Shown: piece after piece, positions 1 to 64,000 of the stretch
How positions within the stretch are numbered: position 1 is the stretch's first letter
Layout: every line of letters begins with the position of its first letter
IMG/VR virus record: IMGVR_UViG_3300027852_000034
Location: 33,461 to 97,460 of that record
DNA from: a virus
Lineage: Duplodnaviria; Heunggongvirae; Uroviricota; Caudoviricetes
Reading direction: 5' to 3' (one strand)
Length of the DNA: 64,000 nucleotides
Translations under genes and position numbers: made by a program
The notes under the pieces: generated by a model
What the model was told of the DNA's origin: nothing
Database searches by the model: none
Seen by the model: only the letters and a program-made list of their open reading frames with translations

Positions 1-266
1 CCGCCAGTCGGGACACGACCCAAGAGGATGACAACAGTAGCAGCAGGATTTGGAATACGTCCGAAAGCTTTCTGCATACGATCATTCAGACTCTCAGGGG
101 TACTGACCTTGTTATGTACCAACAGATCAACCACCTTCTCAGCAAATTCACCGGAACCGCCATTCAGACGAGAACGAAGAAACTGGATACCTGCTTTGCT
201 GTAGTCATCAGCATGCTTTCCCAGCTTTTTTGACACCTGCTCATTTGTGTAACGCATTTTAGCCAT
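1..266 (-). CDS. hypothetical protein (5'-partial in window; start codon at 264-266)
   Basis: Reverse-complement reading gives MAKMRYTNEQVSKKLGKHADDYSKAG... with GGAGAAAG RBS 8 nt upstream; runs off window start. Confidence 0.4.
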   Translation of the reverse strand, partial: MAKMRYTNEQVSKKLGKHADDYSKAGIQFLRSRLNGGSGEFAEKVVDLLVHNKVSTPESLNDRMQKAFGRIPNPAATVVILLGRVPTG

Positions 267-446
267 AATACTTTCTCCAGTTATTTCTAAGATTTTATGC
301 TACAGCAACGATTATGTATTGCTGTTATATAAAGCATAGTTTTATCTAAAGGAGTTTGCAATACAGGCAAGGTACAATCTATTACACTAATACCTTAGGT
401 AGGAAGAGCATAGATCTTTATCAGAAACTATGCTCTTTGTTGAGAT

Positions 447-800
447 TTAAGCAATACGTTGAACTAAGAGCTTATCTCCTTCAATATCATATTCAATGCC
501 GCACTTAGAACAGACATTACCATAAGAATCTAAGACTACAAGTTCTCCGCAATCACACTGACCTATAGCTGCGGCAGTGTAATCCATACGCATCTCTTCC
601 ACATAAGGATTGGAAACTTCCAGATCACCTGAAAGACACCTTTCATAGGTAGCAAAGGCAGTATCACTCAACTGATCTACGAAAACGTTTCCCTCGATAT
701 CGCAAAGATACCTGTAATAGGAATCTGGCTGGTCAATGAGATCGAAGATCAAGAAATACTCTACTTTCGATACCTTTTGTGACCTATTTAAGATTTTCAT
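447..800 (-). CDS. hypothetical Zn-ribbon protein
   Basis: ORF track 447..845 (-); start trimmed to MKILNRSQ with AGGAGACAGCC RBS; CxC...CxxC motifs. Confidence 0.5.
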   Translation of the reverse strand: MKILNRSQKVSKVEYFLIFDLIDQPDSYYRYLCDIEGNVFVDQLSDTAFATYERCLSGDLEVSNPYVEEMRMDYTAAAIGQCDCGELVVLDSYGNVCSKCGIEYDIEGDKLLVQRIA

Positions 801-1012
801 TTGGCTGTCTCCTCTTACGGACAACTTTATATATAACACAAGCATACTACAAATCTTAAGAATAGCAAACTTAAGATCACGGGATTCCTGTCCTTATTGC
901 TATGGATCAAGCAAAAAGTATAATCGTAGAAAATGTTGCGGTTTTCTTTTAAGTTTTATATAATATAAGTATATCGTTATTATCCAATAACTTAGCTGAA
1001 GGAGTTAATGTA

Positions 1013-1327
1013 GTGACTACAAAAAACGAAGAATCCGTAGCCCAATTAGTCAATGAAGAAATTACTAGAATACGAAAAAATCCTGAAGAATCTATCAAAA
1101 GTCTATTCTTTCAATCCACAGATATGATTATGGAAGAAATACAAAAAGACAATAATCTTTTAGTCGCAGTAGGTAGTGCCGTAAATCTGATCGTCAAAAT
1201 TAATGGTCTGTTAATGATGAACACACCGAAAGAATCATACCTTCCAATCAGTGAAGAGATCATCAAATACTTACTAGGTTTACAAGAACTTAATAAGAGA
1301 GACAATTCCGATACACCTCAGCATTAA
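1013..1327 (+). CDS. hypothetical protein
   Basis: ORF 104 aa, GTG start, GAAGGAG RBS at ~1000. Confidence 0.5.
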   Translation: MTTKNEESVAQLVNEEITRIRKNPEESIKSLFFQSTDMIMEEIQKDNNLLVAVGSAVNLIVKINGLLMMNTPKESYLPISEEIIKYLLGLQELNKRDNSDTPQH

Positions 1328-1354
1328 TACCTTAATTTTGTTGTATACAGCTTA

Positions 1355-1378
1355 GGTATACTTTATATTATATATATG
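1355..1378 (+). promoter_or_regulatory. class-A phage promoter-like motif GGTATACTTTATATTATATATA
   Basis: One of >=11 near-identical copies of this motif located 25-45 nt upstream of RBS-ATG of + strand genes. Confidence 0.55.
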
Positions 1379-1404
1379 ACAACACACAACAAAAGGAGAT
1401 AAAC

Positions 1405-1626
1405 ATGCCTGCGCCTTTCGTAGTAACTTTTGATGGCCCTGTATCTGAAGGAGTTCTAGTTCTTTCAGATGTCAATGAAACAGTCGCTAAACAAAGAGCG
1501 GAAGCTAAGATTACAGACTACTTTAAAAACTATAAATATCAAGTCGTAGTCAACGTCCTGAACAGCATTAAAATCAGACATATGAAACCCGGAGAAATAG
1601 TCTTTGTATTTGTAGGGGATCTATAG
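1405..1626 (+). CDS. hypothetical protein
   Basis: ORF 73 aa; AAAAGGAGATAAACATG RBS; downstream of class-A motif. Confidence 0.55.
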   Translation: MPAPFVVTFDGPVSEGVLVLSDVNETVAKQRAEAKITDYFKNYKYQVVVNVLNSIKIRHMKPGEIVFVFVGDL

Positions 1627-1991
1627 TGGAGAAGTTTCCCACACTCCCTACAAGCGGTGAAGGTATTTGGTCTGATAGAATCACTGAAATACCGGTAATA
1701 GGTATAGAAATTGATTGGATCAACGATGAGAACACATACGGTGATCTATGTGTGTACTTCAATAAGAAAGATTGGGATGTTACACAAGACGGACTTATCT
1801 ACACTGACCCACTATTCCTCGAATGTCTGAAGGCCTATCTACAAGAAAATGGAATTACCACAGCCGACATGGACTACAGTGAACAAGGTATGCAAGGTAG
1901 AAACTTTGTTCATTTTGATATTGATGAACTTTTCCTAGCTACAGCACCAGAACTTGTAGCTGACTATGAATTTAAAAAACAAGGAGATTGA
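1626..1991 (+). CDS. hypothetical protein
   Basis: ORF 121 aa, start overlaps previous stop (operon packing). Confidence 0.55.
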   Translation: MEKFPTLPTSGEGIWSDRITEIPVIGIEIDWINDENTYGDLCVYFNKKDWDVTQDGLIYTDPLFLECLKAYLQENGITTADMDYSEQGMQGRNFVHFDIDELFLATAPELVADYEFKKQGD

Positions 1992-1992
1992 C

Positions 1993-2175
1993 ATGGATCT
2001 GGTAATTGATACCTTAATAGTACTTGCTACTATTTGGGCAGTATGGATTATACCTTTCGCTGTTGGTGCATCTGACACCAGTCCTTTAGCAACTAAAAGT
2101 GCTGTATTTGTAGGATCAGTAGTAATCGGTATTATCTGGCCTTTCTTTGTCGCTAAACGTATAATGGATGCCTAA
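1993..2175 (+). CDS. small hydrophobic membrane protein
   Basis: ORF track 1966..2175 trimmed to MDLVIDTLIVLATIWAVW with AAGGAGATTGACATG RBS; single TM helix. Confidence 0.5.
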   Translation: MDLVIDTLIVLATIWAVWIIPFAVGASDTSPLATKSAVFVGSVVIGIIWPFFVAKRIMDA

Positions 2176-2502
2176 ATGGACACTAGAACCTTAAAAGCTT
2201 TAAGAGGTGCAATAGCCAAATGGCATCGCATCGTATACTACGGTGGTATAGATAACGGATCAGAAAATTGTCCTTTATGCAGAGAGTTTCCAACTACTGA
2301 TTGTTTTGGATGTCCTGTAGCCATAAAAACTGGAATTGATTCTTGTAGTAACACTCCTTATCAAGATTTTATACAATACCGACACACAAACAAAAGACAG
2401 GCAATAGCAAAAAACTTCCTAAAATGGTTAGTCTTGTTACTACCAGAAGGTGAAACAGCTAAAATGTCAGATGGATGGATTTGGTATTGGGAATGGCTAT
2501 AG
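2176..2502 (+). CDS. Cys-rich hypothetical protein
   Basis: ORF 108 aa, CPLC...CFGC motif. Confidence 0.55.
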   Translation: MDTRTLKALRGAIAKWHRIVYYGGIDNGSENCPLCREFPTTDCFGCPVAIKTGIDSCSNTPYQDFIQYRHTNKRQAIAKNFLKWLVLLLPEGETAKMSDGWIWYWEWL

Positions 2503-2511
2503 GAGAACGAC

Positions 2512-3024
2512 ATGTTTGATAGATCCCCTAGCGTTTGTGTCGGAATTCAGTTTGAACACGTTGAAGGATTGGCCAGTATTGAATGGTTAAATTTGGATGA
2601 CTACTCTGATTCCGATGAATTCAATCAAGCTTGTTTAAACCTTTACGAAAAGCTTGATGAAAAAGATGAAGATCCAGAATTTTTGTTTCAAAGCTGGGAC
2701 GGTATACCAGATAGATACATCAGTGAAGAACATATAGACGAAGAGTACTGGGATTACCAAAATTTTGTAATGATCTCTAATTTAAGTTCTGATGTATTTG
2801 AAGCTGGTGCTGACTTGGACATAGATTACTATAATGTTGAAGAACGCTATGTAGGTAAGTTTCCATCAGATTTAATGTTCGCTATGAATCATGCAGAAAG
2901 TACAGGTGCGTTGGATAATCTAGCAGAATGGCCTCATAGTTGCATTGATTGGGATCATGCCGCTACAGAACTTATGCAAAGAGGTTTTATAGACAGCAAT
3001 GATTACTACTTTACAGAGTGCTAA
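2512..3024 (+). CDS. acidic hypothetical protein
   Basis: ORF 170 aa, D/E-rich. Confidence 0.6.
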   Translation: MFDRSPSVCVGIQFEHVEGLASIEWLNLDDYSDSDEFNQACLNLYEKLDEKDEDPEFLFQSWDGIPDRYISEEHIDEEYWDYQNFVMISNLSSDVFEAGADLDIDYYNVEERYVGKFPSDLMFAMNHAESTGALDNLAEWPHSCIDWDHAATELMQRGFIDSNDYYFTEC

Positions 3025-3034
3025 AAAGGTTTGA

Positions 3035-3256
3035 ATGAAAATTAAAATTGGAGATAAGGTACAATTAACAGGACGTACAGCTAAAGGGAAACAAAGAATC
3101 AAGCAGTGGGGAGGAGAAGGTGAAATAATAAAGGTATCAAATAGTGTACAATTCTCCCAACAACGAGGACTTTGGTTACTGATTAGTGCTGCTGATCCTT
3201 GTAGTAGATGGATACTATTCCAAATTGACAAAGATTTTGAAATAACCATTCTCTAA
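3035..3256 (+). CDS. hypothetical protein
   Basis: ORF 73 aa. Confidence 0.45.
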   Translation: MKIKIGDKVQLTGRTAKGKQRIKQWGGEGEIIKVSNSVQFSQQRGLWLLISAADPCSRWILFQIDKDFEITIL

Positions 3257-3278
3257 AGAATACCAACAATGGAGATCA

Positions 3279-3539
3279 TTGATGAGCAAAGAATGGGTTG
3301 TGACACACGGCAACAAAACCTACACATTCCAATTCACTTACACCACGCCTGGAGTTCCTGACAAGTGGGCAGTTCTTATTACAGAAGGAGATAAGACAGT
3401 ACAAGGTACTATGGACGACTTCTATCAATTAGCTAGATTTTACGGCCCTGAAGATTTAGTTGTATTTTACAACAAGCGCAATGATTACGCCTCTGCTAAG
3501 GTAAGAGGTTACAACAAAAAGTCTTTATTTGATGACTAA
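3279..3539 (+). CDS. hypothetical protein
   Basis: ORF 86 aa. Confidence 0.55.
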   Translation: MMSKEWVVTHGNKTYTFQFTYTTPGVPDKWAVLITEGDKTVQGTMDDFYQLARFYGPEDLVVFYNKRNDYASAKVRGYNKKSLFDD

Positions 3540-3747
3540 AAAAGACGATATTGCAATCTGTTATTGTTGTGGACAAAAAAGACCATACCCAACAAAACAA
3601 GGTCGTTGGAAATATAAAGAAACTACAGCAAAGAACTGGACTTATGTAACAGTTAGAGAGGTTGAAGAAGGGCTTGAAATGACTATAGATGGTGATAGTG
3701 AACCTTCTTGGTGGCCTAATAACGCACAATGGAAAAAAGTCACATAA
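3529..3747 (+). CDS. hypothetical protein
   Basis: ORF 72 aa, CYCCG motif. Confidence 0.5.
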   Translation: MMTKKDDIAICYCCGQKRPYPTKQGRWKYKETTAKNWTYVTVREVEEGLEMTIDGDSEPSWWPNNAQWKKVT

Positions 3748-4025
3748 TGACTAACCTTGCTAACTTAATCTGTACAGCCGAAAATATCAAACCCTCAATG
3801 GGGGACCCCTGTAATCACTGTGGCTGGTGTTGCATGACAGAAGTCTGCATTATAGGTAAAAAATTACTCAAATCAGAGAGTATCCCTTGTGAACTATTAA
3901 TCAAAGTAGATGGAAGATACTACTGCTCAATAGCTTCCATTGATTCCAACAAAAAACAATTAGGTATTGGCACCGGATGTTGTGCCCAAACACAAAAAGA
4001 AATGATTGCTTTATTCTCATCCTAA
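3729..4025 (+). CDS. Cys-rich hypothetical protein
   Basis: ORF 98 aa, CNHCGWCC motif. Confidence 0.5.
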   Translation: MEKSHIMTNLANLICTAENIKPSMGDPCNHCGWCCMTEVCIIGKKLLKSESIPCELLIKVDGRYYCSIASIDSNKKQLGIGTGCCAQTQKEMIALFSS

Positions 4026-4058
4026 ATATTAATACCTCAATTTTATTGTTTGCTAATA

Positions 4059-4086
4059 AGGTATACTTTATAATATACATAATAGA
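4059..4086 (+). promoter_or_regulatory. class-A promoter-like motif
   Basis: GGTATACTTTATAATATACATAATAG upstream of gene 4117. Confidence 0.55.
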
Positions 4087-4116
4087 AAACAAAATCCAAC
4101 AATGTGAGGTAGTAAC

Positions 4117-4386
4117 ATGTCGGGTACAATGCATTGGAGTAAAAAACGCAGAACCAGCTATAAGGAGTACCCTTTTACTACTATCTCCGTGTTTGAGGTC
4201 CCTTACAGTGGAGAAGCTACTGTCGTTAAGGTACAAGCTGCACTAGATGCTAAAAACATAACAAAGAGCACTACAGGGAACAGCTTTGGAGATACCATAT
4301 ATAGTCTTCTAGAGATAGATACCGTCCGTAAAATTCTTACAATAGAAACCCAATACTTCATAGGAGATAAACATGGAGCTGTCTGA
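4117..4386 (+). CDS. hypothetical protein
   Basis: ORF 89 aa, GAGGTAGTAACATG RBS. Confidence 0.55.
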   Translation: MSGTMHWSKKRRTSYKEYPFTTISVFEVPYSGEATVVKVQAALDAKNITKSTTGNSFGDTIYSLLEIDTVRKILTIETQYFIGDKHGAV

Positions 4387-4651
4387 CAACCTACGGTACG
4401 CAATGGATGCCCAATGGGACATGATTGGAATGGATTGCTTGCAAGGAATAAAGGATATGACAGGGACTGTCAATCCAACAATGTCAAAAGAAGAAGTAAT
4501 CGAAATGGTATTGGACGCTTCACGCCTAGAAATGGCTGCTGAATTTAATCCTGAACTTCTGTCAGAGATCAAAGAATTTCGGGAACTTGGTTATGAAGAG
4601 CAAAAGAAATTGGCGGGTGAAGTATTCACCTTTGAACTTTATGGTTATTAA
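4373..4651 (+). CDS. hypothetical protein
   Basis: ORF 92 aa. Confidence 0.55.
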   Translation: MELSDNLRYAMDAQWDMIGMDCLQGIKDMTGTVNPTMSKEEVIEMVLDASRLEMAAEFNPELLSEIKEFRELGYEEQKKLAGEVFTFELYGY

Positions 4652-4665
4652 TAAGGAGAAGTGAC

Positions 4666-5055
4666 ATGGCAAAAGCTCCACTTAATGTTAAAACTGGTAT
4701 GGCTCTTTCAATCAAAAACGCACTATTGGAAATTAAAGCCAAAACTGCCAAACAACTTGCTGAAGAACTAGGGGAAAAATCACCAAGTGTATCCTCTATT
4801 CTTTCTGCACTGTACTACGCTGGATATGCCAACCGTACAAAAAAAGGCATGGAATTCTTTTACACCCTTTCAAAAAGACGGACACCTAGACAACACCCCA
4901 TCAGACGTAACAGTTGCAATCAAGAAGCTGCTGATGAAACTCTAATCGATATCAATTCGTTGACTGCCGCATTAGAACAGCACGAAACCTACAGAGCCAC
5001 CCTAGACCTCATCGTAGATATGCTTGAGGAAATAGGGATGTGCAAAAGGATTTAA
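4666..5055 (+). CDS. hypothetical protein, possible winged-helix DNA-binding
   Basis: ORF 129 aa, AAGGAGAAGTGACATG RBS; ILSALYYAGYANRTKKGMEFFYTL resembles wHTH recognition region (weak). Confidence 0.5.
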   Translation: MAKAPLNVKTGMALSIKNALLEIKAKTAKQLAEELGEKSPSVSSILSALYYAGYANRTKKGMEFFYTLSKRRTPRQHPIRRNSCNQEAADETLIDINSLTAALEQHETYRATLDLIVDMLEEIGMCKRI

Positions 5056-5056
5056 T

Positions 5057-5323
5057 ATGCAAGCAGATCTAAAAAACAAACTAGATCAAGCATTCAGAAA
5101 TAACGACTATGCTGAGATCACTCTACTAATCTCTAACTACTTAGATCAAGTGCTACCATTTCGACCTGGGTTCTCTGATTTTAGTGAAATTGTGATCGAC
5201 TATCTTGTTAGTGGAATGTTTTCAACTCCTTTAGATCACCTACAGCACCGTTACGAGATCACTGAAAAACAAGCGGTCTCACTGTATGACACCTTAAAAC
5301 TATTCGCAGCTTATAGGGAGTAA
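5057..5323 (+). CDS. hypothetical protein
   Basis: ORF 88 aa. Confidence 0.5.
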   Translation: MQADLKNKLDQAFRNNDYAEITLLISNYLDQVLPFRPGFSDFSEIVIDYLVSGMFSTPLDHLQHRYEITEKQAVSLYDTLKLFAAYRE

Positions 5324-5326
5324 GCC

Positions 5327-5740
5327 ATGTTAAAACTCAACTCCGCAAATGTAGAAAAGATTTTCAGAGAATGCCTTTCTAACACCGAAAACTATGATGC
5401 CGTAGGCAACACTGTCATATCAGGAATCACCTTTGATTTCGCTGTAGATAATGGTAAAATCAAAAAGGCAACCTCTGAAATTAACGAATTACTAAGTCAA
5501 TTGCCTGATCCTTTCTATGAGAGTAACGGTGGAGGCTGGAGTTTCTTAAAAGCCTGTGACAATAACGAAGGACAACTATGGACTGGTGAGCATCGTATTA
5601 TGGAGATGTTAATGATTTTAGGTATTGCTGTCGGATCCCTTAAAATATTAATGCCAAAAGACACATGGAAGATGTTACCTGGAGGGATGCCATACTTTGT
5701 AATCTCTGATGATGTGTTGAACACTGAAAATATCACCTAG
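5327..5740 (+). CDS. hypothetical protein
   Basis: ORF 137 aa. Confidence 0.55.
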   Translation: MLKLNSANVEKIFRECLSNTENYDAVGNTVISGITFDFAVDNGKIKKATSEINELLSQLPDPFYESNGGGWSFLKACDNNEGQLWTGEHRIMEMLMILGIAVGSLKILMPKDTWKMLPGGMPYFVISDDVLNTENIT

Positions 5741-5760
5741 TAACACTTGTTTGGTGCAAA

Positions 5761-5784
5761 GGTATACTATACATTATATATAGC
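5761..5784 (+). promoter_or_regulatory. class-A promoter-like motif
   Basis: GGTATACTATACATTATATATAGC upstream of gene 5811. Confidence 0.5.
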
Positions 5785-5810
5785 GACACACGACACAAGA
5801 GGATAACACT

Positions 5811-6131
5811 ATGATAATGGTATATCACAGCAAAGATTTTAGTAAAACCTGCAACTATGGTTATCCACCGCACCTAACTATAGATTCACTTCTACAAGGA
5901 CTAGATGATAGTTCACTATATGAACATGTAGCGGACATTGATTCTGATGATCTAGAAACAGCTTACCATCTTACAAATCATATAACTTCTAACTGGACTG
6001 AAAACGCAGGTGTTGATGCGGCACATTCTGAAGTGCGCAGTTCCTCAATAGGTGATCTCTTTATAGCACCTGACGGAATCTATGTAGTTGCACGTTGTGG
6101 TTTTGATAAAATTCGTAACCTCGATAACTAA
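5811..6131 (+). CDS. hypothetical protein
   Basis: ORF 106 aa. Confidence 0.55.
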   Translation: MIMVYHSKDFSKTCNYGYPPHLTIDSLLQGLDDSSLYEHVADIDSDDLETAYHLTNHITSNWTENAGVDAAHSEVRSSSIGDLFIAPDGIYVVARCGFDKIRNLDN

Positions 6132-6154
6132 AAGATCTTTGCTGAGGAATTGAA

Positions 6155-6343
6155 ATGAGAATCACTCTATACATAGGTAGTAAAGAAAAACGAATATACT
6201 CTGATCCTAGCCAAGCATGGTTAGAGGCTAATGACTTATCACTTGAATTCCCTGACACTCCGATACGAGGAGTTATGACAGGAGCACCTAAAAGGAATCA
6301 CGCTCCTTATACCTTTTTAAATGGTGCAGTGGAAATAGGATGA
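6155..6343 (+). CDS. hypothetical protein
   Basis: ORF 62 aa. Confidence 0.45.
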   Translation: MRITLYIGSKEKRIYSDPSQAWLEANDLSLEFPDTPIRGVMTGAPKRNHAPYTFLNGAVEIG

Positions 6344-6347
6344 TGAA

Positions 6348-6668
6348 ATGAGCCGCTTGCCAAAATGGACAATGAGTAAAGACGGTGTTAAAAGATGCAC
6401 CGTTAAATTTGAAAGGCGTGTAGGTCTTGATGAATGCACCATAGGTTTAGCTTACATAATCTACTGGGACAATGAATGCAATTTTGGAAATGATTTTGAC
6501 GCTGATAGATACAAAGATCGCTACAGCAAAAAGACTATCATTGATGTGGTTAAACAAGAACTTAAAGAGCAAGGTGAACATTTCTACTATCAAGAGGATA
6601 TTACTCAAGAAATCTTAGAATTCGCAGGAGAAGAAGCTATCCGAATCTTTATAAAGGAGTACAGATAA
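6348..6668 (+). CDS. hypothetical protein
   Basis: ORF 106 aa. Confidence 0.55.
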   Translation: MSRLPKWTMSKDGVKRCTVKFERRVGLDECTIGLAYIIYWDNECNFGNDFDADRYKDRYSKKTIIDVVKQELKEQGEHFYYQEDITQEILEFAGEEAIRIFIKEYR

Positions 6669-6892
6669 TGGGGGAAGCTAAACGTAAAGGTACTTTCGAA
6701 GAACGTAAGGCTAAGGCTATTCTCCGCGATGAGAAAGAACATAAAAAAATCCTAGCTTTGCATAAAGCCTCAACCGGTGTTCCTTTAAAAAGGAAATCAA
6801 GTAGTTTATTAACCCTTGCATTAGGCATGGCTGCTGCATCTTCACACCACGTAATTGCGTATAAAAGGAAACAACCGAAGGAACCAGAATAA
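6668..6892 (+). CDS. small basic protein
   Basis: ORF 74 aa, K/R-rich. Confidence 0.45.
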   Translation: MGEAKRKGTFEERKAKAILRDEKEHKKILALHKASTGVPLKRKSSSLLTLALGMAAASSHHVIAYKRKQPKEPE

Positions 6893-7054
6893 TGAGTAAA
6901 GTACCTGCTAAACATTTTGTTCAGATGCTCGCTGGTAACGTTGATAACAACAAACTCAGCCATGAGAGTTTTCGCGCCTTTGTTAGAAATACTCTGCCTA
7001 TAGTAGAAGGTGGAGAAAACTATAAAACTCCAAAAACTAAAAAGGATAAGGAAG

Positions 7055-7471
7055 ATGGGGACTAATTTTTACATAGAAGGTACTGGTGAACACATTGGTA
7101 AAAGATCCGCAGCAGGTCTGTACTGTTGGGATTGCAATGTCACCTTATGTGTAACAGGTGAAGCTGGTGTACACACAGGCGAGTCTAGTTGGTTTTATCA
7201 TTGCCCTAAATGCGGTAAAGCTAAAGTAGAAGAGGATATGGAAAACTCTGCAAGTGGTAGAGAACTTGGCTTCAATAACAATAGACCTAAACGAAAAACT
7301 GGTGTGCGCTCTTGTAGTTCTTTTACTTGGGCACTGATGCCGTGTCATATAAATCTAGATGCAGGCGTTACGGATGAGTATGACAGATACCTAACCAAAA
7401 AAGAATTTGAATCAGTACTAGAAGAATGCCCTGTCCAATTCTTTAACCTTATAGGTGAGGAGTTTTGCTGA
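7055..7471 (+). CDS. Zn-finger hypothetical protein
   Basis: ORF track 7010..7471 trimmed to MGTNFYIEG (GGATAAGGAAGATG RBS); CWDC...CPKCG. Confidence 0.5.
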   Translation: MGTNFYIEGTGEHIGKRSAAGLYCWDCNVTLCVTGEAGVHTGESSWFYHCPKCGKAKVEEDMENSASGRELGFNNNRPKRKTGVRSCSSFTWALMPCHINLDAGVTDEYDRYLTKKEFESVLEECPVQFFNLIGEEFC

Positions 7472-7722
7472 TGAAAGGTGAAATCGCAGATAAAATAGTG
7501 TACACGCTAACCTCTGCTCCTGGTGGAGTAGATGGCAGGGATCCTAAAGATAAAGGTGGTAGGATACTTTTTGCCTCTTTTGACAAAGTAAAAGCTGAAA
7601 AGAAAAAAGGTAGTGATACTCGCTACATCCTGAAAGCAGTGGTAGTAGATACAACTGAACGAAGGAAGTTGGCTTTAAAAAAGTTAGATCCGATAGATAA
7701 ATTAATTATGGGATGGAACTAA
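7465..7722 (+). CDS. hypothetical protein
   Basis: ORF 85 aa. Confidence 0.5.
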   Translation: MLMKGEIADKIVYTLTSAPGGVDGRDPKDKGGRILFASFDKVKAEKKKGSDTRYILKAVVVDTTERRKLALKKLDPIDKLIMGWN

Positions 7723-7943
7723 TGTCTGGATTATACATATATGACGAAGAATCAGAAGATCTATTCTTCCTTAAAGATGAAACAAAAGAATCTTTCCTCT
7801 CTAAAATTAAAAAAGATTACGTACATACTTACGGAGATGGAGAAGAAATAGACATGGACCAATGGGCTGAAGAAAACCGTATGCAATTTATTGAATTTGA
7901 TAAGGTAATACCTGCAGATTACGCAGAATTTACACAATGGTAA
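7713..7943 (+). CDS. hypothetical protein
   Basis: ORF 76 aa. Confidence 0.5.
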   Translation: MELMSGLYIYDEESEDLFFLKDETKESFLSKIKKDYVHTYGDGEEIDMDQWAEENRMQFIEFDKVIPADYAEFTQW

Positions 7944-7975
7944 TCTGACATAGGTTACTTGTTTTTAACGTATGA

Positions 7976-8000
7976 TTATTATACTTTATATATAACTAAA
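7976..8000 (+). promoter_or_regulatory. class-A promoter-like motif
   Basis: TTATTATACTTTATATATAACTAA upstream of gene 8023. Confidence 0.55.
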
Positions 8001-8022
8001 CACACAACAAAAGGAAAAGAAT

Positions 8023-8379
8023 ATGGGTGACAGAGCACAGGTAGTTTTTGTAGATAGGGACAGTATTTCACCTGCTGTATATCTACATTGGAATGGTAGT
8101 GAAGTAAAAGGTTGGCTTAAAGAAGCTGGACCTACACTACGCGGAGGGGATTCATTTTATGCCTGTGCAAGATTCATAGGATTTTGCCATACTCAAATAT
8201 CAGGTAGTCTGAGTTTAGGGGTTATGAACATTAATCCCGATGATGTTGACTTTAAAGATATGGCAGACGGAATGGATTCAGGTGCATTTGTTGTCAATGT
8301 CGATACAGGTAACGTGGTACACTATACAGGTTATGGTGAAAAGATCCCTGATTTCAAAATTGAGTTGTTCAGTGGCTAA
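8023..8379 (+). CDS. hypothetical protein
   Basis: ORF 118 aa, AAAAGGAAAAGAATATG RBS. Confidence 0.55.
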   Translation: MGDRAQVVFVDRDSISPAVYLHWNGSEVKGWLKEAGPTLRGGDSFYACARFIGFCHTQISGSLSLGVMNINPDDVDFKDMADGMDSGAFVVNVDTGNVVHYTGYGEKIPDFKIELFSG

Positions 8380-8526
8380 CCCTACAGAATTTGTGTTAAG
8401 GCAGGAATGTCGAGTCCTTCAGAAAATGAATGATTCTAAAACTGAAGAGGCTAGACGCTATGCTGCCTTACTCAAACAATATCAGGAAGATCTACGCAGC
8501 ATGTATCAACTATGGAGAGATCAAAA

Positions 8527-8858
8527 TGGATAAGGTTATAGCAGAAACAGACCTAATTCCTTTTTCGTACTATCTAGGTGAAGGACGTGTAGGTCATGTA
8601 GCTTACTGGGACGGTGAAAAATTTATAGCAATCAGTCCAAGCTGCGGTTACTGGGGTGCAGATTTTATGGCATACGGTTCCGCAGGTTTTGATCCTTTCA
8701 AATCTCTTATAGACAAATGCAAAAGGTGTCCGTTAATAACAATGAAAAAAGCATCAGGTAGAAAAAAGTTTTCACCATACTGTTCTAAAGCTGAAAAATA
8801 CCTAAATTCCGATAACAGGATGCCTGCTTGGTGTCCTATTGTTAAAGAAGGAAAATAA
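8527..8858 (+). CDS. hypothetical protein
   Basis: ORF track 8430..8858 trimmed to MDKVIAETD with GGAGAGATCAAAATG RBS. Confidence 0.5.
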
Positions 8859-8859
8859 A

Positions 8860-9156
8860 ATGAAGATGGAAATATGGAAGTACTCAATAAGCAACGGAAT
8901 TGGTTATCAAACTATTAGTATGCCTAAAGGTTCGAAAATCATATCCGCAGCAACACAACGCAACCGCATTTGTGTATGGGCTGAAGTAGATCCTGATAAC
9001 CAAAGTCTAGAAGCACATAACATCGAACTTGTACAAACTGGTCCTCCAGGTACACCCTCTGATACAAACCGACGCTTTATAGATACCGTAATGCTGTACG
9101 ATGGAGATTTAGTACTGCACGTTTATGAACATATACCACAGGAGAATAACACATGA
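8860..9156 (+). CDS. hypothetical protein
   Basis: ORF track 8839..9156 trimmed to MKMEIWKY (AAGGAAAATAAAATG). Confidence 0.5.
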   Translation: MKMEIWKYSISNGIGYQTISMPKGSKIISAATQRNRICVWAEVDPDNQSLEAHNIELVQTGPPGTPSDTNRRFIDTVMLYDGDLVLHVYEHIPQENNT

Positions 9157-10157
9157 GTCATTTCACAGTACTGGTGATAGGAGATACTCCAGAAGAGCAG
9201 TTAATGCCTTACCAAGAGAACAACATGGGAGACTGTCCTGGAGAGTTTTTAGAATTCAACGAAACGGAAACAGAAAATAAAGAAGAATATGAAAACGATT
9301 TTACTGAAAAGGTCATAATGCCTGATGGTAGAAAGCTTAACAAATGGGATAATGAATTCCGTGTACAAGGTGCAATGGGCATCGGTTCTGGCACACATGA
9401 AGTACCTGAAAACCTGGAAATTCAAAAAATACCATTCACAGAACTCTACGCTACTTTTGAAGAATACATGGAGAAATGGTGTAGTTACGATGAACGTGAT
9501 GAAAAAATGGGATTATACGGATATTGGGAAAATCCTAATGCAAAATGGGATTGGTTTCAATTAGGCGGACGTTGGACAGGTTTCTTTGAATTGAAGCCAG
9601 GTAGTACTTGGAGCAGCAACAAAAGTTTAGGTGAACCTGGTCTTATGACTGCACCAGCAAAATGCGGACAAGCTGATCAAGCACGGAAAGGTGAAATTGA
9701 TTGGGAATCAATGATGAAAAAGGCTGGTGAAGAAGCAGATAAAACCTACACCAAGTTTATAGAAGTCACAAAAGATATTGAATTGCCTAAACGTTGGGAA
9801 GAAATAAGAGAATCAATGTTTCCTGGAGATATCCAAGCAGCCAGAGAATACTATAATGCACACCCTTTTGTGCAAGCTGTAAGAAAAGCTGATCTAGATC
9901 CTTTTATGGATGAGACTTTAGATTACTACTGTGTAAACAACGGCGGAAGAGAAACCTTTGTTGCTAACCAAATGGCAAATTCCATAAGTACCTTTGCTGT
10001 ACTTAAAGATGGTAAATGGTACGAAAAAGGATCAATGGGTTGGTGGGGACTTGTTTCAGATGAAAAAGAACAAAATAAATGGAATGAAGAGTACCTGAAA
10101 CTGATACAAAATCTACCTGATGATACTCTAGTCTCTGTATACGATTGTCACATATAA
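9153..10157 (+). CDS. hypothetical protein (334 aa)
   Basis: Long ORF, Trp-rich (WDWFQLGGRWTGFF); no family recognised by eye. Confidence 0.6.
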   Translation: MSHFTVLVIGDTPEEQLMPYQENNMGDCPGEFLEFNETETENKEEYENDFTEKVIMPDGRKLNKWDNEFRVQGAMGIGSGTHEVPENLEIQKIPFTELYATFEEYMEKWCSYDERDEKMGLYGYWENPNAKWDWFQLGGRWTGFFELKPGSTWSSNKSLGEPGLMTAPAKCGQADQARKGEIDWESMMKKAGEEADKTYTKFIEVTKDIELPKRWEEIRESMFPGDIQAAREYYNAHPFVQAVRKADLDPFMDETLDYYCVNNGGRETFVANQMANSISTFAVLKDGKWYEKGSMGWWGLVSDEKEQNKWNEEYLKLIQNLPDDTLVSVYDCHI

Positions 10158-10166
10158 GGAACTGAA

Positions 10167-10370
10167 ATGTTTAAACCTTCTAATGTAAATCTATTTATGG
10201 GAGGGCAATTCAGATTAGATCCACATATAGAAACTGCTGAAGATTTAGCCGACTTATTTGATGCTTGGTCTAAGGAAGTTAAAACGTGGAACAAGGAAGA
10301 ATTGTCAGAAGTTGAAATTGTAAAAGGAGAAATAGTGGTCACATTAAAAGAAGGCATACCATTGTGCTAG
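10167..10370 (+). CDS. hypothetical protein
   Basis: ORF 67 aa. Confidence 0.45.
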   Translation: MFKPSNVNLFMGGQFRLDPHIETAEDLADLFDAWSKEVKTWNKEELSEVEIVKGEIVVTLKEGIPLC

Positions 10371-10564
10371 GAAAAGACAAGGAAACTGTTGAAAATCTTA
10401 AACTTGAACTACAGCACCTACGTCAAATTATTGAAAAGATTCAATTGACTGTAACACTAGCAGAAGATTGGTCAGACCGACAACTGATGCCAGAATCTAG
10501 TATTACAATGTCGGCTCTAAAAGACATCAGGCGCATTGTACGAACATCGAAACTTGATTCCTAG
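10364..10564 (+). CDS. hypothetical protein
   Basis: ORF 66 aa. Confidence 0.45.
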   Translation: MLGKDKETVENLKLELQHLRQIIEKIQLTVTLAEDWSDRQLMPESSITMSALKDIRRIVRTSKLDS

Positions 10565-10571
10565 TTACATA

Positions 10572-10608
10572 GGGCAGCCGCTCCCCAGTTTAGGCTGTCC
10601 TTTTTTTT
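10572..10608 (+). terminator. rho-independent terminator
   Basis: GGGCAGCC...GGCTGTCC hairpin followed by T8. Confidence 0.7.
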
Positions 10609-10644
10609 GGTTAAAATACAAGGAGTTACTTGTAAGATCAAATA

Positions 10645-10668
10645 GGTTATTATATACTTTATATAGTA
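10645..10668 (+). promoter_or_regulatory. class-A promoter-like motif
   Basis: GGTTATTATATACTTTATATAGTA upstream of gene 10709. Confidence 0.55.
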
Positions 10669-10708
10669 GCAAAATAACTACCAGTTACAACGTCACAGGA
10701 GACGATGA

Positions 10709-10912
10709 ATGACTACTATAATCGACACACCTGAAAAAATTGATGCTTTTCGTATCTTAACCTTGAAGTCCGCATTAAAGCTAGAGATCAAAGGAATGAA
10801 ACGCAGAGGACGATCTGTGTATTCCATAGTTAAAGAGGAGTTTGGATTTACAGGCAGCAAACAAAAAGTCTATGACCAACTCTGTGAATACGTGGACAAC
10901 AACTTACTATAA
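10709..10912 (+). CDS. hypothetical protein
   Basis: ORF 67 aa, CAGGAGACGATGAATG RBS. Confidence 0.5.
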   Translation: MTTIIDTPEKIDAFRILTLKSALKLEIKGMKRRGRSVYSIVKEEFGFTGSKQKVYDQLCEYVDNNLL

Positions 10913-10924
10913 CAAGGAAAGATA

Positions 10925-11146
10925 ATGAGTGTACTAGCATGTAATAGAGGTAATTGTGACCATGTCATGTGTGATAGACATTCTAACGAATATGGTTACA
11001 TTTGTTCCGACTGCTTCAATGACCTCATAAAACTAGGAATACATACGGATATAGCCGCATTTATGCGTACTAACCCTCCTAAACCTGGGGACCTAAAAGA
11101 AGAGTATCCGTATGAACTGTTTCACTCTCTTTTCCCCTTTGCATAA
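10925..11146 (+). CDS. Zn-finger hypothetical protein
   Basis: ORF 73 aa, CNRGNCDHVMCDRH...CSDC. Confidence 0.5.
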   Translation: MSVLACNRGNCDHVMCDRHSNEYGYICSDCFNDLIKLGIHTDIAAFMRTNPPKPGDLKEEYPYELFHSLFPFA

Positions 11147-11156
11147 AGGTAACAAT

Positions 11157-11618
11157 ATGAAAACCTTACACAGTTGGAATGATTTAAAACCTTTCGGTAT
11201 CAACATACTCACTGGAGAAGCATGTTCTTACAGCATGAGACTTCTATGTGATCTTAACGAAGATGGTGTAGAAATCTTCGAACACTTTCTTTCCGTAAGA
11301 CGTGAAGGATTTGCAGATAACTGGAACACTTATGTAGGTGAAAAAGCTGCAATAGCCAGCATAATGATACCTTACACCATTTTCAGAGATCTTACAACCT
11401 TCATACTACTGTACAAAGGACATGATTATGTAATGTCCACTGAAACCACTGTCATAGGTATGACTACAGAAGAATACAAAAAACATTCTGATGATCTAAA
11501 AGATTCCTTTCTATCAGAAACAGGTCAGGTACAAACCTCAATAAACCCTGCAACATTCAGCAAGGCTCCGAATGTTGGTGGCCGTAACGTTCATTCATTC
11601 ACAGGAAGGATAGAGTAA
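11157..11618 (+). CDS. hypothetical protein
   Basis: ORF track 11112..11618 trimmed to MKTLHSW (AAGGTAACAATATG). Confidence 0.5.
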   Translation: MKTLHSWNDLKPFGINILTGEACSYSMRLLCDLNEDGVEIFEHFLSVRREGFADNWNTYVGEKAAIASIMIPYTIFRDLTTFILLYKGHDYVMSTETTVIGMTTEEYKKHSDDLKDSFLSETGQVQTSINPATFSKAPNVGGRNVHSFTGRIE

Positions 11619-12055
11619 TGAAAAAGATTACCAAGTATGTAGCCGATGATGGAGCAGAATTCAATACCCTCGAAGGATGTTTACTCTATGAAAAGCACAC
11701 CCTCGAAGTTGAAGCCGTTGTTATGCGACTACCAGAAGTACCAGATATACCTGCATGCGGCTTTGCAAACGGAGCAGGTTATATCCAACATGATAAAAAT
11801 ACCTTTCTGTCTGTTCGTAAAGAACTACTAGAACTAACAAAACAGCATACCAGCCATAGATGGATACAAGAAAGTATTGATGATAATTCCGTACACCCCA
11901 GCTATGCAGGACGCATTATTGATGAATTGAGATTAAAAGCACTACGAAATGCTTGGTTTAGAATCTCTTGTACAGATGAATCTTTTAGAGAGTGGGGACA
12001 ACCTTTCTATGCTGCCAATCCAGACAAAGCAAAACAGATACAACTAAACCCATAA
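11618..12055 (+). CDS. hypothetical protein
   Basis: ORF 145 aa. Confidence 0.55.
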   Translation: MKKITKYVADDGAEFNTLEGCLLYEKHTLEVEAVVMRLPEVPDIPACGFANGAGYIQHDKNTFLSVRKELLELTKQHTSHRWIQESIDDNSVHPSYAGRIIDELRLKALRNAWFRISCTDESFREWGQPFYAANPDKAKQIQLNP

Positions 12056-12108
12056 ATGTCCTCAATGCTAATAATAACTAGCACACATCACACACGATTA
12101 CTTAGATT

Positions 12109-12151
12109 TGACGCTATATAACGCTGTTTAAGCTGCGTTCTTAACAAAGTA
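12109..12151. repeat. 43-bp inverted-repeat copy A (partner at 32856..32898)
   Basis: TGACGCTATATAACGCTGTTTAAGCTGCGTTCTTAACAAAGTA is the reverse complement of 32856..32898 with one mismatch; both copies intergenic. Confidence 0.8.
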
Positions 12152-12241
12152 ATAGCAGTGTACAACTTGCACATTACCTCAGCGTACACAGCATGTAAAC
12201 AGCAAGGTACTAATTACAAATTCCTGTTGTGAGATCATATA

Positions 12242-12267
12242 GGTTGCTATATACTTTATATAGTACA
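12242..12267 (+). promoter_or_regulatory. class-A promoter-like motif
   Basis: GGTTGCTATATACTTTATATAGTACAAAA; ~45-bp block near-identical to 17915..17960. Confidence 0.55.
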
Positions 12268-12303
12268 AAACGCACTACCAAGCAACTATCACAGGATATA
12301 ATC

Positions 12304-12522
12304 ATGCTAATTACACGTAGATCTATATTAACCCAAATAGAAAGAACTTTGGAGATACCTGTAACTCGTACACAATTGACTGCTTGGATAAATGGTACCT
12401 TTATTCAAATCGCTATGCCTAATCTAACAGCTAACGAAAGAGAATTCCTAATGACAGGGGTTGTCCAGGAAGAATGGGATGAATTTTTCATAGAAGAAGA
12501 TGGAATAGATGCACTGTCATGA
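12304..12522 (+). CDS. hypothetical protein
   Basis: ORF track 12229..12522 trimmed to MLITRRS, the first ATG downstream of the promoter motif. Confidence 0.45.
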   Translation: MLITRRSILTQIERTLEIPVTRTQLTAWINGTFIQIAMPNLTANEREFLMTGVVQEEWDEFFIEEDGIDALS

Positions 12523-12553
12523 CAGATTTTACCATAGTAGTAAGGGTAGCAGT

Positions 12554-12718
12554 ATGAAATGTACTGGTTGTCAACAAAAGAAAAAGGAACTAGATCTACT
12601 CAAAAAACGTATAGAGGAGTTAGAGATAGCCCTCACAGCTATGAATCATCCAGTACAAAATTATATACCAAAATTAGATAAAACTGTGGATGAAATTTTA
12701 CAAAAAGGTGAAAAATGA
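12554..12718 (+). CDS. small coiled-coil protein
   Basis: ORF track 12509..12718 trimmed to MKCTGCQQKKKELD (AGTAAGGGTAGCAGTATG). Confidence 0.4.
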   Translation: MKCTGCQQKKKELDLLKKRIEELEIALTAMNHPVQNYIPKLDKTVDEILQKGEK

Positions 12719-12945
12719 ATCTACAAATGAAAAAAATTGAAGAATGGGAAATAGTAGGTAACGCCCATCATGATCGTAAATTGTTTGATCTTGTACATGA
12801 AGTTCTGATGTCAGAAGACTTTGACATGCTTGACAAAATCAAAGCTCTTAGAAAGCTAGATGCAGCTATGGGAGAAAGCGGCGTAGTTACTGCAAAGGAT
12901 ATTGAAAATTATATCAGAGTTGAATCAGGAGAAGTACCAGTATGA
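12715..12945 (+). CDS. hypothetical protein
   Basis: ORF 76 aa. Confidence 0.5.
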   Translation: MNLQMKKIEEWEIVGNAHHDRKLFDLVHEVLMSEDFDMLDKIKALRKLDAAMGESGVVTAKDIENYIRVESGEVPV

Positions 12946-13163
12946 AAAATGTCGGCGTAAGAATACACTTATGGGAAAAAGGAGACAGAGTACATACGTA
13001 TGAAGGAATAGGAACGGTTATGGAAGATGAAGAAATTCCAAACCTACCTAGCGATGTCTATTACCGAATCGTAAAAGTTAAATTGGATGAAGGCACATCT
13101 AGCCATCCTAACGGAATCATTGACATTGAAAGCCCTGAATCAATATTTTTAATAAATGAATGA
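12942..13163 (+). CDS. hypothetical protein
   Basis: ORF 73 aa. Confidence 0.5.
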   Translation: MKNVGVRIHLWEKGDRVHTYEGIGTVMEDEEIPNLPSDVYYRIVKVKLDEGTSSHPNGIIDIESPESIFLINE

Positions 13164-13470
13164 GAAGGATCCAAAATGTGTAAGGTGCGGGTACTGTTGT
13201 AGCAAAATACCATGCCCCTATGGAAAAAAAGGCACAAACTCTGATGCCTGCATCTACTTAAAAGAAAGTTACACAAATGGAGAGGTTACTATCTATGAGT
13301 GCGAAAGATATGACTACATCAAGCAACAGCCAGGAAGTGACTGGTGCCCTGCGTTCGGAGCTGGATGCAGTTCGTCCCTATTCAACGACAGAAGAGCCAA
13401 TGTCCTGTCTGCTGTCAGAAGAGGAACAGATTCAGTTATTGTTTCTCTTGTTGAAAGCACTGGCTCATAA
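13156..13470 (+). CDS. Cys-rich hypothetical protein (overlaps next ORF in another frame)
   Basis: ORF 104 aa, CVRCGYCCSKIPC; ~190-nt out-of-frame overlap with 13277..13630. Confidence 0.4.
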   Translation: MNEKDPKCVRCGYCCSKIPCPYGKKGTNSDACIYLKESYTNGEVTIYECERYDYIKQQPGSDWCPAFGAGCSSSLFNDRRANVLSAVRRGTDSVIVSLVESTGS

Positions 13471-13630
13471 TGTCCTGTCACGAGATCAATGGATGCTGTC
13501 TATGTACAACATGATCGACACAGCAAAAGCAAAAGGATTTTCTGAAGAACATATAGTCCAATTCGCAAATGATACATTGGAAAAGGTGTTCTCAGAACAA
13601 AAGAAAAACCCTATGAGTACCATGTTCTAA
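13277..13630 (+). CDS. hypothetical protein (start uncertain; possible frameshift partner of 13156..13470)
   Basis: ORF 117 aa; internal starts at ~13295 or ~13400 possible. Confidence 0.4.
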   Translation: MERLLSMSAKDMTTSSNSQEVTGALRSELDAVRPYSTTEEPMSCLLSEEEQIQLLFLLLKALAHNVLSRDQWMLSMYNMIDTAKAKGFSEEHIVQFANDTLEKVFSEQKKNPMSTMF

Positions 13631-13641
13631 AGGAGAATGAA

Positions 13642-14055
13642 ATGGCTGCTGATCTACATATACATGCAATGAAAGATGTTACTGAACATGATTTAAAAGT
13701 GTTCTTTTCACATACTTTAGGTTCTAAATGGTTCGATCTAACCATAGATTCTAAGTATGATGGACCTGGAGAAAAGGCTGTTGCAAAGAGTCCTTCTGTA
13801 TGGATATGTGAAGTATCCTGGTTAAAAGCTGCTCTGTTTGAAGATGCTGAAGAGTTCATTCCTGATCTAGCCTCTGAAATTAGTGATCTTATAGGAGAAG
13901 AATTACCTATAATCGATGACAGTATGATTAAAGCTGTAGAACTAATTTTCAAAAACATGAAAGAACATGAATTTTACAATCAAGCCGATGAAGCCCCTGT
14001 ACTTGATTTCTTGAAAGCGCATAAAGGGCTACGTGCATTTACGGTTAGTTGGTAA
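13642..14055 (+). CDS. hypothetical protein
   Basis: ORF 137 aa, AAGGAGAATGAAATG RBS. Confidence 0.55.
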   Translation: MAADLHIHAMKDVTEHDLKVFFSHTLGSKWFDLTIDSKYDGPGEKAVAKSPSVWICEVSWLKAALFEDAEEFIPDLASEISDLIGEELPIIDDSMIKAVELIFKNMKEHEFYNQADEAPVLDFLKAHKGLRAFTVSW

Positions 14056-14066
14056 AGGAGAATTAA

Positions 14067-14300
14067 ATGTTACCTAAAAAAGGACGTAAAGAAATAACTG
14101 TAGATGGTGTTCTTTACCATTATATGGTTAAAGACCACACTAGAGTAACAATCAGAAACAATGAAACAGGTGAAATTATTAAATGGTATGAAGATCATAA
14201 ACCAAAATGGAATGTTCAAATAAAACCTAGTGATATAGCACAGATTATTAGGATAGAAAATCCTGGCCTTATGCCTAAATTACAAAGGAAACAAAAATGA
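14067..14300 (+). CDS. hypothetical protein
   Basis: ORF 77 aa, AAGGAGAATTAAATG RBS. Confidence 0.5.
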   Translation: MLPKKGRKEITVDGVLYHYMVKDHTRVTIRNNETGEIIKWYEDHKPKWNVQIKPSDIAQIIRIENPGLMPKLQRKQK

Positions 14301-14713
14301 CCCGTGATACTAAAGGCTGGATTATATCAATTACCCTCAGTATACTGGCTGCAGGTTTTGTACTGGCTATTGTAAAAATCATTTCAGACCATATGATCAA
14401 AACCGATAAAACCCTAGCATATTACGAGAATCATAAAGTTCGCAACTTGATTGTTCCAGCTAAATCAAAAGACGGAGTACCATTAGAAGTAACAATTGCA
14501 CACCCTGGTAAATTTAGTGAACAACGCACTTTACTGGTTAGGCGTATAGCTCGTCAAATAGCATCAGAGTTTGTATATAAGGATACAGTTTACGCAGAAA
14601 TTAAGCTTGAAAGGAAGCTAGAAAAGAAAAACATTCCAATTAACATAACCACCATCAAAAAACCACGTAAAGTTTATTTGTGTGACGAGCGTGGCTGTGA
14701 TTTCGTCAACTAA
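14297..14713 (+). CDS. membrane-anchored hypothetical protein
   Basis: ORF 138 aa, N-terminal TM helix. Confidence 0.55.
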   Translation: MTRDTKGWIISITLSILAAGFVLAIVKIISDHMIKTDKTLAYYENHKVRNLIVPAKSKDGVPLEVTIAHPGKFSEQRTLLVRRIARQIASEFVYKDTVYAEIKLERKLEKKNIPINITTIKKPRKVYLCDERGCDFVN

Positions 14714-14724
14714 GGAGAATTCAA

Positions 14725-15033
14725 ATGGGAATCTATATTAATCCTAGCGATACCTTAAAAGAAGATTGGTTACATGAGAATGCTACTAAAGAGCATGATT
14801 TTTTAACCCGTATTGTATGGAACAAAATTCCTAAAAATCATCTACCTGTCTGTCTAGTAGATAACGGAGCATTCACTGCTGCTGGTGTAGCTTTCAATGA
14901 AAAAGAATTTGATCATTTTGATGATCCTTCAGACAGACGTTTAAAACTTTGGTTCATAGTTGAAATTAAGAAACTTCTGGAAGTGCTAGATTCTAATGAT
15001 TGCGAATGTCTTTTGAAAAGACTAAAGGAGTAA
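14725..15033 (+). CDS. hypothetical protein
   Basis: ORF 102 aa, AAGGAGAATTCAAATG RBS. Confidence 0.55.
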   Translation: MGIYINPSDTLKEDWLHENATKEHDFLTRIVWNKIPKNHLPVCLVDNGAFTAAGVAFNEKEFDHFDDPSDRRLKLWFIVEIKKLLEVLDSNDCECLLKRLKE

Positions 15034-15036
15034 TCA

Positions 15037-15477
15037 ATGGTTATAGAAGAATGGGAAACAGAACCTAACTTTTTAGAAGGTGATTTCTACGGTCTACATT
15101 GTCGAATAGTGCGAAATGATCTGGGAACCTTATGTGGATATGTAGCTGTACCTAAAAAACATCCATATTTTAAATACACTGATTACTATGAACCGCCCGT
15201 ATGTGATCTGAAAGTACATGGAGGAATCACGTATTTAGAAATACATAAAGGTCCTGTAAAAGTGTACGGATTTGATTGCGGCCATTTTGGTGACATCTGT
15301 CCTAAATTTCCAAGAAACTTTCCACAACATGGCACATACAAAAATATAGAGTATGTTAAGCAACAGGTCGAAAATTTAGCAAAACAACTTGCAGGGAACG
15401 CCAAAGAAAAAGAGAAAAAGAAAAAAGATATCTGGTTACCTAAACTTTCCTTACAGGAGAACCTTCAGACTAACTAA
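15037..15477 (+). CDS. hypothetical protein
   Basis: ORF 146 aa. Confidence 0.55.
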   Translation: MVIEEWETEPNFLEGDFYGLHCRIVRNDLGTLCGYVAVPKKHPYFKYTDYYEPPVCDLKVHGGITYLEIHKGPVKVYGFDCGHFGDICPKFPRNFPQHGTYKNIEYVKQQVENLAKQLAGNAKEKEKKKKDIWLPKLSLQENLQTN

Positions 15478-15496
15478 ACATGTTGCATTTTTATAA

Positions 15497-15518
15497 GGTA
15501 TAAATTATATATAATGTA
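15497..15518 (+). promoter_or_regulatory. class-A promoter-like motif
   Basis: GGTATAAATTATATATAATGTA upstream of gene 15546. Confidence 0.5.
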
Positions 15519-15545
15519 AGCATGTAACAACACAAGAGGTGCAAC

Positions 15546-15995
15546 ATGATTACTTCAGCAAGTGATCTATTTGAAGAATGGTTGGGAAGTATAAAATATT
15601 CTGCTGATTCTACTGCAGGTAAAAGCTATCCATTCTTTGTACGTGTAGGCTGTGTAAAAATGGCTGCACCACGACATGGAAGATTTCAATACATATTGAA
15701 CTTAGGATATACAGATATAGATAGGATTTTTTCTGGTGCTCCTTTTAAAAAATCTGAGCTTACTTTTGTTTTTCCTGAACGCTATATGGGTGTGCATGAA
15801 CAACGAGGGTTTATGGATACTCTAACCAAACATCCTGACGTTGTATCAATCAAAACAGTGGATATAATTACCTCATCTCCTTTAATACTAGGTGACTTTT
15901 ATAAAGAACAAATCCGTATAATAACTTGGGATGATGATGCAAAGCACAACGGTAATCCTAATTTTGGTAAGGTAAAGATAGAGAAGGCTGTATGA
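15546..15995 (+). CDS. hypothetical protein
   Basis: ORF 149 aa, AAGAGGTGCAACATG RBS. Confidence 0.55.
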   Translation: MITSASDLFEEWLGSIKYSADSTAGKSYPFFVRVGCVKMAAPRHGRFQYILNLGYTDIDRIFSGAPFKKSELTFVFPERYMGVHEQRGFMDTLTKHPDVVSIKTVDIITSSPLILGDFYKEQIRIITWDDDAKHNGNPNFGKVKIEKAV

Positions 15996-16684
15996 TTGCA
16001 TGGCGACATAAGAAAACAGGTAGATGGTTAGTAATTGATGATCGACATACCCATACAAAATTGAGTACCACGTATTCATTTACGGACAACATAAATGCGG
16101 CTTCTACAGGTCTACCTTCTTTCGAAATTAGAAAAGAAGTGGAACCAATAGAAGTAAAGATCACTAGAACAGTAGAAATTATTGAGGAGAAACATATGGC
16201 TACAAGTGATGTACCAGGAGCAAAGAGTGTCCATAACGATGTATTAGCTATGGGGTGTTGGGCAGAACATGAAGATGGCAGTCTTATCCTTGTAGAGTCT
16301 ACAGAAAACGGACGTATTATTTTCTCCGTGTTTGATGTAGCAACAGACCCCATTACTGAATACAGAGATTCGATGCCTGATTCTGGATTCAAACAAAACT
16401 TTTCATGGGATCCTAAAAAGAAAGATTCACTACACTGGACTTGGCACGATAAAACACCTTTCCCCTGGAGCCGTGTTATCAAAGACGGTGCTAAAGATGG
16501 TCTACGCCATGTCCATGCAGATGATCTCCTTAACGCTGCACAAAAAGTAGCAAGATCACGCAAAATGAGATCACAAGATTTTGATCCTGAAAGTATTGAT
16601 CATATGCAGGATATTCAACGCAATAAACCTGCACGTTCTATCATTACTAGAATCCAAAATGCTATTGATCAATTAAGAGGATAA
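15992..16684 (+). CDS. hypothetical protein (230 aa)
   Basis: Long ORF in + operon; preferred over antisense 201-aa shadow ORF 15958..16563. Confidence 0.6.
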   Translation: MIAWRHKKTGRWLVIDDRHTHTKLSTTYSFTDNINAASTGLPSFEIRKEVEPIEVKITRTVEIIEEKHMATSDVPGAKSVHNDVLAMGCWAEHEDGSLILVESTENGRIIFSVFDVATDPITEYRDSMPDSGFKQNFSWDPKKKDSLHWTWHDKTPFPWSRVIKDGAKDGLRHVHADDLLNAAQKVARSRKMRSQDFDPESIDHMQDIQRNKPARSIITRIQNAIDQLRG

Positions 16685-16686
16685 AT

Positions 16687-17010
16687 ATGACTGACGTACC
16701 TATTGCCTCTGAGCATAAAAATACAGGCAAAGTTAAAACAGATCTGCACTGTACCGATTGCAGTAAAAACTTTATTGCCACTATAGATTATGACATAGAT
16801 GGCGACCATGTAATTGTATGCCCTTACTGTGGACATGAACATTGTAGAGTAATAGAAAACGGCATCGTTACCGGACAAAGATGGTCATCCAGAAACAGTA
16901 ATCCTACAGAAGCTAGAACACAAAAACTATGGACAGATGATAGTAGAAAAATACAAACCTCTAGTGCCTCTCATTTCCTACGGGAAAGATGGTTGAATAT
17001 GGGAGTATGA
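16687..17010 (+). CDS. Zn-ribbon hypothetical protein
   Basis: ORF 107 aa, CTDC...CPYCGHEHC. Confidence 0.55.
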   Translation: MTDVPIASEHKNTGKVKTDLHCTDCSKNFIATIDYDIDGDHVIVCPYCGHEHCRVIENGIVTGQRWSSRNSNPTEARTQKLWTDDSRKIQTSSASHFLRERWLNMGV

Positions 17011-17011
17011 T

Positions 17012-17770
17012 ATGGCAGTCATTAGAAGTGATCAAAATCTTACAACCAAACCTATAAAAACTAAACAACATAATAACTGGGTTACTTCTACCAGAAATGC
17101 TACCACTACCTCCAGCACTACTGGAACCTATATTACAACAAGTTCTGCTTCAGGAAGTTATACCACTGCTATAGATGTTTGGTATGATTCTGGTGATATG
17201 AACGATGATGTATATGAATACATCTTAAACGACCACAGACATCAAATAAGTCGAGAAGAATTCCGTCAACAAATCGAAAGGATGTCTCCTGATGAATTAA
17301 CCAAAATACTTGCAAAATTAACTACTCTCAAATTAACCTCAGCAATTAAAATCCACTTAAAAGATGGTTCAGTAATTGATGTAGATGCAACAGGTAATTA
17401 TAAAATCTTAGATAATGACGCTAAGGTTACGTACAAAGCTAATAGACAAAGGGAATTTAATAAATACGTCAATGCCTCTGATCTATTAGAGGACTTTATA
17501 AAAGATTTAGGTAAGTTAGGTGCAAGACAAAAAGATGTGTTAGATACACCTATAGAATTGTTTATCACCTGGTTAATCTTAAGAGCAGCAGAACAAGACG
17601 GTGATGTATCACCAGACTTACCTAAACTAGAATCGCAGATAAACAAACAACCACACTGCAAATTCTGTGGACGCTTCATTAAGAATGCCCTTGTACATCA
17701 AGGATTTAATTTCTGCAATCCGTTCCATGCAGAACGCCATTTCAACAAACTAATACCGCAAATATCATGA
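17012..17770 (+). CDS. hypothetical protein with S/T-rich N-terminus
   Basis: ORF 252 aa. Confidence 0.6.
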   Translation: MAVIRSDQNLTTKPIKTKQHNNWVTSTRNATTTSSTTGTYITTSSASGSYTTAIDVWYDSGDMNDDVYEYILNDHRHQISREEFRQQIERMSPDELTKILAKLTTLKLTSAIKIHLKDGSVIDVDATGNYKILDNDAKVTYKANRQREFNKYVNASDLLEDFIKDLGKLGARQKDVLDTPIELFITWLILRAAEQDGDVSPDLPKLESQINKQPHCKFCGRFIKNALVHQGFNFCNPFHAERHFNKLIPQIS

Positions 17771-17925
17771 TTCCTTTAAATCTAACTGACGAAGATTTTG
17801 AATACCTATTAGAGAAGTTAGGAGAAGTAGAAGATGAAGGACCGCCTGGTTACGGATGGAAAAGTCTAAAACTTATAGATTTCATTAGGTACTTGGAAGA
17901 AATGAAACGAGAAAACTTGTGAGAT
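17767..17925 (+). CDS. small acidic hypothetical protein (52 aa)
   Basis: ATG overlaps previous stop; below ORF-track cutoff; read manually. Confidence 0.3.
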
Positions 17926-17931
17926 CATTAA

Positions 17932-17957
17932 GGTCACTATATACTATATATAGTACA
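17932..17957 (+). promoter_or_regulatory. class-A promoter-like motif
   Basis: GGTCACTATATACTATATATAGTACAAAA; near-duplicate of 12242 copy. Confidence 0.55.
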
Positions 17958-17988
17958 AAAGCATAACTCTACACAGGAGAACATAGGT

Positions 17989-18297
17989 ATGAAAATGTTG
18001 ACACAAGCCCTGATCAAGAAGATCCCGCCCCTATACACGCATGAAAAAAGCCATCCTGAAGATGTCCCTGTTGTTGTGAAATTCTTCACACCCTGGTCTA
18101 ACTGGACTTGGTACGTAACTGAAGGTGAAAAACAAGAAAATGGGGATTGGTACTTTTTCGGTTATGTAAAAGGCTTTGCAAACGAACTAGGTTATTTCCT
18201 GCTTTCTGAACTTACAGGAGTAACTGGTCCTGCTGGTCTCAAGATAGAACGAGACATTCACTTTGAGGGCAAAACTCTCGCTGATATAATGGATTAA
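17989..18297 (+). CDS. hypothetical protein
   Basis: ORF 102 aa, CAGGAGAACATAGGTATG RBS. Confidence 0.55.
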   Translation: MKMLTQALIKKIPPLYTHEKSHPEDVPVVVKFFTPWSNWTWYVTEGEKQENGDWYFFGYVKGFANELGYFLLSELTGVTGPAGLKIERDIHFEGKTLADIMD

Positions 18298-18312
18298 TAC
18301 GGAGAAGTAGCT

Positions 18313-18522
18313 ATGTTATTTGGAGAGTATATTCATCTGCTGAGAAAATTTGTTGAAGATAATCCTGAGTCTATTCATAAAGAGGTTGTCACAAGTGGAG
18401 ATGATGAAGGGAACTTCTTTAATCGAGTGCATTACGCACCTTCACTTGGCATCTTAGATGAAGATGATGAATTTACCACTGCTTCAGATTCATCCAAAGC
18501 TAATTGTGTTTGCTTAAATTAG
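18313..18522 (+). CDS. hypothetical protein
   Basis: ORF 69 aa. Confidence 0.45.
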   Translation: MLFGEYIHLLRKFVEDNPESIHKEVVTSGDDEGNFFNRVHYAPSLGILDEDDEFTTASDSSKANCVCLN

Positions 18523-18531
18523 AAGCACAAT

Positions 18532-18738
18532 ATGGTTAAATTGATATATGGTTACACAGGTATAGGTTTGCCTGTACCTAAAATCTCTTTCATAACCTGT
18601 AAGCGTTGTGGAAATAATTTAACCAATGCCCCGCACTATCTTAAATACTATGGTTGCAATATATGTGATGCTTGGGTAACTGAAGTGGATATCAAATCCA
18701 AACTTTTAACAGCCCTAAACACGGAAGATGTTAATTAA
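18532..18738 (+). CDS. Zn-ribbon hypothetical protein
   Basis: ORF 68 aa, CKRCG...CNIC. Confidence 0.45.
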   Translation: MVKLIYGYTGIGLPVPKISFITCKRCGNNLTNAPHYLKYYGCNICDAWVTEVDIKSKLLTALNTEDVN

Positions 18739-18921
18739 ATGAGTATATCGAAAGTAATCAGTATTATATGCGATCAATGTTCAAATCATTTTACTGGTGT
18801 TTCATACGAACAGTTGTCAGTAAAAGAGGCACGAAGAGCAGCTACTAAAGCTGGATGGAAATGTACTAGACCAGGAACAAAAACCTATGATCTTTGTCCT
18901 TCTTGTATAAAGGGCAATTAA
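18739..18921 (+). CDS. Zn-ribbon hypothetical protein
   Basis: ORF 60 aa, CDQC...CPSC. Confidence 0.45.
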   Translation: MSISKVISIICDQCSNHFTGVSYEQLSVKEARRAATKAGWKCTRPGTKTYDLCPSCIKGN

Positions 18922-19215
18922 ATGTACCGTGAAGATTTAATGAAAATGGCTGCTGAAAAAGCCATAAATGAATTAGATTGGAAAAGTATTGAATGGCTTT
19001 TTAAACCTGTTGATCAATTTACATTACTTTTAAGATTAGATTTCAAAGGAATGAAAAGTAAAATATATGATTGGATTCTTGATGATTCACCTAGTGCTAT
19101 GCCACACAGATTCAGACCACCATATACAAAAATTATGTTAAGAGCAATTGAAGCAGAAGAATTTTACAGGGTACTTAAAAAATTACATGACAACGAGGAG
19201 CAACGAAATGCCTAA
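18922..19215 (+). CDS. hypothetical protein
   Basis: ORF 97 aa. Confidence 0.5.
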   Translation: MYREDLMKMAAEKAINELDWKSIEWLFKPVDQFTLLLRLDFKGMKSKIYDWILDDSPSAMPHRFRPPYTKIMLRAIEAEEFYRVLKKLHDNEEQRNA

Positions 19216-19411
19216 ATGTAAATATCCAGATATAGAAGTACAGTTAGTCGGCAATGATGGAAATGCTTTTTCTATTATAGGTGCAGTGTCAAAAGCCTTA
19301 AAAAGGGCAAATGTACCTATAGAAGAAGTTAAGTTATTCCAAGAAGAGGCTATGTCAGGAGACTACGACAACGTCCTTAGGACCTGTATGAATTGGGTGG
19401 ATGTGACGTAA
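19208..19411 (+). CDS. hypothetical protein
   Basis: ORF track 19148..19411 trimmed to MPKCKYPD (GGAGCAACGAAATG). Confidence 0.45.
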   Translation: MPKCKYPDIEVQLVGNDGNAFSIIGAVSKALKRANVPIEEVKLFQEEAMSGDYDNVLRTCMNWVDVT

Positions 19412-19662
19412 TGGGTGATATAGCAGACATGATGTTGGATGGTACACTTTGTCAATTTTGTGGAGACTTTATGGGCGGAGAAGGTGACGGATTTCCTGTA
19501 ACGTGTTCTGCTTGTCAAGTAGAGAATAATTGTAACGAATTTGGACTACCTAAAAAACCTCCAGCTAAAAAAGTTAAATGTCCTCAATGTGGGAAAAAGG
19601 TGAAAGAAGCTGGATTAGAAATGCATCAAAAAGACGTACACGGGACTATTAAAAATGACTGA
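19393..19662 (+). CDS. Zn-finger hypothetical protein
   Basis: ORF 89 aa, CQFCG...CSAC...CPQCGKK. Confidence 0.5.
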   Translation: MGGCDVMGDIADMMLDGTLCQFCGDFMGGEGDGFPVTCSACQVENNCNEFGLPKKPPAKKVKCPQCGKKVKEAGLEMHQKDVHGTIKND

Positions 19663-20011
19663 AGAAAGATGGCAATACACATGCCCTAAATGCGGACAAG
19701 GTGGTGCTGGTCCACCTAACATGACATATAAATGTCATAGACCAAAGTGTGATGGTATTATGAAACATTCTCATAACGGTACAATCTTAAAAACAAGATT
19801 ATGTGATGAGGACTGTAATCATTGTCCTATAATAATGCATCCTAATTACCGTCTAGTGACCTTAATATTAAATGAGGCATTAGAAACCTTTGGTAACGAC
19901 TTTTATGGTATAGTTCAAAAGCATTGTCCTAATATGACTGTTTGTGCAGAATGTCGCATTGATGATTTTTGTCACGTAGAAGATTGTACAATTATGAAGG
20001 AACTGAAATGA
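19655..20011 (+). CDS. Zn-finger hypothetical protein
   Basis: ORF 118 aa, CPKCG...CHRPKCDG...CAEC. Confidence 0.5.
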   Translation: MTEERWQYTCPKCGQGGAGPPNMTYKCHRPKCDGIMKHSHNGTILKTRLCDEDCNHCPIIMHPNYRLVTLILNEALETFGNDFYGIVQKHCPNMTVCAECRIDDFCHVEDCTIMKELK

Positions 20012-20292
20012 AAAGATTAGAAAATTGGGCATTGGTAACAACCAACTCAGATCCATATAAAGCTCCTGAATTATGTTCTTATAAATTATCAGGAGAAGTC
20101 TATGGACACCCCAAATTTGAAGATGGTACAAAAGTAACTACATCTATCATTATTAGAACAATCTGCAACACTGAAGAACAAGTGGTACGGACCATATCTG
20201 GTTCTATCTACGAATTAGGTGATCCTGATCCTGAATATGAGGCAATGTTTCCTGATGCTAAGGCAAGATTTTTTAAAGCCAATTATTTATAG
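20008..20292 (+). CDS. hypothetical protein
   Basis: ORF track 19969..20292 trimmed to MKRLENW (AAGGAACTGAAATG). Confidence 0.5.
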   Translation: MKRLENWALVTTNSDPYKAPELCSYKLSGEVYGHPKFEDGTKVTTSIIIRTICNTEEQVVRTISGSIYELGDPDPEYEAMFPDAKARFFKANYL

Positions 20293-20300
20293 GAAATCAA

Positions 20301-20789
20301 ATGAGAGAATGTGGTGATTGTGGTTTATGTTGCAAGTTACTCAGTGTTAATGAGATTGAAAAACCTGCAGGTGTGTGGTGCCAACATTGGAAAAAAGGTG
20401 AAGGGTGCACCATACATGAGGAACGTCCTGAAGCCTGCAAATCTTTTCAATGTGGATGGATTCAACTTGACAGTGTGCCTGATAACCTACAACCTAATAA
20501 AACCAAATGTTTTATCGGTAGTACACAAAATGAAGGACTCGTAATCTATGTTGATCCTCCTTATCCTTATGCATATCGTGAAGGCAAGTTTGGTAATTTC
20601 CTAGCAAGTACTGTAAGTCAACCCGCTATGGATGGTAAAGCTGTATATGTTGTTATAGGAGATAAACGGAAAAAATTAGTTGATACTACACCAGAAGCAT
20701 CCCCCAACTATCAGCCCAATATACATGGCACCATAACTCTAAATCCCAACAATCATATTTTAAAATGTTGTGAAAAAGATCAGCCATAA
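20301..20789 (+). CDS. Cys-rich hypothetical protein
   Basis: ORF 162 aa, CGDCGLCC...CQHW...C..H...C..FQC. Confidence 0.55.
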   Translation: MRECGDCGLCCKLLSVNEIEKPAGVWCQHWKKGEGCTIHEERPEACKSFQCGWIQLDSVPDNLQPNKTKCFIGSTQNEGLVIYVDPPYPYAYREGKFGNFLASTVSQPAMDGKAVYVVIGDKRKKLVDTTPEASPNYQPNIHGTITLNPNNHILKCCEKDQP

Positions 20790-20796
20790 CAGTACA

Positions 20797-21132
20797 CTAC
20801 TTTTGGATAAATTTAACTGTTAAATCGGGAGGAGAGATATAAGGAAGGTTGTATGCTTTGGAAAAACTTTTATTCGCTTTCAGTCGCCAAGTACACATCG
20901 GTTGTACTGTTATTGATTCTACTATACCTGTCTGTTTATTAATCTTGGTTATTGTAATATTTGATCGTGCTATGAAAGTGTCAATGTAATTTTTAATCTG
21001 ATCGAAATACCATCCTGTGAATCCTAACTCATCTCTTAAATATGGTAAAGTAAGATGAACATAAATATCATCTATATAAGTTTGATATTTAATTGAGTCT
21101 AAAAAGCAGTCCCTCAAAGCATCCATATCCAT
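20797..21132 (-). CDS. hypothetical protein (downstream of rep, same strand)
   Basis: ORF 111 aa on - strand. Confidence 0.5.
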   Translation of the reverse strand: MDMDALRDCFLDSIKYQTYIDDIYVHLTLPYLRDELGFTGWYFDQIKNYIDTFIARSNITITKINKQTGIVESITVQPMCTWRLKANKSFSKAYNLPYISPPDLTVKFIQK

Positions 21133-21207
21133 GCCCTTCTTATTTGTTAATTTGACTACCCGAGTATAAGCAGTGTAATAAAAGGGGCCATAAAAAGCTA
21201 GTCCAAC

Positions 21208-22176
21208 TTAACGACTTTTTCTATCAAGTTCCTTAGCAGTCATGGATAATATATCCCTATAAGTAATACCTTGGTTATGTGACATAAGGATATGTAAAAG
21301 TTTATCGGGACCACCTTCATGACCTACAATTTCAGGTACCTTTTCAGATAGATAGGTTTCCACTTTATCCTTTAAATTTTTATCCTGTACAGAAGAGTGT
21401 TCTATAACACCTGAAAGGATGTCCTCTTCTTTTTTTGCATCGTAGTCAAACAAAAAAGTTATACCTATAACCTTCCTACCTGATTTCTTCAACTCCATGG
21501 AGATATTATAAATAGGTAAAGAAACAGCTTGAATCTCTTTTATAGATTTTTCTAGTACCTTAGACTTAAAATTTCTAAAATCTTTATAACTAACATTATC
21601 TTGAACATCCATCAATCTATGCAACTCTATCAATTCAAAATATCTAGATTTATGATTACTGTTTTTATATTGATATAAAAGCTGGTATAATCTTATCGCA
21701 TGTTTAGATCGAAGTGGTGCCAACATATACATCTGCCATTTGGTATATTGGGAAAGATCTTTCGCTTTCTCCCACAGATCATAATTCATACGCATATTAA
21801 ATTCTTTAGTAACAGGATCATAACCTATTCTAGTAAATACAGGATATTGATCCCATCTTCCATGTTCGTTAAGTTCCTCAAAATAAACATCCCGAAGCTT
21901 TCCAACTAATACAGAATTGCGCACAGTCAAAGCCTTAGTACTAGAAATATGGAATTGTTCTACTAACTCATGGATAGGGAAACATATCAAAGACTTTTCT
22001 ATATAAGAATCTTGTTTTTGTAATTTAGAGATATACACAGCAAAGAACTTTAAAGCTATTGGTGAATACCTGCGTAACATCATCTCATTTAGAGAATTAG
22101 GCATACAAACACAAGAAGATTTTGTACCTACCCTCAGATTATTTTTTTGCATAAAAACACCCCAAATTAAGGACAC
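21208..22176 (-). CDS. rep: Rep_3-family replication initiator (iteron-binding Rep)
   Basis: LRSKHAIRLYQLLYQYK...YKDFRNFKSKVLEKSIKEIQ...KKSGRKVIGITFLFD matches the Rep_3 signature (LRSKYSIRLYELL / kkGRkv.gieF); iterons immediately upstream of its start. Confidence 0.7.
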   Translation of the reverse strand: MSLIWGVFMQKNNLRVGTKSSCVCMPNSLNEMMLRRYSPIALKFFAVYISKLQKQDSYIEKSLICFPIHELVEQFHISSTKALTVRNSVLVGKLRDVYFEELNEHGRWDQYPVFTRIGYDPVTKEFNMRMNYDLWEKAKDLSQYTKWQMYMLAPLRSKHAIRLYQLLYQYKNSNHKSRYFELIELHRLMDVQDNVSYKDFRNFKSKVLEKSIKEIQAVSLPIYNISMELKKSGRKVIGITFLFDYDAKKEEDILSGVIEHSSVQDKNLKDKVETYLSEKVPEIVGHEGGPDKLLHILMSHNQGITYRDILSMTAKELDRKSR

Positions 22177-22329
22177 TTTTTGTATATGTTTAGGAGACTA
22201 TACACTAATTTAACTATCGTATAAACTCCTATATTAACGAAACGTATTGTAACCTTCTTTACACATTACACATAACACTTCAGTATACCTTAGTACACTA
22301 TGACAACCCTAAAATGCCCTGATCTAGAA

Positions 22330-22407
22330 CCTCCTTTACACATTACCGTAACCTCCTTTACACATTACCGTAACCTCCTTTACACATTACCGTAACCTCC
22401 TTTACAC
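22330..22407. repeat. iterons: 3.5 tandem copies of 22-bp CCTCCTTTACACATTACCGTAA (plus a degenerate copy at ~22252-22270)
   Basis: Perfect direct repeats, unit length about two helical turns, located 150 bp upstream of rep start. Confidence 0.85.
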
Positions 22408-22439
22408 GTATGGAGCTAAAACTTCTTTAAATTCAACAA

Positions 22440-22660
22440 CTTCCTAGGTCTAAAATATTAAAACTTTAAAGTTTTAAAAGAGTATTTCAGAACATACATA
22501 TATTCTTCATACAAAATCTACAGCAGATCTAAACGAAAGAATCTACTTTATTCTTTTAGTTTATAGTCTTATAAGAATACAATAGGCTTCGCCTATTTGA
22601 TCCATCATGATCTACTGCGTAGATCTATTCTGTATCAATTTTAATTTTTCTTTGAGAGTA
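22440..22660. other. AT-rich putative DNA unwinding region of an iteron origin
   Basis: ORF-free very AT-rich stretch with palindromes (AAACTTTAAAGTTTTAAAAG; GATCTACTGCGTAGATC) adjacent to iterons. Confidence 0.5.
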
Positions 22661-22678
22661 CAGGTATAACTATTGACA
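22661..22678 (+). promoter_or_regulatory. class-B promoter-like motif CAGGTATAACTATTGACA
   Basis: Same AGGTATAACTATTG core as the promoters of the Y-RNA arrays; upstream of gene 22717. Confidence 0.5.
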
Positions 22679-22716
22679 CAGAAAACTGAAATTAGAAAAC
22701 TGAGATTTGAGATTGA

Positions 22717-23181
22717 ATGCCTAAAGGAACTAAATTTTCTTTCGTTGATAAGAACGTATTACTGGCTCTAAGAAATGCCGACTTCATTACCTTCAACAAC
22801 ATAGAAAGAAAAAAATCTAAAATAATCTGTACTAAGGAAGTAGATGGTAGAAAACTGAACTACGAATTTGATGTGAACAGTGATCTTGAAATACCGAATC
22901 TGATACCTGAATTTTTGAAACTTACGAAAATCGTATATGCAAAGTACATAGCTCTATATGTACCTTATGACTGGGAAATACAATCTGTTTTTGGACTCTT
23001 GCAACTGAATGACGAATTAGAACTTATTTGGCAACCTGATGTACTCAGTGATCCTAAAAATGATTCACACTTAGATGCTCTGAAGTTAATCATTTATAGA
23101 AAGGAACAACGGTTCCATTTTAAATTAGGATTTTTTCTAAGCAACTCTAAGGATAGAATGATAAAGATAAATAATGAATAG
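22717..23181 (+). CDS. hypothetical protein
   Basis: ORF 154 aa. Confidence 0.5.
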   Translation: MPKGTKFSFVDKNVLLALRNADFITFNNIERKKSKIICTKEVDGRKLNYEFDVNSDLEIPNLIPEFLKLTKIVYAKYIALYVPYDWEIQSVFGLLQLNDELELIWQPDVLSDPKNDSHLDALKLIIYRKEQRFHFKLGFFLSNSKDRMIKINNE

Positions 23182-23785
23182 GAGAATAATTATGGGAACT
23201 AGACACCTTATTGCAGTTGTAAGCAATAATGAATATAAAATTGCTCAATATGGACAATGGGATGGTTATCCAGAAGGACAAGGAATTCAAGTGTTAGACT
23301 TTTTACGTTCAAATGATCTCAATGAATTTAAAAAGACCTTAGAAAATGTAAGATTTATCACACAAGAAGAATGGGATGAGATCATAAGAAATCATACAGA
23401 TGATGGTAGTGTAATCTATGATAGTGAACATGCTAAGTATTGGGACACTCATCTTAGACATTTCAGTAGAGATGCAAGTTCTGAAATACTACACCTAGTA
23501 AATAATATAGGAATAACTGTAGTACGAAGTTCTTTACCATTTGCAGGAGATTCTTTATTCTGTGAATGGGCATATGTTATAGATTTAGATACAGATACCC
23601 TAGAAGTGTATAGAGGTTTCAATAAAGAACCTATAACAACAGGTAGATTTAAATCAGATGATCCAGAACTTGATACTTCTAAAGATTATGAACCTGTAAA
23701 ACTCATAAAAGAATACAAGTTAAATGATCTTCCTACAGAAGAGCAGTTCCTAGAGGATCTTACAGAAGAGGAAGAAGCAGCTTGA
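23174..23785 (+). CDS. hypothetical protein
   Basis: ORF 203 aa. Confidence 0.55.
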   Translation: MNRRIIMGTRHLIAVVSNNEYKIAQYGQWDGYPEGQGIQVLDFLRSNDLNEFKKTLENVRFITQEEWDEIIRNHTDDGSVIYDSEHAKYWDTHLRHFSRDASSEILHLVNNIGITVVRSSLPFAGDSLFCEWAYVIDLDTDTLEVYRGFNKEPITTGRFKSDDPELDTSKDYEPVKLIKEYKLNDLPTEEQFLEDLTEEEEAA

Positions 23786-24270
23786 TGATTAAAGTCATTT
23801 CTGGAGGACAGACAGGTGCAGATCAAGGAGGTCTGCTTGCAGCGACAATTTTAGGAATACCTACAGGTGGTACTGCACCTCATGGATTTAAAACTGAAAC
23901 TGGAAACGACCCTGAATTACTTCGTGGTGTGTATAAATTAAAACAGAACAAGTCTACGGATTATAGAGCTAGAACATATGCCAATTGTAAAGATTCAGAG
24001 ATTACGCTTTGGTTTGGACATGTTCAAACACCTGGATATTATTGCACTGAACAAGGATGTGTTTTAGGTAATTCTATTTTCAGAATAATTTTAAAACCTC
24101 AAGAAATATACGGAGTTGAATATCAAAGATTAATAACTGATCTTAAAGCTTTATTAGAGGTGCAAGACAATCTTGTGATTAATATAGCGGGTAATAGAGA
24201 AAGTGGAAATCCAGGACTTTCGACAACTGTTACGGCTTACATGCTTGAGGTATTGCAGGAGTTTTTGTAG
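23782..24270 (+). CDS. SLOG-superfamily protein (MoCo-carrier/LOG-like, GGQTGAD motif)
   Basis: ISGGQTGADQGGLLAA resembles the SGGQTGADRAAL motif of MoCo-carrier/SLOG proteins; family assignment by eye only. Confidence 0.45.
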   Translation: MMIKVISGGQTGADQGGLLAATILGIPTGGTAPHGFKTETGNDPELLRGVYKLKQNKSTDYRARTYANCKDSEITLWFGHVQTPGYYCTEQGCVLGNSIFRIILKPQEIYGVEYQRLITDLKALLEVQDNLVINIAGNRESGNPGLSTTVTAYMLEVLQEFL

Positions 24271-24320
24271 GTACTTGTTACAATAAACCACATTAATATA
24301 TTGTAAATCCTTTTCATTTT

Positions 24321-24338
24321 CTATATTATATATAGTGT
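24321..24338 (+). promoter_or_regulatory. class-A promoter-like motif
   Basis: CTATATTATATATAGTGT upstream of gene 24371. Confidence 0.45.
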
Positions 24339-24370
24339 AAAACTAATAACATTTGAAAAGGAGAAGTGAT

Positions 24371-25288
24371 GTGACTACACTTGCAAAAGAAGAATTGTTA
24401 CACCTTAAAGTTAATGAGGTTGCTATAGTAGAAGGTCGTAACAAAAGGTTTGATGAAGGTGATCTAAATGAACTAGCTGATAGCATCGAACATAACGGTG
24501 TTTCAAATCCTATAAAGGTTCAGAAAGTAGCTGGTAAATATCAGCTAGTAGATGGTCATCGCAGACGTGCATCCTGTGAAATTCTACGCAAACGATATGT
24601 TGGTAAAAAAGTACCTGTAGTAAATAACTACCCTATCACCTCACTCCCCGCAAGAATTATAAACTCTGATGCATCCGAAACAGATATCGTTATCAGCATG
24701 TTGGTATCGAATGACGGCAAACCTTTTCTTCCTCTTGAAGAGGCTCAGATGTTTCAAGATCTACATAACAGCGGAATGAAGAATGATGAGATTGCAAAAA
24801 AGATAGGCAAGTCCGTAGCTCATGTATCTGACAGGTTATCATTGTTAAACGCCTCAGATGCGGTTAAGAACGCCGTAGAAGATGGATCTATTTCTACAAG
24901 GGATGCAGTAGCTATATCTCGCCGCATCAAAGATGAGGGCGCACAAGGGGATATGGTGAAACGTATTCAAACAGAAGGCAATAGCGTTATCAATACAGAG
25001 TTATTGAAAGGACGCTTGAAAAAAGAACAGTGGGAGACAGCAGAAGTCTTATATGAAGACTTTATGGCAAGCAAAATGCATCCTGAAGTAACAGCGCAGC
25101 TCAAAAAACCTGGCAATGATATTGATAAAGTGCTCTTACAGATTATAAAGCGTCCTGATTTCGAGTACATTTATAACTTGGGACGTATGGCAGGAGCCGG
25201 TGCTATGGCGCATCTAAACATTACCGAAATACTGAACAAACTGCACACTCGCAACGGTGGTATTGAAGGTATTTATAAGGAGAAGTAA
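24371..25288 (+). CDS. ParB-like nuclease-domain protein
   Basis: ORF track 24353..25288, GTG start after AAAAGGAGAAGTGAT; NPIKVQKVAGKYQLVDGHRRRAS is a ParB/Srx N-terminal domain motif. Confidence 0.65.
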   Translation: MTTLAKEELLHLKVNEVAIVEGRNKRFDEGDLNELADSIEHNGVSNPIKVQKVAGKYQLVDGHRRRASCEILRKRYVGKKVPVVNNYPITSLPARIINSDASETDIVISMLVSNDGKPFLPLEEAQMFQDLHNSGMKNDEIAKKIGKSVAHVSDRLSLLNASDAVKNAVEDGSISTRDAVAISRRIKDEGAQGDMVKRIQTEGNSVINTELLKGRLKKEQWETAEVLYEDFMASKMHPEVTAQLKKPGNDIDKVLLQIIKRPDFEYIYNLGRMAGAGAMAHLNITEILNKLHTRNGGIEGIYKEK

Positions 25289-25289
25289 C

Positions 25290-25700
25290 ATGGCTAAAAA
25301 CAGACTGCCGGGATATAAAACACTCATAGATCGTTATGCTCAAATTGCTGTCCAAGTAAAGGAGTTAAATAATCAAAAGGACGCATTAAAAGCAGATATT
25401 CTAATAAAAATGGAAGATGTAGATCCAGAGTCTTTTATTGCACTTCAAAATGAGCCTGACATACTTATAGATTTATATGGTAAGACACATATGATTACTA
25501 TTAGCAGTCAAGCTAAGAATACAGTAATTCCTGATATGCATAAGGTACGTAAAAAACTTAGTGCTAAGGATTTTTGGGATAACACCACTATTCCTATAGG
25601 TACCTTAAAAGAAATTATGTCTCCTAAACAAGTAAAAAGTGTTACAGGCATTGAAAGAGGTTCCAGAAAATGGAACGCAAAAATCTTACCTGAAAATTAA
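25290..25700 (+). CDS. hypothetical protein
   Basis: ORF track 25257..25700 trimmed to MAKNRLPGYK (AAGGAGAAGTAACATG). Confidence 0.5.
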   Translation: MAKNRLPGYKTLIDRYAQIAVQVKELNNQKDALKADILIKMEDVDPESFIALQNEPDILIDLYGKTHMITISSQAKNTVIPDMHKVRKKLSAKDFWDNTTIPIGTLKEIMSPKQVKSVTGIERGSRKWNAKILPEN

Positions 25701-25781
25701 AGTCTACACAAGTTTTAAGAAGTAGAGGTATTGTGTATGCTAATAACAATTAATAAAATAGCAATAAAGTTGAGGTGAGGT

Positions 25782-26330
25782 ATGTTTGATACTCCTTACG
25801 GGGATAGCACAACAAAAAAGGTGTTAGGTAGAGGAATCACATCTTTTTCTGTAAATGGTGAAGATCATGTGCATTTGATGAAGTCTATGAATAACAAAGT
25901 ACCGAAACCTTTCAGAAGTAAGAATGGTTGGTACACTCCTGTAGGATCTGCAATTTTAGCCTTACTTTTTCCTAACTCTTTTACTGCTAAAGAACATGTT
26001 CAAAGTGACAAATATTTTAGAGAAAATTTCCCTGATGTATTAGAAGAAATTAAAGGTATAGTATATTTACCCACACTATTCACATCCAAAGCAAAACATA
26101 AAAACAGATTCTTCCATCAAAATAAAAACAACTATATAGAGTTAGAAACTTGGACTGATGAGGACGAAAATGTCCCACTCGGTACTGTCTTAATCAAAGC
26201 AGCTTTAGGAGGCGATCCTGAAAATCACATCACATACTTTCAAGTAAATGAGGTTGAATATATTACAAAAACTACGATGTATGGATTCGTGTGTATTTTA
26301 GGATTGCATGAGGAAAGAGAGTTATCGTGA
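25782..26330 (+). CDS. hypothetical protein
   Basis: ORF 182 aa, GAGGTGAGGTATG RBS. Confidence 0.5.
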   Translation: MFDTPYGDSTTKKVLGRGITSFSVNGEDHVHLMKSMNNKVPKPFRSKNGWYTPVGSAILALLFPNSFTAKEHVQSDKYFRENFPDVLEEIKGIVYLPTLFTSKAKHKNRFFHQNKNNYIELETWTDEDENVPLGTVLIKAALGGDPENHITYFQVNEVEYITKTTMYGFVCILGLHEERELS

Positions 26331-26352
26331 AATAAGCGTTGTTTCAAAATAA

Positions 26353-26378
26353 GGTATACTTTATAATATATATAAGTA
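26353..26378 (+). promoter_or_regulatory. class-A promoter-like motif
   Basis: GGTATACTTTATAATATATATAAGTA upstream of helicase gene. Confidence 0.55.
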
Positions 26379-26434
26379 CAAAAGCAAAATCGTACCTACA
26401 TAATTTACTTTAATCTGAGAATCAGGAGTCTAGC

Positions 26435-28978
26435 ATGGCGACTTTCGTAAAAATCTCAAAAGACCAGTTTTCAGAATGGGCTGATGGTCAATTTGGGTTT
26501 AACAATTGGGAATATAAGAAACCAGATTTCGGCATAGAACTAGTACTTGTAGCTGCTGCCAATATCCCTCAATTTGAATATCACATATACACCACTTTAA
26601 CTGAAGAAGCTGGTGAAACCAGAGACAGTGGCACAGATGCCATCCGTTGTGTACTACTTGATACTGAATGTAATAAACCTGCTGGACATACAAAGAAGGT
26701 CCTTCGTGTAATAGGTAAAACAACTGTATGGGAACGTCTTGAACAAAGATTGCAATCTTTAAATGAAATTATGGAGGACTTGGAGTTTTGTAACAAATGC
26801 GGTTCTCATATGGTAGAACGTGAAAACAGAAAAACTGGTCATAAGTTTATGGGATGCAGTGCATACCCTAATTGTGGAAAAGAAAAAAGAGAATATCCTC
26901 TTATCACTAAAAAAGAAGAAGAGGATATAATCCTACAGGATAAAAACCTATCTGAATATGAGGAGCCCTGTGATTCGGAAAATTTTGCAGGGACCAAAAA
27001 CCCCAATTGCAATTTAGTCTCTGAGGCAGAACTTGTTTCTACTTCAGACTATCCTCATGTACAGTTTCCGTTTCCTAGTTTCAATCGTATGCAAAGTACG
27101 ATCATGAAACACGGTTACTGGAACCAGGATATAAATCTTGTGCTTGGTACTACAACATCATCAGGTAAAACTGTTGCTGCTGAAATGTTTATGGCAGAGA
27201 CATTAAAACAAGGAGACACAGTAGTATACGTTTCGCCTCTTAAATCATTGACACAGGAAAAGTATGATGAATGGAGCGAAAGATACTCAGACTACAGCAT
27301 TTGCATATTAACAGGTGACTATACCCTGACAGATAAAAGAACAAAAGAACTAAACGATGCCGATATAGTCTGCTTAACATCTGAAATGATTGATAGCAGA
27401 ACCCGTAATCATCAATCAGAAAAGTCAGACTGGATGTTTGATGTTAAGTTGGTGATTGTTGATGAAACCCACATCATTAGCACAAACAGAGGACATGCTG
27501 TTGAAGCTGGTCTTATGCGATTTGCTAAATTGGTACCAGCAGCTAGATTACTGTGTTTATCTGCTACGATGCCTAATGTTACAGATTTCAAACAATGGCT
27601 AACAGCACTGAACAACAAAGAGACTGCTGTAATTAACAGTGATTGGCGTCCTGTTCATCTTGAATGGCATTATGTAAAACATCAGACACAAGGTTCCTAC
27701 TACGAGTGTCAGGCTAGTAAACAAAATCTAGCAATGCAGCTAATTGAATCAAAACCTAATGAAAAATTCCTAGTCTTTGTACACGACAAAAATACTGGTC
27801 GTCAACTTACCAGCAAGATTCAAAGTTCTGGTATAGAGACTTACTTTCATAATGCTGACCTTGCATTAAATGATAGATTGGAAATAGAAACCCAATTTGC
27901 TGACAAAAAGACAGGTATCAGAGTAATGGTATCTACTTCGACACTTGCTTGGGGACGAAACTTACCTGCAAAAAACGTTATCATAACTGGTGTACACAGA
28001 GGTCTAAATGATGTAGACGAATTGGATATCATCCAGATGGCTGGTCGTGCAGGTCGTGCCGGAGTTGATAAAGAAGGTGATGTATTCCTAATTTGTGACA
28101 ATCCTCACTTTTGGGAACACACAGTCAACAATCCTCGTAGAGTGACTAGTACATTATTAGATGAAGGCATACTAGGATTCCATATACTTGCAGAAGTAAA
28201 GAACAACCAAATTTGGAATCACAGTACTTTGATGAAATGGTTTGAAAGAACCTTAGCTACTCTGCAAATGGAAGTACAAAGTGATCTTATAAATAAGGTT
28301 ATAGCATCCTTACAGCAGATGGGTATGCTAGTAATAGATAATGATAAATATAAGATTACACGTTTAGGTCGTGTGTCAGCTACGCTATACTATCTGCCTG
28401 ATGATATTTATCATTGGTCTATGAACTTCAGTAAGATAAGCGAAAATAACCTGTGGGATAGTGATCTAGCAGTGTCATATGTATTAGGTACAACACCGTC
28501 ATTAGATTTAGGTTATGTACCCCGCGCAATGGATGACGATGTTGCAGAGTACACAGCTCATGTAAACAGGATATGGCCTGGTGATGCACACTATGTAAAA
28601 CGTTCCGTAATAGCCACACAACTGTATGATCTACTTACACAAGGAAAATCTTCAGCTTATGTCAGGACTGCTCAGTACGATGTAGAAAGAATATCGCAAG
28701 CACTTACTTGGATTGATGGTATCAGACATTGGAATAACAGAAATTTCTGGAAAGCTTTACCGATACGTATTAAATACGGTGTAGGTAAAGAACTTGTAGA
28801 TCTTTGTATGCTGCCAGGTGTAGGTTCTGTCAGAGCGAAAAAACTCTATGCTGAGAACATTCGATCTCTTAATGATGTAATGAAAGCAGAACATGTTAGA
28901 CTAAAGCGTGTATTAGGTGAAGCGGGAGCAGCAAAAGTTAAGACTGCTGCAAAGAAAATGCTAGGTGAGGTTGCATGA
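26435..28978 (+). CDS. SF2 DEAD/DEAH-box helicase with N-terminal topoisomerase-type Zn ribbon
   Basis: 847 aa; CNKCGSHMVER...GCSAYPNCG Zn ribbon; Walker A TTSSGKT; motif II VIVDETH; motif III SATMPN; motif VI QMAGRAGRAG. Confidence 0.8.
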   Translation: MATFVKISKDQFSEWADGQFGFNNWEYKKPDFGIELVLVAAANIPQFEYHIYTTLTEEAGETRDSGTDAIRCVLLDTECNKPAGHTKKVLRVIGKTTVWERLEQRLQSLNEIMEDLEFCNKCGSHMVERENRKTGHKFMGCSAYPNCGKEKREYPLITKKEEEDIILQDKNLSEYEEPCDSENFAGTKNPNCNLVSEAELVSTSDYPHVQFPFPSFNRMQSTIMKHGYWNQDINLVLGTTTSSGKTVAAEMFMAETLKQGDTVVYVSPLKSLTQEKYDEWSERYSDYSICILTGDYTLTDKRTKELNDADIVCLTSEMIDSRTRNHQSEKSDWMFDVKLVIVDETHIISTNRGHAVEAGLMRFAKLVPAARLLCLSATMPNVTDFKQWLTALNNKETAVINSDWRPVHLEWHYVKHQTQGSYYECQASKQNLAMQLIESKPNEKFLVFVHDKNTGRQLTSKIQSSGIETYFHNADLALNDRLEIETQFADKKTGIRVMVSTSTLAWGRNLPAKNVIITGVHRGLNDVDELDIIQMAGRAGRAGVDKEGDVFLICDNPHFWEHTVNNPRRVTSTLLDEGILGFHILAEVKNNQIWNHSTLMKWFERTLATLQMEVQSDLINKVIASLQQMGMLVIDNDKYKITRLGRVSATLYYLPDDIYHWSMNFSKISENNLWDSDLAVSYVLGTTPSLDLGYVPRAMDDDVAEYTAHVNRIWPGDAHYVKRSVIATQLYDLLTQGKSSAYVRTAQYDVERISQALTWIDGIRHWNNRNFWKALPIRIKYGVGKELVDLCMLPGVGSVRAKKLYAENIRSLNDVMKAEHVRLKRVLGEAGAAKVKTAAKKMLGEVA

Positions 28979-29139
28979 TATTAGTACGGGCAATAATATT
29001 CGGAATTCTTTTCGTAACAATTATGGATTTACAAGGTTTGTCGATCCCTCAATTATTTGTATTGGCTGTAATATTGTCAGGATCGACAGACGTTGTTTAC
29101 ATCATTATCCTATTGATAACAAAACAAAAAGAGGATTGA
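28975..29139 (+). CDS. small hydrophobic membrane protein (54 aa)
   Basis: ATG overlaps helicase TGA (ATGA); MILVRAIIFGILFVTIMDLQGLSIPQLFVLAVILSG; preferred over ORF-track 28965..29174. Confidence 0.4.
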   Translation: MILVRAIIFGILFVTIMDLQGLSIPQLFVLAVILSGSTDVVYIIILLITKQKED

Positions 29140-29221
29140 AATTACCAGTATTTTGTATTATAATAAACCTATAAATTGCTTGAGGATTTAACCGCTACAT
29201 CACAATAAGGGGACATTCAAA

Positions 29222-29812
29222 ATGGATTATCTTTCCATTTATTCCTTCGAGGGTCCAATCGAAGGATACGTAATCAATTTCCTACAAAAAAATTACTGGA
29301 GGGTAAAAAATTATTTTGATTATGAAGATGCGGTACAAGAAGCACGGTATACTTTCACGCTTCTTTTAAGGAGAATGGAGAGAAACAATTCATTGATTGA
29401 AAATGCAAAGCATCTTATGTCCTTATTTAAAAGTGCTTGGACACGTCATTTTCACACTCTATCTAATCGTGATACCAAACGTATAGATTTTGCAATTTCT
29501 AATTACACAACTGAAGATCATGATGATTGGATATTAGACTCAATTAATCTAGATGCAAGTTCCCATAACTTAGGATATTTAGAAGTAGTAATTGATCAAG
29601 CACCTAAAGAAGTACGACAAGTTTTAAATCTTTTACTTACAGCACCTAAAGAGATGTTAGGAATGGCTGTAGAAAGTTGGGGTAACAACAACAAAAGAAA
29701 CTCTACTATAACCAATGAATTTCTGTGTCGCATGTTAGGTTACAATCATAAAGAAATAGATTTAATAAAGAACGTACGGAACTACTTACTGACAGATCAA
29801 ACACAGGTATAA
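29222..29812 (+). CDS. hypothetical protein (possible regulatory/sigma-like, unverified)
   Basis: ORF 196 aa, AAGGGGACATTCAAAATG RBS. Confidence 0.5.
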   Translation: MDYLSIYSFEGPIEGYVINFLQKNYWRVKNYFDYEDAVQEARYTFTLLLRRMERNNSLIENAKHLMSLFKSAWTRHFHTLSNRDTKRIDFAISNYTTEDHDDWILDSINLDASSHNLGYLEVVIDQAPKEVRQVLNLLLTAPKEMLGMAVESWGNNNKRNSTITNEFLCRMLGYNHKEIDLIKNVRNYLLTDQTQV

Positions 29813-29820
29813 TTTACACG
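29803..29820 (+). promoter_or_regulatory. class-B promoter-like motif ACAGGTATAATTTACACG
   Basis: AGGTATAAT core upstream of gene 29848. Confidence 0.45.
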
Positions 29821-29847
29821 TAATACAAACCTATAGGAGTAATACAC

Positions 29848-30444
29848 ATGAGTACTGTTTTAAAGCAGCTAGAAGATTTAACAGGTGTCACGTACACTGG
29901 CACTGAAGCCCAGGACTTCCTGAATAGCATGATTCGGGCAGTAAATGATTTATCTGAAGAGGATTGGAACAAACTTCCTGCTGAAGGTCAGCAATGGTTC
30001 AATGACGCAGCCAAGGTAATCAGTGAAGATGATGATGCTGAGATTCCCAGCATTAAAGGCATGGAAGAAGTAAAGGAGCCTAAGAAGGAAGAAAAGAAAG
30101 ATGATAAACCAGAAAAAAAGAAGGAAAAGGAGAAAGTTAAAAAAGATCCTGAACCAGCTAAGAAAGGGGAATCTGAAGAATCAGAGGATGAACCAGAAAA
30201 GAAAGAACCCAAGAAACGGCGTGTAGGTCCGTCTGCTGGTTCAATCGTGCGTTCTATCTTACTGGATAACAAAGACCTCTCACTTGACGAAGTGATGGAA
30301 GAACTTAAAACCCGTGATGTAGATATGAAACGATCATCTGCTCAAGTTATCTATCAAGGCACTACCAGGACTATCGAAGCCATTATCGAACATGGTGATG
30401 TGAAAGGAAAAGATGGTAAGGTGGTTGTTAGTAAAGCTGGTTAA
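29848..30444 (+). CDS. lysine/glutamate-rich histone-H1-like protein
   Basis: ORF 198 aa, KKEEKKDDKPEKKKEKEKVKKD low-complexity basic/acidic tract. Confidence 0.5.
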   Translation: MSTVLKQLEDLTGVTYTGTEAQDFLNSMIRAVNDLSEEDWNKLPAEGQQWFNDAAKVISEDDDAEIPSIKGMEEVKEPKKEEKKDDKPEKKKEKEKVKKDPEPAKKGESEESEDEPEKKEPKKRRVGPSAGSIVRSILLDNKDLSLDEVMEELKTRDVDMKRSSAQVIYQGTTRTIEAIIEHGDVKGKDGKVVVSKAG

Positions 30445-30449
30445 ACTAT

Positions 30450-30560
30450 AGGCATCTAGTGTACGCTTCCGGAAATACCCAATACCGGGCCTCGCAAGGG
30501 CAGGAGTATCACGCAGCCGCAAGCTGAAAGTCAGGGTTCGACTCCCTGAGATGCCTACCA
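30450..30560 (+). ncRNA. tRNA-like small RNA (~110 nt) with 7-bp acceptor-like stem, T-arm and 3' CCA
   Basis: 5' AGGCATC pairs with 3' GATGCCT; CAGGGTTCGACTCCCTG T-arm; ends A-CCA; two CGCAAG hairpins internally; too long for a canonical tRNA; followed by terminator. Confidence 0.4.
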
Positions 30561-30562
30561 TA

Positions 30563-30598
30563 AGGCCAGTAGAGTACTATTTTTACTGGCCTTTTTAA
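30563..30598 (+). terminator. rho-independent terminator
   Basis: AGGCCAGT...ACTGGCCT hairpin + T5. Confidence 0.7.
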
Positions 30599-30822
30599 TG
30601 GAGAACATAATGTCATATCCAAAACCTAAAAGTACTGAATCAATTACAATTCTTCCTACTAATAACGGCTTCAGTGTACAACCAGAAATGAAGGCACATG
30701 AATGTTCACCAATTTCAGATATTAATGTATTCAATAGATTTGAGGATCTAGTACTCTTTTTAGAGGAGTTGTATTTTCCCAAGGATTCTAATAAAAAATC
30801 TAAAGGCCCTGGAATAGGTTGA
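30598..30822 (+). CDS. hypothetical protein
   Basis: ORF 74 aa. Confidence 0.4.
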   Translation: MENIMSYPKPKSTESITILPTNNGFSVQPEMKAHECSPISDINVFNRFEDLVLFLEELYFPKDSNKKSKGPGIG

Positions 30823-30847
30823 AAGTGCTGGTAATGCATAAAGCAAA

Positions 30848-30893
30848 TGCTTTACAAACCGTATTTTGTAAGTAAACTTACAGTTGTAAAGCA
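30848..30893. promoter_or_regulatory. palindromic operator/parS-like candidate upstream of parB
   Basis: TGCTTTACAA ... TTGTAAAGCA inverted repeat enclosing the GTAAGTAAACTTAC palindrome, 40 bp upstream of ParB start. Confidence 0.4.
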
Positions 30894-30929
30894 ATTGTTT
30901 TATATCACACAAAATTACTGGAGAAGGGC

Positions 30930-31766
30930 ATGAACGACAATACACAAAATGAAAACTTAGATTATGTAGCTATGCAAAGGATACAACCTAACAGATTTCA
31001 ACCTCGTACAGACTTCCAACAAAAAGAACTTGAAGAACTTGCAGATAGTATTGAACAGCAAGGTCTTATTCAACCAATTATTTTGCGTCCTATTGATGAC
31101 GGTGCTGAAGATATTGATTTTGAATTAGTAGCTGGTGAAAGACGCTGGCGCGCTATGCAGCTATTAGGTAAACGGCGTATACGAGCCATTATAAAAGAAG
31201 ATTATAATGATGAGGATTCAATGCAGGCAGCACTTATCGAGAACCTGCAACGTGAAGATCTAAACCCGATGGAAGAAGCTGAATCCATTAAAAGTTTTAT
31301 GACCAAAATGAATCTGACTCAGGAACAGGCTTCCCAACGTTTAGGTAAGTCTCGTTCTTACATTTCAAATATCACTCGTATAGTCAAACTTCCTGATGAA
31401 GTTAAAGCCTCAATTAGGTCAGGTGAACTTGAAAAATGGCATGCAATGGTATTAGTAGGAGCACCAAAAGAAGAGATTACAACACTGGCTACGAAAGTTA
31501 TTAAGGGTAGTTGGTCTGTGGATACTCTGAAGAAAAAGGTTGCTTCGCTTGATCCAAAGAAAGCAGCAAAGAAGGCTAAGAAAGAGAAAATATCTCCACG
31601 CCAGCCCAGTACTAGAAATCTACTTTTGATTGAGGCTCCTTCGGCAGCAGCATTGAAAGCATTGGAAGAACAGTTGAAAGCTGAAGATGGTTACCATATC
31701 TGGCACGGTGTAACTGCATTAAAACATGCAAAAGGTCTGCTGGATATTAAGAAAGAAGATAAGTAA
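30930..31766 (+). CDS. parB: ParB/Spo0J-like partition protein
   Basis: LIQPIILRP...ELVAGERRWRA ParB box; HTH RLGKSRSYISNITR. Confidence 0.75.
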   Translation: MNDNTQNENLDYVAMQRIQPNRFQPRTDFQQKELEELADSIEQQGLIQPIILRPIDDGAEDIDFELVAGERRWRAMQLLGKRRIRAIIKEDYNDEDSMQAALIENLQREDLNPMEEAESIKSFMTKMNLTQEQASQRLGKSRSYISNITRIVKLPDEVKASIRSGELEKWHAMVLVGAPKEEITTLATKVIKGSWSVDTLKKKVASLDPKKAAKKAKKEKISPRQPSTRNLLLIEAPSAAALKALEEQLKAEDGYHIWHGVTALKHAKGLLDIKKEDK

Positions 31767-31786
31767 CCGTTACTACGAGGTAACTA

Positions 31787-31980
31787 GTGTGACTATACAA
31801 ACTACAGACTTGATTGGTATGCTTAGAGATAAAGCAGAAGAGTTTGAACTTGCAGGAGATTTAGAACTGTTCGCACTTCTTGATATAGCATCCGATAGAT
31901 TGCAGGGTGCTATGACTTTGTTAGCACAACTCCAGTATGATATAGAAACAGGTACGGATTCAATAGAAAGAGGGTGTTAA
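31787..31980 (+). CDS. hypothetical protein (start uncertain)
   Basis: ORF track 31726..31980 overlaps parB; trimmed to a GTG/ATG after the parB stop. Confidence 0.35.
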
Positions 31981-32181
31981 TACTTTTTAGAATCTCAAGT
32001 CCTTATTTTGTTGCAGGTGTAGTTGTACAGTATAGAAGAGTTGTACGTGCTGCACCTATTCTGCATTACATGAAGGGTTGGAGTGTGCGACAAGTTAAAG
32101 ATTACTGCTTGTATAAGCACTGGAAAATAGAACGTTACTAGCACTTGGTACAGACGTTACACAAGAAACAGGAATTTGATA

Positions 32182-32811
32182 ATGGCTAGATTAAATGGTG
32201 CCCCTCCAGGATTTGTATTTGAACCTCCACCGTTACCAAAAACAAAGACTAAACGTAAAGCAAAAGCAGATAGAATATGTGCAGGTTGTGGTTACATAAG
32301 CAAAACAAAAAATCATTTCAAATCTTTAAATTCAAAAGAATTCAATGAAAAGGAAATGTGGTGTAAAGGTTGTAGACTATATTTTAATATAGATCAACCA
32401 TTTGGTTCAGCTCCTATGTACCCTGATAAAGCTTTAAGAAAGCTTGAAGTATTGAAAGAAAAAGGATATTTATTAGCAACAAAATCAGGAAAGTTCGGAA
32501 CTCCTGAAGGTCTATCTGTACAAATAGATGCATGGGATATTTTCAAACCTATACGAATAGGTTCAACTAAGAAAGGTGATAATACTACAAAAGGAAGTAT
32601 GGCTTTTTTTACTGTGGATATATTAATTGGCAATGTACCACTAACACTTCATCCCTGGGAGTTTGGAACAATAACTTGGATAGACCTTATGCAATTTAGA
32701 AAAGAAGGAGCTTACATAGAACAATATGTTTCAACTGATGATGTTGGAGGATACTGGGCACCTACAAAAAAATTTAGAAAAAAACTGAATGAATTGTTTG
32801 GAGAAAGGTAA
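32182..32811 (+). CDS. hypothetical protein
   Basis: ORF track 32176..32811, ACAGGAATTTGATAATG. Confidence 0.55.
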   Translation: MARLNGAPPGFVFEPPPLPKTKTKRKAKADRICAGCGYISKTKNHFKSLNSKEFNEKEMWCKGCRLYFNIDQPFGSAPMYPDKALRKLEVLKEKGYLLATKSGKFGTPEGLSVQIDAWDIFKPIRIGSTKKGDNTTKGSMAFFTVDILIGNVPLTLHPWEFGTITWIDLMQFRKEGAYIEQYVSTDDVGGYWAPTKKFRKKLNELFGER

Positions 32812-32855
32812 AGTACGTTTCACACTAGGAAAACAACAAAGCTATAACTATATAC

Positions 32856-32898
32856 TACTTTGCTAAGAACGCAGCTTAAACAGCGTTATATAGCGTCA
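32856..32898. repeat. 43-bp inverted-repeat copy B (partner at 12109..12151)
   Basis: See copy A. Confidence 0.8.
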
Positions 32899-33002
32899 CA
32901 GACAATAAACCTCATGTGCTGTTACATAAAATAAACGTATTGCAAAAGGTATGTTTACATTGCAAACCCTTAGGCGTACAATAACAGTCAATTCTTATTT
33001 AA

Positions 33003-33671
33003 ATGACAACGGGGAATAACATGAGTAGTGATTGTAAAAAAGAACCAGAAGATGAATCTATTGCAGACTCTAAAGATAGAAAAACTCTTGCTACTGACTC
33101 TATTACAAATTTGTTAAAATTCGTAGGTGAAGATGTAACAAGAAACGGTCTTATTGAAACCCCTAAAAGAGTAGTTAAAGCCTACGAAGAATTGACCTGG
33201 GGTTTAAGGGTATCAGAAGATGAATTTTTCGACTCCATTGCGAAAGAGTTTGAACTTGCCTACGACCAAATGGTGGCAGTACGTTCTATTAGGTTTACCT
33301 CTATGTGTGAGCACCATTTGCTTCCTTTTATTGGTACTGCTACTGTCGCTTACATACCAGACGCGAAAAAGAATGGCATGGTAATAGGTATTAGCAAACT
33401 TGCTAGACTAGTAGAATATTATGCAGCTAGACCTCAAATTCAAGAACGTATGACCACTCAAATTGCAAAAGCATTAGAGACTTTAATGTCTCCGTTAGGT
33501 ACAGGTGTATGGATTGATGCTGTCCACACATGCATGTCTATCAGAGGTGTTAAAGCCGTGGGCGCCTCTACTGTAACCTCTGATTTACGTGGTGTGATAA
33601 GAGAAAATCCTGAAACTCGTAGTGAATTTTTATCCCTTGCAAGAAGTAACATGTTCCAAGGTATACAATGA
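33003..33671 (+). CDS. folE: GTP cyclohydrolase I
   Basis: [10 protein letters not shown] signature, LIETPKRV, length 222 aa. Confidence 0.8.
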
Positions 33672-33950
33672 ATGACGTACCCTTACCGATGCACTACAAG
33701 AAGTTGTCGGAAATATGTCACCTTAAAAAAGAAAAAAGAAGAATACATAAGAACACCCCATTGTAAAGATTGTGGAGGCAATTTAAGTTACTCACCACAA
33801 ATGAGAAAAAAGGATAAGAAAAGAACGTGTACTTGTGATGCTTACCCTTTTCCTCATAAAAAAACTACGTCTGTTTGGTGTAAGTATCATCCTACAGGGC
33901 CTACTGAAGAAGATTGGGAAGAACGTTATAGCAGTGTTCCTAAATTTTAA
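33672..33950 (+). CDS. Zn-ribbon hypothetical protein
   Basis: ORF 92 aa, CTTRSC...CKDCGG...CTCD. Confidence 0.5.
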   Translation: MTYPYRCTTRSCRKYVTLKKKKEEYIRTPHCKDCGGNLSYSPQMRKKDKKRTCTCDAYPFPHKKTTSVWCKYHPTGPTEEDWEERYSSVPKF

Positions 33951-33954
33951 AACC

Positions 33955-34377
33955 ATGGCAAAAAGACATAAATTTAGATTGTGTGTTTCATATCCTGATG
34001 ATAGGGACAAAACAAAACGTCCTCCATTGCCCGTATGGTTAGCTCCTGATAAAGATTTAACTAATGCTACTATAGGTCAACTAAGGAGTTATGAATACTG
34101 GACTCAAATTTATTGGGCTACACCTCCCTGGATAACAAAAGAAATGATATTAGAAATGAAAGGTATATATGAAACAGCTACAGCATCAGAGCACGTTGAT
34201 CATACGGTACCTTTGAAAGGGAAAACAGTTTGTGGATTACATGTACCCTGGAATTTACAAAAACTACCTGAAAAGACTAACCTTGTTAAGTCTAATGATA
34301 TGTGGCCTGATAGTTGGTTAGAACCTATGGCATTAGAACTAGAACATAATCCTCATCAACTTAGTTTAGGAATTTAG
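33955..34377 (+). CDS. HNH endonuclease
   Basis: ORF track 33835..34377 trimmed to MAKRHKF; SEHVDHTVPLKGKTVCGLHVPWNLQ is an HNH motif. Confidence 0.6.
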   Translation: MAKRHKFRLCVSYPDDRDKTKRPPLPVWLAPDKDLTNATIGQLRSYEYWTQIYWATPPWITKEMILEMKGIYETATASEHVDHTVPLKGKTVCGLHVPWNLQKLPEKTNLVKSNDMWPDSWLEPMALELEHNPHQLSLGI

Positions 34378-34378
34378 A

Positions 34379-35548
34379 ATGAGACGGATAATTTATTTAC
34401 CTCTTGAATCATACGAAGCACGATACACTAAACAACTATTGGATTGGAATGTAGATAGATTCAAAGAAAAAGAAATTCCATATATCTTGGTAGAAGGAAC
34501 TAGATTAACAGATGATGAGGATATAAATGTAGGCAAAGTTTTAGATGCACATGGACGTACATACTATTCGCTTACCCAAATAGCTAAATTAGTCAAACTT
34601 TTACAATCTGGAATAATCACTTACACAGATGTAATTTTTACTGAGGACATGTTCGCACCTGGTTACGAAGCACTTCCCTATATTTTTGAGCAACTTCCTG
34701 TTACACATAGACCCAGTTACTTTACCAGATGTCTAGCCCAATCTATCGACCCTGATGATTTCGTATTCCCCTGGCGAAATTGGATGCGCCATTATGAAAA
34801 ACTTGTAAGTACTACTGCTACAGGTATCATGATGGCTAATGATGCTATGGGATTACATATGGAAATTGCAATGGTAGATGATTGCCCTCTTTACGTTACA
34901 GGATTACCATTTGATAAAATTGAGGTTAGAAAACGCGCAGGGTACGTAACCTCTTTAAGAGCTAGAAAAAATCAAGTTATATTCAGTTCACGTTGGGATA
35001 CAGAAAAACAACCTGATTTCTACATGGATTTAATTGAGGCTTGTGCAGAAGAATGCCCTAAAATAGAGTTTTGCATATGCACAGGTAATAAAGAATTACG
35101 AAGCAATGACCGTACATATGTTCAACGTGCAAAGAAGTTGGAACAAGAAGGGAAGCTTAAAATTTATACAGGTCTTAAAAAGAATGAATACTACATGGTC
35201 CTTGCAGATTCAAAGGTACAGTTTAATTGTGCATTACAAGATTGGCAAAGCAACACACTGAATGAGGCTTCTGCTTTAGGTACTCAAAGTTTATGTCCAG
35301 CTTATAGATCTTTTCCACAAGCATTGAACAACAACAGTAAATATTTATATGTGCCCTGGTCTATTGCTGATGCAAAACAGAAACTCTTAGCGTTACTTGA
35401 TAATATTGAAGCAGATGATGATGTTTCATATCCTGCTGATGATCAGCATGAAACAATTAATCGTACTATAGATATTTTGATGGGTAACGGTTCTAAGTAT
35501 TTGTATAAACCTTACCATTATGAAACACCTGTTAAAGGTGCCGTATGA
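34379..35548 (+). CDS. hypothetical protein (389 aa) in 7-deazaguanine locus
   Basis: Long ORF; no PP-loop (not QueC); possible nucleotide/base-modifying enzyme; family not recognised. Confidence 0.55.
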   Translation: MRRIIYLPLESYEARYTKQLLDWNVDRFKEKEIPYILVEGTRLTDDEDINVGKVLDAHGRTYYSLTQIAKLVKLLQSGIITYTDVIFTEDMFAPGYEALPYIFEQLPVTHRPSYFTRCLAQSIDPDDFVFPWRNWMRHYEKLVSTTATGIMMANDAMGLHMEIAMVDDCPLYVTGLPFDKIEVRKRAGYVTSLRARKNQVIFSSRWDTEKQPDFYMDLIEACAEECPKIEFCICTGNKELRSNDRTYVQRAKKLEQEGKLKIYTGLKKNEYYMVLADSKVQFNCALQDWQSNTLNEASALGTQSLCPAYRSFPQALNNNSKYLYVPWSIADAKQKLLALLDNIEADDDVSYPADDQHETINRTIDILMGNGSKYLYKPYHYETPVKGAV

Positions 35549-35604
35549 TAATCTTAGGGCTTTCAATCCCGGCGATGTAGGTTCGATTCCTACCGGCACC
35601 TCCA
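35537..35604 (+). ncRNA. tRNA-like 3' fragment (acceptor stem + T-arm + CCA, no proper D/anticodon arms)
   Basis: GGTGCCG...GTAGGTTCGATTCCTAC-CGGCACC-T-CCA; overlaps last 12 nt of upstream CDS; 64-nt body too short for cloverleaf. Confidence 0.35.
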
Positions 35605-35630
35605 CATAGTATTAACAAGAGTGTATATAT

Positions 35631-36017
35631 ATGAACTTTCAAGGCATAGAAATAACGGAAGATCGTCCAGAAATCATTACACTCGTTGGTTCATCCAGAT
35701 TTTGCGGACATATGGCAGTAATGGCCTGGGAGTTTGAAAAAGCTGGTAAGATTGCACTAGGGCTACATCTCCTGCCACAGGAGTACTGTGAAGAAAAAGG
35801 TATGGTGCCTGATGAAAATGGTCATATACACCATATCGGTGAGCAGGAAGGAGTTGAACATCAAATGGATACCCTTCATTTTAAAAAAATAGAGATGGCT
35901 GATTCTATTTATGTGATGAATGTTACTGGCTATATAGGTGAGTCTACTGCAAGAGAAATTGCATATGCCAAGTATCTTAAAAAACCAATTTCATATTACG
36001 AAGATGCGAACACTTAA
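35631..36017 (+). CDS. hypothetical protein, possibly nucleoside 2-deoxyribosyltransferase-like fold
   Basis: ORF 128 aa; C-terminal ESTAREIAYAKYLKKPI resembles NDT-family C-termini (weak). Confidence 0.35.
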   Translation: MNFQGIEITEDRPEIITLVGSSRFCGHMAVMAWEFEKAGKIALGLHLLPQEYCEEKGMVPDENGHIHHIGEQEGVEHQMDTLHFKKIEMADSIYVMNVTGYIGESTAREIAYAKYLKKPISYYEDANT

Positions 36018-36110
36018 GGAGGTAAGCATGAATAACTGAATGCAATAAAGACCCACCGTAATTCTTTGGAGTTTATTTAACCCTAAATTAATTTCCAAGA
36101 GGATTACATT

Positions 36111-36446
36111 ATGAGCATTTATTTGAAAATCAAACTGAAGTCATTGGCCGCTGAAGCCTGTATCATTCGTCAACAGGAACAGAAGATGCGAGGTCCTATA
36201 TGGGGGCCAAAGAGTTCGGGACTTACTTTACATCGTAAAGGAGTAGTAAGATCAGAAGCTAGACACACCCATCTTGCCTATGGATATATTCGAGGTAAGA
36301 AGTTATCAGAGATAGAGGCATTTAGCCACACTGTTCCTGACTGGTCTAAAGTCTATCGTATGATTTGCAAATACGATACTACTACTGAAAAGGATTTTAA
36401 AGAGTGGAAAAGTGAAGATAGAGTTCCGAGGAAAAAAGTAGCATAA
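36111..36446 (+). CDS. hypothetical protein
   Basis: ORF 111 aa. Confidence 0.5.
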   Translation: MSIYLKIKLKSLAAEACIIRQQEQKMRGPIWGPKSSGLTLHRKGVVRSEARHTHLAYGYIRGKKLSEIEAFSHTVPDWSKVYRMICKYDTTTEKDFKEWKSEDRVPRKKVA

Positions 36447-36460
36447 TTTGACTTGAAGTA

Positions 36461-36506
36461 TTGCCCCAGGTAAGATTAACAACTGGGGCAATATAGTTAC
36501 TTTATT
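36461..36506 (+). terminator. possible terminator hairpin
   Basis: TTGCCCCAG...CTGGGGCAA 9-bp stem, weak U-tract. Confidence 0.4.
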
Positions 36507-36529
36507 GTTACAACTAAAGGTATATTTAA

Positions 36530-36892
36530 ATGGAAACTAACATCATTATCAACACCGTATTTTCTGCGCTTCATCATTGGGGAACTATTCCTGAAGATCA
36601 TTCACAGATTTACTTAAAATCTCCACACAGGCATACATTTCACATCCAATTGAAAATACCTGTAAGACATGATGATCGTGATATTGAATTCATCGAACTT
36701 AAAAGGAAAGTGGATAAATACTTAAATACTAGATTTGTTAAGGAAGGATGGATCACTCCTGATTTAGGTGCTATGTCCTGTGAAATGTTTTGTAAAATAT
36801 TGTTGGTAGAATTCGATGCTGTTTATTGCAAAGTTATGGAAGATGGCGAAAATGGCGCAGAAGTAATTTCAGACATAAGAGGACTAAGATGA
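36530..36892 (+). CDS. QueD-like (6-carboxytetrahydropterin synthase / T-fold) protein
   Basis: IEFIELKRKVDKYLNTRF and SCEMFCKILLVEF align with the QueD blocks IDFAELKAAFKP and SEVLAKWIWDQV; the C-x3-HGH catalytic motif is replaced by SPHRHTFH, so activity is uncertain. Confidence 0.45.
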   Translation: METNIIINTVFSALHHWGTIPEDHSQIYLKSPHRHTFHIQLKIPVRHDDRDIEFIELKRKVDKYLNTRFVKEGWITPDLGAMSCEMFCKILLVEFDAVYCKVMEDGENGAEVISDIRGLR

Positions 36893-37404
36893 AGCAAGAA
36901 ATGCCAGCAATGAATTCAGTTCTTTATTCAGCTAGTACAGTTGATCCTTCTTCACTTACAAATATTATAACCACTACTAGTGCAGGTACTGTTTTAGACC
37001 CTGAACAACCCCTTGATAATATGATGTATCAAACACCAGATCCGTCTGTAAGAACTTTTACTTCACCTAAAATGCCCAGTAACCCCTCACTTGAAAAATT
37101 AGCTAAATCATTAGCAAAGGAGATAGACATGTCAAACCGTCGTTATGTACAAGTATTCTTAGTTGATCCAGATGAAAAGATGCCTTTAAACAAAGCTGTA
37201 TTATACAAAGGTGAACCTGAACTTACGGACATGTCAGATGATGAATTGTTCTTTTCTATCCCTGTCATGGAGTTATTAAAAACTCACAATGCAGAAAGAG
37301 GAACAACGAAAGACGAAGCTACCTCAGGTTCAAAAGCCAAGTGTTTAAAACCTATAAGAATCAAAGACCTGTCAATGACAGTGGTTACTATAGCGTCTTT
37401 CTAA
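36889..37404 (+). CDS. hypothetical protein
   Basis: ORF track 36826..37404 trimmed to MKQEMPAMN (AAGAGGACTAAGATG). Confidence 0.5.
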   Translation: MKQEMPAMNSVLYSASTVDPSSLTNIITTTSAGTVLDPEQPLDNMMYQTPDPSVRTFTSPKMPSNPSLEKLAKSLAKEIDMSNRRYVQVFLVDPDEKMPLNKAVLYKGEPELTDMSDDELFFSIPVMELLKTHNAERGTTKDEATSGSKAKCLKPIRIKDLSMTVVTIASF

Positions 37405-37421
37405 ATACTTTAAGTACTTTT

Positions 37422-37445
37422 AGGTATATATTATATTATATATAA
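37422..37445 (+). promoter_or_regulatory. class-A promoter-like motif
   Basis: AGGTATATATTATATTATATATAA upstream of gene 37473. Confidence 0.5.
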
Positions 37446-37472
37446 CGTTTGAAGTAAGAGACTGGCTAACTT

Positions 37473-37691
37473 ATGAGAAATAAACTAGCAATAGGATTGG
37501 TAATAATCGTCGGGGGGTTCATAGGTAGCATGGCTTATAAAGTATGGACTCTTGGTGGAGACCCTGACGATTACAACATCATGTGTCTAGGCGGACACTC
37601 ATACTGGCGCGCCAATTTTGCGACTAAAGGTTTTCTTGCTGTGAAGCTAAACGATGATGGTACACCTGTTAGCTGCATTAACGGTAATTAA
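37473..37691 (+). CDS. small membrane protein
   Basis: ORF 72 aa, N-terminal TM. Confidence 0.45.
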   Translation: MRNKLAIGLVIIVGGFIGSMAYKVWTLGGDPDDYNIMCLGGHSYWRANFATKGFLAVKLNDDGTPVSCINGN

Positions 37692-37692
37692 T

Positions 37693-37950
37693 ATGGATGA
37701 AAAAACAACACCACAAACGAAATTAATTTTAACAGCAGACGATGGTGTAGAACATACAGTTCTTTCTCCTCGACTGGCTGAGTTAATGAATCGAGACTGT
37801 AGTACTGCTGAATTACAAGCCGCACTGGTACACCTTATAGAACTATACAATGAACAAGGAAAAAGAATGCAGACAGCCATTCATGAGCTGCAAGATTACA
37901 AAGAAAATAAGAGTCTCCAGGATCTGCTAGGTGAGCCGTTTACAATTTAA
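37693..37950 (+). CDS. hypothetical protein
   Basis: ORF track 37654..37950 trimmed to MDEKTTPQ. Confidence 0.45.
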   Translation: MDEKTTPQTKLILTADDGVEHTVLSPRLAELMNRDCSTAELQAALVHLIELYNEQGKRMQTAIHELQDYKENKSLQDLLGEPFTI

Positions 37951-37961
37951 CAGGAGTATAA

Positions 37962-39113
37962 ATGTCTACATTTGTCCAATCCCATGCTTTACCAATACTA
38001 TACGGTTATTCTTCTGATAAAAAAATAAAACATTGGAAAATAAAAGCTACCTGTGAAGATGGTGCAGCTTTATTACACACTGCACACGGTTTTATGAATG
38101 GTGCAGTACAAGAAACCAGCAAAGAGATTAAAGGTAAAAACATAGGTAAAGCTAATGAGACTTCTCCTTTTAGTCAAGCCTGTAAAGAAGCTAAATCAGC
38201 TTGGAAGAAAAAGTTAGATTCCAATTACAGAGAATCTATAGAAGAATTAGAAGACCTACCTCTATTACCTATGCTTGCACATCCTTATGAAAAGCGTAAG
38301 CATGATATCCGATGGCCTTGTTTCGTACAACCTAAACTAAACGGTGTACGATGCCTAGCTACTAAAAAATCTAATGATGTAATTATCTATATTTCTCGTA
38401 CAGGAAAGGTATGGGAAACATTAGATTACATGACACCTTACCTTCTACCCTTAATGGAGATAGGCGAAACACTTGATGGCGAGATATTCAATCCTGATTT
38501 GACCTTTCAAGAGATCACTAAACGTGTAAAAAGGGTTAAAACCTCACGCTTCAATATCAGCCATGACCCTCTTGAATACCATATCTTCGACATTGTTAAC
38601 GAACATAGAACCTTTGAAGATAGATTCGGTTCTTTTGTTTTACGTTACACCGTGTACTGTAAAGATTCAATGGTAGCTACTGATAAAGTAAATCCTATTG
38701 TCATAGTACCTACAGTTGAGGTAGGTGATGAAGATCAAATGCTCAAACTTCATAAAAACTGGACAAGAGATGGCTATGAAGGTACAATTCTTCGTAATCA
38801 TAAGGGTATGTATGTAACTGATAACAGGTCTAAAAATTTACAGAAGCATAAGGATTTCATGGATGAAGAATTTAAAGTTGTAGGTGGACATGAAGGTATA
38901 GGGCATGATAAAGGTACTGTTATCTTTACGTGTGTAACTAAAGATGGTCAAAACTTTAATGTCCGTCCTAAAGGTACCCGTGCTGATAGAGCTAATTGGT
39001 GGAACAATCTAGATAGATTTGTAGGTTCACTGCTTACTGTCAAATTCCAAAATTACAGTGACGATGGAATACCTATCTTTCCTGTAGGTTTAGGACTACG
39101 TAATTATGAGTAG
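37962..39113 (+). CDS. ATP-dependent DNA ligase (nucleotidyltransferase, atypical KLNGVR motif I)
   Basis: Motif I KLNGVR, motif III DGEIF, motif IV EGTILRN, motif V KHKDF...K; 383 aa. Confidence 0.65.
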   Translation: MSTFVQSHALPILYGYSSDKKIKHWKIKATCEDGAALLHTAHGFMNGAVQETSKEIKGKNIGKANETSPFSQACKEAKSAWKKKLDSNYRESIEELEDLPLLPMLAHPYEKRKHDIRWPCFVQPKLNGVRCLATKKSNDVIIYISRTGKVWETLDYMTPYLLPLMEIGETLDGEIFNPDLTFQEITKRVKRVKTSRFNISHDPLEYHIFDIVNEHRTFEDRFGSFVLRYTVYCKDSMVATDKVNPIVIVPTVEVGDEDQMLKLHKNWTRDGYEGTILRNHKGMYVTDNRSKNLQKHKDFMDEEFKVVGGHEGIGHDKGTVIFTCVTKDGQNFNVRPKGTRADRANWWNNLDRFVGSLLTVKFQNYSDDGIPIFPVGLGLRNYE

Positions 39114-39438
39114 GCCCTGTAAAAGGCCACCTAAACAGACTCTAATTAAACAACTATTAGAAAAGGAATATACACAAGTAGCCGCTATTTACGGTGTACG
39201 TGTAGATACTCTGTTTAAATGGAAAAGGTATTACCACATACCTGGGTTCTTTAAAAATTCAGGTTCTAGACACCATTCTGCAAAACTTACCGAACATGAT
39301 GTGAGACTTATCCGTAAATTGCATAAAGAAGGTGTAACAAGTGAAGAACTAGCTAAAAAATTTAAAGTAGCAAGTTGTACAATTTCAGGTATAACTTTAT
39401 ATTACACTTGGAAAAACGTAAGAGGAATCACTACATGA
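39106..39438 (+). CDS. HTH DNA-binding protein
   Basis: ORF 110 aa; VAAIYGVRVDTLFKWKRYY helix-turn-helix-like. Confidence 0.45.
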   Translation: MSRPCKRPPKQTLIKQLLEKEYTQVAAIYGVRVDTLFKWKRYYHIPGFFKNSGSRHHSAKLTEHDVRLIRKLHKEGVTSEELAKKFKVASCTISGITLYYTWKNVRGITT

Positions 39439-39746
39439 ATCTTTCATTTCAACCCATGCAATTAATTGTACTGGTGGCACTTTTGTTCCTGATCATAGGA
39501 ACGTGGAAATCCAAAAACATATATATTAGAGTGTTCTTTATAGCAGTCTTTTTGATTGCTTTTCTAGTCAACCCTTTTCGTATGAAACAAGAAGGAGGTG
39601 CAAGTTTAGAAACTACTGTAGATAGATTTTCGGAAGTACCTGAAAAAGTGATAGTAACAGAAACACCATTTGAAGAGCATCAACAACAAAAGATGCGTAA
39701 TCTTAAACAAGACTCCTTGAGGATGAAAGATGATATACATGATTAG
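39435..39746 (+). CDS. membrane protein
   Basis: ORF track 39375..39746 trimmed to MNLSFQPMQ; two TM helices. Confidence 0.45.
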   Translation: MNLSFQPMQLIVLVALLFLIIGTWKSKNIYIRVFFIAVFLIAFLVNPFRMKQEGGASLETTVDRFSEVPEKVIVTETPFEEHQQQKMRNLKQDSLRMKDDIHD

Positions 39747-40608
39747 AAATTTAATAGTATTGGGACTGATACTTATGGTAACAGGCTGTGGATTTTACAC
39801 AGTCCCGCCTACAACCAAAGGAAAAATTCTTACAACAGCAGGCTATGGAAAAGAAGTGTTAGAACCGGGGAAGTACACTTTATGGGGCCGGGACGACATG
39901 ATCTTGCTTCAGACAAACACCAAAACTTATAAAGAAGCAGTGCAAATTATACTGGCTGATAAGTTAACCTTAGGTGCTGAAATTAGATTTAGAGGTCGTA
40001 TTGCAGGTAACGAAAAGGTTATCAATTCTATGTTCAACGACATCAGCGCAGGTGAAGATAAAGTTGTTTCCTTTAATGAGGTCTATGCAGTTTATGGACG
40101 AATGGCTGTAAGAAACAAAACCAGAGAAATTATCAGCCAGTATAATGTTGAAGATGTTCATAAAAACTATGGTCGATTATCTAAAGAAATTGCAAAGGTA
40201 CTGGAAGAATCCTTGAAAGGAACACCTCTAGAAATATCAGATATAGCCCTAGGCAATATTGCATATCCTCCTGTAGTAACCAAAGCTATTGATGATGCTA
40301 AGAAAAGGAGAATGCAGATAGACAAGGAAAAAGCTACTGCTAAGATTGATCTGCTGAAGAAAGAAAATGAACGCTTATTGGAAGAGGCTAACTATCAGAT
40401 CAGGATAACCAAAGCTAAGGCTATTAGGGACTCTAACAAGATCATAGGTGAAGGTATCACTCCTGCATTACTGAAATTAAGAGCCTTAGAAGTACAAGAG
40501 GCTATGGCTAGTAATAAATCAGCAGTGTTTATGCCGTATGAAGCCTTGACCAGTACTGGAGCACAGATACGTATGTTCCAGGCAAATCAATCAAGTCAAG
40601 TCAAGTAG
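39730..40608 (+). CDS. SPFH/band-7 domain lipoprotein
   Basis: Lipobox LMVTGC; prohibitin-like core and coiled-coil tail. Confidence 0.6.
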   Translation: MIYMIRNLIVLGLILMVTGCGFYTVPPTTKGKILTTAGYGKEVLEPGKYTLWGRDDMILLQTNTKTYKEAVQIILADKLTLGAEIRFRGRIAGNEKVINSMFNDISAGEDKVVSFNEVYAVYGRMAVRNKTREIISQYNVEDVHKNYGRLSKEIAKVLEESLKGTPLEISDIALGNIAYPPVVTKAIDDAKKRRMQIDKEKATAKIDLLKKENERLLEEANYQIRITKAKAIRDSNKIIGEGITPALLKLRALEVQEAMASNKSAVFMPYEALTSTGAQIRMFQANQSSQVK

Positions 40609-40624
40609 ACTACAATTAAGTAAA

Positions 40625-40651
40625 GGGGTGCGTTTTCGCACCCTTTTATTT
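40625..40651 (+). terminator. rho-independent terminator
   Basis: GGGGTGCG-TTTT-CGCACCC + TTTTATTT. Confidence 0.7.
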
Positions 40652-40662
40652 AGGAGATTCTC

Positions 40663-40959
40663 ATGAACAAAAAACTTACTATTATGATTACCATTACATT
40701 TCTTGTCCTTGCATTTGCTATAACCGGACACGCAGGTATGTGGGAAAAATATACAACTTTAGGTAAGAAAAAAATAAAACCTAATGCTCAATATAAGTTA
40801 GCTACATCAGGATGGTCTGTTCGTGTGTACGAATGGACACCTGCTTATAATCCTAATTGGAGGTGTCTATTTGTAGGAGGTACACAAAAAGGCGGAGGAG
40901 GTTGTTACCCCGTACAACAGAAATTAAAAATAAAATATTCAAAGGATACTGAAGAGTAA
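40663..40959 (+). CDS. secreted small protein
   Basis: ORF 98 aa; signal peptide MNKKLTIMITITFLVLAFAITGHA. Confidence 0.5.
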   Translation: MNKKLTIMITITFLVLAFAITGHAGMWEKYTTLGKKKIKPNAQYKLATSGWSVRVYEWTPAYNPNWRCLFVGGTQKGGGGCYPVQQKLKIKYSKDTEE

Positions 40960-40973
40960 TGGTATAAGTACAC

Positions 40974-41231
40974 ATGACAGAGAACGAATGGCAAGCAATT
41001 ATTAAAAGGGTACAGATCAGCTGGCGTAAGCGTTGGTTACCAGGCTGGAAAAAAAGATCTACTGTTTTCAATCTCGGGTGTATCTCAACCAAATGCTTAC
41101 AATGGAAAAACAAATCTTGTATACATGCTTTATTGATATCCCCTTCTGATATAGAATCAGTCTCCCAAGTTGAGATCGTTTCAATTTGCAAAGACTTTAA
41201 ATCTATATCAGAAGGAGAGAACGTTGTTTGA
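40974..41231 (+). CDS. hypothetical protein
   Basis: ORF 85 aa. Confidence 0.4.
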   Translation: MTENEWQAIIKRVQISWRKRWLPGWKKRSTVFNLGCISTKCLQWKNKSCIHALLISPSDIESVSQVEIVSICKDFKSISEGENVV

Positions 41232-41409
41232 TTCACCCAGTTTCCATGCTTTATACGATGAAGAACAAAGAAAGTATGTATGCCATATTTATGGTGATTT
41301 TTGTATTACAAAAGGAGAACGTCCGTTGATGCACACTACAGCCGGACCTTCTATTAAATTGGCTTTACACAATGCAAAGTCATGGGCAGCTAAAAGAGTA
41401 CGTAAATAA
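41170..41409 (+). CDS. hypothetical protein (start uncertain)
   Basis: ORF 79 aa overlapping previous. Confidence 0.3.
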   Translation: MRSFQFAKTLNLYQKERTLFDSPSFHALYDEEQRKYVCHIYGDFCITKGERPLMHTTAGPSIKLALHNAKSWAAKRVRK

Positions 41410-42981
41410 ATGTATGAACAGTTAAAACCCAAAAATCATAATGTAAAAGAGCCTGTACATTTCAAAGATTTTAGAATTGCTTTAGATAGTGGAGCGCACA
41501 CTCTCTATACCCAAATCTTTGTAGGTGTAGATAACGCCAAGGGTAAGCAAATGAAAAAGCTTTCCCAAGCAGACTACTCTTATATGGAAAGCGATGGATT
41601 CAAATCTTATTTAGAGGATTACATCCAATTCTTACTTGAACATGGTGATAAATATGATTTCTATGTAACACTGGATATTATCGGTGATGCAGAAAAATCC
41701 TGGGAAGTAACCGAATACATAGAGTCCTTTGGTCTTAAACCTCTTCCTGTGTATCACTGGGGAGAGACAACCTATTGGCTAGAAAAAATGGTCGAAAAAT
41801 ATGACTACGTAGGGATAGGTGGTCTAGGTCAAGAAGTCTCGAAAGAAAAATTCATCCCGTTCGCTGATAACGCTTTCAAGGTTGTGTGTGATAAATACGG
41901 ACATCCGAAAGTAAAGACCCACGGATTTGCTGTAGCCAGTCCTGAACTAATTGCCAAGTACCCCTGGCATACGTGTGATGCCAGCACATGGACTGCGCTA
42001 TCACGTAATGGTACTGTGTACATACCCAAGCCTATTATGAAAGGAAAGGAAGTAATTGATTTTAATTACCTTACTCCTCCTATGTCACTCCCTGTAACAG
42101 TTAGACGCTCCAATCATACCAATCACATGGATCATAAATCTCCTTTGTACTCTGATCTATTAGAAAAATACTTTGGTCAATACGGCTATACTTTTGAGGA
42201 TGTCAAACGTAGATATGACGCTAGGGATGTACTGAACATTAAATTCTTTAAACAGATGGAAGCTGCTGCAAAAGAAGTCCTTGAAAAAAATAACGGATAC
42301 GGAGAAGGTGCAAACATTATTCTTGCCGGAACTCCTAGTGGTGCTTCTACTAATCTATCACGTTTCGTAGATCTCTTAGGTGAAATAAATGAACCTGAAA
42401 CCTATTGGTTCGGAAGTTATTACTACAAACGACACAACCAGAATCTAATGGATTTACAAGAGAAGCATCTTGCAGGTGAAGATGCACGATTACTACAACT
42501 GCTTCCTAGACGCAGACGAAATGTTACGGTGATTGAGCCTACAGAACTTGTACATGATGAATTCCCTTTTACTAGGAAGGTTCCTGAGCAAAGTAAAGTT
42601 GCAGTTACAGGATCACCTACTTCTAAAATAACAGACAGGGAAGTACCTACCGATAAACCGATACAACGGAGAAAGTTATCTGTAAAACCAAGATCCCTTA
42701 CAAATCATGACTCTGACACATCAGCATGGCCGGATGCTTTAGAAGAACCAAAAAAGAACAAGCACATAACTGAGGCTGCTAAGACTGTAAACACTTTGAG
42801 GGAAGCCTTAAGTATCTCAAGTTTCGGTGCTGCGCATTTAACAGATGAGCAAATTGAAATAGAGGTACAACGTAGTATGATTAAGATTATTAATTCAATT
42901 AAATATATGGTATGCAAAAATACTAAAGCTTTTGCTACTACTGAAGTATCCATCAACGTAAATGGGAAGATCTATGAATAA
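41410..42981 (+). CDS. dpdA: DpdA-like DNA-guanine transglycosylase (TGT family)
   Basis: 523 aa; N-terminal region with TGT/DpdA-like pattern (DSGAHTLYTQIF..., FYVTLDIIGD, YVGIGGLGQ); co-located with folE/queD-like/queE. Confidence 0.6.
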   Translation: MYEQLKPKNHNVKEPVHFKDFRIALDSGAHTLYTQIFVGVDNAKGKQMKKLSQADYSYMESDGFKSYLEDYIQFLLEHGDKYDFYVTLDIIGDAEKSWEVTEYIESFGLKPLPVYHWGETTYWLEKMVEKYDYVGIGGLGQEVSKEKFIPFADNAFKVVCDKYGHPKVKTHGFAVASPELIAKYPWHTCDASTWTALSRNGTVYIPKPIMKGKEVIDFNYLTPPMSLPVTVRRSNHTNHMDHKSPLYSDLLEKYFGQYGYTFEDVKRRYDARDVLNIKFFKQMEAAAKEVLEKNNGYGEGANIILAGTPSGASTNLSRFVDLLGEINEPETYWFGSYYYKRHNQNLMDLQEKHLAGEDARLLQLLPRRRRNVTVIEPTELVHDEFPFTRKVPEQSKVAVTGSPTSKITDREVPTDKPIQRRKLSVKPRSLTNHDSDTSAWPDALEEPKKNKHITEAAKTVNTLREALSISSFGAAHLTDEQIEIEVQRSMIKIINSIKYMVCKNTKAFATTEVSINVNGKIYE

Positions 42982-44056
42982 AAAAGACCTAAGTGTTAAG
43001 CTGAATCATGCAAAGCCTTTCTTAATAAGTCAGGACTTTATTCCTATTCTGACCCATTTCTGTTTTGACAATGATAGTGTTGTGGCTTACAACGATATTG
43101 CAGGCATCTCTATATCTATGGAGAGTGAATTGAATTGCGCCGTACCTGGTAGCTTGCTATTAAAAATGCTAGGTACAATGACAGCAGAAACCGTAAGAGT
43201 CGAAATGCCTAATGATAGAAACATCAATCTATTATCAGGTAAAACAAAATTACGATTACCTATATTGTCACCTGAAGAATTTGTTTTCGACATACCGAAT
43301 ACTGATGATCTTAAGTCTATTCAGATACCAAAAGAATTTCTTGTAGGTTTGAAAAAATGCTTGACATCAGTAGGCATTGATCCATCTCATCCTGAACAAA
43401 CTGGTATTACTTGGTCATTAGAAAAAGATAGAATGACCATATTCTCTACTGATAATAAATCTATCTCTATGTTCTTTTCTGAAGTAGAGGTTGATGTAGA
43501 AGAAACAACCAAAATAATTACACCTGCATTTTTCTGTAATCAAGTAATTGAACTTTCAGAATACTATGCAGAAAATATGGATAGCATCACACTCCATTTT
43601 GATGAATCTGTAGTAGTTGCTGAATTAGGCGAAAACAGTTCCTGTAAAATCTTTTCTAGATTAATCAATGCTTCAAATCTAATGGATTACAATGTAATTA
43701 TAGGTAATATGATTGAAGGTATTGAAGATACCGATTTTGTAGAAGCTCCAGAAGATTTAGACTCTACATTAGAACGTGCTTCGGTGCTGTTAACTACAGG
43801 TGATATCACTACTTCTGAAGTTACCATCAATAATACAGAAGCAGTATTCAATACAGAAAGTCCTTTTGGTAAAGCTATAGATACCGTAGGATTTTCTAAT
43901 GACTTAGGTTCTTTTAGATTCGAAGTTGATCCTGCTTTGATTCAGCGCGGTTTTAAAGTAGCTGACAGTATTGCTATTGTATCGAAGTTGATTGTCATGA
44001 AAGATGCTGACAGTACATTTATCCAATTAATCAGTCACTCAAACACCGGAGTTTAG
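42962..44056 (+). CDS. DNA polymerase sliding clamp (DnaN-like beta clamp)
   Basis: 364 aa; N-terminus aligns with E. coli DnaN (LLKPLQQVSGPLGGRPTLPILGN... vs LNHAKPFLISQDFIPILTHF...); directly upstream of the polymerase. Confidence 0.55.
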   Translation: MGRSMNKKDLSVKLNHAKPFLISQDFIPILTHFCFDNDSVVAYNDIAGISISMESELNCAVPGSLLLKMLGTMTAETVRVEMPNDRNINLLSGKTKLRLPILSPEEFVFDIPNTDDLKSIQIPKEFLVGLKKCLTSVGIDPSHPEQTGITWSLEKDRMTIFSTDNKSISMFFSEVEVDVEETTKIITPAFFCNQVIELSEYYAENMDSITLHFDESVVVAELGENSSCKIFSRLINASNLMDYNVIIGNMIEGIEDTDFVEAPEDLDSTLERASVLLTTGDITTSEVTINNTEAVFNTESPFGKAIDTVGFSNDLGSFRFEVDPALIQRGFKVADSIAIVSKLIVMKDADSTFIQLISHSNTGV

Positions 44057-44057
44057 T

Positions 44058-46634
44058 ATGGGGTTCTTCTTCCCTGATTCAGGTGGAACAAACAAAAGAT
44101 CCAACAAAAAAATTCCACTGCACACTGCAAAGGAACTTGGATGTAAAGTTTGTCCTAGAGCTAAACTTAAAGGATTTACTCCAAAGATGGAACCACAAGG
44201 AAGTGACAAACCTGTAATCTATATACTTAGAGGTGCTCTAAGTAAAGAGGAAGATAAATTTGGAGATCATTTAAGTGATCCTGGGGGAGAATTCTTATTA
44301 CAACAGTACGGACCTAATTGGGATGAACTAATCCGCTACAACAACACAGTGCGTTGCCACTCTTCAAAACCCCCTGATGAAATAGAAATAGAGTGTTGTA
44401 AAGGATATTTGGAAAAGGACATTGAAGATACTAAACCTGAAGTAATAATAGGTGCAGGACAACTTCCTCTTTCATGGCAATTCCAAACTGGTAATGTAGC
44501 AAAATGGAGGCGTAGATTAGTCCCTGTAAAAATAGGGACACATGTATGTTGGTACTACCCAATATATGATCCTGAATTTGTGTTGGAAAAAAGGCGCTTC
44601 AATAAAAAAACAAATAAGAAAGATATCAAAACAGAGTATGACCATATCTTCGAAAAGGATATGGAACACATTCTACATCTAATTGAAAATGATCTATTAC
44701 CTGAACCTAAAATCTATGACAACTACATGGAAGGTATTGTATGGACTGAGGGTAATAAATCTGATAAAGAATTAAATAAAGTACTAGATTGGTTAAAAGA
44801 ATTTACTAATTTAGAAGAACCTCATGCAGTTGATATTGAAACAAATGGATTACGTCCTTACATTGAGGACGCTAAAATCATAACAATATCTATAGGTACC
44901 TATGATCGAACAGTTGCATTTCCAGTTCACTATCCAGGTGCTTGGACACCGCAACAACTAAAAATAATTGATGCAGCAATAAAAGAATACTTAGTTAAAT
45001 CTGCTACCAAAATAGCGCACAACACCAAGTTCGAATTAGAGTGGCTAGCCTTTGAAAATTTTTATGGTGAAGATGTACTAACACAAACTAATTGGGGGGA
45101 TACCCAAGGACAAGCCTATGTTCTTGATGAACGTAGAGGCATGATGAGTCTGGATATACTTGTAAGACTATACTTCGGTTTTAACTTAAAAGAACTTTCT
45201 AATATAGATACTTCAAGAATAATAGACTATCCGTTATCCAAGGTATTACCTTATAACGGTCTTGATACTAAATGGACACACAAGCTGTACTTAGAACAAC
45301 ACAAAAAATTAAAGAAAGTACCTTCATTATTACAAGTGTACTATGAACTATGCAAAGCTATACCGACATTAACAAAATGTCAGCAAATAGGTATACCTAT
45401 AGATTATGAATTACGTGATGAGGTTGAAAAAGAACTTACAAAAGAAATAAAGGGTATTGAAAAAGAATTAAAAGAATCTTCTGAAGTAATAGATTATGAA
45501 TCTCGGTATGGTCCATACAACCCTGAATCACCTCACAACCTCATGCGTCTACTGAAAGAAGTTTGTGGATTAGACGATGAATTACGCACAAAAGAGGGCG
45601 GTTATACTACAGGAGAAGATGTACTATCAAAACTAAAAGATGTTCCTATAGCCCCCCTTACACTGCGTTACAGAGCACTTCAAAAGAAAATGGGGACCTA
45701 CATCACACCTCTTATAAAGCATTGTTATCATTCAGATGGAAGATTACATACTAACTTTAATCTATATGAAACTGCAACTGGTCGTCTTTCTTCTAATAAC
45801 CCCAACATGCAAAACTGGCCTAATAGAAAAGGCAAAGAAATTAGAAGGCTAATCGTACCACCAAAAAATCATTGGATTGTATCTGCTGACTACGGACAGA
45901 TCGAAGCACGTATCATTGGTGTAGCTTCTCAGGATAATAATTTCTGTGATGCCTTATGGCATGACCTAGATGTGCATATGGATTGGGCTATTAAAATTGC
46001 AGAAGAGTATCCGCAAGTAGTTGGTGGAGTACGCAACATTGATAATCTAGACAAAATGAAGAAGTTCAGAAAGGATGTAAAGAATCAATGGACCTTCCCT
46101 GCATTTTATGGAGCTTCACCTTATTCGATTGCTAGAGCACTAGGTGTACCTACTGACATTGTCCTAGACCTATTTAAAGAATTTTGGAACACTTTTAGAG
46201 GTGTGAAGAAATGGCAAGACTGGGTTCAGAATTTTTATCAAAAACATGGATACGTAGAAACATTAACAGGTCGAAGAAGATATGGACCTCTTGCAATGAA
46301 CAAAATTATCAATACACCTATTCAAGGAACGGCCTCTGATATATGTGTAAATGCTATGAATAGACTTACAAATGAAGGGATTCAAGTTGTGATGAATATT
46401 CACGATGATGTAACCAGTTTCGTACCTGATGATGAATTAGAAGATCAGATAGAATTTATTGCTCAAGAAATGTGTTGTGTACCTTATAAATGGATTAACG
46501 TACCTATTGCTATTGAAGTGGCAGTTGGTGAAAATTGGTGTGACCAAGAAGAGGTTGGTACTTTTACTTCTACAGAATTTATGAAGGTAGAAAAAGGATT
46601 ACGACCTATTGAAGCTTATACGGAGTTACAGTAA
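44058..46634 (+). CDS. DNA polymerase I (family A) with 3'-5' exonuclease
   Basis: Exo I DIETNGL; pol motif A DYGQIEARI; motif B K...FPAFYG; motif C IHDDV; 858 aa. Confidence 0.9.
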   Translation: MGFFFPDSGGTNKRSNKKIPLHTAKELGCKVCPRAKLKGFTPKMEPQGSDKPVIYILRGALSKEEDKFGDHLSDPGGEFLLQQYGPNWDELIRYNNTVRCHSSKPPDEIEIECCKGYLEKDIEDTKPEVIIGAGQLPLSWQFQTGNVAKWRRRLVPVKIGTHVCWYYPIYDPEFVLEKRRFNKKTNKKDIKTEYDHIFEKDMEHILHLIENDLLPEPKIYDNYMEGIVWTEGNKSDKELNKVLDWLKEFTNLEEPHAVDIETNGLRPYIEDAKIITISIGTYDRTVAFPVHYPGAWTPQQLKIIDAAIKEYLVKSATKIAHNTKFELEWLAFENFYGEDVLTQTNWGDTQGQAYVLDERRGMMSLDILVRLYFGFNLKELSNIDTSRIIDYPLSKVLPYNGLDTKWTHKLYLEQHKKLKKVPSLLQVYYELCKAIPTLTKCQQIGIPIDYELRDEVEKELTKEIKGIEKELKESSEVIDYESRYGPYNPESPHNLMRLLKEVCGLDDELRTKEGGYTTGEDVLSKLKDVPIAPLTLRYRALQKKMGTYITPLIKHCYHSDGRLHTNFNLYETATGRLSSNNPNMQNWPNRKGKEIRRLIVPPKNHWIVSADYGQIEARIIGVASQDNNFCDALWHDLDVHMDWAIKIAEEYPQVVGGVRNIDNLDKMKKFRKDVKNQWTFPAFYGASPYSIARALGVPTDIVLDLFKEFWNTFRGVKKWQDWVQNFYQKHGYVETLTGRRRYGPLAMNKIINTPIQGTASDICVNAMNRLTNEGIQVVMNIHDDVTSFVPDDELEDQIEFIAQEMCCVPYKWINVPIAIEVAVGENWCDQEEVGTFTSTEFMKVEKGLRPIEAYTELQ

Positions 46635-46933
46635 TGCCTTTATGTGAATGGCGAAGCAACCCTCCAGCTTTTCCAAAAAGCAGTTCTAAAATCTGTGAAA
46701 TTTTACCTGATCTATGTAAAGCAACAGATAAAAAATGGTTTGTAGATGAACATATGATAGAACCTGCTAAATTAGGATTCTTTAGAAAAAAAGAACCTGT
46801 GTATGTTTATGATTTATTACTTGAAATATATGAAGGATTTGAATACCAAATTATAAATGGAGTAAGTACAGAACGTGAAGTACTTGCTTTCGCGTACGGT
46901 GCTATAGGTACTAAATTAAACAAGGTTACGTAG
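46634..46933 (+). CDS. hypothetical protein
   Basis: ORF 99 aa. Confidence 0.5.
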   Translation: MPLCEWRSNPPAFPKSSSKICEILPDLCKATDKKWFVDEHMIEPAKLGFFRKKEPVYVYDLLLEIYEGFEYQIINGVSTEREVLAFAYGAIGTKLNKVT

Positions 46934-46934
46934 A

Positions 46935-47363
46935 ATGAAAAAATTAATTTTGTTAGTGTTTTTATTTTTTATTGCAATCCAAGCCCATGGATATGAAGCT
47001 AATGTTATAAGAGTTATAGACGGTGACACCATTGAAGTGTCCGTGCTTGTGTGGCCTGATCTTCATGTTACCACAAGATTGAGATTAAATGGTGTAAACA
47101 CACCTGAAACTCGTACTAGATCAAAATGTGAAAAAGAAGCTGGTTTACGTGCTAAAGAACTTACCACTAAATTTGTGTATCAAAATGAAGGTGAAATAGA
47201 AGTTGCAGAAGTCACTCCTGGTAAATATGCTAGGCGTATTTTAGGACTCCTTTATGTAGATGGTATAAGTCTTTCCCATGTCCTGCTACGTGCAAATTTA
47301 GCAAAACCATATTCTGGTGGTAAACGAGAACCATGGTGTGTTGATTCTGTAGAACCGCAATAA
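46935..47363 (+). CDS. secreted thermonuclease (SNase-like)
   Basis: Signal peptide; VIRVIDGDTIEV...LRLNGVNTPE SNase motifs. Confidence 0.7.
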   Translation: MKKLILLVFLFFIAIQAHGYEANVIRVIDGDTIEVSVLVWPDLHVTTRLRLNGVNTPETRTRSKCEKEAGLRAKELTTKFVYQNEGEIEVAEVTPGKYARRILGLLYVDGISLSHVLLRANLAKPYSGGKREPWCVDSVEPQ

Positions 47364-47382
47364 TTTTAAACATTTAATAAAA

Positions 47383-47405
47383 ATATAGGTATATATAGTT
47401 ACAAG
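47383..47405 (+). promoter_or_regulatory. class-B promoter-like motif
   Basis: ATATAGGTATATATAGTTACAAG upstream of clamp-loader gene. Confidence 0.4.
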
Positions 47406-47438
47406 CTATATTCTCAATCTCCCTTAAGGAAATCAATA

Positions 47439-48383
47439 ATGAATGAAGATCTACATGTTGCCTATAGACCTGAAATATTTGATGAGGTAATTGGACAAGA
47501 CCATATTATTGATTCTTTAAAACACATCCAAGAAAAAAATGTTTGGCCTCATGCTTACCTGTTAGTAGGTCCAAGTGGTTGTGGTAAGACTACTGTAGGT
47601 AGAATCATTGCTAATGAATTAGGATGTGAACCTTCTAGTCTTGTAGAAATTGATGCAGCCTCACATTCTAGTGTAGATGGTGTACGCCAACTTTCTGCTT
47701 CTTTACAATACACAGGCTTTGGTGAAACACCTACAAGAGTAATTATAATTGATGAATGTCATTCACTCTCTAAACAAGCATGGCAAGCATTATTAAAACC
47801 TATTGAAGAACCACCTGCTCATATTTATTTTATCCTGTGTACTACTGAAGAGGATAAAGTACCTGAAACAATCAAAACAAGATGTAGTCAATATAACTTT
47901 AGATCAGTACCTTCCGATATTTTAGCTGAATTAGTGGATGTAATAGCTGAGTTAGAAGAAATCCCTATCACCGAAAAGATGGCTACTCTAATTGCTCAAG
48001 AAGCTGACGGGAGTCCTAGAAAAGCTTTGACTCTGCTTTCCAAGGCTAGAGGTGTAGAAAATATAGAAGATCTTAAAGATATTCTTGAAAGTGCTAGTGA
48101 CAATAAATCTATTATTGAACTGTGTAGGCTGTTGTTAAAAACACCTAATTGGAAACGTGCAATTAGATTGATTAATGATATGGAAGAGTTACCACCAGAA
48201 ACAATAAGGCTTACTATTGTAAGTTACATGTCCAAGGTACTATTAAACACAACTGATGAACGTAAGGCAATTAAAGTTCTTACTGTTTTAGAATCTTTTT
48301 CTGAACCGTTCAATTCTTCAGAGAAAAAAGCACCCTTATTGTTAGCAGTAGGTAATTTATGTTTTGGAGCAGATGATGAATAG
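47439..48383 (+). CDS. clamp loader AAA+ ATPase (DnaX/gp44-like)
   Basis: Walker A GPSGCGKTT; Walker B IIIDECH; SRC-like TRC; 314 aa. Confidence 0.75.
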   Translation: MNEDLHVAYRPEIFDEVIGQDHIIDSLKHIQEKNVWPHAYLLVGPSGCGKTTVGRIIANELGCEPSSLVEIDAASHSSVDGVRQLSASLQYTGFGETPTRVIIIDECHSLSKQAWQALLKPIEEPPAHIYFILCTTEEDKVPETIKTRCSQYNFRSVPSDILAELVDVIAELEEIPITEKMATLIAQEADGSPRKALTLLSKARGVENIEDLKDILESASDNKSIIELCRLLLKTPNWKRAIRLINDMEELPPETIRLTIVSYMSKVLLNTTDERKAIKVLTVLESFSEPFNSSEKKAPLLLAVGNLCFGADDE

Positions 48384-48888
48384 CATTACAGATTTAAAAG
48401 AATATTTACAGATTGATAAGTTTAGTCTTGATACAGATATTGAACGTCAAGCACACTTTTTTCACCGAGTAGCTGAAATTACAACCGCAGCTATAGATGC
48501 AAGAGATCATGCAAAGAATGACCTGGCTACAATAGAAGCAGAAATTAATACTGATTATAGAACAGGCCATCTTGAGGATAAAGTAAAGTTCACTGAAAAA
48601 TCCTTGGACAGTGAAGTTCACTTAACAGAGGACTATCAAAATGCCTATAAGCACTTCTTACATTGTAAGATGAAAGCCGATGAAGCTTTGGCTTTGAAAG
48701 AAGCCTTCATACAACGAGGTTTCATGTTGCGTGAACTGGCTAGCTTATATGTATCAGGATATTTTGCTGAATTTTCTACTAAGAGTACTGATGATAAAGA
48801 TGAATTAGATTCAGCTAACAGAAGGCAAAAGGTATCAGAAAAACGTAGACCTTTAAGAACCCGTGAAAGGAAAACGGCTAAAGATTGA
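48364..48888 (+). CDS. hypothetical protein (possibly clamp-loader accessory subunit)
   Basis: ORF 174 aa overlapping clamp-loader stop. Confidence 0.45.
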   Translation: MEQMMNSITDLKEYLQIDKFSLDTDIERQAHFFHRVAEITTAAIDARDHAKNDLATIEAEINTDYRTGHLEDKVKFTEKSLDSEVHLTEDYQNAYKHFLHCKMKADEALALKEAFIQRGFMLRELASLYVSGYFAEFSTKSTDDKDELDSANRRQKVSEKRRPLRTRERKTAKD

Positions 48889-48889
48889 C

Positions 48890-49039
48890 AATGTTCAAAT
48901 TATTCGATTACTTAGGACAAGCCTTACTTATAGTGCTTGCCATAGCCGCAACAGCCTTCATTATTTATATAATTTTTAAGGTAGCTACCACGGCTATTCT
49001 GCAGGCAAAAAAAGACTTTGAAACTCGAAATAAACCCTA
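48890..49039 (+). CDS. small membrane protein (49 aa)
   Basis: MFKLFDYLGQALLIVLAIAATAFIIYIIF; below ORF-track cutoff. Confidence 0.3.
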
Positions 49040-49057
49040 ACCCTTTGAGGATTTTTA

Positions 49058-49078
49058 AGGTATAATATAACTGCAACT
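49058..49078 (+). promoter_or_regulatory. class-B promoter-like motif AAGGTATAATATAACTGCAAC
   Basis: AGGTATAAT core upstream of SSB gene. Confidence 0.45.
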
Positions 49079-49124
49079 TGTACACTTTTGTACGTCATGC
49101 ATAAACAAATCGGAGATTAGAAAA

Positions 49125-50213
49125 ATGGGAAAAAGAAAATTTTCTTATACAAAACGTTCTTATGACAATGCTCGTAAAAGAGCAGAACAATCAGCAGGTT
49201 CCCGTGATGTTTACATCAATGAGGATATCAAATTATATAAACCTTCTGAAGGACAGAACTTACTACGTATTTTACCACCTTCTTGGGACGATGCAGAACA
49301 TTACGGTCATGATCTGTATGTTCATTACAATATCGGTCCTGATAATGCTGCCTACACATGCTTAAACAAGATGAAAGGGGAAGCATGCCCGATATGTGAA
49401 GAACGTATGAGGGCAGAACACGAAGGTGATAAAGATTACGCTAGAAAGTTAAAGCCTACCAAGCGTGTTCTTTTCTATCTGATAGATCGTGATAGAGAAG
49501 GTGAGGGTGTAAAAGCTTGGGCTGCTCCATGGACTGTAGATAAAGAGATCATGATCCAAGCTACTGATTCACGTTCAAGGGAATTTTTTCCTGTAGACGA
49601 TCCAGAAGAAGGCTTTGACGTTAAGGTTACACGCACAGGTTCAGGTGAACGTACTGAATACTCTGTATCCATTGCTCGTAGACCTAGTGAACTGGAGTTG
49701 GATGATGATATGGTTGATCTCTTAGAAGATTTACCACTCCCTGAGATAGTCAAATACTACGAATATGATCGCATTAAGCAAGTATTCGAAGGTACTGCAC
49801 CTGCTACTACTACGCCCGATGATGATAAGGATGATAAGGATGATAAGGATGATGATAGTCGTTCTTCACGTAGAGGTTCTGAACGTGCTGAAAAAGAGGA
49901 TCAACCACAGTTTGATATGTCCTATGAAGAAGTCCAAGGTCTACAAGGTGATGATCTAGATACAGTTGTAGAGGAAACAGGTTTAGATATTGATCCTAGT
50001 AACTATGATAGTGATGGTGAATTAGCTGATGATATCTGTGATGCACTAGGTTTGAAACCTGCTCGTTCTCGTAGGAAACTGAAAGAGAAAGAGCCTGAAA
50101 AGGAAGATGATCCAGAACCTAAGAAAGAAGAGGACGATGATGGAGGAACTTCTACCCGGCGTTCTAAAGTGACCGATAAGTTATCAGGGTTACGTAAACG
50201 TAGAGGTAAGTAA
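49125..50213 (+). CDS. gp32-like single-stranded DNA-binding protein
   Basis: RILPPSWDD...CLNKMKGEACPIC resembles the T4 gp32 RFLPS...C..C Zn region; acidic C-terminal tail with DDKDDKDDK repeats. Confidence 0.6.
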   Translation: MGKRKFSYTKRSYDNARKRAEQSAGSRDVYINEDIKLYKPSEGQNLLRILPPSWDDAEHYGHDLYVHYNIGPDNAAYTCLNKMKGEACPICEERMRAEHEGDKDYARKLKPTKRVLFYLIDRDREGEGVKAWAAPWTVDKEIMIQATDSRSREFFPVDDPEEGFDVKVTRTGSGERTEYSVSIARRPSELELDDDMVDLLEDLPLPEIVKYYEYDRIKQVFEGTAPATTTPDDDKDDKDDKDDDSRSSRRGSERAEKEDQPQFDMSYEEVQGLQGDDLDTVVEETGLDIDPSNYDSDGELADDICDALGLKPARSRRKLKEKEPEKEDDPEPKKEEDDDGGTSTRRSKVTDKLSGLRKRRGK

Positions 50214-50225
50214 TACCTATAGGTA

Positions 50226-50254
50226 GGGGTGCTTAACGCGCCCCTATTCATTTG
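50226..50254 (+). terminator. terminator hairpin
   Basis: GGGGTGC-TTAAC-GCGCCCC 7-bp stem then TATTCATTT. Confidence 0.45.
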
Positions 50255-50265
50255 AAGGAGTTTAA

Positions 50266-51321
50266 ATGTCAGAACGCGCAGCACTAAAACCAGCAGACAA
50301 ACCAGCTACTGGTAGTTACTTCACTAAAGTACATAAAGGCAAATTAAAATTTATTCCTAGTGGTTGCAAACTACTTGATTGTGTATTAGGTGGCGGTTGG
50401 CCACTTGGTCGTATTTCAAATGTAGTAGGTGACAAAAGTAGTGGTAAAACATTACTCGCAATAGAATCCTGTACCAATTTTAATATGGAATATCCTGATG
50501 GATTAATTTACTACATGGAAGCTGAAGCTGCATTTGATCAAGATTACGCTGCTGCACTAGGTATGCCTATTGATGCTATAGATTTTCTTGAAGATCGAAA
50601 TGAAAACACCATTGAAGAACTTTTTGAATTGTTGGATACTATTATTGAGGTACATGAAAAGAATAAACTACCAGGACTATTCATTGTAGATAGCTTAGAT
50701 GCCTTATCTGATAGAGCAGAGCTGGGTCGAAAAATAGATGAAGGTTCTTACGGTGGGTCTAAACCAAAAAAGATGTCTGAAATGTTTCGTAGACTTGCCG
50801 CAAGGTTGGAAGAAACGAATATTCATTTAAAGATTATTTCTCAGGTAAGAGACAACATAGGTGCTATGGTAGGTGCCAAACACACCCGTTCTGGTGGTAG
50901 AGCTTTAGATTTTTATGCTTCTCAAGTTCTATGGTTGAGAGAGGTTAAAAAACATAAGAAAACCTCTAAAGGTATTCAACGCATAATAGGTGTTCAAGTA
51001 AGAGCACAATGTAAGAAAAATAAAGTAGGATTACCATTTAGAGAGTGTGAGTTCCCCATTTATTTCGGATATGGTGTAGATGATCTAGCTGCACATATAG
51101 AGTTTTTAAATATAGTAAGTGAACTTAAACTCGCCTCAGATGTGTTAGGAACTGACATTGCTGACACACTTGACAGTAAGAAGCAAGGAGCCCTTATACG
51201 CAAGATGAGGGGCTTACGAGGGAAGGAAATGCGTGATGCTAGAAAAGTTTTGGATGTAGCTGTTGTTGAGGCATGGGAAAAAATAGAAAAAGCCTTTATG
51301 CCGGTAAACAGCAAATATTAA
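50266..51321 (+). CDS. RecA-family recombinase (UvsX/RadA-like)
   Basis: Walker A GDKSSGKT; RecA-like core; 351 aa; AAGGAGTTTAAATG RBS. Confidence 0.7.
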   Translation: MSERAALKPADKPATGSYFTKVHKGKLKFIPSGCKLLDCVLGGGWPLGRISNVVGDKSSGKTLLAIESCTNFNMEYPDGLIYYMEAEAAFDQDYAAALGMPIDAIDFLEDRNENTIEELFELLDTIIEVHEKNKLPGLFIVDSLDALSDRAELGRKIDEGSYGGSKPKKMSEMFRRLAARLEETNIHLKIISQVRDNIGAMVGAKHTRSGGRALDFYASQVLWLREVKKHKKTSKGIQRIIGVQVRAQCKKNKVGLPFRECEFPIYFGYGVDDLAAHIEFLNIVSELKLASDVLGTDIADTLDSKKQGALIRKMRGLRGKEMRDARKVLDVAVVEAWEKIEKAFMPVNSKY

Positions 51322-51454
51322 CGCTTGCATAACCTTTGTAATTTTATACAATATGTATAACAATTTAATAAGCAGTTGCCAATTGTCAGTTAGAGTTTAT
51401 CACTCCTGTGATACTGTGATGTTGTCATTCGATAGACACTAATTGACACGTCCG

Positions 51455-51478
51455 GCCCACGTTACGGGCTTTTTTTAT
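51455..51478 (+). terminator. rho-independent terminator
   Basis: GGCCC-ACGTTAC-GGGCT hairpin + T7. Confidence 0.5.
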
Positions 51479-51490
51479 GGGAACTGAAAA

Positions 51491-51988
51491 ATGAAAAAAT
51501 TACGGTTATTACTTTTTGAAAAGTGTGATAGGAGTTGTACAGGCTGTTGTAACAATGATTGGGATTTACAATCACTACCAGTAGAAAAAGATTTTAGTCA
51601 ATACGATATAATCATGCTTACAGGTGGTGAACCTATGCTAGAACCACAGATTGTAATAAACACCATAAGAACAATTAAAAAAACCTCTAATGCTGTAATT
51701 TATATGTACACCGCTAAATGCACACACCTCATAGACTTATACAATGTGCTTTCTTATCTTGATGGACTTACTCTTACTTTACATCACCAAGACGATGTAG
51801 CACCTTTTGAAATTTTCAATTCTAAACTTTCAAAATTTTGCCTATCACCGCTATTTAGTTTTAGATTAAATGTCTTTAAAGGTATTGATATTTCACACAT
51901 TGATATCTCTGCATGGAAAGTAAAGGACAATATAAAATGGATAAAAAATCTACATTTACCTACAAATGAAACTTTTAAAAGGTTATAA
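51491..51988 (+). CDS. queE: 7-carboxy-7-deazaguanine synthase QueE (radical SAM)
   Basis: CDRSCTGC CxxxCxxC cluster motif; LTGGEPMLEP; 165 aa compact QueE. Confidence 0.7.
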   Translation: MKKLRLLLFEKCDRSCTGCCNNDWDLQSLPVEKDFSQYDIIMLTGGEPMLEPQIVINTIRTIKKTSNAVIYMYTAKCTHLIDLYNVLSYLDGLTLTLHHQDDVAPFEIFNSKLSKFCLSPLFSFRLNVFKGIDISHIDISAWKVKDNIKWIKNLHLPTNETFKRL

Positions 51989-51990
51989 AA

Positions 51991-52539
51991 ATGCGAAGAG
52001 GTGGTCAAAAGCACAAAGGTAATAATTTTGAGAACGCCGTAGCTAAGAAACTCTCAATGTGGATTACATATGATCAACGAAAGGAGGTGTTTGATCGCTC
52101 TCCTGCATCAGGTGCAAAAGCTACTGCTCATGCCAAAAAAGGTGTGCTTTTTAAAAATCAAGCAGGTGACATTATTGCTCTTGAAGATATAGGGTACACT
52201 GTCACTAATAGATTCATAATCGAATGTAAGCACTACAAAGATTTAAATCTTAATGGTCTTGTCTATGACAGTAAAACAGGTGTTCTAGAATTTTGGTTAA
52301 AACTATTAAGAGAATGTGAAGAATTTAAAAAACAACCTATGTTAATAGCTCGACAAAATAACAGGCCTATCTTACTAGGCTTTAATAAATTTGGGATAGA
52401 CTTTTTCGATTGTTTTGATTTAGTTAGAGCTGTATATCCAAGGTACGGATTACATTTAATCAAATTAGATGAATTCATTGCTGTTAAAGATCCTGCAGAA
52501 TATTTAGAAATAAAAAGACAGCGCAGGACTATAACCTGA
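51991..52539 (+). CDS. PD-(D/E)xK-fold nuclease-like protein
   Basis: GDIIALEDIG...FIIECKHYKD fits a D...E.K nuclease core (weak). Confidence 0.4.
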   Translation: MRRGGQKHKGNNFENAVAKKLSMWITYDQRKEVFDRSPASGAKATAHAKKGVLFKNQAGDIIALEDIGYTVTNRFIIECKHYKDLNLNGLVYDSKTGVLEFWLKLLRECEEFKKQPMLIARQNNRPILLGFNKFGIDFFDCFDLVRAVYPRYGLHLIKLDEFIAVKDPAEYLEIKRQRRTIT

Positions 52540-52544
52540 GAAAC

Positions 52545-52562
52545 ATAGGTATAATTTAGTGC
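52545..52562 (+). promoter_or_regulatory. class-B promoter-like motif CATAGGTATAATTTAGTG
   Basis: Upstream of gene 52595. Confidence 0.45.
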
Positions 52563-52594
52563 ATACACAGCATTAATCATCTTTGGAGATTCTC

Positions 52595-53425
52595 ATGCAA
52601 CTGACAGCAAATGATCCTATTTGGACACAACCGATACAAACAATTCCTCTTATACAGGCTTTCCCTGAATTGGGACAGGTCGAAGAGTTCAATGAAAAGC
52701 AGGTAGTTCTTACTGAAGACCATAAAAGGCTGTTCAGTGTAATTTCTGCTAAGTCTGTAGTAAAACACCATAAAGAAGCAGTTGAACTTGTTGCAAATGC
52801 TCTTGAATCAGCATACGGTTCAGAACCTAGAGTAGATGTAAAAACTTTTAAACAAGGTGCTCAAATGAAGGCTAAGTTCACTATGCCTGATGAACCTGTA
52901 ATCGACTTAGGTGGTAACGATACAAGTAGCCTTCATGTAATACTCTATAATTCTTATGACAAAGCACTACCTTTCAAAGTACGTGTAGGAGCATATCGGT
53001 ATGTATGTGATAACGGTATGGTAATCGGTGATGATATTGCACAGATACAAGGTAGAGAGTTATTAGAAAACTGGTCACCTGAAGGTGTAGCAACAAACAT
53101 TCAAAACATGATGGAACAAGCTAAAACCGTTACTGATGTATGGAAAGCTTGGCGTAGAATTGAGGTACCTTTCCATATAGCTGTAGATGCTTGTGCCCGC
53201 CGTTTTCCTAACTTCATGCTGAACAAGTTAGATGCATTAGAAGATAGTTTTCCTATGTCCATGTGGGATTTATATAACCATTTCACTGCTATGGTTACAC
53301 ATGAATCAAAGAGCGAAAGAGCCCAACACACTTTCGACAGTGTGGTTTCTACTGTTTTTTACAAGGCTAGAAGTCCGATGTACCAGCACTATGCTAAAGA
53401 AGCAGGTTTAATAGAAGCCGCTTAA
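52595..53425 (+). CDS. DUF932-like phage/plasmid protein
   Basis: ORF track 52583..53425 (ATG at 52595, GGAGAT RBS); YRYVCDNGMV resembles the DUF932 vCsNG motif. Confidence 0.45.
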   Translation: MQLTANDPIWTQPIQTIPLIQAFPELGQVEEFNEKQVVLTEDHKRLFSVISAKSVVKHHKEAVELVANALESAYGSEPRVDVKTFKQGAQMKAKFTMPDEPVIDLGGNDTSSLHVILYNSYDKALPFKVRVGAYRYVCDNGMVIGDDIAQIQGRELLENWSPEGVATNIQNMMEQAKTVTDVWKAWRRIEVPFHIAVDACARRFPNFMLNKLDALEDSFPMSMWDLYNHFTAMVTHESKSERAQHTFDSVVSTVFYKARSPMYQHYAKEAGLIEAA

Positions 53426-53437
53426 TCAATAATCAAG

Positions 53438-53462
53438 TAGCGGGTGTAGTGCCCGCTATTCT
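53438..53462 (+). terminator. possible terminator hairpin
   Basis: TAGCGGG-TGTAGTG-CCCGCTA, weak U-tract. Confidence 0.35.
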
Positions 53463-53473
53463 ATAGGTGCATC

Positions 53474-54496
53474 ATGCCAACAGCATTCCTTATCAGTGAT
53501 TTACATTTAACCGAAAGTAAACGTGACCGTTATAAATGGAGTGTTTGGGAATGGACTAGAAATGTAATTGAAAAACATAAAGTAGATGTTCTATATATAC
53601 TAGGTGATGTCCTCGACAAAAAAGATAGACATCCTTCTGAATTGGTAAATGATATTGCTTTAGAAATAAAAAAATGCGCAGCACTTGTACCTGTGATTAT
53701 ACTGAAAGGAAATCACGATTACTTAAAACCTGACCATCCATTTTTTAAATTTGTTACATGGTATGCAAATGTTACTTTCATAGACACTCCTAGTAGATTA
53801 GGAAATTCTTATTGGTTACCACATAGCAGAAACCCTGAAGAAGAATGGGCAGATATAGATTTTACTGATGATTCTATAGACTACTTTTTTCTGCACCAAA
53901 GTGTAATTGGTAGTGTTGTATCTAATTACCATGAAATGAAAACAGGTCTAAGTACGGCTATATTTAAAGGTTGTACAGCAAAAATATTTTCAGGTGATAT
54001 CCATGTACCGCAAGATATAAACATAAGAGGTGTAACTAAACCTTTAACCTACGTAGGAACACCTTACCCTGTAGCATTCGGTGATGATTATCTAGGTAGA
54101 GGGTTACTATTAGATCAAGAAACTGGTGAAACAACTGAATTAAATATGGACACAATTCAAAAATTACATGTCCGAATAAATTCTCTTGATGAACTAGAAA
54201 AGATCAGTGTAAAAGAAAATGACCAGTTAAAAATAACACTTACCTTAGCAAATGCAGAGTTACATGATTGGCCTGTACACAAACAAGAAATAAAGAACAT
54301 GTGCGAAGATGCAGGTGTGGAGTTATGTGACCTTAAATTACAGAAAGAACCAAATACACGTTTAGAAAAGGCGCAACATAAAACAGGGAAGGATGCTTAC
54401 AAATCTATAAGCAAAACTGAGGTGTTGCATAAATTTGCCGAGCAAGAAAAGCTTAGTGAAGACTTTCTTAAAATAGGGTTGGAGCTTATAGAATGA
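53474..54496 (+). CDS. Mre11/SbcD-like nuclease (calcineurin-like phosphoesterase)
   Basis: ISDLHL, ILGDVLD, LKGNHD, FFLHQSV phosphoesterase motifs; 340 aa. Confidence 0.75.
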   Translation: MPTAFLISDLHLTESKRDRYKWSVWEWTRNVIEKHKVDVLYILGDVLDKKDRHPSELVNDIALEIKKCAALVPVIILKGNHDYLKPDHPFFKFVTWYANVTFIDTPSRLGNSYWLPHSRNPEEEWADIDFTDDSIDYFFLHQSVIGSVVSNYHEMKTGLSTAIFKGCTAKIFSGDIHVPQDINIRGVTKPLTYVGTPYPVAFGDDYLGRGLLLDQETGETTELNMDTIQKLHVRINSLDELEKISVKENDQLKITLTLANAELHDWPVHKQEIKNMCEDAGVELCDLKLQKEPNTRLEKAQHKTGKDAYKSISKTEVLHKFAEQEKLSEDFLKIGLELIE

Positions 54497-55335
54497 AAAT
54501 TTTAGTAATAATAGATTTTCTAAACACACTCATGAGGTCTCTAGCTGTTAACCAAGAACTTGAATACGGAGGAGTTCCTACAGGTGGTATCTATGGATTT
54601 TTCAATCAGTTAGTGAAATTGATTCATATCCATCAACCTACACACTACCTAATTTGTAAGGATAAAAAACCTTATCTTAGAGAAGAACTATTCCCTAATT
54701 ATAAAGGTGATAGAAAAAAGAAAAAAAGAAACGATGACTTTGATTTTGGTAATGCTTTAACAGTTAATACAGATCTTACTAACACATTATTAAAAGAACT
54801 AGGGTTACCTACGTGGGCAGTCCAAGGTCTTGAAGCTGACGACTTAATAGCCTTTGCAGTTGATATGCACCAAGATGAATTTGATAAGATTATAGTGCTT
54901 TCAAATGATACTGATCTAAATCAATTACTGATATACGATAACGTTAGACTTTATAAAAAATCTAAATTCAGTGACAGTGATGGTACATACGGTATAGAAG
55001 GATTTAACGAAGAATTTGGGGTCCCTATAGAAACATGGACTGAATACACAGCCCTTGTTGGTACCCATAATGGAGTACCAGGGTTTCGTGGAATAGGTCC
55101 AAAAACTGCCGCTAAAATATTACTTGATACAAATAAGCACGAGGCTTTCAAGGACGAGAATAAAGAAGAGTTACAAAAGAAAGTAGATTTAATTACACTA
55201 CCTTTCCCATTTTATGAGAGAAAAGTTAGAATGCCTAAAGTAGTTCCCATGGATGCTAACTACAGGAACGTTATTTATTTACTGGAAAACTTAGGTATAA
55301 CTTTTACTAATAAAATGAGAGAGGCGATTGAATGA
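54493..55335 (+). CDS. 5'-3' exonuclease / flap endonuclease (RNase H-like)
   Basis: PIN-like N-terminus, LEADDLIAF, H3TH GIGPKTAAKIL. Confidence 0.8.
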   Translation: MKILVIIDFLNTLMRSLAVNQELEYGGVPTGGIYGFFNQLVKLIHIHQPTHYLICKDKKPYLREELFPNYKGDRKKKKRNDDFDFGNALTVNTDLTNTLLKELGLPTWAVQGLEADDLIAFAVDMHQDEFDKIIVLSNDTDLNQLLIYDNVRLYKKSKFSDSDGTYGIEGFNEEFGVPIETWTEYTALVGTHNGVPGFRGIGPKTAAKILLDTNKHEAFKDENKEELQKKVDLITLPFPFYERKVRMPKVVPMDANYRNVIYLLENLGITFTNKMREAIE

Positions 55336-56921
55336 GTACAGCCGATAATAATATTCATGGCGCCTTAGCTGAAAATATTCTAACGTTACTCTGCTTTGAT
55401 GATGATGCAGCAGGCATCATAGTAAACACTGTAGATGTAGGATTATTTGAATCTGATATCTATAAGGATATTGCTCAACAAGTAGTTGCCTATTATACCA
55501 AGTTCAAAGAAACTCCGAAAGAACACCTTGCTGACCTTTTAGAAGAAAAACTAGAGGATAAAAAGGATAAACGGAAAGCTGATTTATATCAAAAAATCTT
55601 ATTAAATCTATATGAGTTCCGTGACTCTATTAATCAAAAATATGTACTGGATCAAGTACGTACCTTCGTTAGACAACAAAAATTAAAATCAGCTATTGTT
55701 GATGCTACTACTTATGTACGTGATGGTGATTTAGACAAAGCGGAAACCGTATTAACCAGTAGTTTAAATAGTCAGATAGAATTATTTGAACCTGGTATTT
55801 TCTTTGCTGATTCCGAACAAAGTCTACGCTTCTTCGATGCTATCATACCTACGTATTCTACAGGTATACCTCCCTTAGATAAAATGGGGTTTGGACCTGC
55901 TCAAGGTGAGTTGCTTGTTATATTGGCACCTGCTAACAGAGGTAAAACCTGGATGATGATACATTTAGGTAAGTTCTGTGCTATGCAGCGTTTAAAGGTA
56001 CTTCACATATCCTTGGAAATGTCAGAATTAAAAATGTCACAACGGTATATGCAGACCTTTTTCTCATTCAGTAAACGTGCAGGTGAAAACCCTTACCGAA
56101 GTATTAAACGTGATGAAATGGGGCGTTTTATAGATACACAAGGTGAACTTATAGAGCGTCCATCTTTAGATAATTTAGATGCAGAAGTTTCACTTGGTAA
56201 AAAAATAAAAAGACTTGAAAATAGATTAAAATTATGGGTAAAACGTTTCCCTACAGGCGCTTTAACAATGCAAGGATTGGAAGCGTATTTAGATGCCTTG
56301 GATAGATTCGAACACTTCCATCCTGATGTCATTATTGTTGACTATGCTGATCTGATGAAACTAGATTCAGCAAATCTTAGAGTTGATACAGGCAACATAT
56401 ATAAGAATTTACGTAGAATTGCTGTAGAAAGAAATTGTGCCGTGGTTACAGCATCACAAAGTAATAGACTAGCTGAGGATGCAAAAGTTATCACTCTGAA
56501 ACATTTAGCTGAAGATTATTCAAAAGCTGCTACCGCTGATAACATAATTGCCTATTGTCAGACTAGTCAGGAGCAACGCTACGGGCTTGCAAGATTATTC
56601 ATAGCTAAAGCCCGTGATGAAGAAAGAGAACAGTCAGTGGTCATTACACAGAACTATAGAATAGGTCAATTCTGTATGGATGCTGCAAAATTGGATAATA
56701 GGTATTGGGATACTTTAGAAATGCTACCTACGGATGGTAGTAATACAGGCACTAGTCAATCTAGTTCACGCACTAGAATGATTACAAATCAAACATCTGA
56801 AAAAGAGGAAGAACAAGAAGAAAAACCTGAGAAGGAAAAAACTACACGTAGAAAGGTTACAAAGTTTGACCGTTCTAAAATACGTAGAAAGAACAAGAAA
56901 AAAGAAGAACCTGAAGAATGA
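55332..56921 (+). CDS. DnaB-like replicative helicase
   Basis: DnaB N-terminal domain; Walker A ILAPANRGKTWMM; 529 aa. Confidence 0.8.
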   Translation: MSTADNNIHGALAENILTLLCFDDDAAGIIVNTVDVGLFESDIYKDIAQQVVAYYTKFKETPKEHLADLLEEKLEDKKDKRKADLYQKILLNLYEFRDSINQKYVLDQVRTFVRQQKLKSAIVDATTYVRDGDLDKAETVLTSSLNSQIELFEPGIFFADSEQSLRFFDAIIPTYSTGIPPLDKMGFGPAQGELLVILAPANRGKTWMMIHLGKFCAMQRLKVLHISLEMSELKMSQRYMQTFFSFSKRAGENPYRSIKRDEMGRFIDTQGELIERPSLDNLDAEVSLGKKIKRLENRLKLWVKRFPTGALTMQGLEAYLDALDRFEHFHPDVIIVDYADLMKLDSANLRVDTGNIYKNLRRIAVERNCAVVTASQSNRLAEDAKVITLKHLAEDYSKAATADNIIAYCQTSQEQRYGLARLFIAKARDEEREQSVVITQNYRIGQFCMDAAKLDNRYWDTLEMLPTDGSNTGTSQSSSRTRMITNQTSEKEEEQEEKPEKEKTTRRKVTKFDRSKIRRKNKKKEEPEE

Positions 56922-58507
56922 TCTCTAAAAGAGCAATAGATGATTACCTTGCAAGAGATTTAGAAAGTTTTAACTGGATCAAAGAAGCTTCACATAAAGA
57001 AATGGATGAAGCTATTGCCCAGTTACCTGTTGAAGTAACTCTTAAACACCCGCCTTTTCGCCATCAAAAAGCTTCTTACTACATAGGTGCTTCCTTATCT
57101 AATTTTATGTATTTTTTAGATATGGGTTTGGGTAAAACTTTTATATCCTTAATGCTGATGTCTTATTATTTGCAGTTGAAAAAAATAGAAAAGATTTTAG
57201 TTGTAGTACCTAACGTAATCAATATAGAAGGTTGGGAAGAACAAATTCTAGAACATACTAACTTCGATTATGTATTATTGCATGGAAATAAAAATGAAAG
57301 AATGGAACTGCTAGATCAACATGCTCATATCTACGTAATTAATTATGACGGTCTTCAAACCATGATGACTGAATTACAACCAGCTAAGAAAAAAAAGAAA
57401 GGTAAAAAGGTAAAAGAAAGAACCCCTGTACCTGCATTAGTAAAAAATTTCACCTCAAAATTTCAAATGGTTGTATTTGATGAAATTCACAAAGCGAAAA
57501 ACACTACCTCTTTAACCTACTCACTTTGCCATTCCATTTCTAAAAAATGTGAATATAGATACGGATTAACAGGAACACCGTTTGGAAGAGACCCTATAGA
57601 TTTATGGGCACAGTTTCAATTAATAGATCACGGTGAAACATTAGGTCTTAAAGGTATGTACCAATCTGCATTTTTCACAACAAAGAAAAATTTTTGGGGA
57701 GGGTGGGAGCACAAATTTAAAAAGGCTATGGAAGAAGAGTTACATACCACTCTACAAAATAGATCTCTTAGATACGAGGATATTGAATGTGAGGATCTTC
57801 CTAAGCGTGTACATAAAGTAGTTCCTGTGTCCCTATCCTTAGATGCAATTACATATTATCGAGATATGTTGCAACAGGCTGCGGATACTAAGGACAATGA
57901 TGTACGGAGACAAGAAAATTTCTACATCAAAATGAGGGAGATAGCATCAGGTTTCGTATATGAAAAAGATGAGGACGGTAAAAAATTTACAATAACATTC
58001 TCCAATAATGAAAAACTTGATGCCTTAGATAATCTAATAGAGGATATGCCTAAAACCTCTAAGATGGTTATTTTTCATGTGTTCAATAGCAGTGGTGAGG
58101 TAATCTGTAATCATCTGAAGAAAAAGAAAATATCTTATGCAGCATTAAATTCTACAGAGAAGGATACAGCAGGGCAGTTACGTAAATTTAAAAATCAGAA
58201 AACCTGCAAGTTTCTTGTGCTAAATATAGCTACAGGTTCTACAGGATTAAATTTACAGATTGCAAATTATTGCGTATTCTATGAACCTACTGATAGACCT
58301 ATATGGCAACGTCAAGCCGAGAAACGAGTACATAGACAAGGACAAACAAAACGAGTTTACTATTACCACTTCGTAACAAAAGGTACTGTAGAAGAACGCA
58401 TCAGAACATTTTTAAAAGAAGGCAAAGATTTATTCGGTGCATTGATTGAAGGTAAGCAAGGGTATAAACAATTGATGGGTTTATGTGACAGTAAAACAAA
58501 ACCATAA
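56918..58507 (+). CDS. SNF2-family helicase
   Basis: Motif I DMGLGKT; motif II VFDEIHKAKN; C-terminal helicase domain; 529 aa. Confidence 0.8.
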   Translation: MISKRAIDDYLARDLESFNWIKEASHKEMDEAIAQLPVEVTLKHPPFRHQKASYYIGASLSNFMYFLDMGLGKTFISLMLMSYYLQLKKIEKILVVVPNVINIEGWEEQILEHTNFDYVLLHGNKNERMELLDQHAHIYVINYDGLQTMMTELQPAKKKKKGKKVKERTPVPALVKNFTSKFQMVVFDEIHKAKNTTSLTYSLCHSISKKCEYRYGLTGTPFGRDPIDLWAQFQLIDHGETLGLKGMYQSAFFTTKKNFWGGWEHKFKKAMEEELHTTLQNRSLRYEDIECEDLPKRVHKVVPVSLSLDAITYYRDMLQQAADTKDNDVRRQENFYIKMREIASGFVYEKDEDGKKFTITFSNNEKLDALDNLIEDMPKTSKMVIFHVFNSSGEVICNHLKKKKISYAALNSTEKDTAGQLRKFKNQKTCKFLVLNIATGSTGLNLQIANYCVFYEPTDRPIWQRQAEKRVHRQGQTKRVYYYHFVTKGTVEERIRTFLKEGKDLFGALIEGKQGYKQLMGLCDSKTKP

Positions 58508-58510
58508 AAA

Positions 58511-58556
58511 CATAGGTATAACTATTGCAAGTAAGCAAATATTATATATAATGTAA
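58511..58556 (+). promoter_or_regulatory. bipartite class-B promoter of Y-RNA array 1 (AGGTATAACTATTGCAAGT + ATATTATATATAATGTAA)
   Basis: Almost identical to the 61425 promoter; precedes first Y-RNA unit by ~20 nt. Confidence 0.6.
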
Positions 58557-58574
58557 TACAACAATTTTAGAAAA

Positions 58575-58684
58575 GCAGAACCGAAGAGACTGGATTATCT
58601 ACTGACAAGAAGTACGGGCAATAGTAACAGTCCTTTATTGTTGAAAGACAATATAAATTAAACCAGTATCATAACTTGTTCTGT
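58575..58684 (+). ncRNA. Y RNA-like unit 0
   Basis: Closing stem CAGAAC/GTTCTG; CCGAA-GAGACTGG-ATTATC; 3' AACTTG; followed by T-run. Confidence 0.7.
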
Positions 58685-58699
58685 TTACTTTTTTGAATG

Positions 58700-58825
58700 T
58701 AGGGCCGAAGTAATTAGGTTATCACACACTGTGGTACGTAGGTTCGAATCCTGCCTCTTCTAACGAAGAGTGGTCGAGTGGTTAGACAATAGTCCAAAAT
58801 GCCTACTTACAACAACTTGCCTTAC
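58700..58825 (+). ncRNA. Y RNA-like unit 1 with embedded tRNA-half-like module
   Basis: Stem AGGGC/GCCTT (G-U); CCGAA-GTAATTAG-GTTATC; internal GTAGGTTCGAATCCTGC T-arm, CTCTTC-TAAC-GAAGAG hairpin, D-loop-like GTCGAGTGGTTAGAC; 3' AACTTG. Confidence 0.7.
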
Positions 58826-58841
58826 TACTAGTTTTAGAATA

Positions 58842-58974
58842 TAGGACCGAAGTAATTAGATTATCGCGGAGCTGTTATACATAGGTTCGAATCCTGTCTC
58901 CCCGACACTAACGGGGAGTAGCCGAGCGGAGCAGGCGGCAGCAATATAACTCTATTTGCAATCAACTTGTCCTA
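58842..58974 (+). ncRNA. Y RNA-like unit 2 with embedded tRNA-half-like module
   Basis: Stem TAGGAC/GTCCTA; CCGAA-GTAATTAG-ATTATC; T-arm ATAGGTTCGAATCCTGT; CTCCCCG-ACACTAA-CGGGGAG hairpin; 3' AACTTG. Confidence 0.7.
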
Positions 58975-59099
58975 TTTTATTTTATGAGATTTTTAAATGA
59001 AGTCGTATAAACTTTTACAAAATTATTTAGGATATCTCAGAACCTTTGCAATGAAAACTGGGACTCCTATAATCACTGCTACACAAAAAGAGGCTAGAA

Positions 59100-59408
59100 A
59101 TGACTGTTTCAAAAAAAGAAGAACTTCAAAAGAAAGCACTTGAGGTTTTTAATAAACTCTCTGCAAAAAAGAAGTTTAAACGTTTGGCTAAAAGAGATTT
59201 TAAAATCTCTCTGTGTGAAACACATGATAACTATACCACAGTTATATTGTCCACAGGAAAAATCAGTTACGTAGGGACTGCAAAATGTAATCCTAATTTT
59301 GATGAAGTCGATCAAGATAGAGGTACATCTATTGCAATGTCCAGAGCCTTGTCACGTATGTTAGATACGAAAGACTCAGGTGTTCCAAAGTTATCTGTCT
59401 CACCGTAA
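59100..59408 (+). CDS. hypothetical protein
   Basis: ORF 102 aa between Y-RNA array 1 and tRNA-Leu. Confidence 0.5.
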   Translation: MTVSKKEELQKKALEVFNKLSAKKKFKRLAKRDFKISLCETHDNYTTVILSTGKISYVGTAKCNPNFDEVDQDRGTSIAMSRALSRMLDTKDSGVPKLSVSP

Positions 59409-59413
59409 TATTT

Positions 59414-59499
59414 GCGGAGATGGCGGAATTGGTAGACGCAAGGGATTTAAAATCCCTCGATCTTAGATCGTGAGGGTTCAAGTCCCTCTCTCCGCACCA
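59414..59499 (+). tRNA. tRNA-Leu(TAA), CCA encoded
   Basis: Acceptor GCGGAGA/TCTCCGC; D-arm GCGGAATTGGTAGACGC; anticodon arm AGGGA-TTTAAAA-TCCCT; long variable arm; T-arm GAGGGTTCAAGTCCCTC; ACCA. Confidence 0.85.
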
Positions 59500-59521
59500 T
59501 TTACTTTTACAGGGGATTCAC

Positions 59522-59788
59522 ATGTTAAAACATAAGTTTAAGCATAAGTTAGGTGCTGAGGCAAAAGATATAATCACAGGTTTTGAAGGTGTCATATATA
59601 GCCGTACTCAATGGTTACACAACTGTAACACCTACGGTTTGCAGCCTAAAGAATTGAAAGATGGTGTACCTCAAAAGTTAACCTACTTTGATGAGCCTCA
59701 ATTAAAGGTTATAAAAGCTAAGGTTATAAAACCTAAAAGGGATACAGGTGGACCTGTACGAGAAGTACCTGCTACTAATAGAGAGTAG
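59522..59788 (+). CDS. hypothetical protein
   Basis: ORF 88 aa, CAGGGGATTCACATG RBS. Confidence 0.45.
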   Translation: MLKHKFKHKLGAEAKDIITGFEGVIYSRTQWLHNCNTYGLQPKELKDGVPQKLTYFDEPQLKVIKAKVIKPKRDTGGPVREVPATNRE

Positions 59789-59794
59789 AAAAAA

Positions 59795-59869
59795 GCTCCA
59801 TTAGATCAGCGGTTAGATCCCAACCCTTTCAAGGTTGTAACTCCAGTTCGATTCTGGGATGGAGCACCA
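59795..59869 (+). tRNA. tRNA-Glu(TTC), CCA encoded
   Basis: Acceptor GCTCCAT/ATGGAGC; D-arm GATCAGCGGTTAGATC; anticodon arm CAACC-CTTTCAA-GGTTG; T-arm CCAGTTCGATTCTGG; ACCA. Confidence 0.85.
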
Positions 59870-59886
59870 ATTAAAGAAGATGGAAC

Positions 59887-60054
59887 ATGTACTACTATGT
59901 GATTCATTTAACAGAAACAGATGGTGACTGTATGGCACACTGTTGCCAATCTCCTAATGAAGTTAAGAAATATGTAAAAAAGCATCGCTTTGATAAAGAC
60001 GATTATATTCTTATTAAAGGAATGAGAACTAAATTAAACGAATGTGAAAACTAA
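59887..60054 (+). CDS. small Cys-containing protein (55 aa)
   Basis: Manually read ORF MYYYVIHLTETDGDCMAHCCQSPNEVKKYVKKH...; below track cutoff. Confidence 0.3.
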   Translation: MYYYVIHLTETDGDCMAHCCQSPNEVKKYVKKHRFDKDDYILIKGMRTKLNECEN

Positions 60055-60191
60055 GAACATGTGGCAATGGTTTCGTAAATTATTAGGTGGTACTTGGTAT
60101 TTAGTAGACAATGAAGGATGCCATTGTTCTTATTGGACACGTAAGAAACCGACTAGTAGTTGGTACTATATACGAAAGACAGAGAAATACT

Positions 60192-60270
60192 AGGGGCATG
60201 GCGAAGCTGGCCTAACGCACAAGGTTTTGATCCTTGCATTTCGATGGTTCGACTCCATCTGCCCCTTCCA
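60192..60270 (+). tRNA. tRNA-Gln(TTG), CCA encoded
   Basis: Acceptor AGGGGCA/TGCCCCT; D-arm GGCGAAGCTGGCCTAACGCA (like E. coli tRNA-Gln); anticodon arm CAAGG-TTTTGAT-CCTTG; T-arm GATGGTTCGACTCCATC; TCCA. Confidence 0.8.
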
Positions 60271-60275
60271 ATTTA

Positions 60276-60346
60276 GGTGTTAGTAGCTTAATGGCAAAGC
60301 TGCTCCGAGCGGAGTGAAAAGGAAGTTCGATTCTTTCTCTAACACA
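60276..60346 (+). ncRNA. aberrant tRNA-like element (good acceptor, D- and T-arms; anticodon arm with 4-nt loop)
   Basis: GTGTTAG/CTAACAC acceptor; D-arm GCTTAATGGCAAAGC; GCTCC-GAGC-GGAGT hairpin in place of anticodon arm; T-arm GGAAGTTCGATTCTTTC; no CCA. Confidence 0.4.
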
Positions 60347-60349
60347 AGG

Positions 60350-60815
60350 TTTAACAAGGTGGGAATACTGGAACATTGGAGATGAAAGTATTCTTTAAGA
60401 CGGGTGCCGGAGCTGACCAGGTCGTTAAATATTGTTTCTCAGCTTACGCTCCTTCTCGTAATCGGTGTGAATCCGATCATCTTGACCCAGACAGCGGTGA
60501 ACCGGACATGGATTGAGGGATAACTTAGTGACACCTACAATTCACGGTTATGCACTAATGGCCAATCCTGCTTCAAGGTTTGAATCCTTGCACCGCTTAT
60601 TAAATGAGGATATATGCCCGAATCCCTGTATGGTTAAGACATATATTCAATAGTCCAGAGGACCACAGAACGGTGTATGTGGAGCTAAAGCCCTGTCGCT
60701 ATGAAACATACACTTGCCGTAAGGATTGGGATGTTCGAAGCCGGAACTGATCGAGGCTCAAACCTGGCAAGTAGGTGGAAAGCCTACACTTATTTAACAA
60801 TCCTTTAATTTTTTA
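60350..60815 (+). ncRNA. ~460-nt ORF-poor structured non-coding segment within the tRNA cluster
   Basis: Multiple stable hairpins (GAATACT...AGTATTC; ATCGGTGTGAATCCGAT; CAAGGTTTGAATCCTTG T-arm-like); AGCGGTG ... CACCGCT long-range acceptor-like pairing spanning ~115 nt; no ORF >=60 aa. Confidence 0.35.
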
Positions 60816-60825
60816 GAGGTGGAGA

Positions 60826-60968
60826 TGACTGCTTTTCAAGAAGGTGTAGAAGCATACCATCGCGGAGATGATTTCAATAATGACAATCCGTTTGATGAAG
60901 AAGATTACCAACATGCAGAATGGCGGGCTGGCTGGGAAGCTGGCGCAGAATGTGAAGAGGAACTTTAA
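60826..60968 (+). CDS. small acidic protein (47 aa)
   Basis: Manually read ORF MTAFQEGVEAYHRGDDFNNDNPFDEEDYQHAEW...; AGAGGTGGAGATG RBS. Confidence 0.3.
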
Positions 60969-60970
60969 AA

Positions 60971-61282
60971 ATGCTTACTAGAAGAGATGTTCTAAAAGGT
61001 TTGATAGCACTGGCAGCAGCGCCTGCTATTGTAAAAGCTGAAAGTATTATGAAGATCAAACCTCTAATCATACCAGCAGGTTTTACCTGGGATGAACACA
61101 CCGTTGCAACCGTATCATTAGAGATCACTGACGGTATACATGCAGGAGATTATCTGCGTATCTATAATGCAGACACTGGAGAAATACTAGTAAACCAGAT
61201 TTTTAAATGTGATGAGGACATTATAACCTTGTCACCTCAGAGAAACCCTATAATCGTAACATCAGTTAGAACAATATGGTAA
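60971..61282 (+). CDS. small secreted protein with twin-arginine (Tat) signal
   Basis: MLTRRDVLKGLIALAAAPAIVKA: RRxVLK Tat motif + hydrophobic region + AxA cleavage site. Confidence 0.55.
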   Translation: MLTRRDVLKGLIALAAAPAIVKAESIMKIKPLIIPAGFTWDEHTVATVSLEITDGIHAGDYLRIYNADTGEILVNQIFKCDEDIITLSPQRNPIIVTSVRTIW

Positions 61283-61294
61283 ATTATCGCCTCC

Positions 61295-61369
61295 GCCAGC
61301 TTAGTTTAAGTGGTATAACAGTAGATTTGTAATCTTCCATCATCAGTTCGATTCTGATAGCTGGCTCCA
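61295..61369 (+). tRNA. tRNA-Thr(TGT), CCA encoded
   Basis: Acceptor GCCAGCT/AGCTGGC; anticodon loop TTTGTAA; T-arm ATCAGTTCGATTCTGAT; TCCA; one mismatch in anticodon stem. Confidence 0.65.
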
Positions 61370-61424
61370 ATTAACAACAGGAAAACCAATGGTTAATTAA
61401 AACAATTAATTAAAACACAAAAAC

Positions 61425-61480
61425 CACAGGTATAACTATTGCAAGTTTAGAAATATTATATATAATATAAGTTATATAGT
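61425..61480 (+). promoter_or_regulatory. bipartite class-B promoter of Y-RNA array 2
   Basis: CACAGGTATAACTATTGCAAGT...ATATTATATATAATATAA, near-duplicate of 58511..58556. Confidence 0.6.
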
Positions 61481-61489
61481 GTTTTGAAA

Positions 61490-61583
61490 GATGAACCGAA
61501 TATTAAGGGTTATCGCCGATGAAAGTGGCTACATGCCATTTGTAGGTTCAACTCCTACACTCCTTAATGAATACTTGTTCATC
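61490..61583 (+). ncRNA. Y RNA-like unit 3
   Basis: Stem ATGAAC/GTTCAT; CCGAA-TATTAAGG-GTTATC; internal T-arm-like GTAGGTTCAACTCCTAC; 3' TACTTG. Confidence 0.7.
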
Positions 61584-61595
61584 CACAGATTTAAA

Positions 61596-61664
61596 TGATG
61601 AGCCGAATGCTGGTAGGTTATCTTTTTGGGAGCTAATCCCTACAAGCGCGTTACTTGCTCATTT
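61596..61664 (+). ncRNA. Y RNA-like unit 4 (minimal)
   Basis: Stem ATGAGC/GCTCAT; CCGAA-TGCTGGTA-GGTTATC; TTACTTG 3' block. Confidence 0.7.
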
Positions 61665-61678
61665 AATGTTTTAAAATT

Positions 61679-61805
61679 ACGGACCGAATTGGATTGGGTT
61701 ATCCATGCAAGGAGGATGTCAGGGGTTCGATTCCCTTCTTATCTGAAAAGATAAGTAGCTCAGTTGGCAGAGCGCCTAAACCCCAATCCTAAATAACTTG
61801 TCCGT
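61679..61805 (+). ncRNA. Y RNA-like unit 5 with permuted-order tRNA-like insert
   Basis: Stem ACGGAC/GTCCGT; CCGAA-TTGGATTG-GGTTATC; insert order T-arm (AGGGGTTCGATTCCCTT) - CTTATCT-GAAA-AGATAAG acceptor-like hairpin - TA - D-arm GCTCAGTTGGCAGAGC; 3' AACTTG. Confidence 0.7.
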
Positions 61806-61840
61806 ATATCATTTAAGAGGAGTTTAAAATTAAGGGCCGA

Positions 61841-61938
61841 ATTGTTATGGGTTCTCTGACTGTTTATCAGGCAATATGGGTTCGACACCCATCTAGTGTG
61901 TGGACATAGCTTCCCCCAAAACTAATAACTTGCCCTTA
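61841..61938 (+). ncRNA. Y RNA-like unit 6 with anticodon-arm(GTT)+T-arm module
   Basis: Stem TAAGGGC/GCCCTTA; CCGAA-TTGTTATG-GGTTCTC; TCTGA-CTGTTTA-TCAGG and ATGGGTTCGACACCCAT hairpins; TTCCCCC tract; 3' AACTTG. Confidence 0.7.
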
Positions 61939-61952
61939 TACCGTTTAAATAT

Positions 61953-62056
61953 ATGGACCGAATTTAATTAGGTTATCATTAGTTCGACTCTAATCTACTG
62001 CTTAGGTAGTAGAGCCCTATAGGTAGGGCACCCCTAGTTATATGCAACTTGTCCAT
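61953..62056 (+). ncRNA. Y RNA-like unit 7
   Basis: Stem ATGGAC/GTCCAT; CCGAA-TTTAATTA-GGTTATC; T-arm-like ATTAGTTCGACTCTAAT; CACCCCTAG tract; 3' AACTTG. Confidence 0.7.
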
Positions 62057-62065
62057 ATTGTTTTA

Positions 62066-62138
62066 TATGAGCCGAATGTGTTGGGTTATCTCTCGGACTT
62101 ACACTCTGATCACCCCCGATACAGATCACTCGCTCATT
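62066..62138 (+). ncRNA. Y RNA-like unit 8 (minimal)
   Basis: Stem ATGAGC/GCTCAT; CCGAA-TGTGTTGG-GTTATC; N8-GG pairs with CCCGATACA; CACCCCC tract. Confidence 0.7.
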
Positions 62139-62150
62139 TTAATTTGTAAT

Positions 62151-62215
62151 TATGAGCCGAATAGGTTTAGGTTATCCTTCTAAGATACCCCCTAGACCTG
62201 ATTAACTTGCTCATT
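62151..62215 (+). ncRNA. Y RNA-like unit 9 (minimal)
   Basis: Stem ATGAGC/GCTCAT; CCGAA-TAGGTTTA-GGTTATC; AGGTTTAGG pairs with CCTAGACCT; TACCCCC tract; CTGATT-AACTTG. Confidence 0.75.
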
Positions 62216-62228
62216 TTAAGTTGAAATT

Positions 62229-62295
62229 GTGAGCCGAAAAGTGCAGGGTTATCTAACCTTCCAATGAACCCCTGTCTCTGATTAACTTGCTCACA
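62229..62295 (+). ncRNA. Y RNA-like unit 10 (minimal)
   Basis: Stem GTGAGC/GCTCAC; CCGAA-AAGTGCAG-GGTTATC; AACCCCTG tract; CTGATT-AACTTG. Confidence 0.75.
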
Positions 62296-62308
62296 CATAT
62301 TTAAAATG

Positions 62309-62336
62309 AGCCTTGCAATTTTGCAGGGCTTTTTTG
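62309..62336 (+). terminator. rho-independent terminator ending Y-RNA array 2
   Basis: GAGCCTTGCAA-TT-TTGCAGGGCT hairpin + T5. Confidence 0.7.
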
Positions 62337-62357
62337 TGAAAGAAAGGAGAATCAAAA

Positions 62358-64000
62358 ATGGCTGCACCATATGGCGACATTACTTCTAAAAAGAAGACCG
62401 CACAATCTCAAGCTATCCCAGGTAGAGAAGCAGAGATGGAAAAAAACAACGCAGGTGGATACACCTTTTTATCTAATGATTGGGATCAATTACTGCGATT
62501 CCTTATCATCGGTTCCATAGGTGGGACATACTATGTGACTCAGAATAAACTGACTTTGGATAACACAAGCCATATCAAAGGACTTGTCAAAGAAGATGGA
62601 ATTCGGGTTGTCAATGAAGTTGTCCGTGTATCTGATGAAGGTTTAGCCCTGCGTAATGACCCTGCACTGTTTGTACTGGCAATATGTGCTGCTGATGGAA
62701 ATATAGATGTACGCCAGCATGCTTTAGAGAACTTACCTAAAGTAGCTAGAACTGCTACCCATCTGTTTACTTTTATCTCATATGTAAAAGAAATGAGAGG
62801 TTGGGGACGTGCGTTAAAGAACGCTGTAGCAAACTGGTATCAAAAACGTAAGGCTCCTAGCTTGGCATATCAGATTGTCAAGTATCGTAACAGAGAAGGT
62901 TTCACTCACCGTGACGTACTTCGGTTAACAAAGCCTAAGCCAAAGGATGATGAGCATGACTTCCTGTACGGCTATGCTGCTAACAAAGTAGTCTTTGATG
63001 ATGGTAAGTTTATCAAATCTGAAAAAGATGCTAAGGATACTGTAATTCAATTACCTGCAGGATTAGATATCATCAAAGGTGTCGAATTAATAAAGCAGGA
63101 AGGTTTGTCTCGTACTCAAGTAGTTAATCTGATTTCAGATTATAATCTGACACATGAGATGATTCCTAACGAGTACAAAGGTGAGCCTGTTGTTTGGGAA
63201 GCACTGTTAGAGCGTATGCCACTTACTGCTATGATTCGTAACTTAGGTAAAATGACATCTATAGGTCTTTTAAAGCCTATGTCTAATGCATCTAAGCTGG
63301 TTGTAAACAAGTTGCGTGACCAGGAATACTTGCAGAAAAGCAGAGTACATCCAATTGCTGTACTTATTGCATTAAAAGTATATGCAAACGGTGCTGGTAT
63401 TAAAGGTAGCTTGGCTTGGAATCCAGTCCAAACTATTAATGATGCTCTTGAAGGTGGATTTTATAAAGCTTTTAAGAATGTAGAGCCTACTGGTAAAAAT
63501 ACATTACTTGCATTGGATGTATCAGGTTCTATGGGTTGGAATGATGTGATGGGCATTAACTTTATGAAATGCTCTGAACTGACAGCAGCTATGGCTTTGG
63601 TAACCGCAAATGTGGAGCCTAACTATATGATCTTTGGGTTCTCTGATCGGTTTAAAGCGTTGGATATTTCTGCTTCTGACTCTTTGATAGACGCTACTAG
63701 AAAAGTAGCCAATCGTACATTCGGACGTACAGATTGTGCATTACCTATGGAGTACGCTAAGCAGCAAAAATTGGATGTAGATTCTTTCTTTATTTATACA
63801 GACAATGAAACTTGGGCTGGTCGTATTCAACCATCACAAGCTTTGATTGCATACCGCAAAAAGTCTGGTAATGATGCTAAGCTGGCAGTAATTGCAGCAG
63901 CAGCAACCCGCTTTACAATTGCAGATCCAAAAGATCCTGGTATGTTAGATGTCTGCGGATTCAGTTCAGATACACCCAAAGTGTTAAGCGGGTTGCTGCT
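62358..64000 (+). CDS. rsr: Ro60/Rsr ortholog: TROVE domain + C-terminal vWA (MIDAS DVSGSM); 3'-partial at window end
   Basis: GAAAGGAGAATCAAAAATG RBS; N-terminus QLLRFLIIGSIGGTYYVTQNKLTLDN...LRNDPALFVLAICAAD aligns with human Ro60 [26 protein letters not shown]...KQEPMLFALAIGCAAD; HRDVLRLTKPKP vs HKDLLRLSHLKP; MIDAS LALDVSGSM. Confidence 0.85.
   Translation, partial: MAAPYGDITSKKKTAQSQAIPGREAEMEKNNAGGYTFLSNDWDQLLRFLIIGSIGGTYYVTQNKLTLDNTSHIKGLVKEDGIRVVNEVVRVSDEGLALRNDPALFVLAICAADGNIDVRQHALENLPKVARTATHLFTFISYVKEMRGWGRALKNAVANWYQKRKAPSLAYQIVKYRNREGFTHRDVLRLTKPKPKDDEHDFLYGYAANKVVFDDGKFIKSEKDAKDTVIQLPAGLDIIKGVELIKQEGLSRTQVVNLISDYNLTHEMIPNEYKGEPVVWEALLERMPLTAMIRNLGKMTSIGLLKPMSNASKLVVNKLRDQEYLQKSRVHPIAVLIALKVYANGAGIKGSLAWNPVQTINDALEGGFYKAFKNVEPTGKNTLLALDVSGSMGWNDVMGINFMKCSELTAAMALVTANVEPNYMIFGFSDRFKALDISASDSLIDATRKVANRTFGRTDCALPMEYAKQQKLDVDSFFIYTDNETWAGRIQPSQALIAYRKKSGNDAKLAVIAAAATRFTIADPKDPGMLDVCGFSSDTPKVLSGLL

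Follow-up and report, generated by a model that had tools for sequence, protein, structure and literature searches.

Ro60 proteins accompanied by a few Y RNAs are already known from phages (PMC4201824, PMC12135203). YrlA RNA genes adjoin Ro60 in 254 bacteria and 22 phages (PMC4201824), the Ro60 protein of the Thermus phage phiLo binds two phage Yrl RNAs together with the host PNPase (PMC12135203), and the Listeria phage CKA15 has three highly transcribed regions upstream of an Rsr-like gene (PMC12282133). In vertebrate Y RNAs, the site bound by Ro60 consists of a 7-bp helix with a bulged C, an opposite 3-nt bulge and UUAUC in the loop (PMC4726728).

Here we describe a locus of an uncultured phage (~158 kb) in which eleven small Y-RNA genes, all different, lie upstream of a Ro60 gene. 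The 64-kb stretch that we analysed (the window) is a phage replication region and holds the units in two arrays, at 58574-58976 (three units) and 61489-62296 (eight units; Table 1). Very probably the locus encodes a phage Ro60-Y RNA ribonucleoprotein whose Y RNA genes are unusually numerous and diversified; it is the largest cluster found of a known system, and not a new system.

Table 1 Features of the Ro60-Y RNA locus (window coordinates; R1 and R2, models used in this analysis)
Feature	Position	Strand	Description	Evidence
Promoter-like box 1	58514-58552	+	AGGTATAACTATTGCAAG...TATAAT; -35 TTGCAA, 16-nt spacer, -10 TATAAT	sigma-70 scan 10/12
Y RNA unit 1	58574-58685	+	two apical hairpins, no T-arm	motifs, fold, R2 47.0 bits
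Y RNA unit 2	58698-58826	+	YrlA-like: T-arm (GGTTCGAATCC), middle stem, D-arm-like hairpin	motifs, fold, R2 46.4 bits
Y RNA unit 3	58840-58976	+	YrlA-like: T-arm, stem CTCCCCG/CGGGGAG, D-arm-like hairpin	R2 40.3, YrlA 18.5 bits
Inter-array region	59414-61369	+	five tRNA/tRNA-like elements, six small ORFs, ~470 nt non-coding	ARAGORN, Rfam, ORF list
tRNA-Leu(TAA)	59414-59499			
tRNA-Glu(TTC)	59795-59869			
tRNA-Gln(TTG)	60192-60270			
tRNA-like element	60277-60346		anticodon loop is a tetraloop	
tRNA-Thr(TGT)	61295-61369			
Promoter-like box 2	61428-61466	+		pattern search, sigma-70 scan
Y RNA unit 4	61489-61584	+	hairpin and T-arm (GGTTCAACTCC)	motifs, fold, R1 36.5, R2 46.3 bits
Y RNA unit 5	61596-61664	+	minimal, short apical loop	motifs, fold, R2 53.1 bits; no Rfam match
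Y RNA unit 6	61677-61807	+	fully YrlA-like: T-arm, middle stem, D-arm TAGCTCAGTTGGCAGAGC	R2 51.4 bits
Y RNA unit 7	61830-61939	+	hairpin and T-arm (GGTTCGACACC); variant loop motif GGTTCTC	R2 47.9 bits
Y RNA unit 8	61951-62058	+	T-arm-like hairpin (AGTTCGACTCT) and two more hairpins	motifs, fold, R2 50.6 bits
Y RNA unit 9	62065-62139	+	minimal; variant 3' motif CACTCG	R2 52.2 bits; no Rfam match
Y RNA unit 10	62150-62216	+	minimal; upper helix AGGTTTAGG/CCTAGACCT	R2 62.6 bits; no Rfam match
Y RNA unit 11	62227-62296	+	minimal	motifs, fold, R2 50.4 bits; no Rfam match
Intrinsic-terminator-like element	62308-62337	+	10-bp hairpin (62308-62331) then T-run; between array and Ro60 gene	
Ro60 (TROVE + vWA) gene	62358-64000	+	ATG at 62358; 547 of 551 codons inside window	

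The Ro60 gene and the paired architecture of the units

The initial annotation had read this region as a Y RNA gene array beside a phage Ro60 gene, a core reading that is upheld by the architecture of the units, their covariation and the profile matches of the protein. The gene following the second array, described there as Ro60/TROVE with a vWA MIDAS motif, indeed matches the Pfam families TROVE (E = 1.5e-42) and vWA_Ro60 (E = 6e-55). Its reading frame extends four codons beyond the window and is complete, at 551 amino acids, on the parent contig (L001). Among PDB entries it matches human Ro60 (E = 6.8e-111), the Xenopus protein (1.9e-109) and Deinococcus Rsr (4.2e-102), and the MIDAS residues D387, S389, S391, T458 and D482 are invariant across 25 homologues; the NCBIfam Rsr model scored 466 bits, its equivalog cut-off of 900 not being reached. 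Judged by its sequence, the phage product is a genuine homologue of Ro60.

All eleven units initially listed were recovered by a search for the 5' and 3' motifs. Each measures 63-133 nt from stem to stem. A terminal helix of 7 bp is combined with a bulged C, G-U/A-U pairs and an upper helix of ~9 bp; GGUUAUC, an apical module that varies between units and (A)ACUUG make up the rest. The 5' motif, CCGAA-N8/9-(G/A)TT(A/C)TC, occurs in eleven copies within 58581-62253, and a 3' motif, A(A/C)T(T/C)G, followed by the stem complement closes every unit. One further copy of the 5' motif in the 64 kb, at 24675, has no 3' partner, and models R1 and R2 found no additional units elsewhere in the window.

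Covariation, which had been proposed for the terminal stem, is strong in both helices. Paired cells make up 97% of the terminal helix, where five of nine pairs show double changes; none of 500 shuffles reached these values, and shifting the partners by 1-3 columns lowers the paired cells to 31-50%; for the two helices combined, 92% of cells are paired and 14 of 18 pairs carry compensatory changes. Within the window, the strands of a unit also pair better with each other than with those of other units (-8.1 versus -2.9 kcal/mol for the terminal helix and -9.6 versus -4.9 kcal/mol for the upper one), with no permutation out of 20000 equalling the cognate pairing in either case. The alignment of the upper helix (A2) was set in register by predicted pairing, a bias for which the phylogeny-unaware strand permutation test controls. 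Both covariation and cognate-strand specificity were likewise observed when 63 units were taken from the window and 32 loci (33 sources in all).

The covariance model R2, built in this analysis, was used to search 1.18 Mb of viral Ro60 loci and returned 196 units, every one of them on the same strand as Ro60, with no match on the opposite strand. These results bear on whether the repeats act as DNA-level or cis elements rather than stable RNAs, namely as REP-like repeats, recombination sites or punctuation for the transcription and processing of an operon of tRNAs and ORFs. Such a reading would suit the tight packing with AU-rich spacers and the operon-like, single-strand gene layout. It is nonetheless extremely improbable, given that two helices are preserved by compensatory changes despite divergence of the primary sequence, that the pairing is of RNA type, with G-U frequent on one strand only, and that strand specificity is strict; moreover, the tRNA-like substructures match a known RNA family, and the architecture is that of experimentally characterised Y RNAs (PMC4201824, PMC12135203, PMC4726728).

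Unit classes in relatives and at other viral Ro60 loci

Three related metagenomic phages (L002, L004 and L005), whose Ro60 proteins are 76%, 67% and 56% identical to that of the window phage, carry 10, 7 and 6 units, respectively, in the same positional order and with the same promoter box. For units 3-8 and 10, seven of the eleven in the window, the best match in L002 lies at the same array position, with 63-83% identity of the apical modules. Individual inserts reach 78% (unit 3 and L002_3), 82% (unit 4 and L004_1) and 83% (unit 7 and L002_7), and unit 8 has orthologues in L002_8 and L005_3; unit 1 shares array position and architecture with its counterpart L002_1, the apical insert of which is not its best match. 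This position-by-position conservation of most apical modules argues that each class is individually maintained.

One could instead suppose that just one or two of the units function as Y RNAs, most copies being decaying duplicates, and that tandem duplication gave rise to the array with no functional diversification. The copy number does vary from 6 to 11 among the relatives, and units 10 and 11 are alike where L002 has one unit fewer, which shows a recent duplication or loss. However, the helices and motifs are intact in all eleven units, the apical classes keep their order across phages with Ro60 proteins just 56-76% identical, and all eleven score 40-63 bits with R2 (unit 10 giving the highest score of all matches), with no obviously degenerate copy seen. 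We therefore hold general decay to be improbable, and favour a set of distinct, maintained Y RNAs.

R2 detected units in 58 of the 80 viral Ro60 loci other than that of the window. They frequently form closely packed tandem arrays of 3-6, and most lie within about 2.5 kb of the Ro60 gene; cultured actinophages have 2-7 unannotated units (Microbacterium phage Big4, 5-7). Taken as a statement on the sequences, the claim that known loci hold one or two Y RNAs does not survive this survey, and the novelty of the array was overstated. Eleven is the highest count per locus observed, but clusters of 3-6 are common, and the array is thus an extreme case of something widespread rather than unique.

Y RNA likeness and the apical modules

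The term 'metazoan-like' used for the units in the initial annotation is fair where the stem module is concerned. Each column of the phage consensus, UUAUC included, agrees with the published end sequences of mammalian Y RNA1, the only mismatch being a bulge of 4 nt (GCAC) instead of the 3 nt (AAC) of the phage consensus (PMC3928194), and the vertebrate Ro60 site as described (PMC4726728) agrees with that consensus. The term does not extend to the Rfam metazoan Y_RNA model, which matched no unit even at E <= 10. The YrlA model (gathering score 69) did find matches, albeit below that score: unit 6 at 40.0 bits (E = 1.5e-6) and two others at ~19 bits, one of which, unit 2 (19.5 bits), also weakly matches nematode sbRNA (22.2 bits). 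The short units gave no match to it, and none of the eleven reached an Rfam gathering score.

The apical modules comprise three that are fully tRNA-like (YrlA-type), three with a T-arm and other hairpins, one with two hairpins and four short C-rich loops. A T-loop (GTTCRA) hairpin is present in six of the eleven units, and T-arm plus D-arm in three, as might be expected if the units were mainly Ro60-independent tRNA-mimic decoys or sponges for anticodon nucleases, tRNA-modifying enzymes or tRNA-sensing defences, with Ro60 just a stabilising chaperone. A decoy role would explain the placement beside phage tRNA genes: the arrays flank a tRNA gene cluster with its tetraloop-bearing tRNA-like element, actinophage Ro60 genes are likewise embedded among tRNA genes, and a Ro60-like protein of coliphage Bas63 reportedly counteracts ppl, a defence system (PMC11482910). 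Yet five units, including the four minimal, high-scoring ones, keep the Ro60-type stem without any tRNA-like element, the part that is constant in every unit is the predicted Ro60 docking site and not the tRNA-like part, and units lie solely on the Ro60 strand near Ro60 genes, all of which makes the decoy reading unlikely. The tRNA genes, first described as interleaved with the units, sit between the two arrays and not among them; we treat the inter-array region as context and do not claim it for the Ro60 system.

Proposed function and expression of the arrays

By analogy with characterised Ro60 systems, the eleven RNAs most likely serve as Ro60 adaptor and gate RNAs. Architecture, covariation, linkage to Ro60 and conservation of the unit classes are read directly from the sequences; how the RNAs are transcribed and processed, that they bind Ro60 and further partners, and what they do for the phage are inferred, as follows. 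Two copies of one sigma-70-type promoter would yield two precursor transcripts with three and eight Y RNAs; a host endonuclease (e.g., RNase E) would cut the AU-rich spacers, and exonucleases would trim the products to the terminal helix. The mature RNAs would share a Ro60 docking site, made up of the two helices (7 bp and, for the upper one, ~9 bp), the bulged C, the G-U and A-U pairs, a bulge of 3 nt in the 3' strand and GGUUAUC, and each would display a different apical module. Through its stem, each RNA may bind the ring of the phage Ro60 on its outer face and gate the cavity, and through its apical module it may link Ro60 with a partner, for instance PNPase (in a RYPER complex) or, for the tRNA-like classes, tRNA-recognising enzymes. 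Host RNA decay, quality control or repair could in this way be redirected during infection, possibly countering RNA-targeting or other host defences.

The two promoter-like boxes are identical at 34 of 34 fixed positions of a 39-nt pattern, for which 0 matches are expected by chance, and differ at its five degenerate positions; the box also lies upstream of the arrays in all three relatives. A third, degenerate copy is found at 22662, and hence, of the dedicated promoter proposed for both arrays, the shared sigma-70-like box stands and strict dedication does not. The U-runs noted after each unit are AU-rich spacers of 10-26 nt (consensus UUUAAA) and not terminators; a terminator-like hairpin follows the last unit only. 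It separates the second array from the Ro60 gene, so their co-expression is not guaranteed. L002, L004 and L005 have retained this hairpin through compensatory changes.

Two arrays of Y-like units upstream of a phage Ro60 gene

The initial annotation had placed eleven tandem Y RNAs beside a phage Ro60 gene, and this arrangement was confirmed by sequence motifs, predicted folds, covariation, and TROVE and von Willebrand factor A (vWA) domain matches. A search of the 64-kb window for the motif CCGAA-N8/9-(G/A)TT(A/C)TC returned 11 copies between 58581 and 62253, all of them followed 40–110 nt on by A(A/C)T(T/C)G and the complement of the bases preceding CCGAA; one further copy of the 5' motif, at 24675, lies without a 3' partner. 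The resulting units, 63–133 nt long from stem to stem, fall into two arrays (see the table of features), and the minimum free energy folds of all 11 have a common outline consisting of a terminal helix, an internal loop, an upper helix and a variable apical part. Taken as an array of Y RNAs adjoining a phage Ro60 gene, the locus is well supported, and we hold this interpretation with high confidence.

Each array is preceded by a 39-nt box, AGGTATAACTATTGCAAG-N-AAATATTATATATAAT, whose two copies agree at all 34 fixed positions of the pattern and differ at its five degenerate ones (0 expected by chance). The composition of the box is promoter-like, with TTGCAA, a 16-nt spacer and TATAAT. A third, degenerate copy (AGGTATAACTATTGACAC, with three mismatches and the consensus TTGACA) is found just 5' of the ORF at 22717-23181, so the box may mark a small promoter class instead of being exclusive to the Y RNA arrays. 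Spacing between units is mostly 10–17 nt in the window and its relatives, and a consensus UUU(A/U)AAA lies 3–9 nt 5' of each unit, including the first after each promoter, which we infer to be a processing signal. The end of the second array is separated from the Ro60 start codon by 62 nt.

Features of the window that bear on the Y-like units and their surroundings
Feature	Position	Strand	Remarks
Degenerate promoter-box copy	22662-22679	+	
tRNA-Glu(TTC)-like call	35537-35604	+	Rfam 31.7 bits
Queuine tRNA-ribosyltransferase-like ORF	41410-42981	+	523 aa
Promoter box of the first array	58514		
First array	58574-58976	+	three units
ORF after the first array	59100-59408	+	
tRNA-Glu(TTC) gene	59795		
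tRNA-like gene	60277-60346	+	
Segment after the tRNA-like gene	60347-60818	+	472 nt
Part of that segment shared with L002	60493-60601		
Ribosome modulation factor-like ORF	60819-60968	+	49 aa
ORF with twin-arginine signal	60971-61282	+	103 aa
Promoter box of the second array	61428		
Second array	61489-62296	+	eight units
Terminator-like hairpin	62308-62331	+	10 bp and T-run; after unit 11
Ro60 ORF	62358 (start)	+	Shine-Dalgarno sequence present

The apical parts of the units are diverse. A T-arm, a middle stem and a D-arm, arranged as tRNA-like hairpins, are present in units 2, 3 and 6; units 4, 7 and 8 have the T-arm alone; and units 1, 5, 9, 10 and 11 have neither. The eleven predicted RNAs display six kinds of apical module on one constant, Ro60-type docking stem. 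Two other identities were considered for the arrays. ToxI-like antitoxin repeats or CRISPR-like repeats were rejected, the units being structured and variable in both length and sequence. Tandem tRNA genes were rejected as well: the tRNA-model matches in the arrays are all chimaeric, taking the D-arm from one unit and the T-arm from its successor, an artefact that has already been described by Chen et al. (PMC4201824).

The protein encoded downstream of the arrays matches the Pfam TROVE family above its gathering score (PF05731; 146.8 bits, cut-off 23, E = 1.5e-42), and its C-terminal vWA domain (PF25045; 186.1 bits, cut-off 27.7, E = 6e-55) contains a MIDAS motif (DxSxS...T...D) whose residues D387, S389, S391, T458 and D482 are invariant across an alignment of 25 homologues. 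Both domain assignments of the initial annotation therefore held. Approximately residues 21–544 match the structures of human Ro60 (9nen, E = 6.8e-111), Xenopus Ro60 (1yvp, E = 1.9e-109) and Deinococcus Rsr (2nvo, E = 4.2e-102), while the score against the NCBIfam model for 'RNA-binding protein Rsr' (NF041674) is 465.8 bits, below the equivalog cut-off of 900. Judged from its sequence, the phage protein is a clear homologue and not an equivalog of the bacterial Rsr seed set. The gene ends four codons past the window; its full product, read from the parent contig (ENA ERZ27237542, 158,116 bp), has 551 aa, and a cell-wall hydrolase gene comes next.

All genes of the window lie on one strand, and those 5' of the locus include genes for a DNA polymerase, a clamp, a single-stranded DNA-binding protein, UvsX/RecA, an SbcD-like nuclease, a DnaB helicase and an SNF2 helicase. 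The DNA polymerase is at most 36% identical to that of any cultured phage, and a megablast search of 58505-64000 against cultured phages returned no DNA-level match; by these measures the phage is novel.

A covariation-supported stem of vertebrate type

The structural tests were performed on 34 units, comprising the 11 of the window and those of three related metagenomic phages (10 from locus L002, seven from L004 and six from L005). In an ungapped alignment of this set, 97% of the cells in the terminal helix are paired and five of nine pairs show changes on both sides, a level of covariation that was reached in 0 of 500 shuffles; when the partners were slid by 1–3 columns, just 31–50% of the cells paired. 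In MAFFT alignments of mini-constructs (A1) and of 14 short units (A3) the upper helix was misregistered on its 3' strand, and this strand was therefore registered by predicted pairing (alignment A2), which gave 92% paired cells and compensatory changes in 14 of 18 pairs over both helices. Because the register was fitted, the bias was controlled with a permutation test of cognate against non-cognate strands: in the window, cognate strands average -9.6 versus -4.9 kcal/mol in the upper helix and -8.1 versus -2.9 kcal/mol in the terminal helix, and the cognate value was matched in 0 of 20,000 permutations in either case. The three other phages show the same preference for cognate strands. A wider set of 63 units, drawn from the window and 32 loci (33 sources) with a covariance model of the stem module (R1), shows equally strong covariation, with 92.5% paired cells and 15 of 18 pairs compensatory in an alignment that was fitted to the model. 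The 5' and 3' ends of the units, as is expected of Y RNAs, thus pair into a long stem supported by covariation, and the covarying terminal helix and the upper helix that had been proposed at the outset were borne out.

In all 34 units the C8–G pair and a bulged C9 are invariant, followed by G10–U (or A–U), A11–U and a 3-nt (N)AC bulge. According to Kowalski and Krude, the Ro60 site of vertebrates consists of a 7-bp helix in which one C bulges out, with 3 nt bulging from the opposing strand, and a UUAUC loop motif is common to vertebrate Y RNAs and nematode stem-bulge RNAs (sbRNAs), the latter a multi-gene family of ~18 members (PMC4726728). The phage units share with these RNAs the lower stem (7-bp helix, bulged C, G–U/A–U pairs and 3'-strand bulge), the 9-bp upper helix, an equal spacing of CCGAA and GUUAUC, and ACUUG on the 3' strand. 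When the published ends of mammalian Y RNA1 (GGCTGGTCCGAAGGTAGTGAGTTATC and CTTCTCACTACTGCACTTGACTAGTCT; PMC3928194) are placed on A2, they form the 7-bp helix, the bulged C, the GA/UU pairs, one unpaired A, the 9-nt upper strand with its complement, and UUAUC; the sole difference from the phage consensus is a bulge of 4 nt (GCAC) instead of 3 nt (AAC). The resemblance to animal Y RNAs is therefore, as far as sequence and predicted pairing go, exact at the level of the stem module and confined to it; it may reflect either homology or convergence on one Ro60 surface. In contrast to metazoan Y RNAs, which are transcribed by Pol III from single genes and carry a U-tail for La, the phage units would lie on a polycistronic transcript from a bacterial-type promoter, and they have tRNA-like apical domains that the metazoan RNAs lack.

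At gathering thresholds, Rfam identified only tRNAs. With a permissive threshold, unit 6 matches the bacterial YrlA family over its full length (RF02553; 40.0 bits, E = 1.5e-6, below the cut-off of 69) and units 2 and 3 match it weakly (~19 bits, likewise below 69); the remaining units gave no YrlA match, and the four short units (5, 9, 10 and 11) matched no Rfam family at permissive E-values. The nematode sbRNA model (RF01656) scores 22.2 bits on unit 2 (E = 0.31) and 20.1 bits on unit 6 (E = 1.1), below its gathering threshold of 38, and the metazoan Y_RNA model (RF00019) has no match at E ≤ 10 in 58400-62400 or 62060-62300. Since every score falls below the curated thresholds, no unit classes as a member of any Rfam family. 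Of the covariance-model matches anticipated by the initial annotation, those to YrlA were recovered, all below the gathering score, and those to Y_RNA were not.

The locus also resembles the Rsr-YrlA/YrlB systems of Salmonella Typhimurium and Mycobacterium smegmatis (PMC4201824), in which the non-coding RNA genes adjoin Ro60 on the same strand and the RNAs have a long stem formed by their 5' and 3' ends, a CGAA motif inside it and a tRNA-like apical domain, as in phage units 2, 3 and 6. However, the bacterial systems have one or two RNA genes rather than eleven, five of the 11 phage units are devoid of a tRNA-like part, and the phage stems carry GGUUAUC and ACUUG, both absent from the Rfam YrlA consensus. 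In addition, no rtcBA RNA-repair operon is found in the 64-kb window or in the 5 kb downstream.

In the RYPER particle of Deinococcus radiodurans (Rsr–Yrn1–PNPase), the stem of the Y RNA binds Ro60 and its other end recruits the effector. RYPER is the mechanistic template for our reading of the phage locus, whose Ro60 is orthologous to Deinococcus Rsr. However, no PNPase gene was seen in the window, and any effector would have to come from the host; the apical modules are diverse and mostly unlike Yrn1. A second precedent is the Thermus phage phiLo, whose Ro60 is accompanied directly upstream by Yrl1 and Yrl2, found through the CGAA motif; these RNAs bind the phage Ro60 and the host PNPase in vitro (PMC12135203). 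The phiLo Ro60 is distant from that of the window (E = 1.5e-6 to 9kop over ~130 residues), and it is served by two RNAs instead of eleven, with no array or vertebrate-type UUAUC module described in the parts of the phiLo report consulted (PMC12135203).

Conservation and spread of the arrays

The closest Ro60 proteins in a collection of 5.8 billion proteins are 76%, 67%, 66% and 56% identical to that of the window, and we compared the contigs encoding the 76% (L002), one 67% (L004) and the 56% (L005) proteins. The order of elements is common to the window and all three relatives: a promoter box and three units come first, followed by small ORFs (in some cases with tRNAs), a second promoter box, further units, a terminator and Ro60. 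The first array has three units in each of the four phages, and the second has eight in the window, seven in L002, four in L004 and three in L005 (11, 10, 7 and 6 in total); the units of L005 have CACA instead of CGAA. When apical inserts are compared, seven of the 11 window units (3–8 and 10) find their best L002 match at the corresponding array position. Unit 7 is 83% identical to the seventh unit of L002 and unit 3 is 78% identical to the third; with L004, unit 4 is 82% identical to the first unit. This position-by-position conservation argues that the unit classes are individually maintained and are not drifting duplicates.

The initial annotation had regarded an array of this size in a virus as undescribed. 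With a single Ro60 protein as query, no related loci were found in IMG/VR; a profile of 25 homologues was needed, and it identified relatives of Ro60 on at least 401 viral contigs, from which 80 loci with 6-kb flanks were kept. R1 missed three units of ~130 nt through its length limit; a broader model, R2, built from the 63 collected units, recovers all units of the window (11/11), L002 (10/10), L004 (7/7) and L005 (6/6). Applied to the window, its relatives, six cultured-phage loci and the 80 IMG/VR loci (1.18 Mb, both strands), R2 gave 196 matches at E ≤ 0.01, all 196 on the Ro60 strand, in 63 of 90 sources (the window and 89 loci), leaving 27 loci without a match. Among the 80 IMG/VR loci, 22 have no match, 16 have one, 17 two, 10 three, six four, six five and three six, counts that, like those for the cultured phages below, are lower bounds because of limited sensitivity, the 6-kb flanks and the incompleteness of some contigs. 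Copy numbers were taken from R2 since loose regular expressions produced false positives in coding regions (three in the window and ~0.4 per locus on the opposite strand). The three six-unit loci (L032, L079 and L087) are tight tandem arrays with spacers of ~10–30 nt. Unannotated units are also present in cultured actinophages: Microbacterium phage Big4 (five by model, seven by motif), Gordonia phage Sixama (four by motif, one by model), Mycobacterium phage Catera (three by motif, with GGTTACC variants) and Streptomyces phage LukeCage (two).

The actinophage and uncultured-virus units are like those of the window in architecture, in their position on the Ro60 strand and often in tight tandem arrangement, although the actinophage units are GC-richer and have 3' motif variants such as ACAUGU or ACACGCU. 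The window differs in number, with 11 units against 10 in its nearest relative and a maximum of 6–7 elsewhere, and in the division of its units between two promoter-driven arrays 2.5 kb apart. Its 11 units are the largest number seen and lie at the upper end of a common pattern, and are not singular; the claim of uniqueness accordingly gives way to that of the largest known example of a widespread, unannotated feature.

In the literature, 355 YrlA RNAs in all have been reported beside Ro60, from 254 bacteria and 22 phages (PMC4201824), three highly transcribed regions 5' of an Rsr-like gene in a Listeria phage have been proposed as Y RNAs (PMC12282133), and some 'tRNA genes' near a Ro60-like gene of coliphage Bas63 have been suggested as possible Y RNAs (PMC11482910). 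The literature searched yielded no account of Y RNAs in tandem arrays, or of short ones of vertebrate type, for any phage, and a prior mention is possible. The survey exposes an annotation gap, with tandem Y RNA clusters that are common at viral Ro60 loci and unannotated, and at least one apparently mis-called tRNA gene in a cultured phage. In Big4, an annotated 68-nt tRNA-Ser(cga) (L011 3131-3198; ON637770.1 100198-100265) lies inside a Y-like unit (L011 3127-3264) that has the terminal helix, GCCGAA, GGTTATC, T-arm and D-arm, and is probably a mis-annotated Y RNA. A 68-nt tRNA-Ala call of the same phage (L011 2233-2300) directly abuts another unit (2092-2228).

Possible functions and neighbouring features

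Ro60–Y RNA particles are found in animals, bacteria and a few phages, and the role of the variable half of the Y RNA is largely open. By analogy with RYPER and the phiLo Ro60–Yrl–PNPase complex, the RNAs would be cut from two precursors at the AU-rich spacers, their stem would bind the phage Ro60 and gate its cavity, and their apical modules would link Ro60 to partners. Partners or targets related to tRNA are suggested by the tRNA-like modules (units 2, 3 and 6, and partially 4, 7 and 8) and by the location amid phage tRNA genes, and the short C-rich loops of units 5 and 9–11 resemble minimal animal-type Y RNAs. Candidate pay-offs are host RNA turnover, rRNA or tRNA quality control, RNA repair after nuclease attack, and counter-defence.

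A bolder reading, which we consider unlikely, is that the array forms a combinatorial library of adaptors, in which one Ro60 ring is programmed by eleven Y RNAs of about six classes to engage different partners. The short C-rich loops would then engage host exoribonucleases, and the tRNA-like modules tRNA-recognising enzymes or tRNA-targeting defence nucleases; if true, RNA decay, RNA repair or anti-defence would be run for the phage by a multiplexed system. As a corollary, the vertebrate-type stem (bulged-C lower helix, 9-bp upper helix and UUAUC) would be an ancient Ro60-docking module of viruses and animals, and not a metazoan feature tied to DNA replication. That this stem, UUAUC included, reaches phages is relevant to published work that treats bacterial and vertebrate Y RNAs as non-homologous, and to the meaning of UUAUC, a motif previously linked to DNA replication. 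The array is in addition a natural experiment (eleven Y RNAs with a constant stem and six kinds of module, their order kept in diverged relatives) on which modules matter, and a compact pull-down system for the partners of apical modules.

Several features of the surrounding DNA were observed along the way. In each of the four related phages, an ORF of ~100 aa comes after the first array (in the window and at L005 552-833, L002 7651-7950 and L004 2825-3124); the window and L005 products have the motif KCNPN-D...G...A-SRAL in common, no significant Pfam or PHROG assignment was obtained, and the ORF may be a conserved partner of the locus. The tRNA-like gene between the arrays has normal acceptor, D and T arms and an 'anticodon' stem with a loop of 4 nt (GCTCC-GAGC-GGAGT); ARAGORN reports it as tRNA-???, its anticodon being 2 nt long, and Rfam scores it at 27.4 bits (tRNA cut-off 29), and it could be a tRNA mimic incapable of decoding. 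The segment that follows lacks both an Rfam match and any ORF long enough to be convincing, and folds no better than shuffled sequence (z = -0.02); part of it is 81% identical to L002 8775-8884 and includes a T-arm-like hairpin (CAAGGTTTGAATCCTTG).

Between the arrays there is also a ribosome modulation factor-like ORF (Pfam RMF, E = 1.1e-4, 22.6 bits, below the cut-off of 27.9) and an ORF with a twin-arginine (TAT) signal peptide (Pfam TAT_signal, 23.7 bits, above cut-off), which is unusual for a small phage protein in a region of tRNAs and non-coding RNAs. Further upstream, directly 5' of the clamp and DNA polymerase genes, an ORF matches the phage queuine tRNA-ribosyltransferase families (phrog_887, E = 9e-36) and may, by its position, encode an enzyme of the DpdA type that modifies DNA with 7-deazaguanine. 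A tRNA-Glu(TTC)-like call, weak and with a truncated D arm, overlaps the ORF at 34379-35548 at its 3' end; a good tRNA-Glu(TTC) gene is also present. Finally, non-coding stretches between the arrays of L005 (833-990) and L004 (3660-3890) share, by eye, a hairpin-like element, GCAGCCGG(A/G)GC...CCGGCA.

What the first reader, a model, noticed from the sequence alone, without database searches (positions are those of the whole stretch)
58700..61938. tRNA-half-like and circularly-permuted-order tRNA modules embedded inside Y-RNA units
Units 1, 2, 5 and 6 carry inserts that look like pieces of tRNAs in the loop between the TTATC block and the polyC tract.
- Units 1, 2 and 5: canonical T-arms (GTAGG-TTCGAAT-CCTGC; AGGGG-TTCGATT-CCCTT) are directly followed by a perfect 6-7 bp acceptor-like hairpin closed by a small loop (CTCTTC-TAAC-GAAGAG; CTCCCCG-ACACTAA-CGGGGAG; CTTATCT-GAAA-AGATAAG). 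Then come a U8-A9-like dinucleotide and a textbook D-arm (GCTC-AGTTGGCA-GAGC).
- The order is 3' half, then linker, then 5' half. That is the gene order of circularly permuted tRNAs, or of YrlA-type tRNA-like domains in bacterial Y RNAs.
- Unit 6 instead carries an anticodon arm with GTT, a variable loop and a T-arm (ATGGG-TTCGACA-CCCAT).
- This suggests modular capture of tRNA parts by Y-RNA scaffolds, possibly to mimic specific tRNAs.
Basis: seen in the sequence. Interest (0 to 1): 0.75.

Follow-up and report, generated by a model that had tools for sequence, protein, structure and literature searches.

The report
Phage Y RNA array with tRNA-like domains
The tRNA-like pieces are real: they are the known tRNA-mimicking domain of bacterial-type (YrlA) Y RNAs, found here in an unusually large set of 11 Y RNA genes next to a phage-encoded Ro60 protein.

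Summary
Every quoted T arm, closed acceptor-like hairpin, UA and D arm is present at the stated places.

They sit inside 11 tandem Y-RNA-like units, in two arrays of 3 and 8, on the + strand. The arrays lie 60-3,800 nt upstream of a phage Ro60 gene (TROVE + vWA_Ro60).

The order T arm, closed acceptor hairpin, UA, D arm is the defining domain of YrlA-class Y RNAs (Chen 2014; Wang 2018), which are already known in phages. Units 1, 2, 5 and also 7 have it.

- Rfam YrlA matches unit 5 over its full length, but below the curated threshold.
- A covariance model built here also finds the mycobacteriophage Catera YrlA.
- 48 related units show strong covariation.

Units 6 and 3 are reduced variants. 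Units 4, 8, 9 and 10 are plain Y RNAs.

Possibly new points:
- The size and diversity of the array, with unit order conserved in related uncultured phages.
- The hairpin 5' of the T arm often carries an anticodon-loop signature, so the domain reads as a complete permuted cloverleaf.

I found no evidence for recent capture of tRNA parts, for mimicry of specific tRNAs, or for functional permuted tRNA genes. Verdict: new members of a known kind, of moderate interest.

The parts
58514..58552 (+). Promoter-like element before array 1: AGGTATAACTATTGCAAG, containing TTGCAA, then 16 nt, then TATAAT.
   Evidence: One search gives 10 of 12 matches to the sigma-70 consensus; the exact 18-mer occurs only here and at 61428 in the 64 kb. 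The same motif precedes the arrays in L002, L004, L005 and L087.
58575..58684 (+). U0: Y-RNA-like unit with a non-tRNA-like insert.
   Evidence: R1 30.8 bits. CCGAA...GATTATC...ACTTGTTC scaffold. Ortholog at L002 7027-7138.
58699..58826 (+). U1: YrlA-type Y RNA. T arm 58738-58754; 6-bp closed acceptor hairpin 58755-58770; D arm 58773-58787. A 5-bp anticodon-stem-like helix ACUGU/AUAGU flanks the domain.
   Evidence: R1 99.8 bits. ARAGORN calls the de-permuted construct a tRNA.
58841..58975 (+). U2: YrlA-type Y RNA. T arm 58881-58897; 7-bp acceptor hairpin 58898-58918; UA; D arm 58921-58936. Anticodon-stem-like helix GCUGU/GCAGC.
   Evidence: R1 93 bits..
61428..61466 (+). Promoter-like element before array 2, with the identical 18-mer.
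61490..61583 (+). U3: Y RNA with hairpin AAGUGGC-UACAU-GCCAUUU (61523-61541) directly followed by T arm 61542-61558. No acceptor hairpin and no D arm.
   Evidence: R1 32.2 bits. In the orthologs L002 9201 and L004 2409 the stem sequence changes but stays paired.
61597..61663 (+). U4: short Y RNA with no tRNA-like part.
61678..61806 (+). U5: YrlA-type Y RNA. V hairpin about 61701-61717; T arm 61721-61737; 7-bp acceptor hairpin 61738-61755; UA; D arm 61758-61773.
   Evidence: Rfam YrlA 40 bits, full length, E 1.5e-6. R1 109 bits. MFE recovers all hairpins.
61831..61938 (+). U6: variant. Anticodon-arm-like hairpin 61855-61871 (loop CUGUUUA); CAAU; T arm 61876-61892; bulged 6-bp hairpin 61893-61909. 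No D arm.
   Evidence: R1 45.7 bits. The ortholog L002 9553 keeps the stems and changes the loop to CUGCAAA.
61952..62057 (+). U7: minimal YrlA-type unit. T arm 61978-61994 directly after UUAUC; 7-bp acceptor hairpin 61995-62012; D arm 62014-62029.
   Evidence: R1 85.5 bits.
62066..62138 (+). U8: short Y RNA.
   Evidence: Motif. Alignment and covariation of short units. Not reported by R1 at E<=0.01.
62151..62215 (+). U9: short Y RNA.
   Evidence: R1 37.2 bits..
62228..62295 (+). U10: short Y RNA.
   Evidence: Motif.. Not reported by R1 at E<=0.01.
62308..62331 (+). Intrinsic-terminator-like hairpin plus T run that closes array 2.
   Evidence: Conserved in L002, L004, L005 and L087.
62358..64000 (+). 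Ro60 ortholog (551 aa in full; it runs off the end of the window).
   Evidence: Pfam TROVE 1.5e-42 and vWA_Ro60 6e-55. The full gene is in L001.

Best explanation
The region holds genes for bacterial-type Y RNAs, the small RNA partners of the Ro60 ring protein. They belong to a roughly 158-kb uncultured phage.

Each unit closes its 5' and 3' ends into a bulged stem (5' RRNCCGAA / 3' ACUUGYYY). This matches the Ro60-binding helix of animal and Deinococcus Y RNAs. A second stem follows, and a variable distal module begins at the conserved UUAUC.

In U1, U2, U5 and U7 the distal module is the YrlA tRNA-like domain. It consists of a variable loop, a T arm, an acceptor stem closed by a small loop, U8-A9 and a D arm. 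The Y stem enters where the anticodon stem would be. This domain folds into a tRNA L-shape.

Inferred steps, not shown here:
- The two arrays are each transcribed from a conserved promoter-like element and cut into separate RNAs.
- Each RNA binds the phage Ro60 through the lower stem.
- Each RNA presents its distal module to a tRNA-binding or RNA-degrading host factor. Candidates are PNPase, as in the RYPER complex and as reported for Thermus phage phiLo, or RNase P, TruB and Dus enzymes. This would retarget RNA surveillance during infection.

The 11 different modules would give 11 different Ro60 particles.
For: Shown here:
- A Ro60 gene lies immediately downstream.
- Eleven units share the scaffold.
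- Rfam YrlA hits U5 end to end.
- T arm, acceptor hairpin and D arm are parsed in 13 of 13 units of four related contigs. The acceptor stems differ in sequence (12 distinct 5' strands among 13) but are perfectly paired.
- RNAalifold and pair counts show compensatory changes in the lower stem, upper stem, T arm and D arm.
- Model R1 finds 158 hits in 84 Ro60-oriented sources (the window and 83 loci). All are on the Ro60 strand.
- R1 finds the mycobacteriophage Catera YrlA at 64 bits, just upstream of its Ro gene.
- ARAGORN of 10 de-permuted constructs tRNAs and none in native order.
- The Rfam tRNA model bridges the D half of U1 to the T half of U2 at 28.6 bits.

From the literature:
- YrlA architecture, the GNCGAA and YUAY motifs, and modification by TruB and DusA (PMC4201824).
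- M. smegmatis YrlA, which has a 7-bp acceptor stem, is cleaved by RNase P and gains CCA (PMC4201824).
- Crystal structure of the L-shaped fold (10.1101/312249).
- Phage phiLo Ro60 binds two Yrl RNAs and host PNPase (PMC12135203).
Against: - No unit reaches Rfam's YrlA gathering score (best 40 bits against 69). Catera's published-type YrlA also scores only 36 bits, so this weighs little.
- Only 3 of 11 units match the strict GNCGAAN0-1G motif. All have CCGAA.
- Expression, processing, Ro60 binding and the effector are not shown.
- U2's T arm and U6's cloverleaf-like fold are not the minimum-energy folds.
Confidence: 0.88

Rival explanations
1. They are functional circularly permuted tRNA genes. 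The transcript would be cut in the acceptor loop by RNase P and a 3' processing activity, receive CCA, and serve in translation. The product would be a two-piece tRNA or a tRNA matured through a circular intermediate.
For: - ARAGORN accepts all de-permuted constructs, including four that use the native V hairpin as the anticodon arm.
- 8 of 13 acceptor hairpins are exactly 7 bp.
- M. smegmatis YrlA is cleaved by RNase P and gains CCA in vivo (PMC4201824).
Against: - Every module is enclosed in a conserved Ro-binding stem next to Ro60.
- U1 and U2 have no anticodon loop at all.
- Bodies and 'anticodons' are chimeric. L004 2667 pairs a GCU 'anticodon' with a class I body. U2 has a class II-like D arm but a 5-nt variable loop (sequence reading plus my own knowledge of tRNA classes).
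- No CCA is encoded.
- The phage has ordinary tRNA genes alongside.
Confidence: 0.04
2. They are decaying remnants of tandem tRNA genes (pseudogenes) without function.
For: - The units lie in a tRNA-rich region.
- The dimeric-tRNA origin model for YrlA (10.1101/312249).
- The tRNA model bridges neighbouring units.
Against: - Compensatory changes maintain every helix.
- Unit types and their order are kept between phages whose Ro60 proteins are only 76% identical.
- Hits are strictly on the Ro60 strand in 84 sources.
Confidence: 0.03
3. The tRNA-like and anticodon-like modules act mainly as decoys or sponges for host tRNA-targeting defence or processing enzymes, such as anticodon nucleases or RNase P. 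Ro60 would only stabilise them.
For: - Many different modules are present.
- The V hairpins carry an anticodon-loop signature with varied triplets.
- A Ro60-like protein of phage Bas63 counters the ppl defence system (PMC11482910).
Against: - No defence target is known for this host.
- Five of the 11 units (U0, U4, U8, U9, U10) have no tRNA-like part.
- This is a refinement of the best explanation rather than a true alternative.
Confidence: 0.12

Closest known systems
YrlA RNAs (Rfam RF02553; Chen et al. 2014, PMC4201824; Wang et al. 2018, 10.1101/312249), including those of mycobacteriophages such as Catera
   Same: - Encoded beside Ro60.
- CCGAA-type motif near the 5' end, and the conserved YUAY (here UUAUC).
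- V stem-loop, T arm, closed acceptor stem, UA and D arm in that order.
- G15 and C48 are present in U1, U2 and U5.
   Different: - Both strands of the Ro-binding helix are recognisable, as in animal and Deinococcus Y RNAs.
- 11 units per genome, whereas Chen 2014 reported 355 YrlAs in 276 genomes.
- Scores lie below Rfam's threshold.
- The array also includes reduced variants (U3, U6) and a minimal form (U7).
Thermus phage phiLo Ro60 with Yrl1 and Yrl2 (PMC12135203)
   Same: A phage-encoded Ro60 with Y-RNA-like genes just upstream, carrying the CGAA motif in a stem-bulge-stem structure.
   Different: - phiLo has two units and no tRNA-like domain is described (the paper does not contain the terms YrlA or tRNA-like).
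- Here there are 11 units, four of them with a full tRNA-like domain.
Deinococcus radiodurans Yrn1 and the RYPER complex
   Same: A Y RNA with a two-strand Ro-binding helix and a T arm. It provides the model in which a Y RNA tethers Ro60 to PNPase.
   Different: Yrn1 has its tRNA-like parts in natural order (D-like, anticodon-like, T). U1, U2, U5 and U7 have the permuted order. U3 may be closer to Yrn1 or to M. smegmatis YrlB, which has a T arm only.
Circularly permuted tRNA genes of the red alga Cyanidioschyzon merolae (from my own knowledge, not checked in the library)
   Same: The 3' half (T arm and 3' acceptor strand) lies upstream of the 5' half (5' acceptor strand and D arm), joined by a short linker.
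   Different: Those genes mature into working tRNAs through a circular intermediate. Here the module is locked into a Y RNA scaffold, and in U1, U2 and U7 it lacks an anticodon loop.
Animal Y RNAs (for example human Y1; from my own knowledge)
   Same: The 5' GGNCCGA / 3' UUGNCC bulged helix, a following GUUAUC-like element, and a pyrimidine-rich distal loop in the short units.
   Different: Animal Y RNAs have no tRNA-like domain. Their genes are separate Pol III units, not arrays.

Membership tests
YrlA-class Y RNA | Encoded within about 4 kb of a Ro60 (TROVE) gene, the criterion used by Chen 2014 | tested here: met
   Ro60 starts at 62358. U3-U10 lie 63-870 nt upstream and U0-U2 lie 3.4-3.8 kb upstream, all on the same strand.
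YrlA-class Y RNA | GNCGAAN0-1G motif near the 5' end | tested here: inconclusive
   CCGAA is in 11 of 11 units. GCCGAA is in 6 of 11. The strict motif is in 3 of 11 (U1, U4, U8), by reading. The others read ACCGAA, which fits the animal GGUCCGA pattern.
YrlA-class Y RNA | T stem-loop, then a closed acceptor-like stem-loop, then UA, then a D stem-loop, in that order | tested here: met
   U1, U2, U5 and U7. Covariation is shown. U7 has a single A in place of UA, and U1 has UG.
YrlA-class Y RNA | Conserved YUAY at the start of the V region | tested here: met
   UUAUC is in 10 of 11 units, and UUCUC in U6.
YrlA-class Y RNA | Elements for tRNA tertiary contacts: GG in the D loop, UUCRA in the T loop, and the 15:48 Levitt pair | tested here: met
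   Read. The D loops contain GG. The T loops read TTCGAnn. G15 with C48 is present in U1, U2 and U5.
YrlA-class Y RNA | Reaches the Rfam RF02553 gathering score (69 bits) | tested here: not met
   U5 scores 40 bits, U1 19.5 and U2 18.5. Mycobacteriophage Catera's YrlA scores only 36.1 bits and Gordonia phage Sixama's 46.8. No YrlA match reached the threshold in the 12 related phage loci scanned. The threshold therefore excludes the phage YrlA-type units tested here in general.
YrlA-class Y RNA | Bound by Ro60, and carries pseudouridine 55 and dihydrouridine | not testable with these tools
   Needs immunoprecipitation and modification mapping.
Functional circularly permuted tRNA gene | All four arms present, so that joining the ends and opening the acceptor loop gives a complete tRNA | tested here: inconclusive
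   ARAGORN accepts all 10 de-permuted constructs. Six of them needed an artificial anticodon loop, and an ACCA tail was added to all.
Functional circularly permuted tRNA gene | A free-standing gene whose product is not enclosed in another RNA, with tRNA identity elements that agree with each other | tested here: not met
   All modules lie inside the Ro-binding stem. D-arm class, variable loop and 'anticodon' disagree with each other (plus general tRNA knowledge).
tmRNA (including two-piece permuted forms) | tRNA-like domain plus a tag reading frame | tested here: not met
   ARAGORN and Rfam found no tmRNA in the window.

The most novel reading that the evidence does not exclude
The YrlA domain may be a complete, circularly permuted cloverleaf in many phage Y RNAs, rather than a tRNA lacking its anticodon arm. 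The hairpin called V, read until now as a variable arm, would be an anticodon-arm mimic. It has a 4-5 bp stem and a 7-nt loop with U33 and R37, and its triplets vary. The Ro-binding stem would then be inserted at the 26/27 junction.

A phage lineage has expanded this into a conserved battery of 10-11 Y RNAs. Each shows a different subset of tRNA arms: the full set, no anticodon loop, no D arm, T arm only, or none.

If so, the battery would be a graded set of tRNA decoys or adaptors that direct phage Ro60 to different host tRNA-handling or tRNA-targeting enzymes.
Probability: 0.25. Interest if true: 0.7.

Novelty: new member of a known kind. Interest (0 to 1): 0.42.

Why it matters
What the tRNA-like domain of bacterial Y RNAs binds is still unknown. 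This lineage carries 11 paralogs that keep the Ro60-binding stem but systematically vary which tRNA arms are displayed, and relatives conserve the set. That makes it a natural dissection series. Pull-downs with single units could show which arm recruits which host factor.

The results also show that Ro60 with several Y RNAs, often beside tRNA clusters, is common in uncultured phages. These RNAs escape the Rfam threshold, so phage genome annotation misses them.

Tried and rejected
- Megablast of 58500-64000 against 50,697 phage records: no match.
- tblastn of Ro60 against the same records: best identity 44%, in actinophages.
- Single-protein search of viral contigs: nothing. The profile search worked.
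- Rfam at gathering thresholds: only tRNAs, in the window and in 12 related loci.
- Metagenome scan for U6 orthologs with ATGGGTTCGANNCCCATCTAGTG: no match. U6 therefore rests on two orthologs, with no covariation in its anticodon-like stem.
- Recent capture from the phage's own tRNAs: rejected. The longest shared strings are 11 nt or less, in or beside the near-universal GGTTCGA T-arm segment except for one 10-nt D-arm match.
- Non-coding stretch 60347-60815 as a large structured RNA: fold z-score -0.15, no Rfam hit.
- ARAGORN on the native arrays, with and without the intron option: no tRNA.
- Two reviews (PMC10870794, PMC6047535) and the supplementary tables of Chen 2014 are not held. I could not check the largest number of Y RNAs previously reported per genome.

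Full report
**Context**

The window is part of a 158-kb metagenomic contig (ENA ERZ27237542, k141_2819039). Its genes are phage-like: gp32-like, RecA/UvsX-like, DnaB-like and SNF2 helicases, and a 5'-3' exonuclease.

An ORF starting at 62358 and running off the window is a Ro60 ortholog. Pfam gives TROVE at 1.5e-42 and vWA_Ro60 at 6e-55. It is 551 aa in full (P0001). No cultured phage is close: megablast finds nothing, and the best tblastn identity is 44%, in actinophages.

**The observation**

The elements sit in repeated units on the + strand. Each unit has the layout 5' NNRRNCCGAA - 8-10 nt - GGUUAUC - variable insert - C-rich strand - AACUUGYYYNN 3'.

The pattern CCGAA-N5-14-KKTTMTC occurs 9 times, all on the + strand and all within 58705-62253, against 0.29 expected. 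A looser reading finds 11 units.
- U0-U2 (58575-58975) follow a promoter-like element at 58514-58552.
- U3-U10 (61490-62295) follow an identical 18-mer at 61428-61445 and end at a terminator-like hairpin at 62308-62331.
- Between the two arrays lie small ORFs and four confident tRNA genes (Leu, Glu, Gln, Thr) plus one odd tRNA-like gene at 60277-60346.

**What the units are**

The 5' and 3' ends pair into a 7-bp stem followed by a bulged CCGAA/ACUUG segment and a second stem. Chen et al. (PMC4201824) give GGUCCGA as the vertebrate sequence contacted by Ro60 and GNCGAAN0-1G as the bacterial YrlA motif. They also note a conserved YUAY that begins the V region, which here is UUAUC.

Rfam's YrlA model aligns U5 end to end at 40 bits, E 1.5e-6.

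Relatives were found through Ro60.
- L002 and L003 have 76% Ro60 identity and are syntenic from the PDDEXK gene to Hydrolase_2.
- L004 and L087 have about 67% identity.
- L005 has 56% identity.

All carry the same kind of arrays behind the same promoter-like motif. L002 has ten units in the same order of types as the window.

**Evidence for the tRNA-like domain**

In 13 units from these four contigs, a 5-bp T stem with a TTCRAnn loop is followed, after 0-1 nt, by a perfect 6-8 bp hairpin. Eight of the 13 hairpins are exactly 7 bp. Then come, in most units, two nucleotides (UA in 9 of 13) and a 3-4 bp D arm with GG in its loop.

The acceptor-like stems have 12 distinct 5' strands among the 13 units. 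Shuffled segments give such a hairpin in 1.3% of trials.

RNAalifold on the 13 units recovers the lower stem, T arm and D arm, with compensatory changes in 12 of 15 pairs.

I built a covariance model, R1, from this alignment. Over 84 Ro60-oriented sources (the window and 83 loci; 957 kb, both strands) it finds 158 matches, all on the Ro60 strand. On 48 distinct matches with E<=1e-7:
- 94.7% of cells are paired, against 33-44% when partners are slid.
- 22 of 24 pairs change on both sides.
- No shuffle reaches the observed values.

That alignment was fitted to the model, so it leans towards the structure. The slid controls, which used a plain MAFFT alignment, agree with it.

R1 also finds one unit at 64 bits just upstream of the Ro gene of mycobacteriophage Catera, one of the group in which Chen et al. 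reported YrlA. It finds several units in Gordonia phage Sixama. Rfam's own model scores these at only 36 and 47 bits. Falling below Rfam's threshold of 69 is therefore normal for the phage YrlA-type units tested here.

**The permuted-tRNA reading**

In native order ARAGORN finds no tRNA in the arrays. I then cut each unit in the acceptor loop, joined it across the Y stem and added an ACCA tail. ARAGORN of 10 such constructs tRNAs. Six of these needed an artificial anticodon loop. Four used only native sequence plus the tail.

The Rfam tRNA model also bridges the D half of U1 to the T half of U2 (28.6 bits against a threshold of 29) and U5 to U6 (23.2 bits).

So the order is indeed that of a permuted tRNA. 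But the module is enclosed in the Ro-binding scaffold, and U1 and U2 have no anticodon loop. In those units a 5-bp helix forms between the strand before the variable loop and the strand after the D arm, and it covaries among relatives: ACUGU/AUAGU, GCUGU/GCAGC, ACUAU/AUAGU, GCAGC/GCUGU and ACUGU/ACAGU (read). The tRNA identity features are also chimeric. This is the published YrlA architecture, in which the Y stem continues the anticodon stem (10.1101/312249).

**Variants within the array**

- U7 and its orthologs are minimal. The T arm starts right after UUAUC, and the D arm runs directly into the upper stem.
- U3 and its orthologs have a hairpin directly followed by a T arm and nothing else. 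The hairpin stem changes sequence between orthologs but stays paired (GUGGC/GCCAU, ACGGC/GCCGU, GUUGGC/GCCAAU). M. smegmatis YrlB is also reported to contain a T arm (PMC4201824).
- U6 has a 5-bp stem with the 7-nt loop CUGUUUA, a 4-nt spacer, a T arm, then a 6-bp hairpin with one bulge, and no D arm.
- The only ortholog of U6 (L002 9553, also in L003) keeps all the stems but has the loop CUGCAAA.
- The cloverleaf-like fold of U6 is shared by both orthologs, at -25.9 and -26.2 kcal/mol. It is about 5 kcal/mol worse than the MFE folds, which differ between the two. There is no covariation yet, so U6's anticodon-like arm is plausible but not established.
- U4, U8, U9 and U10 are short Y RNAs with two covarying stems and a C-rich loop.

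**A point that may be new**

The hairpin 5' of the T arm is called V by Chen et al. and read as a variable arm. It often has a 4-5 bp stem and a 7-nt loop of the form YU-NNN-AA, followed by a GAGGUC-like variable loop. Examples:
- TCCA-CTCATAA-TGGA
- TCTC-CTTGAAA-GAGA
- TCGA-CTATGAA-TCGA
- TCAC-CTGTTAA-GTGA
- TCTGA-CTGCAAA-TCAGG

Of 41 such 7-nt-loop hairpins, 19 have U at loop position 2 and a purine at position 6. Only 15% of control hairpins from the same loci do. The units are related, so the nominal p of 1.6e-6 overstates the case. The central triplets vary widely.

Catera (CTC-ATTGCAA-GAG) and Sixama (TCGA-ATTGGGA-TCGA) show the same pattern (read). Where V is a closed hairpin abutting the variable loop, it occupies the topological place of the anticodon arm. 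The domain is then a complete permuted cloverleaf.

This fits the proposal that YrlA arose from a dimeric tRNA transcript (10.1101/312249). I did not find it stated in the papers I could read.

**How common arrays are**

Among 80 Ro60 loci from IMG/VR, R1 found this distribution of units per locus:

| Units per locus | 0 | 1 | 2 | 3 | 4 | 5 | 6 | 7 |
|---|---|---|---|---|---|---|---|---|
| Loci | 27 | 14 | 20 | 10 | 5 | 2 | 1 | 1 |

One of the seven hits in the top locus, L063, overlaps two adjacent tRNA genes and is likely a dimeric-tRNA false positive. The model is biased towards the window's lineage, so these counts are lower bounds.

Other metagenomic contigs have about 5-7 distinct unit matches (L097, L102). 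Some lower-scoring partial matches there may be tRNA T arms and were not checked. Sixama has about four units, lying in unannotated gaps between its tRNA genes.

The window has 11 by eye, 9 of them found by R1. With L002 at 10, these are the largest arrays seen here. Chen et al. reported 355 YrlAs in 276 genomes, and phiLo has two Yrls (PMC12135203).

**Function**

Nothing here shows function. By analogy:
- Y RNAs tether Ro60 to PNPase in Deinococcus (PMC4201824).
- phiLo Ro60, its Yrl RNAs and host PNPase form a complex (PMC12135203).
- A Ro60-like protein of phage Bas63 counters the ppl defence system (PMC11482910).

I infer that the phage makes a family of Ro60 particles whose distal modules engage host tRNA-binding or RNA-decay factors.

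I found no support for recent capture of tRNA parts. The longest exact matches to the window's tRNAs are 11 nt or less. All lie in or beside the near-universal GGTTCGA T-arm segment, apart from a 10-nt D-arm match between U2 and the odd tRNA.

**Verdict**

The specific RNAs are new members. The array size, the graded module types and the anticodon-like V hairpin are worth a specialist's follow-up.

Noticed in passing
window 58514-58531 and 61428-61445: An identical 18-mer, AGGTATAACTATTGCAAG, sits before each Y RNA array. It overlaps a TTGCAA-16-TATAAT promoter-like site. There are no other exact copies in the 64 kb, only two sites with three mismatches. The same motif precedes the arrays in L002, L004, L005 and L087.
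   Followed up: partly
window 60493-60597: A tRNA-like element that no tool called. It has a 7-bp acceptor-like pairing AGCGGUG/CACCGCU flanking about 75 nt and a T arm CAAGG-TTTGAAT-CCTTG. The overlapping stretch 60493-60601 is 81% identical to L002 8775-8884, while the rest of the non-coding stretch 60347-60815 is not conserved.
   Followed up: partly
window 60277-60346: An odd tRNA. ARAGORN calls it tRNA-??? with a 6-nt anticodon loop (two-base 'anticodon' ag). Rfam tRNA scores it 27.4 bits, just under the threshold of 29. It lies 7 nt after tRNA-Gln.
   Followed up: no
window 58764-58905 and 61749-61900: The Rfam tRNA model bridges the D half of one Y unit to the T half of the next, at 28.6 and 23.2 bits. 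This is the mirror image of the dimeric-tRNA false positives that Chen et al. warned about.
   Followed up: yes
L108 (Gordonia phage Sixama MN484601) 5986-6407, 6409-6503, 6663-6788, 6871-6997: A tmRNA (88 bits) and three Y-RNA-like units lie in gaps of the GenBank annotation, between annotated tRNA genes just downstream of the Ro-like gene. None of them is annotated in the record.
   Followed up: partly
L063 8290-11201, L099 and L108; window 59414-61369: Phage Ro60 and Y RNA loci are often next to, or interleaved with, large tRNA gene clusters. L063 has more than 20 tRNAs downstream.
   Followed up: no
L005 119-524 and 1034-1316: In the 56%-identity relative, the Ro-site motif reads GAGCCACA instead of CCGAA in all six units. 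The 3' strand CAACUUGCUC is kept. This suggests co-variation with its Ro60.
   Followed up: no
window 59100-59408 and L005 552-833: A small ORF between the two arrays appears conserved by eye (shared ...KCNPN...IA.SRAL... stretch). It has no Pfam match.
   Followed up: no
L002 7153-7282 and 9394-9527: Two different units of one genome share an identical 25-nt stretch covering the end of the variable loop, the T arm and the first acceptor bases (GGTCGCAGGTTCGAGTCCTGTCAAG). L005 269 has the same T arm. This hints at gene conversion between paralogs.
   Followed up: no
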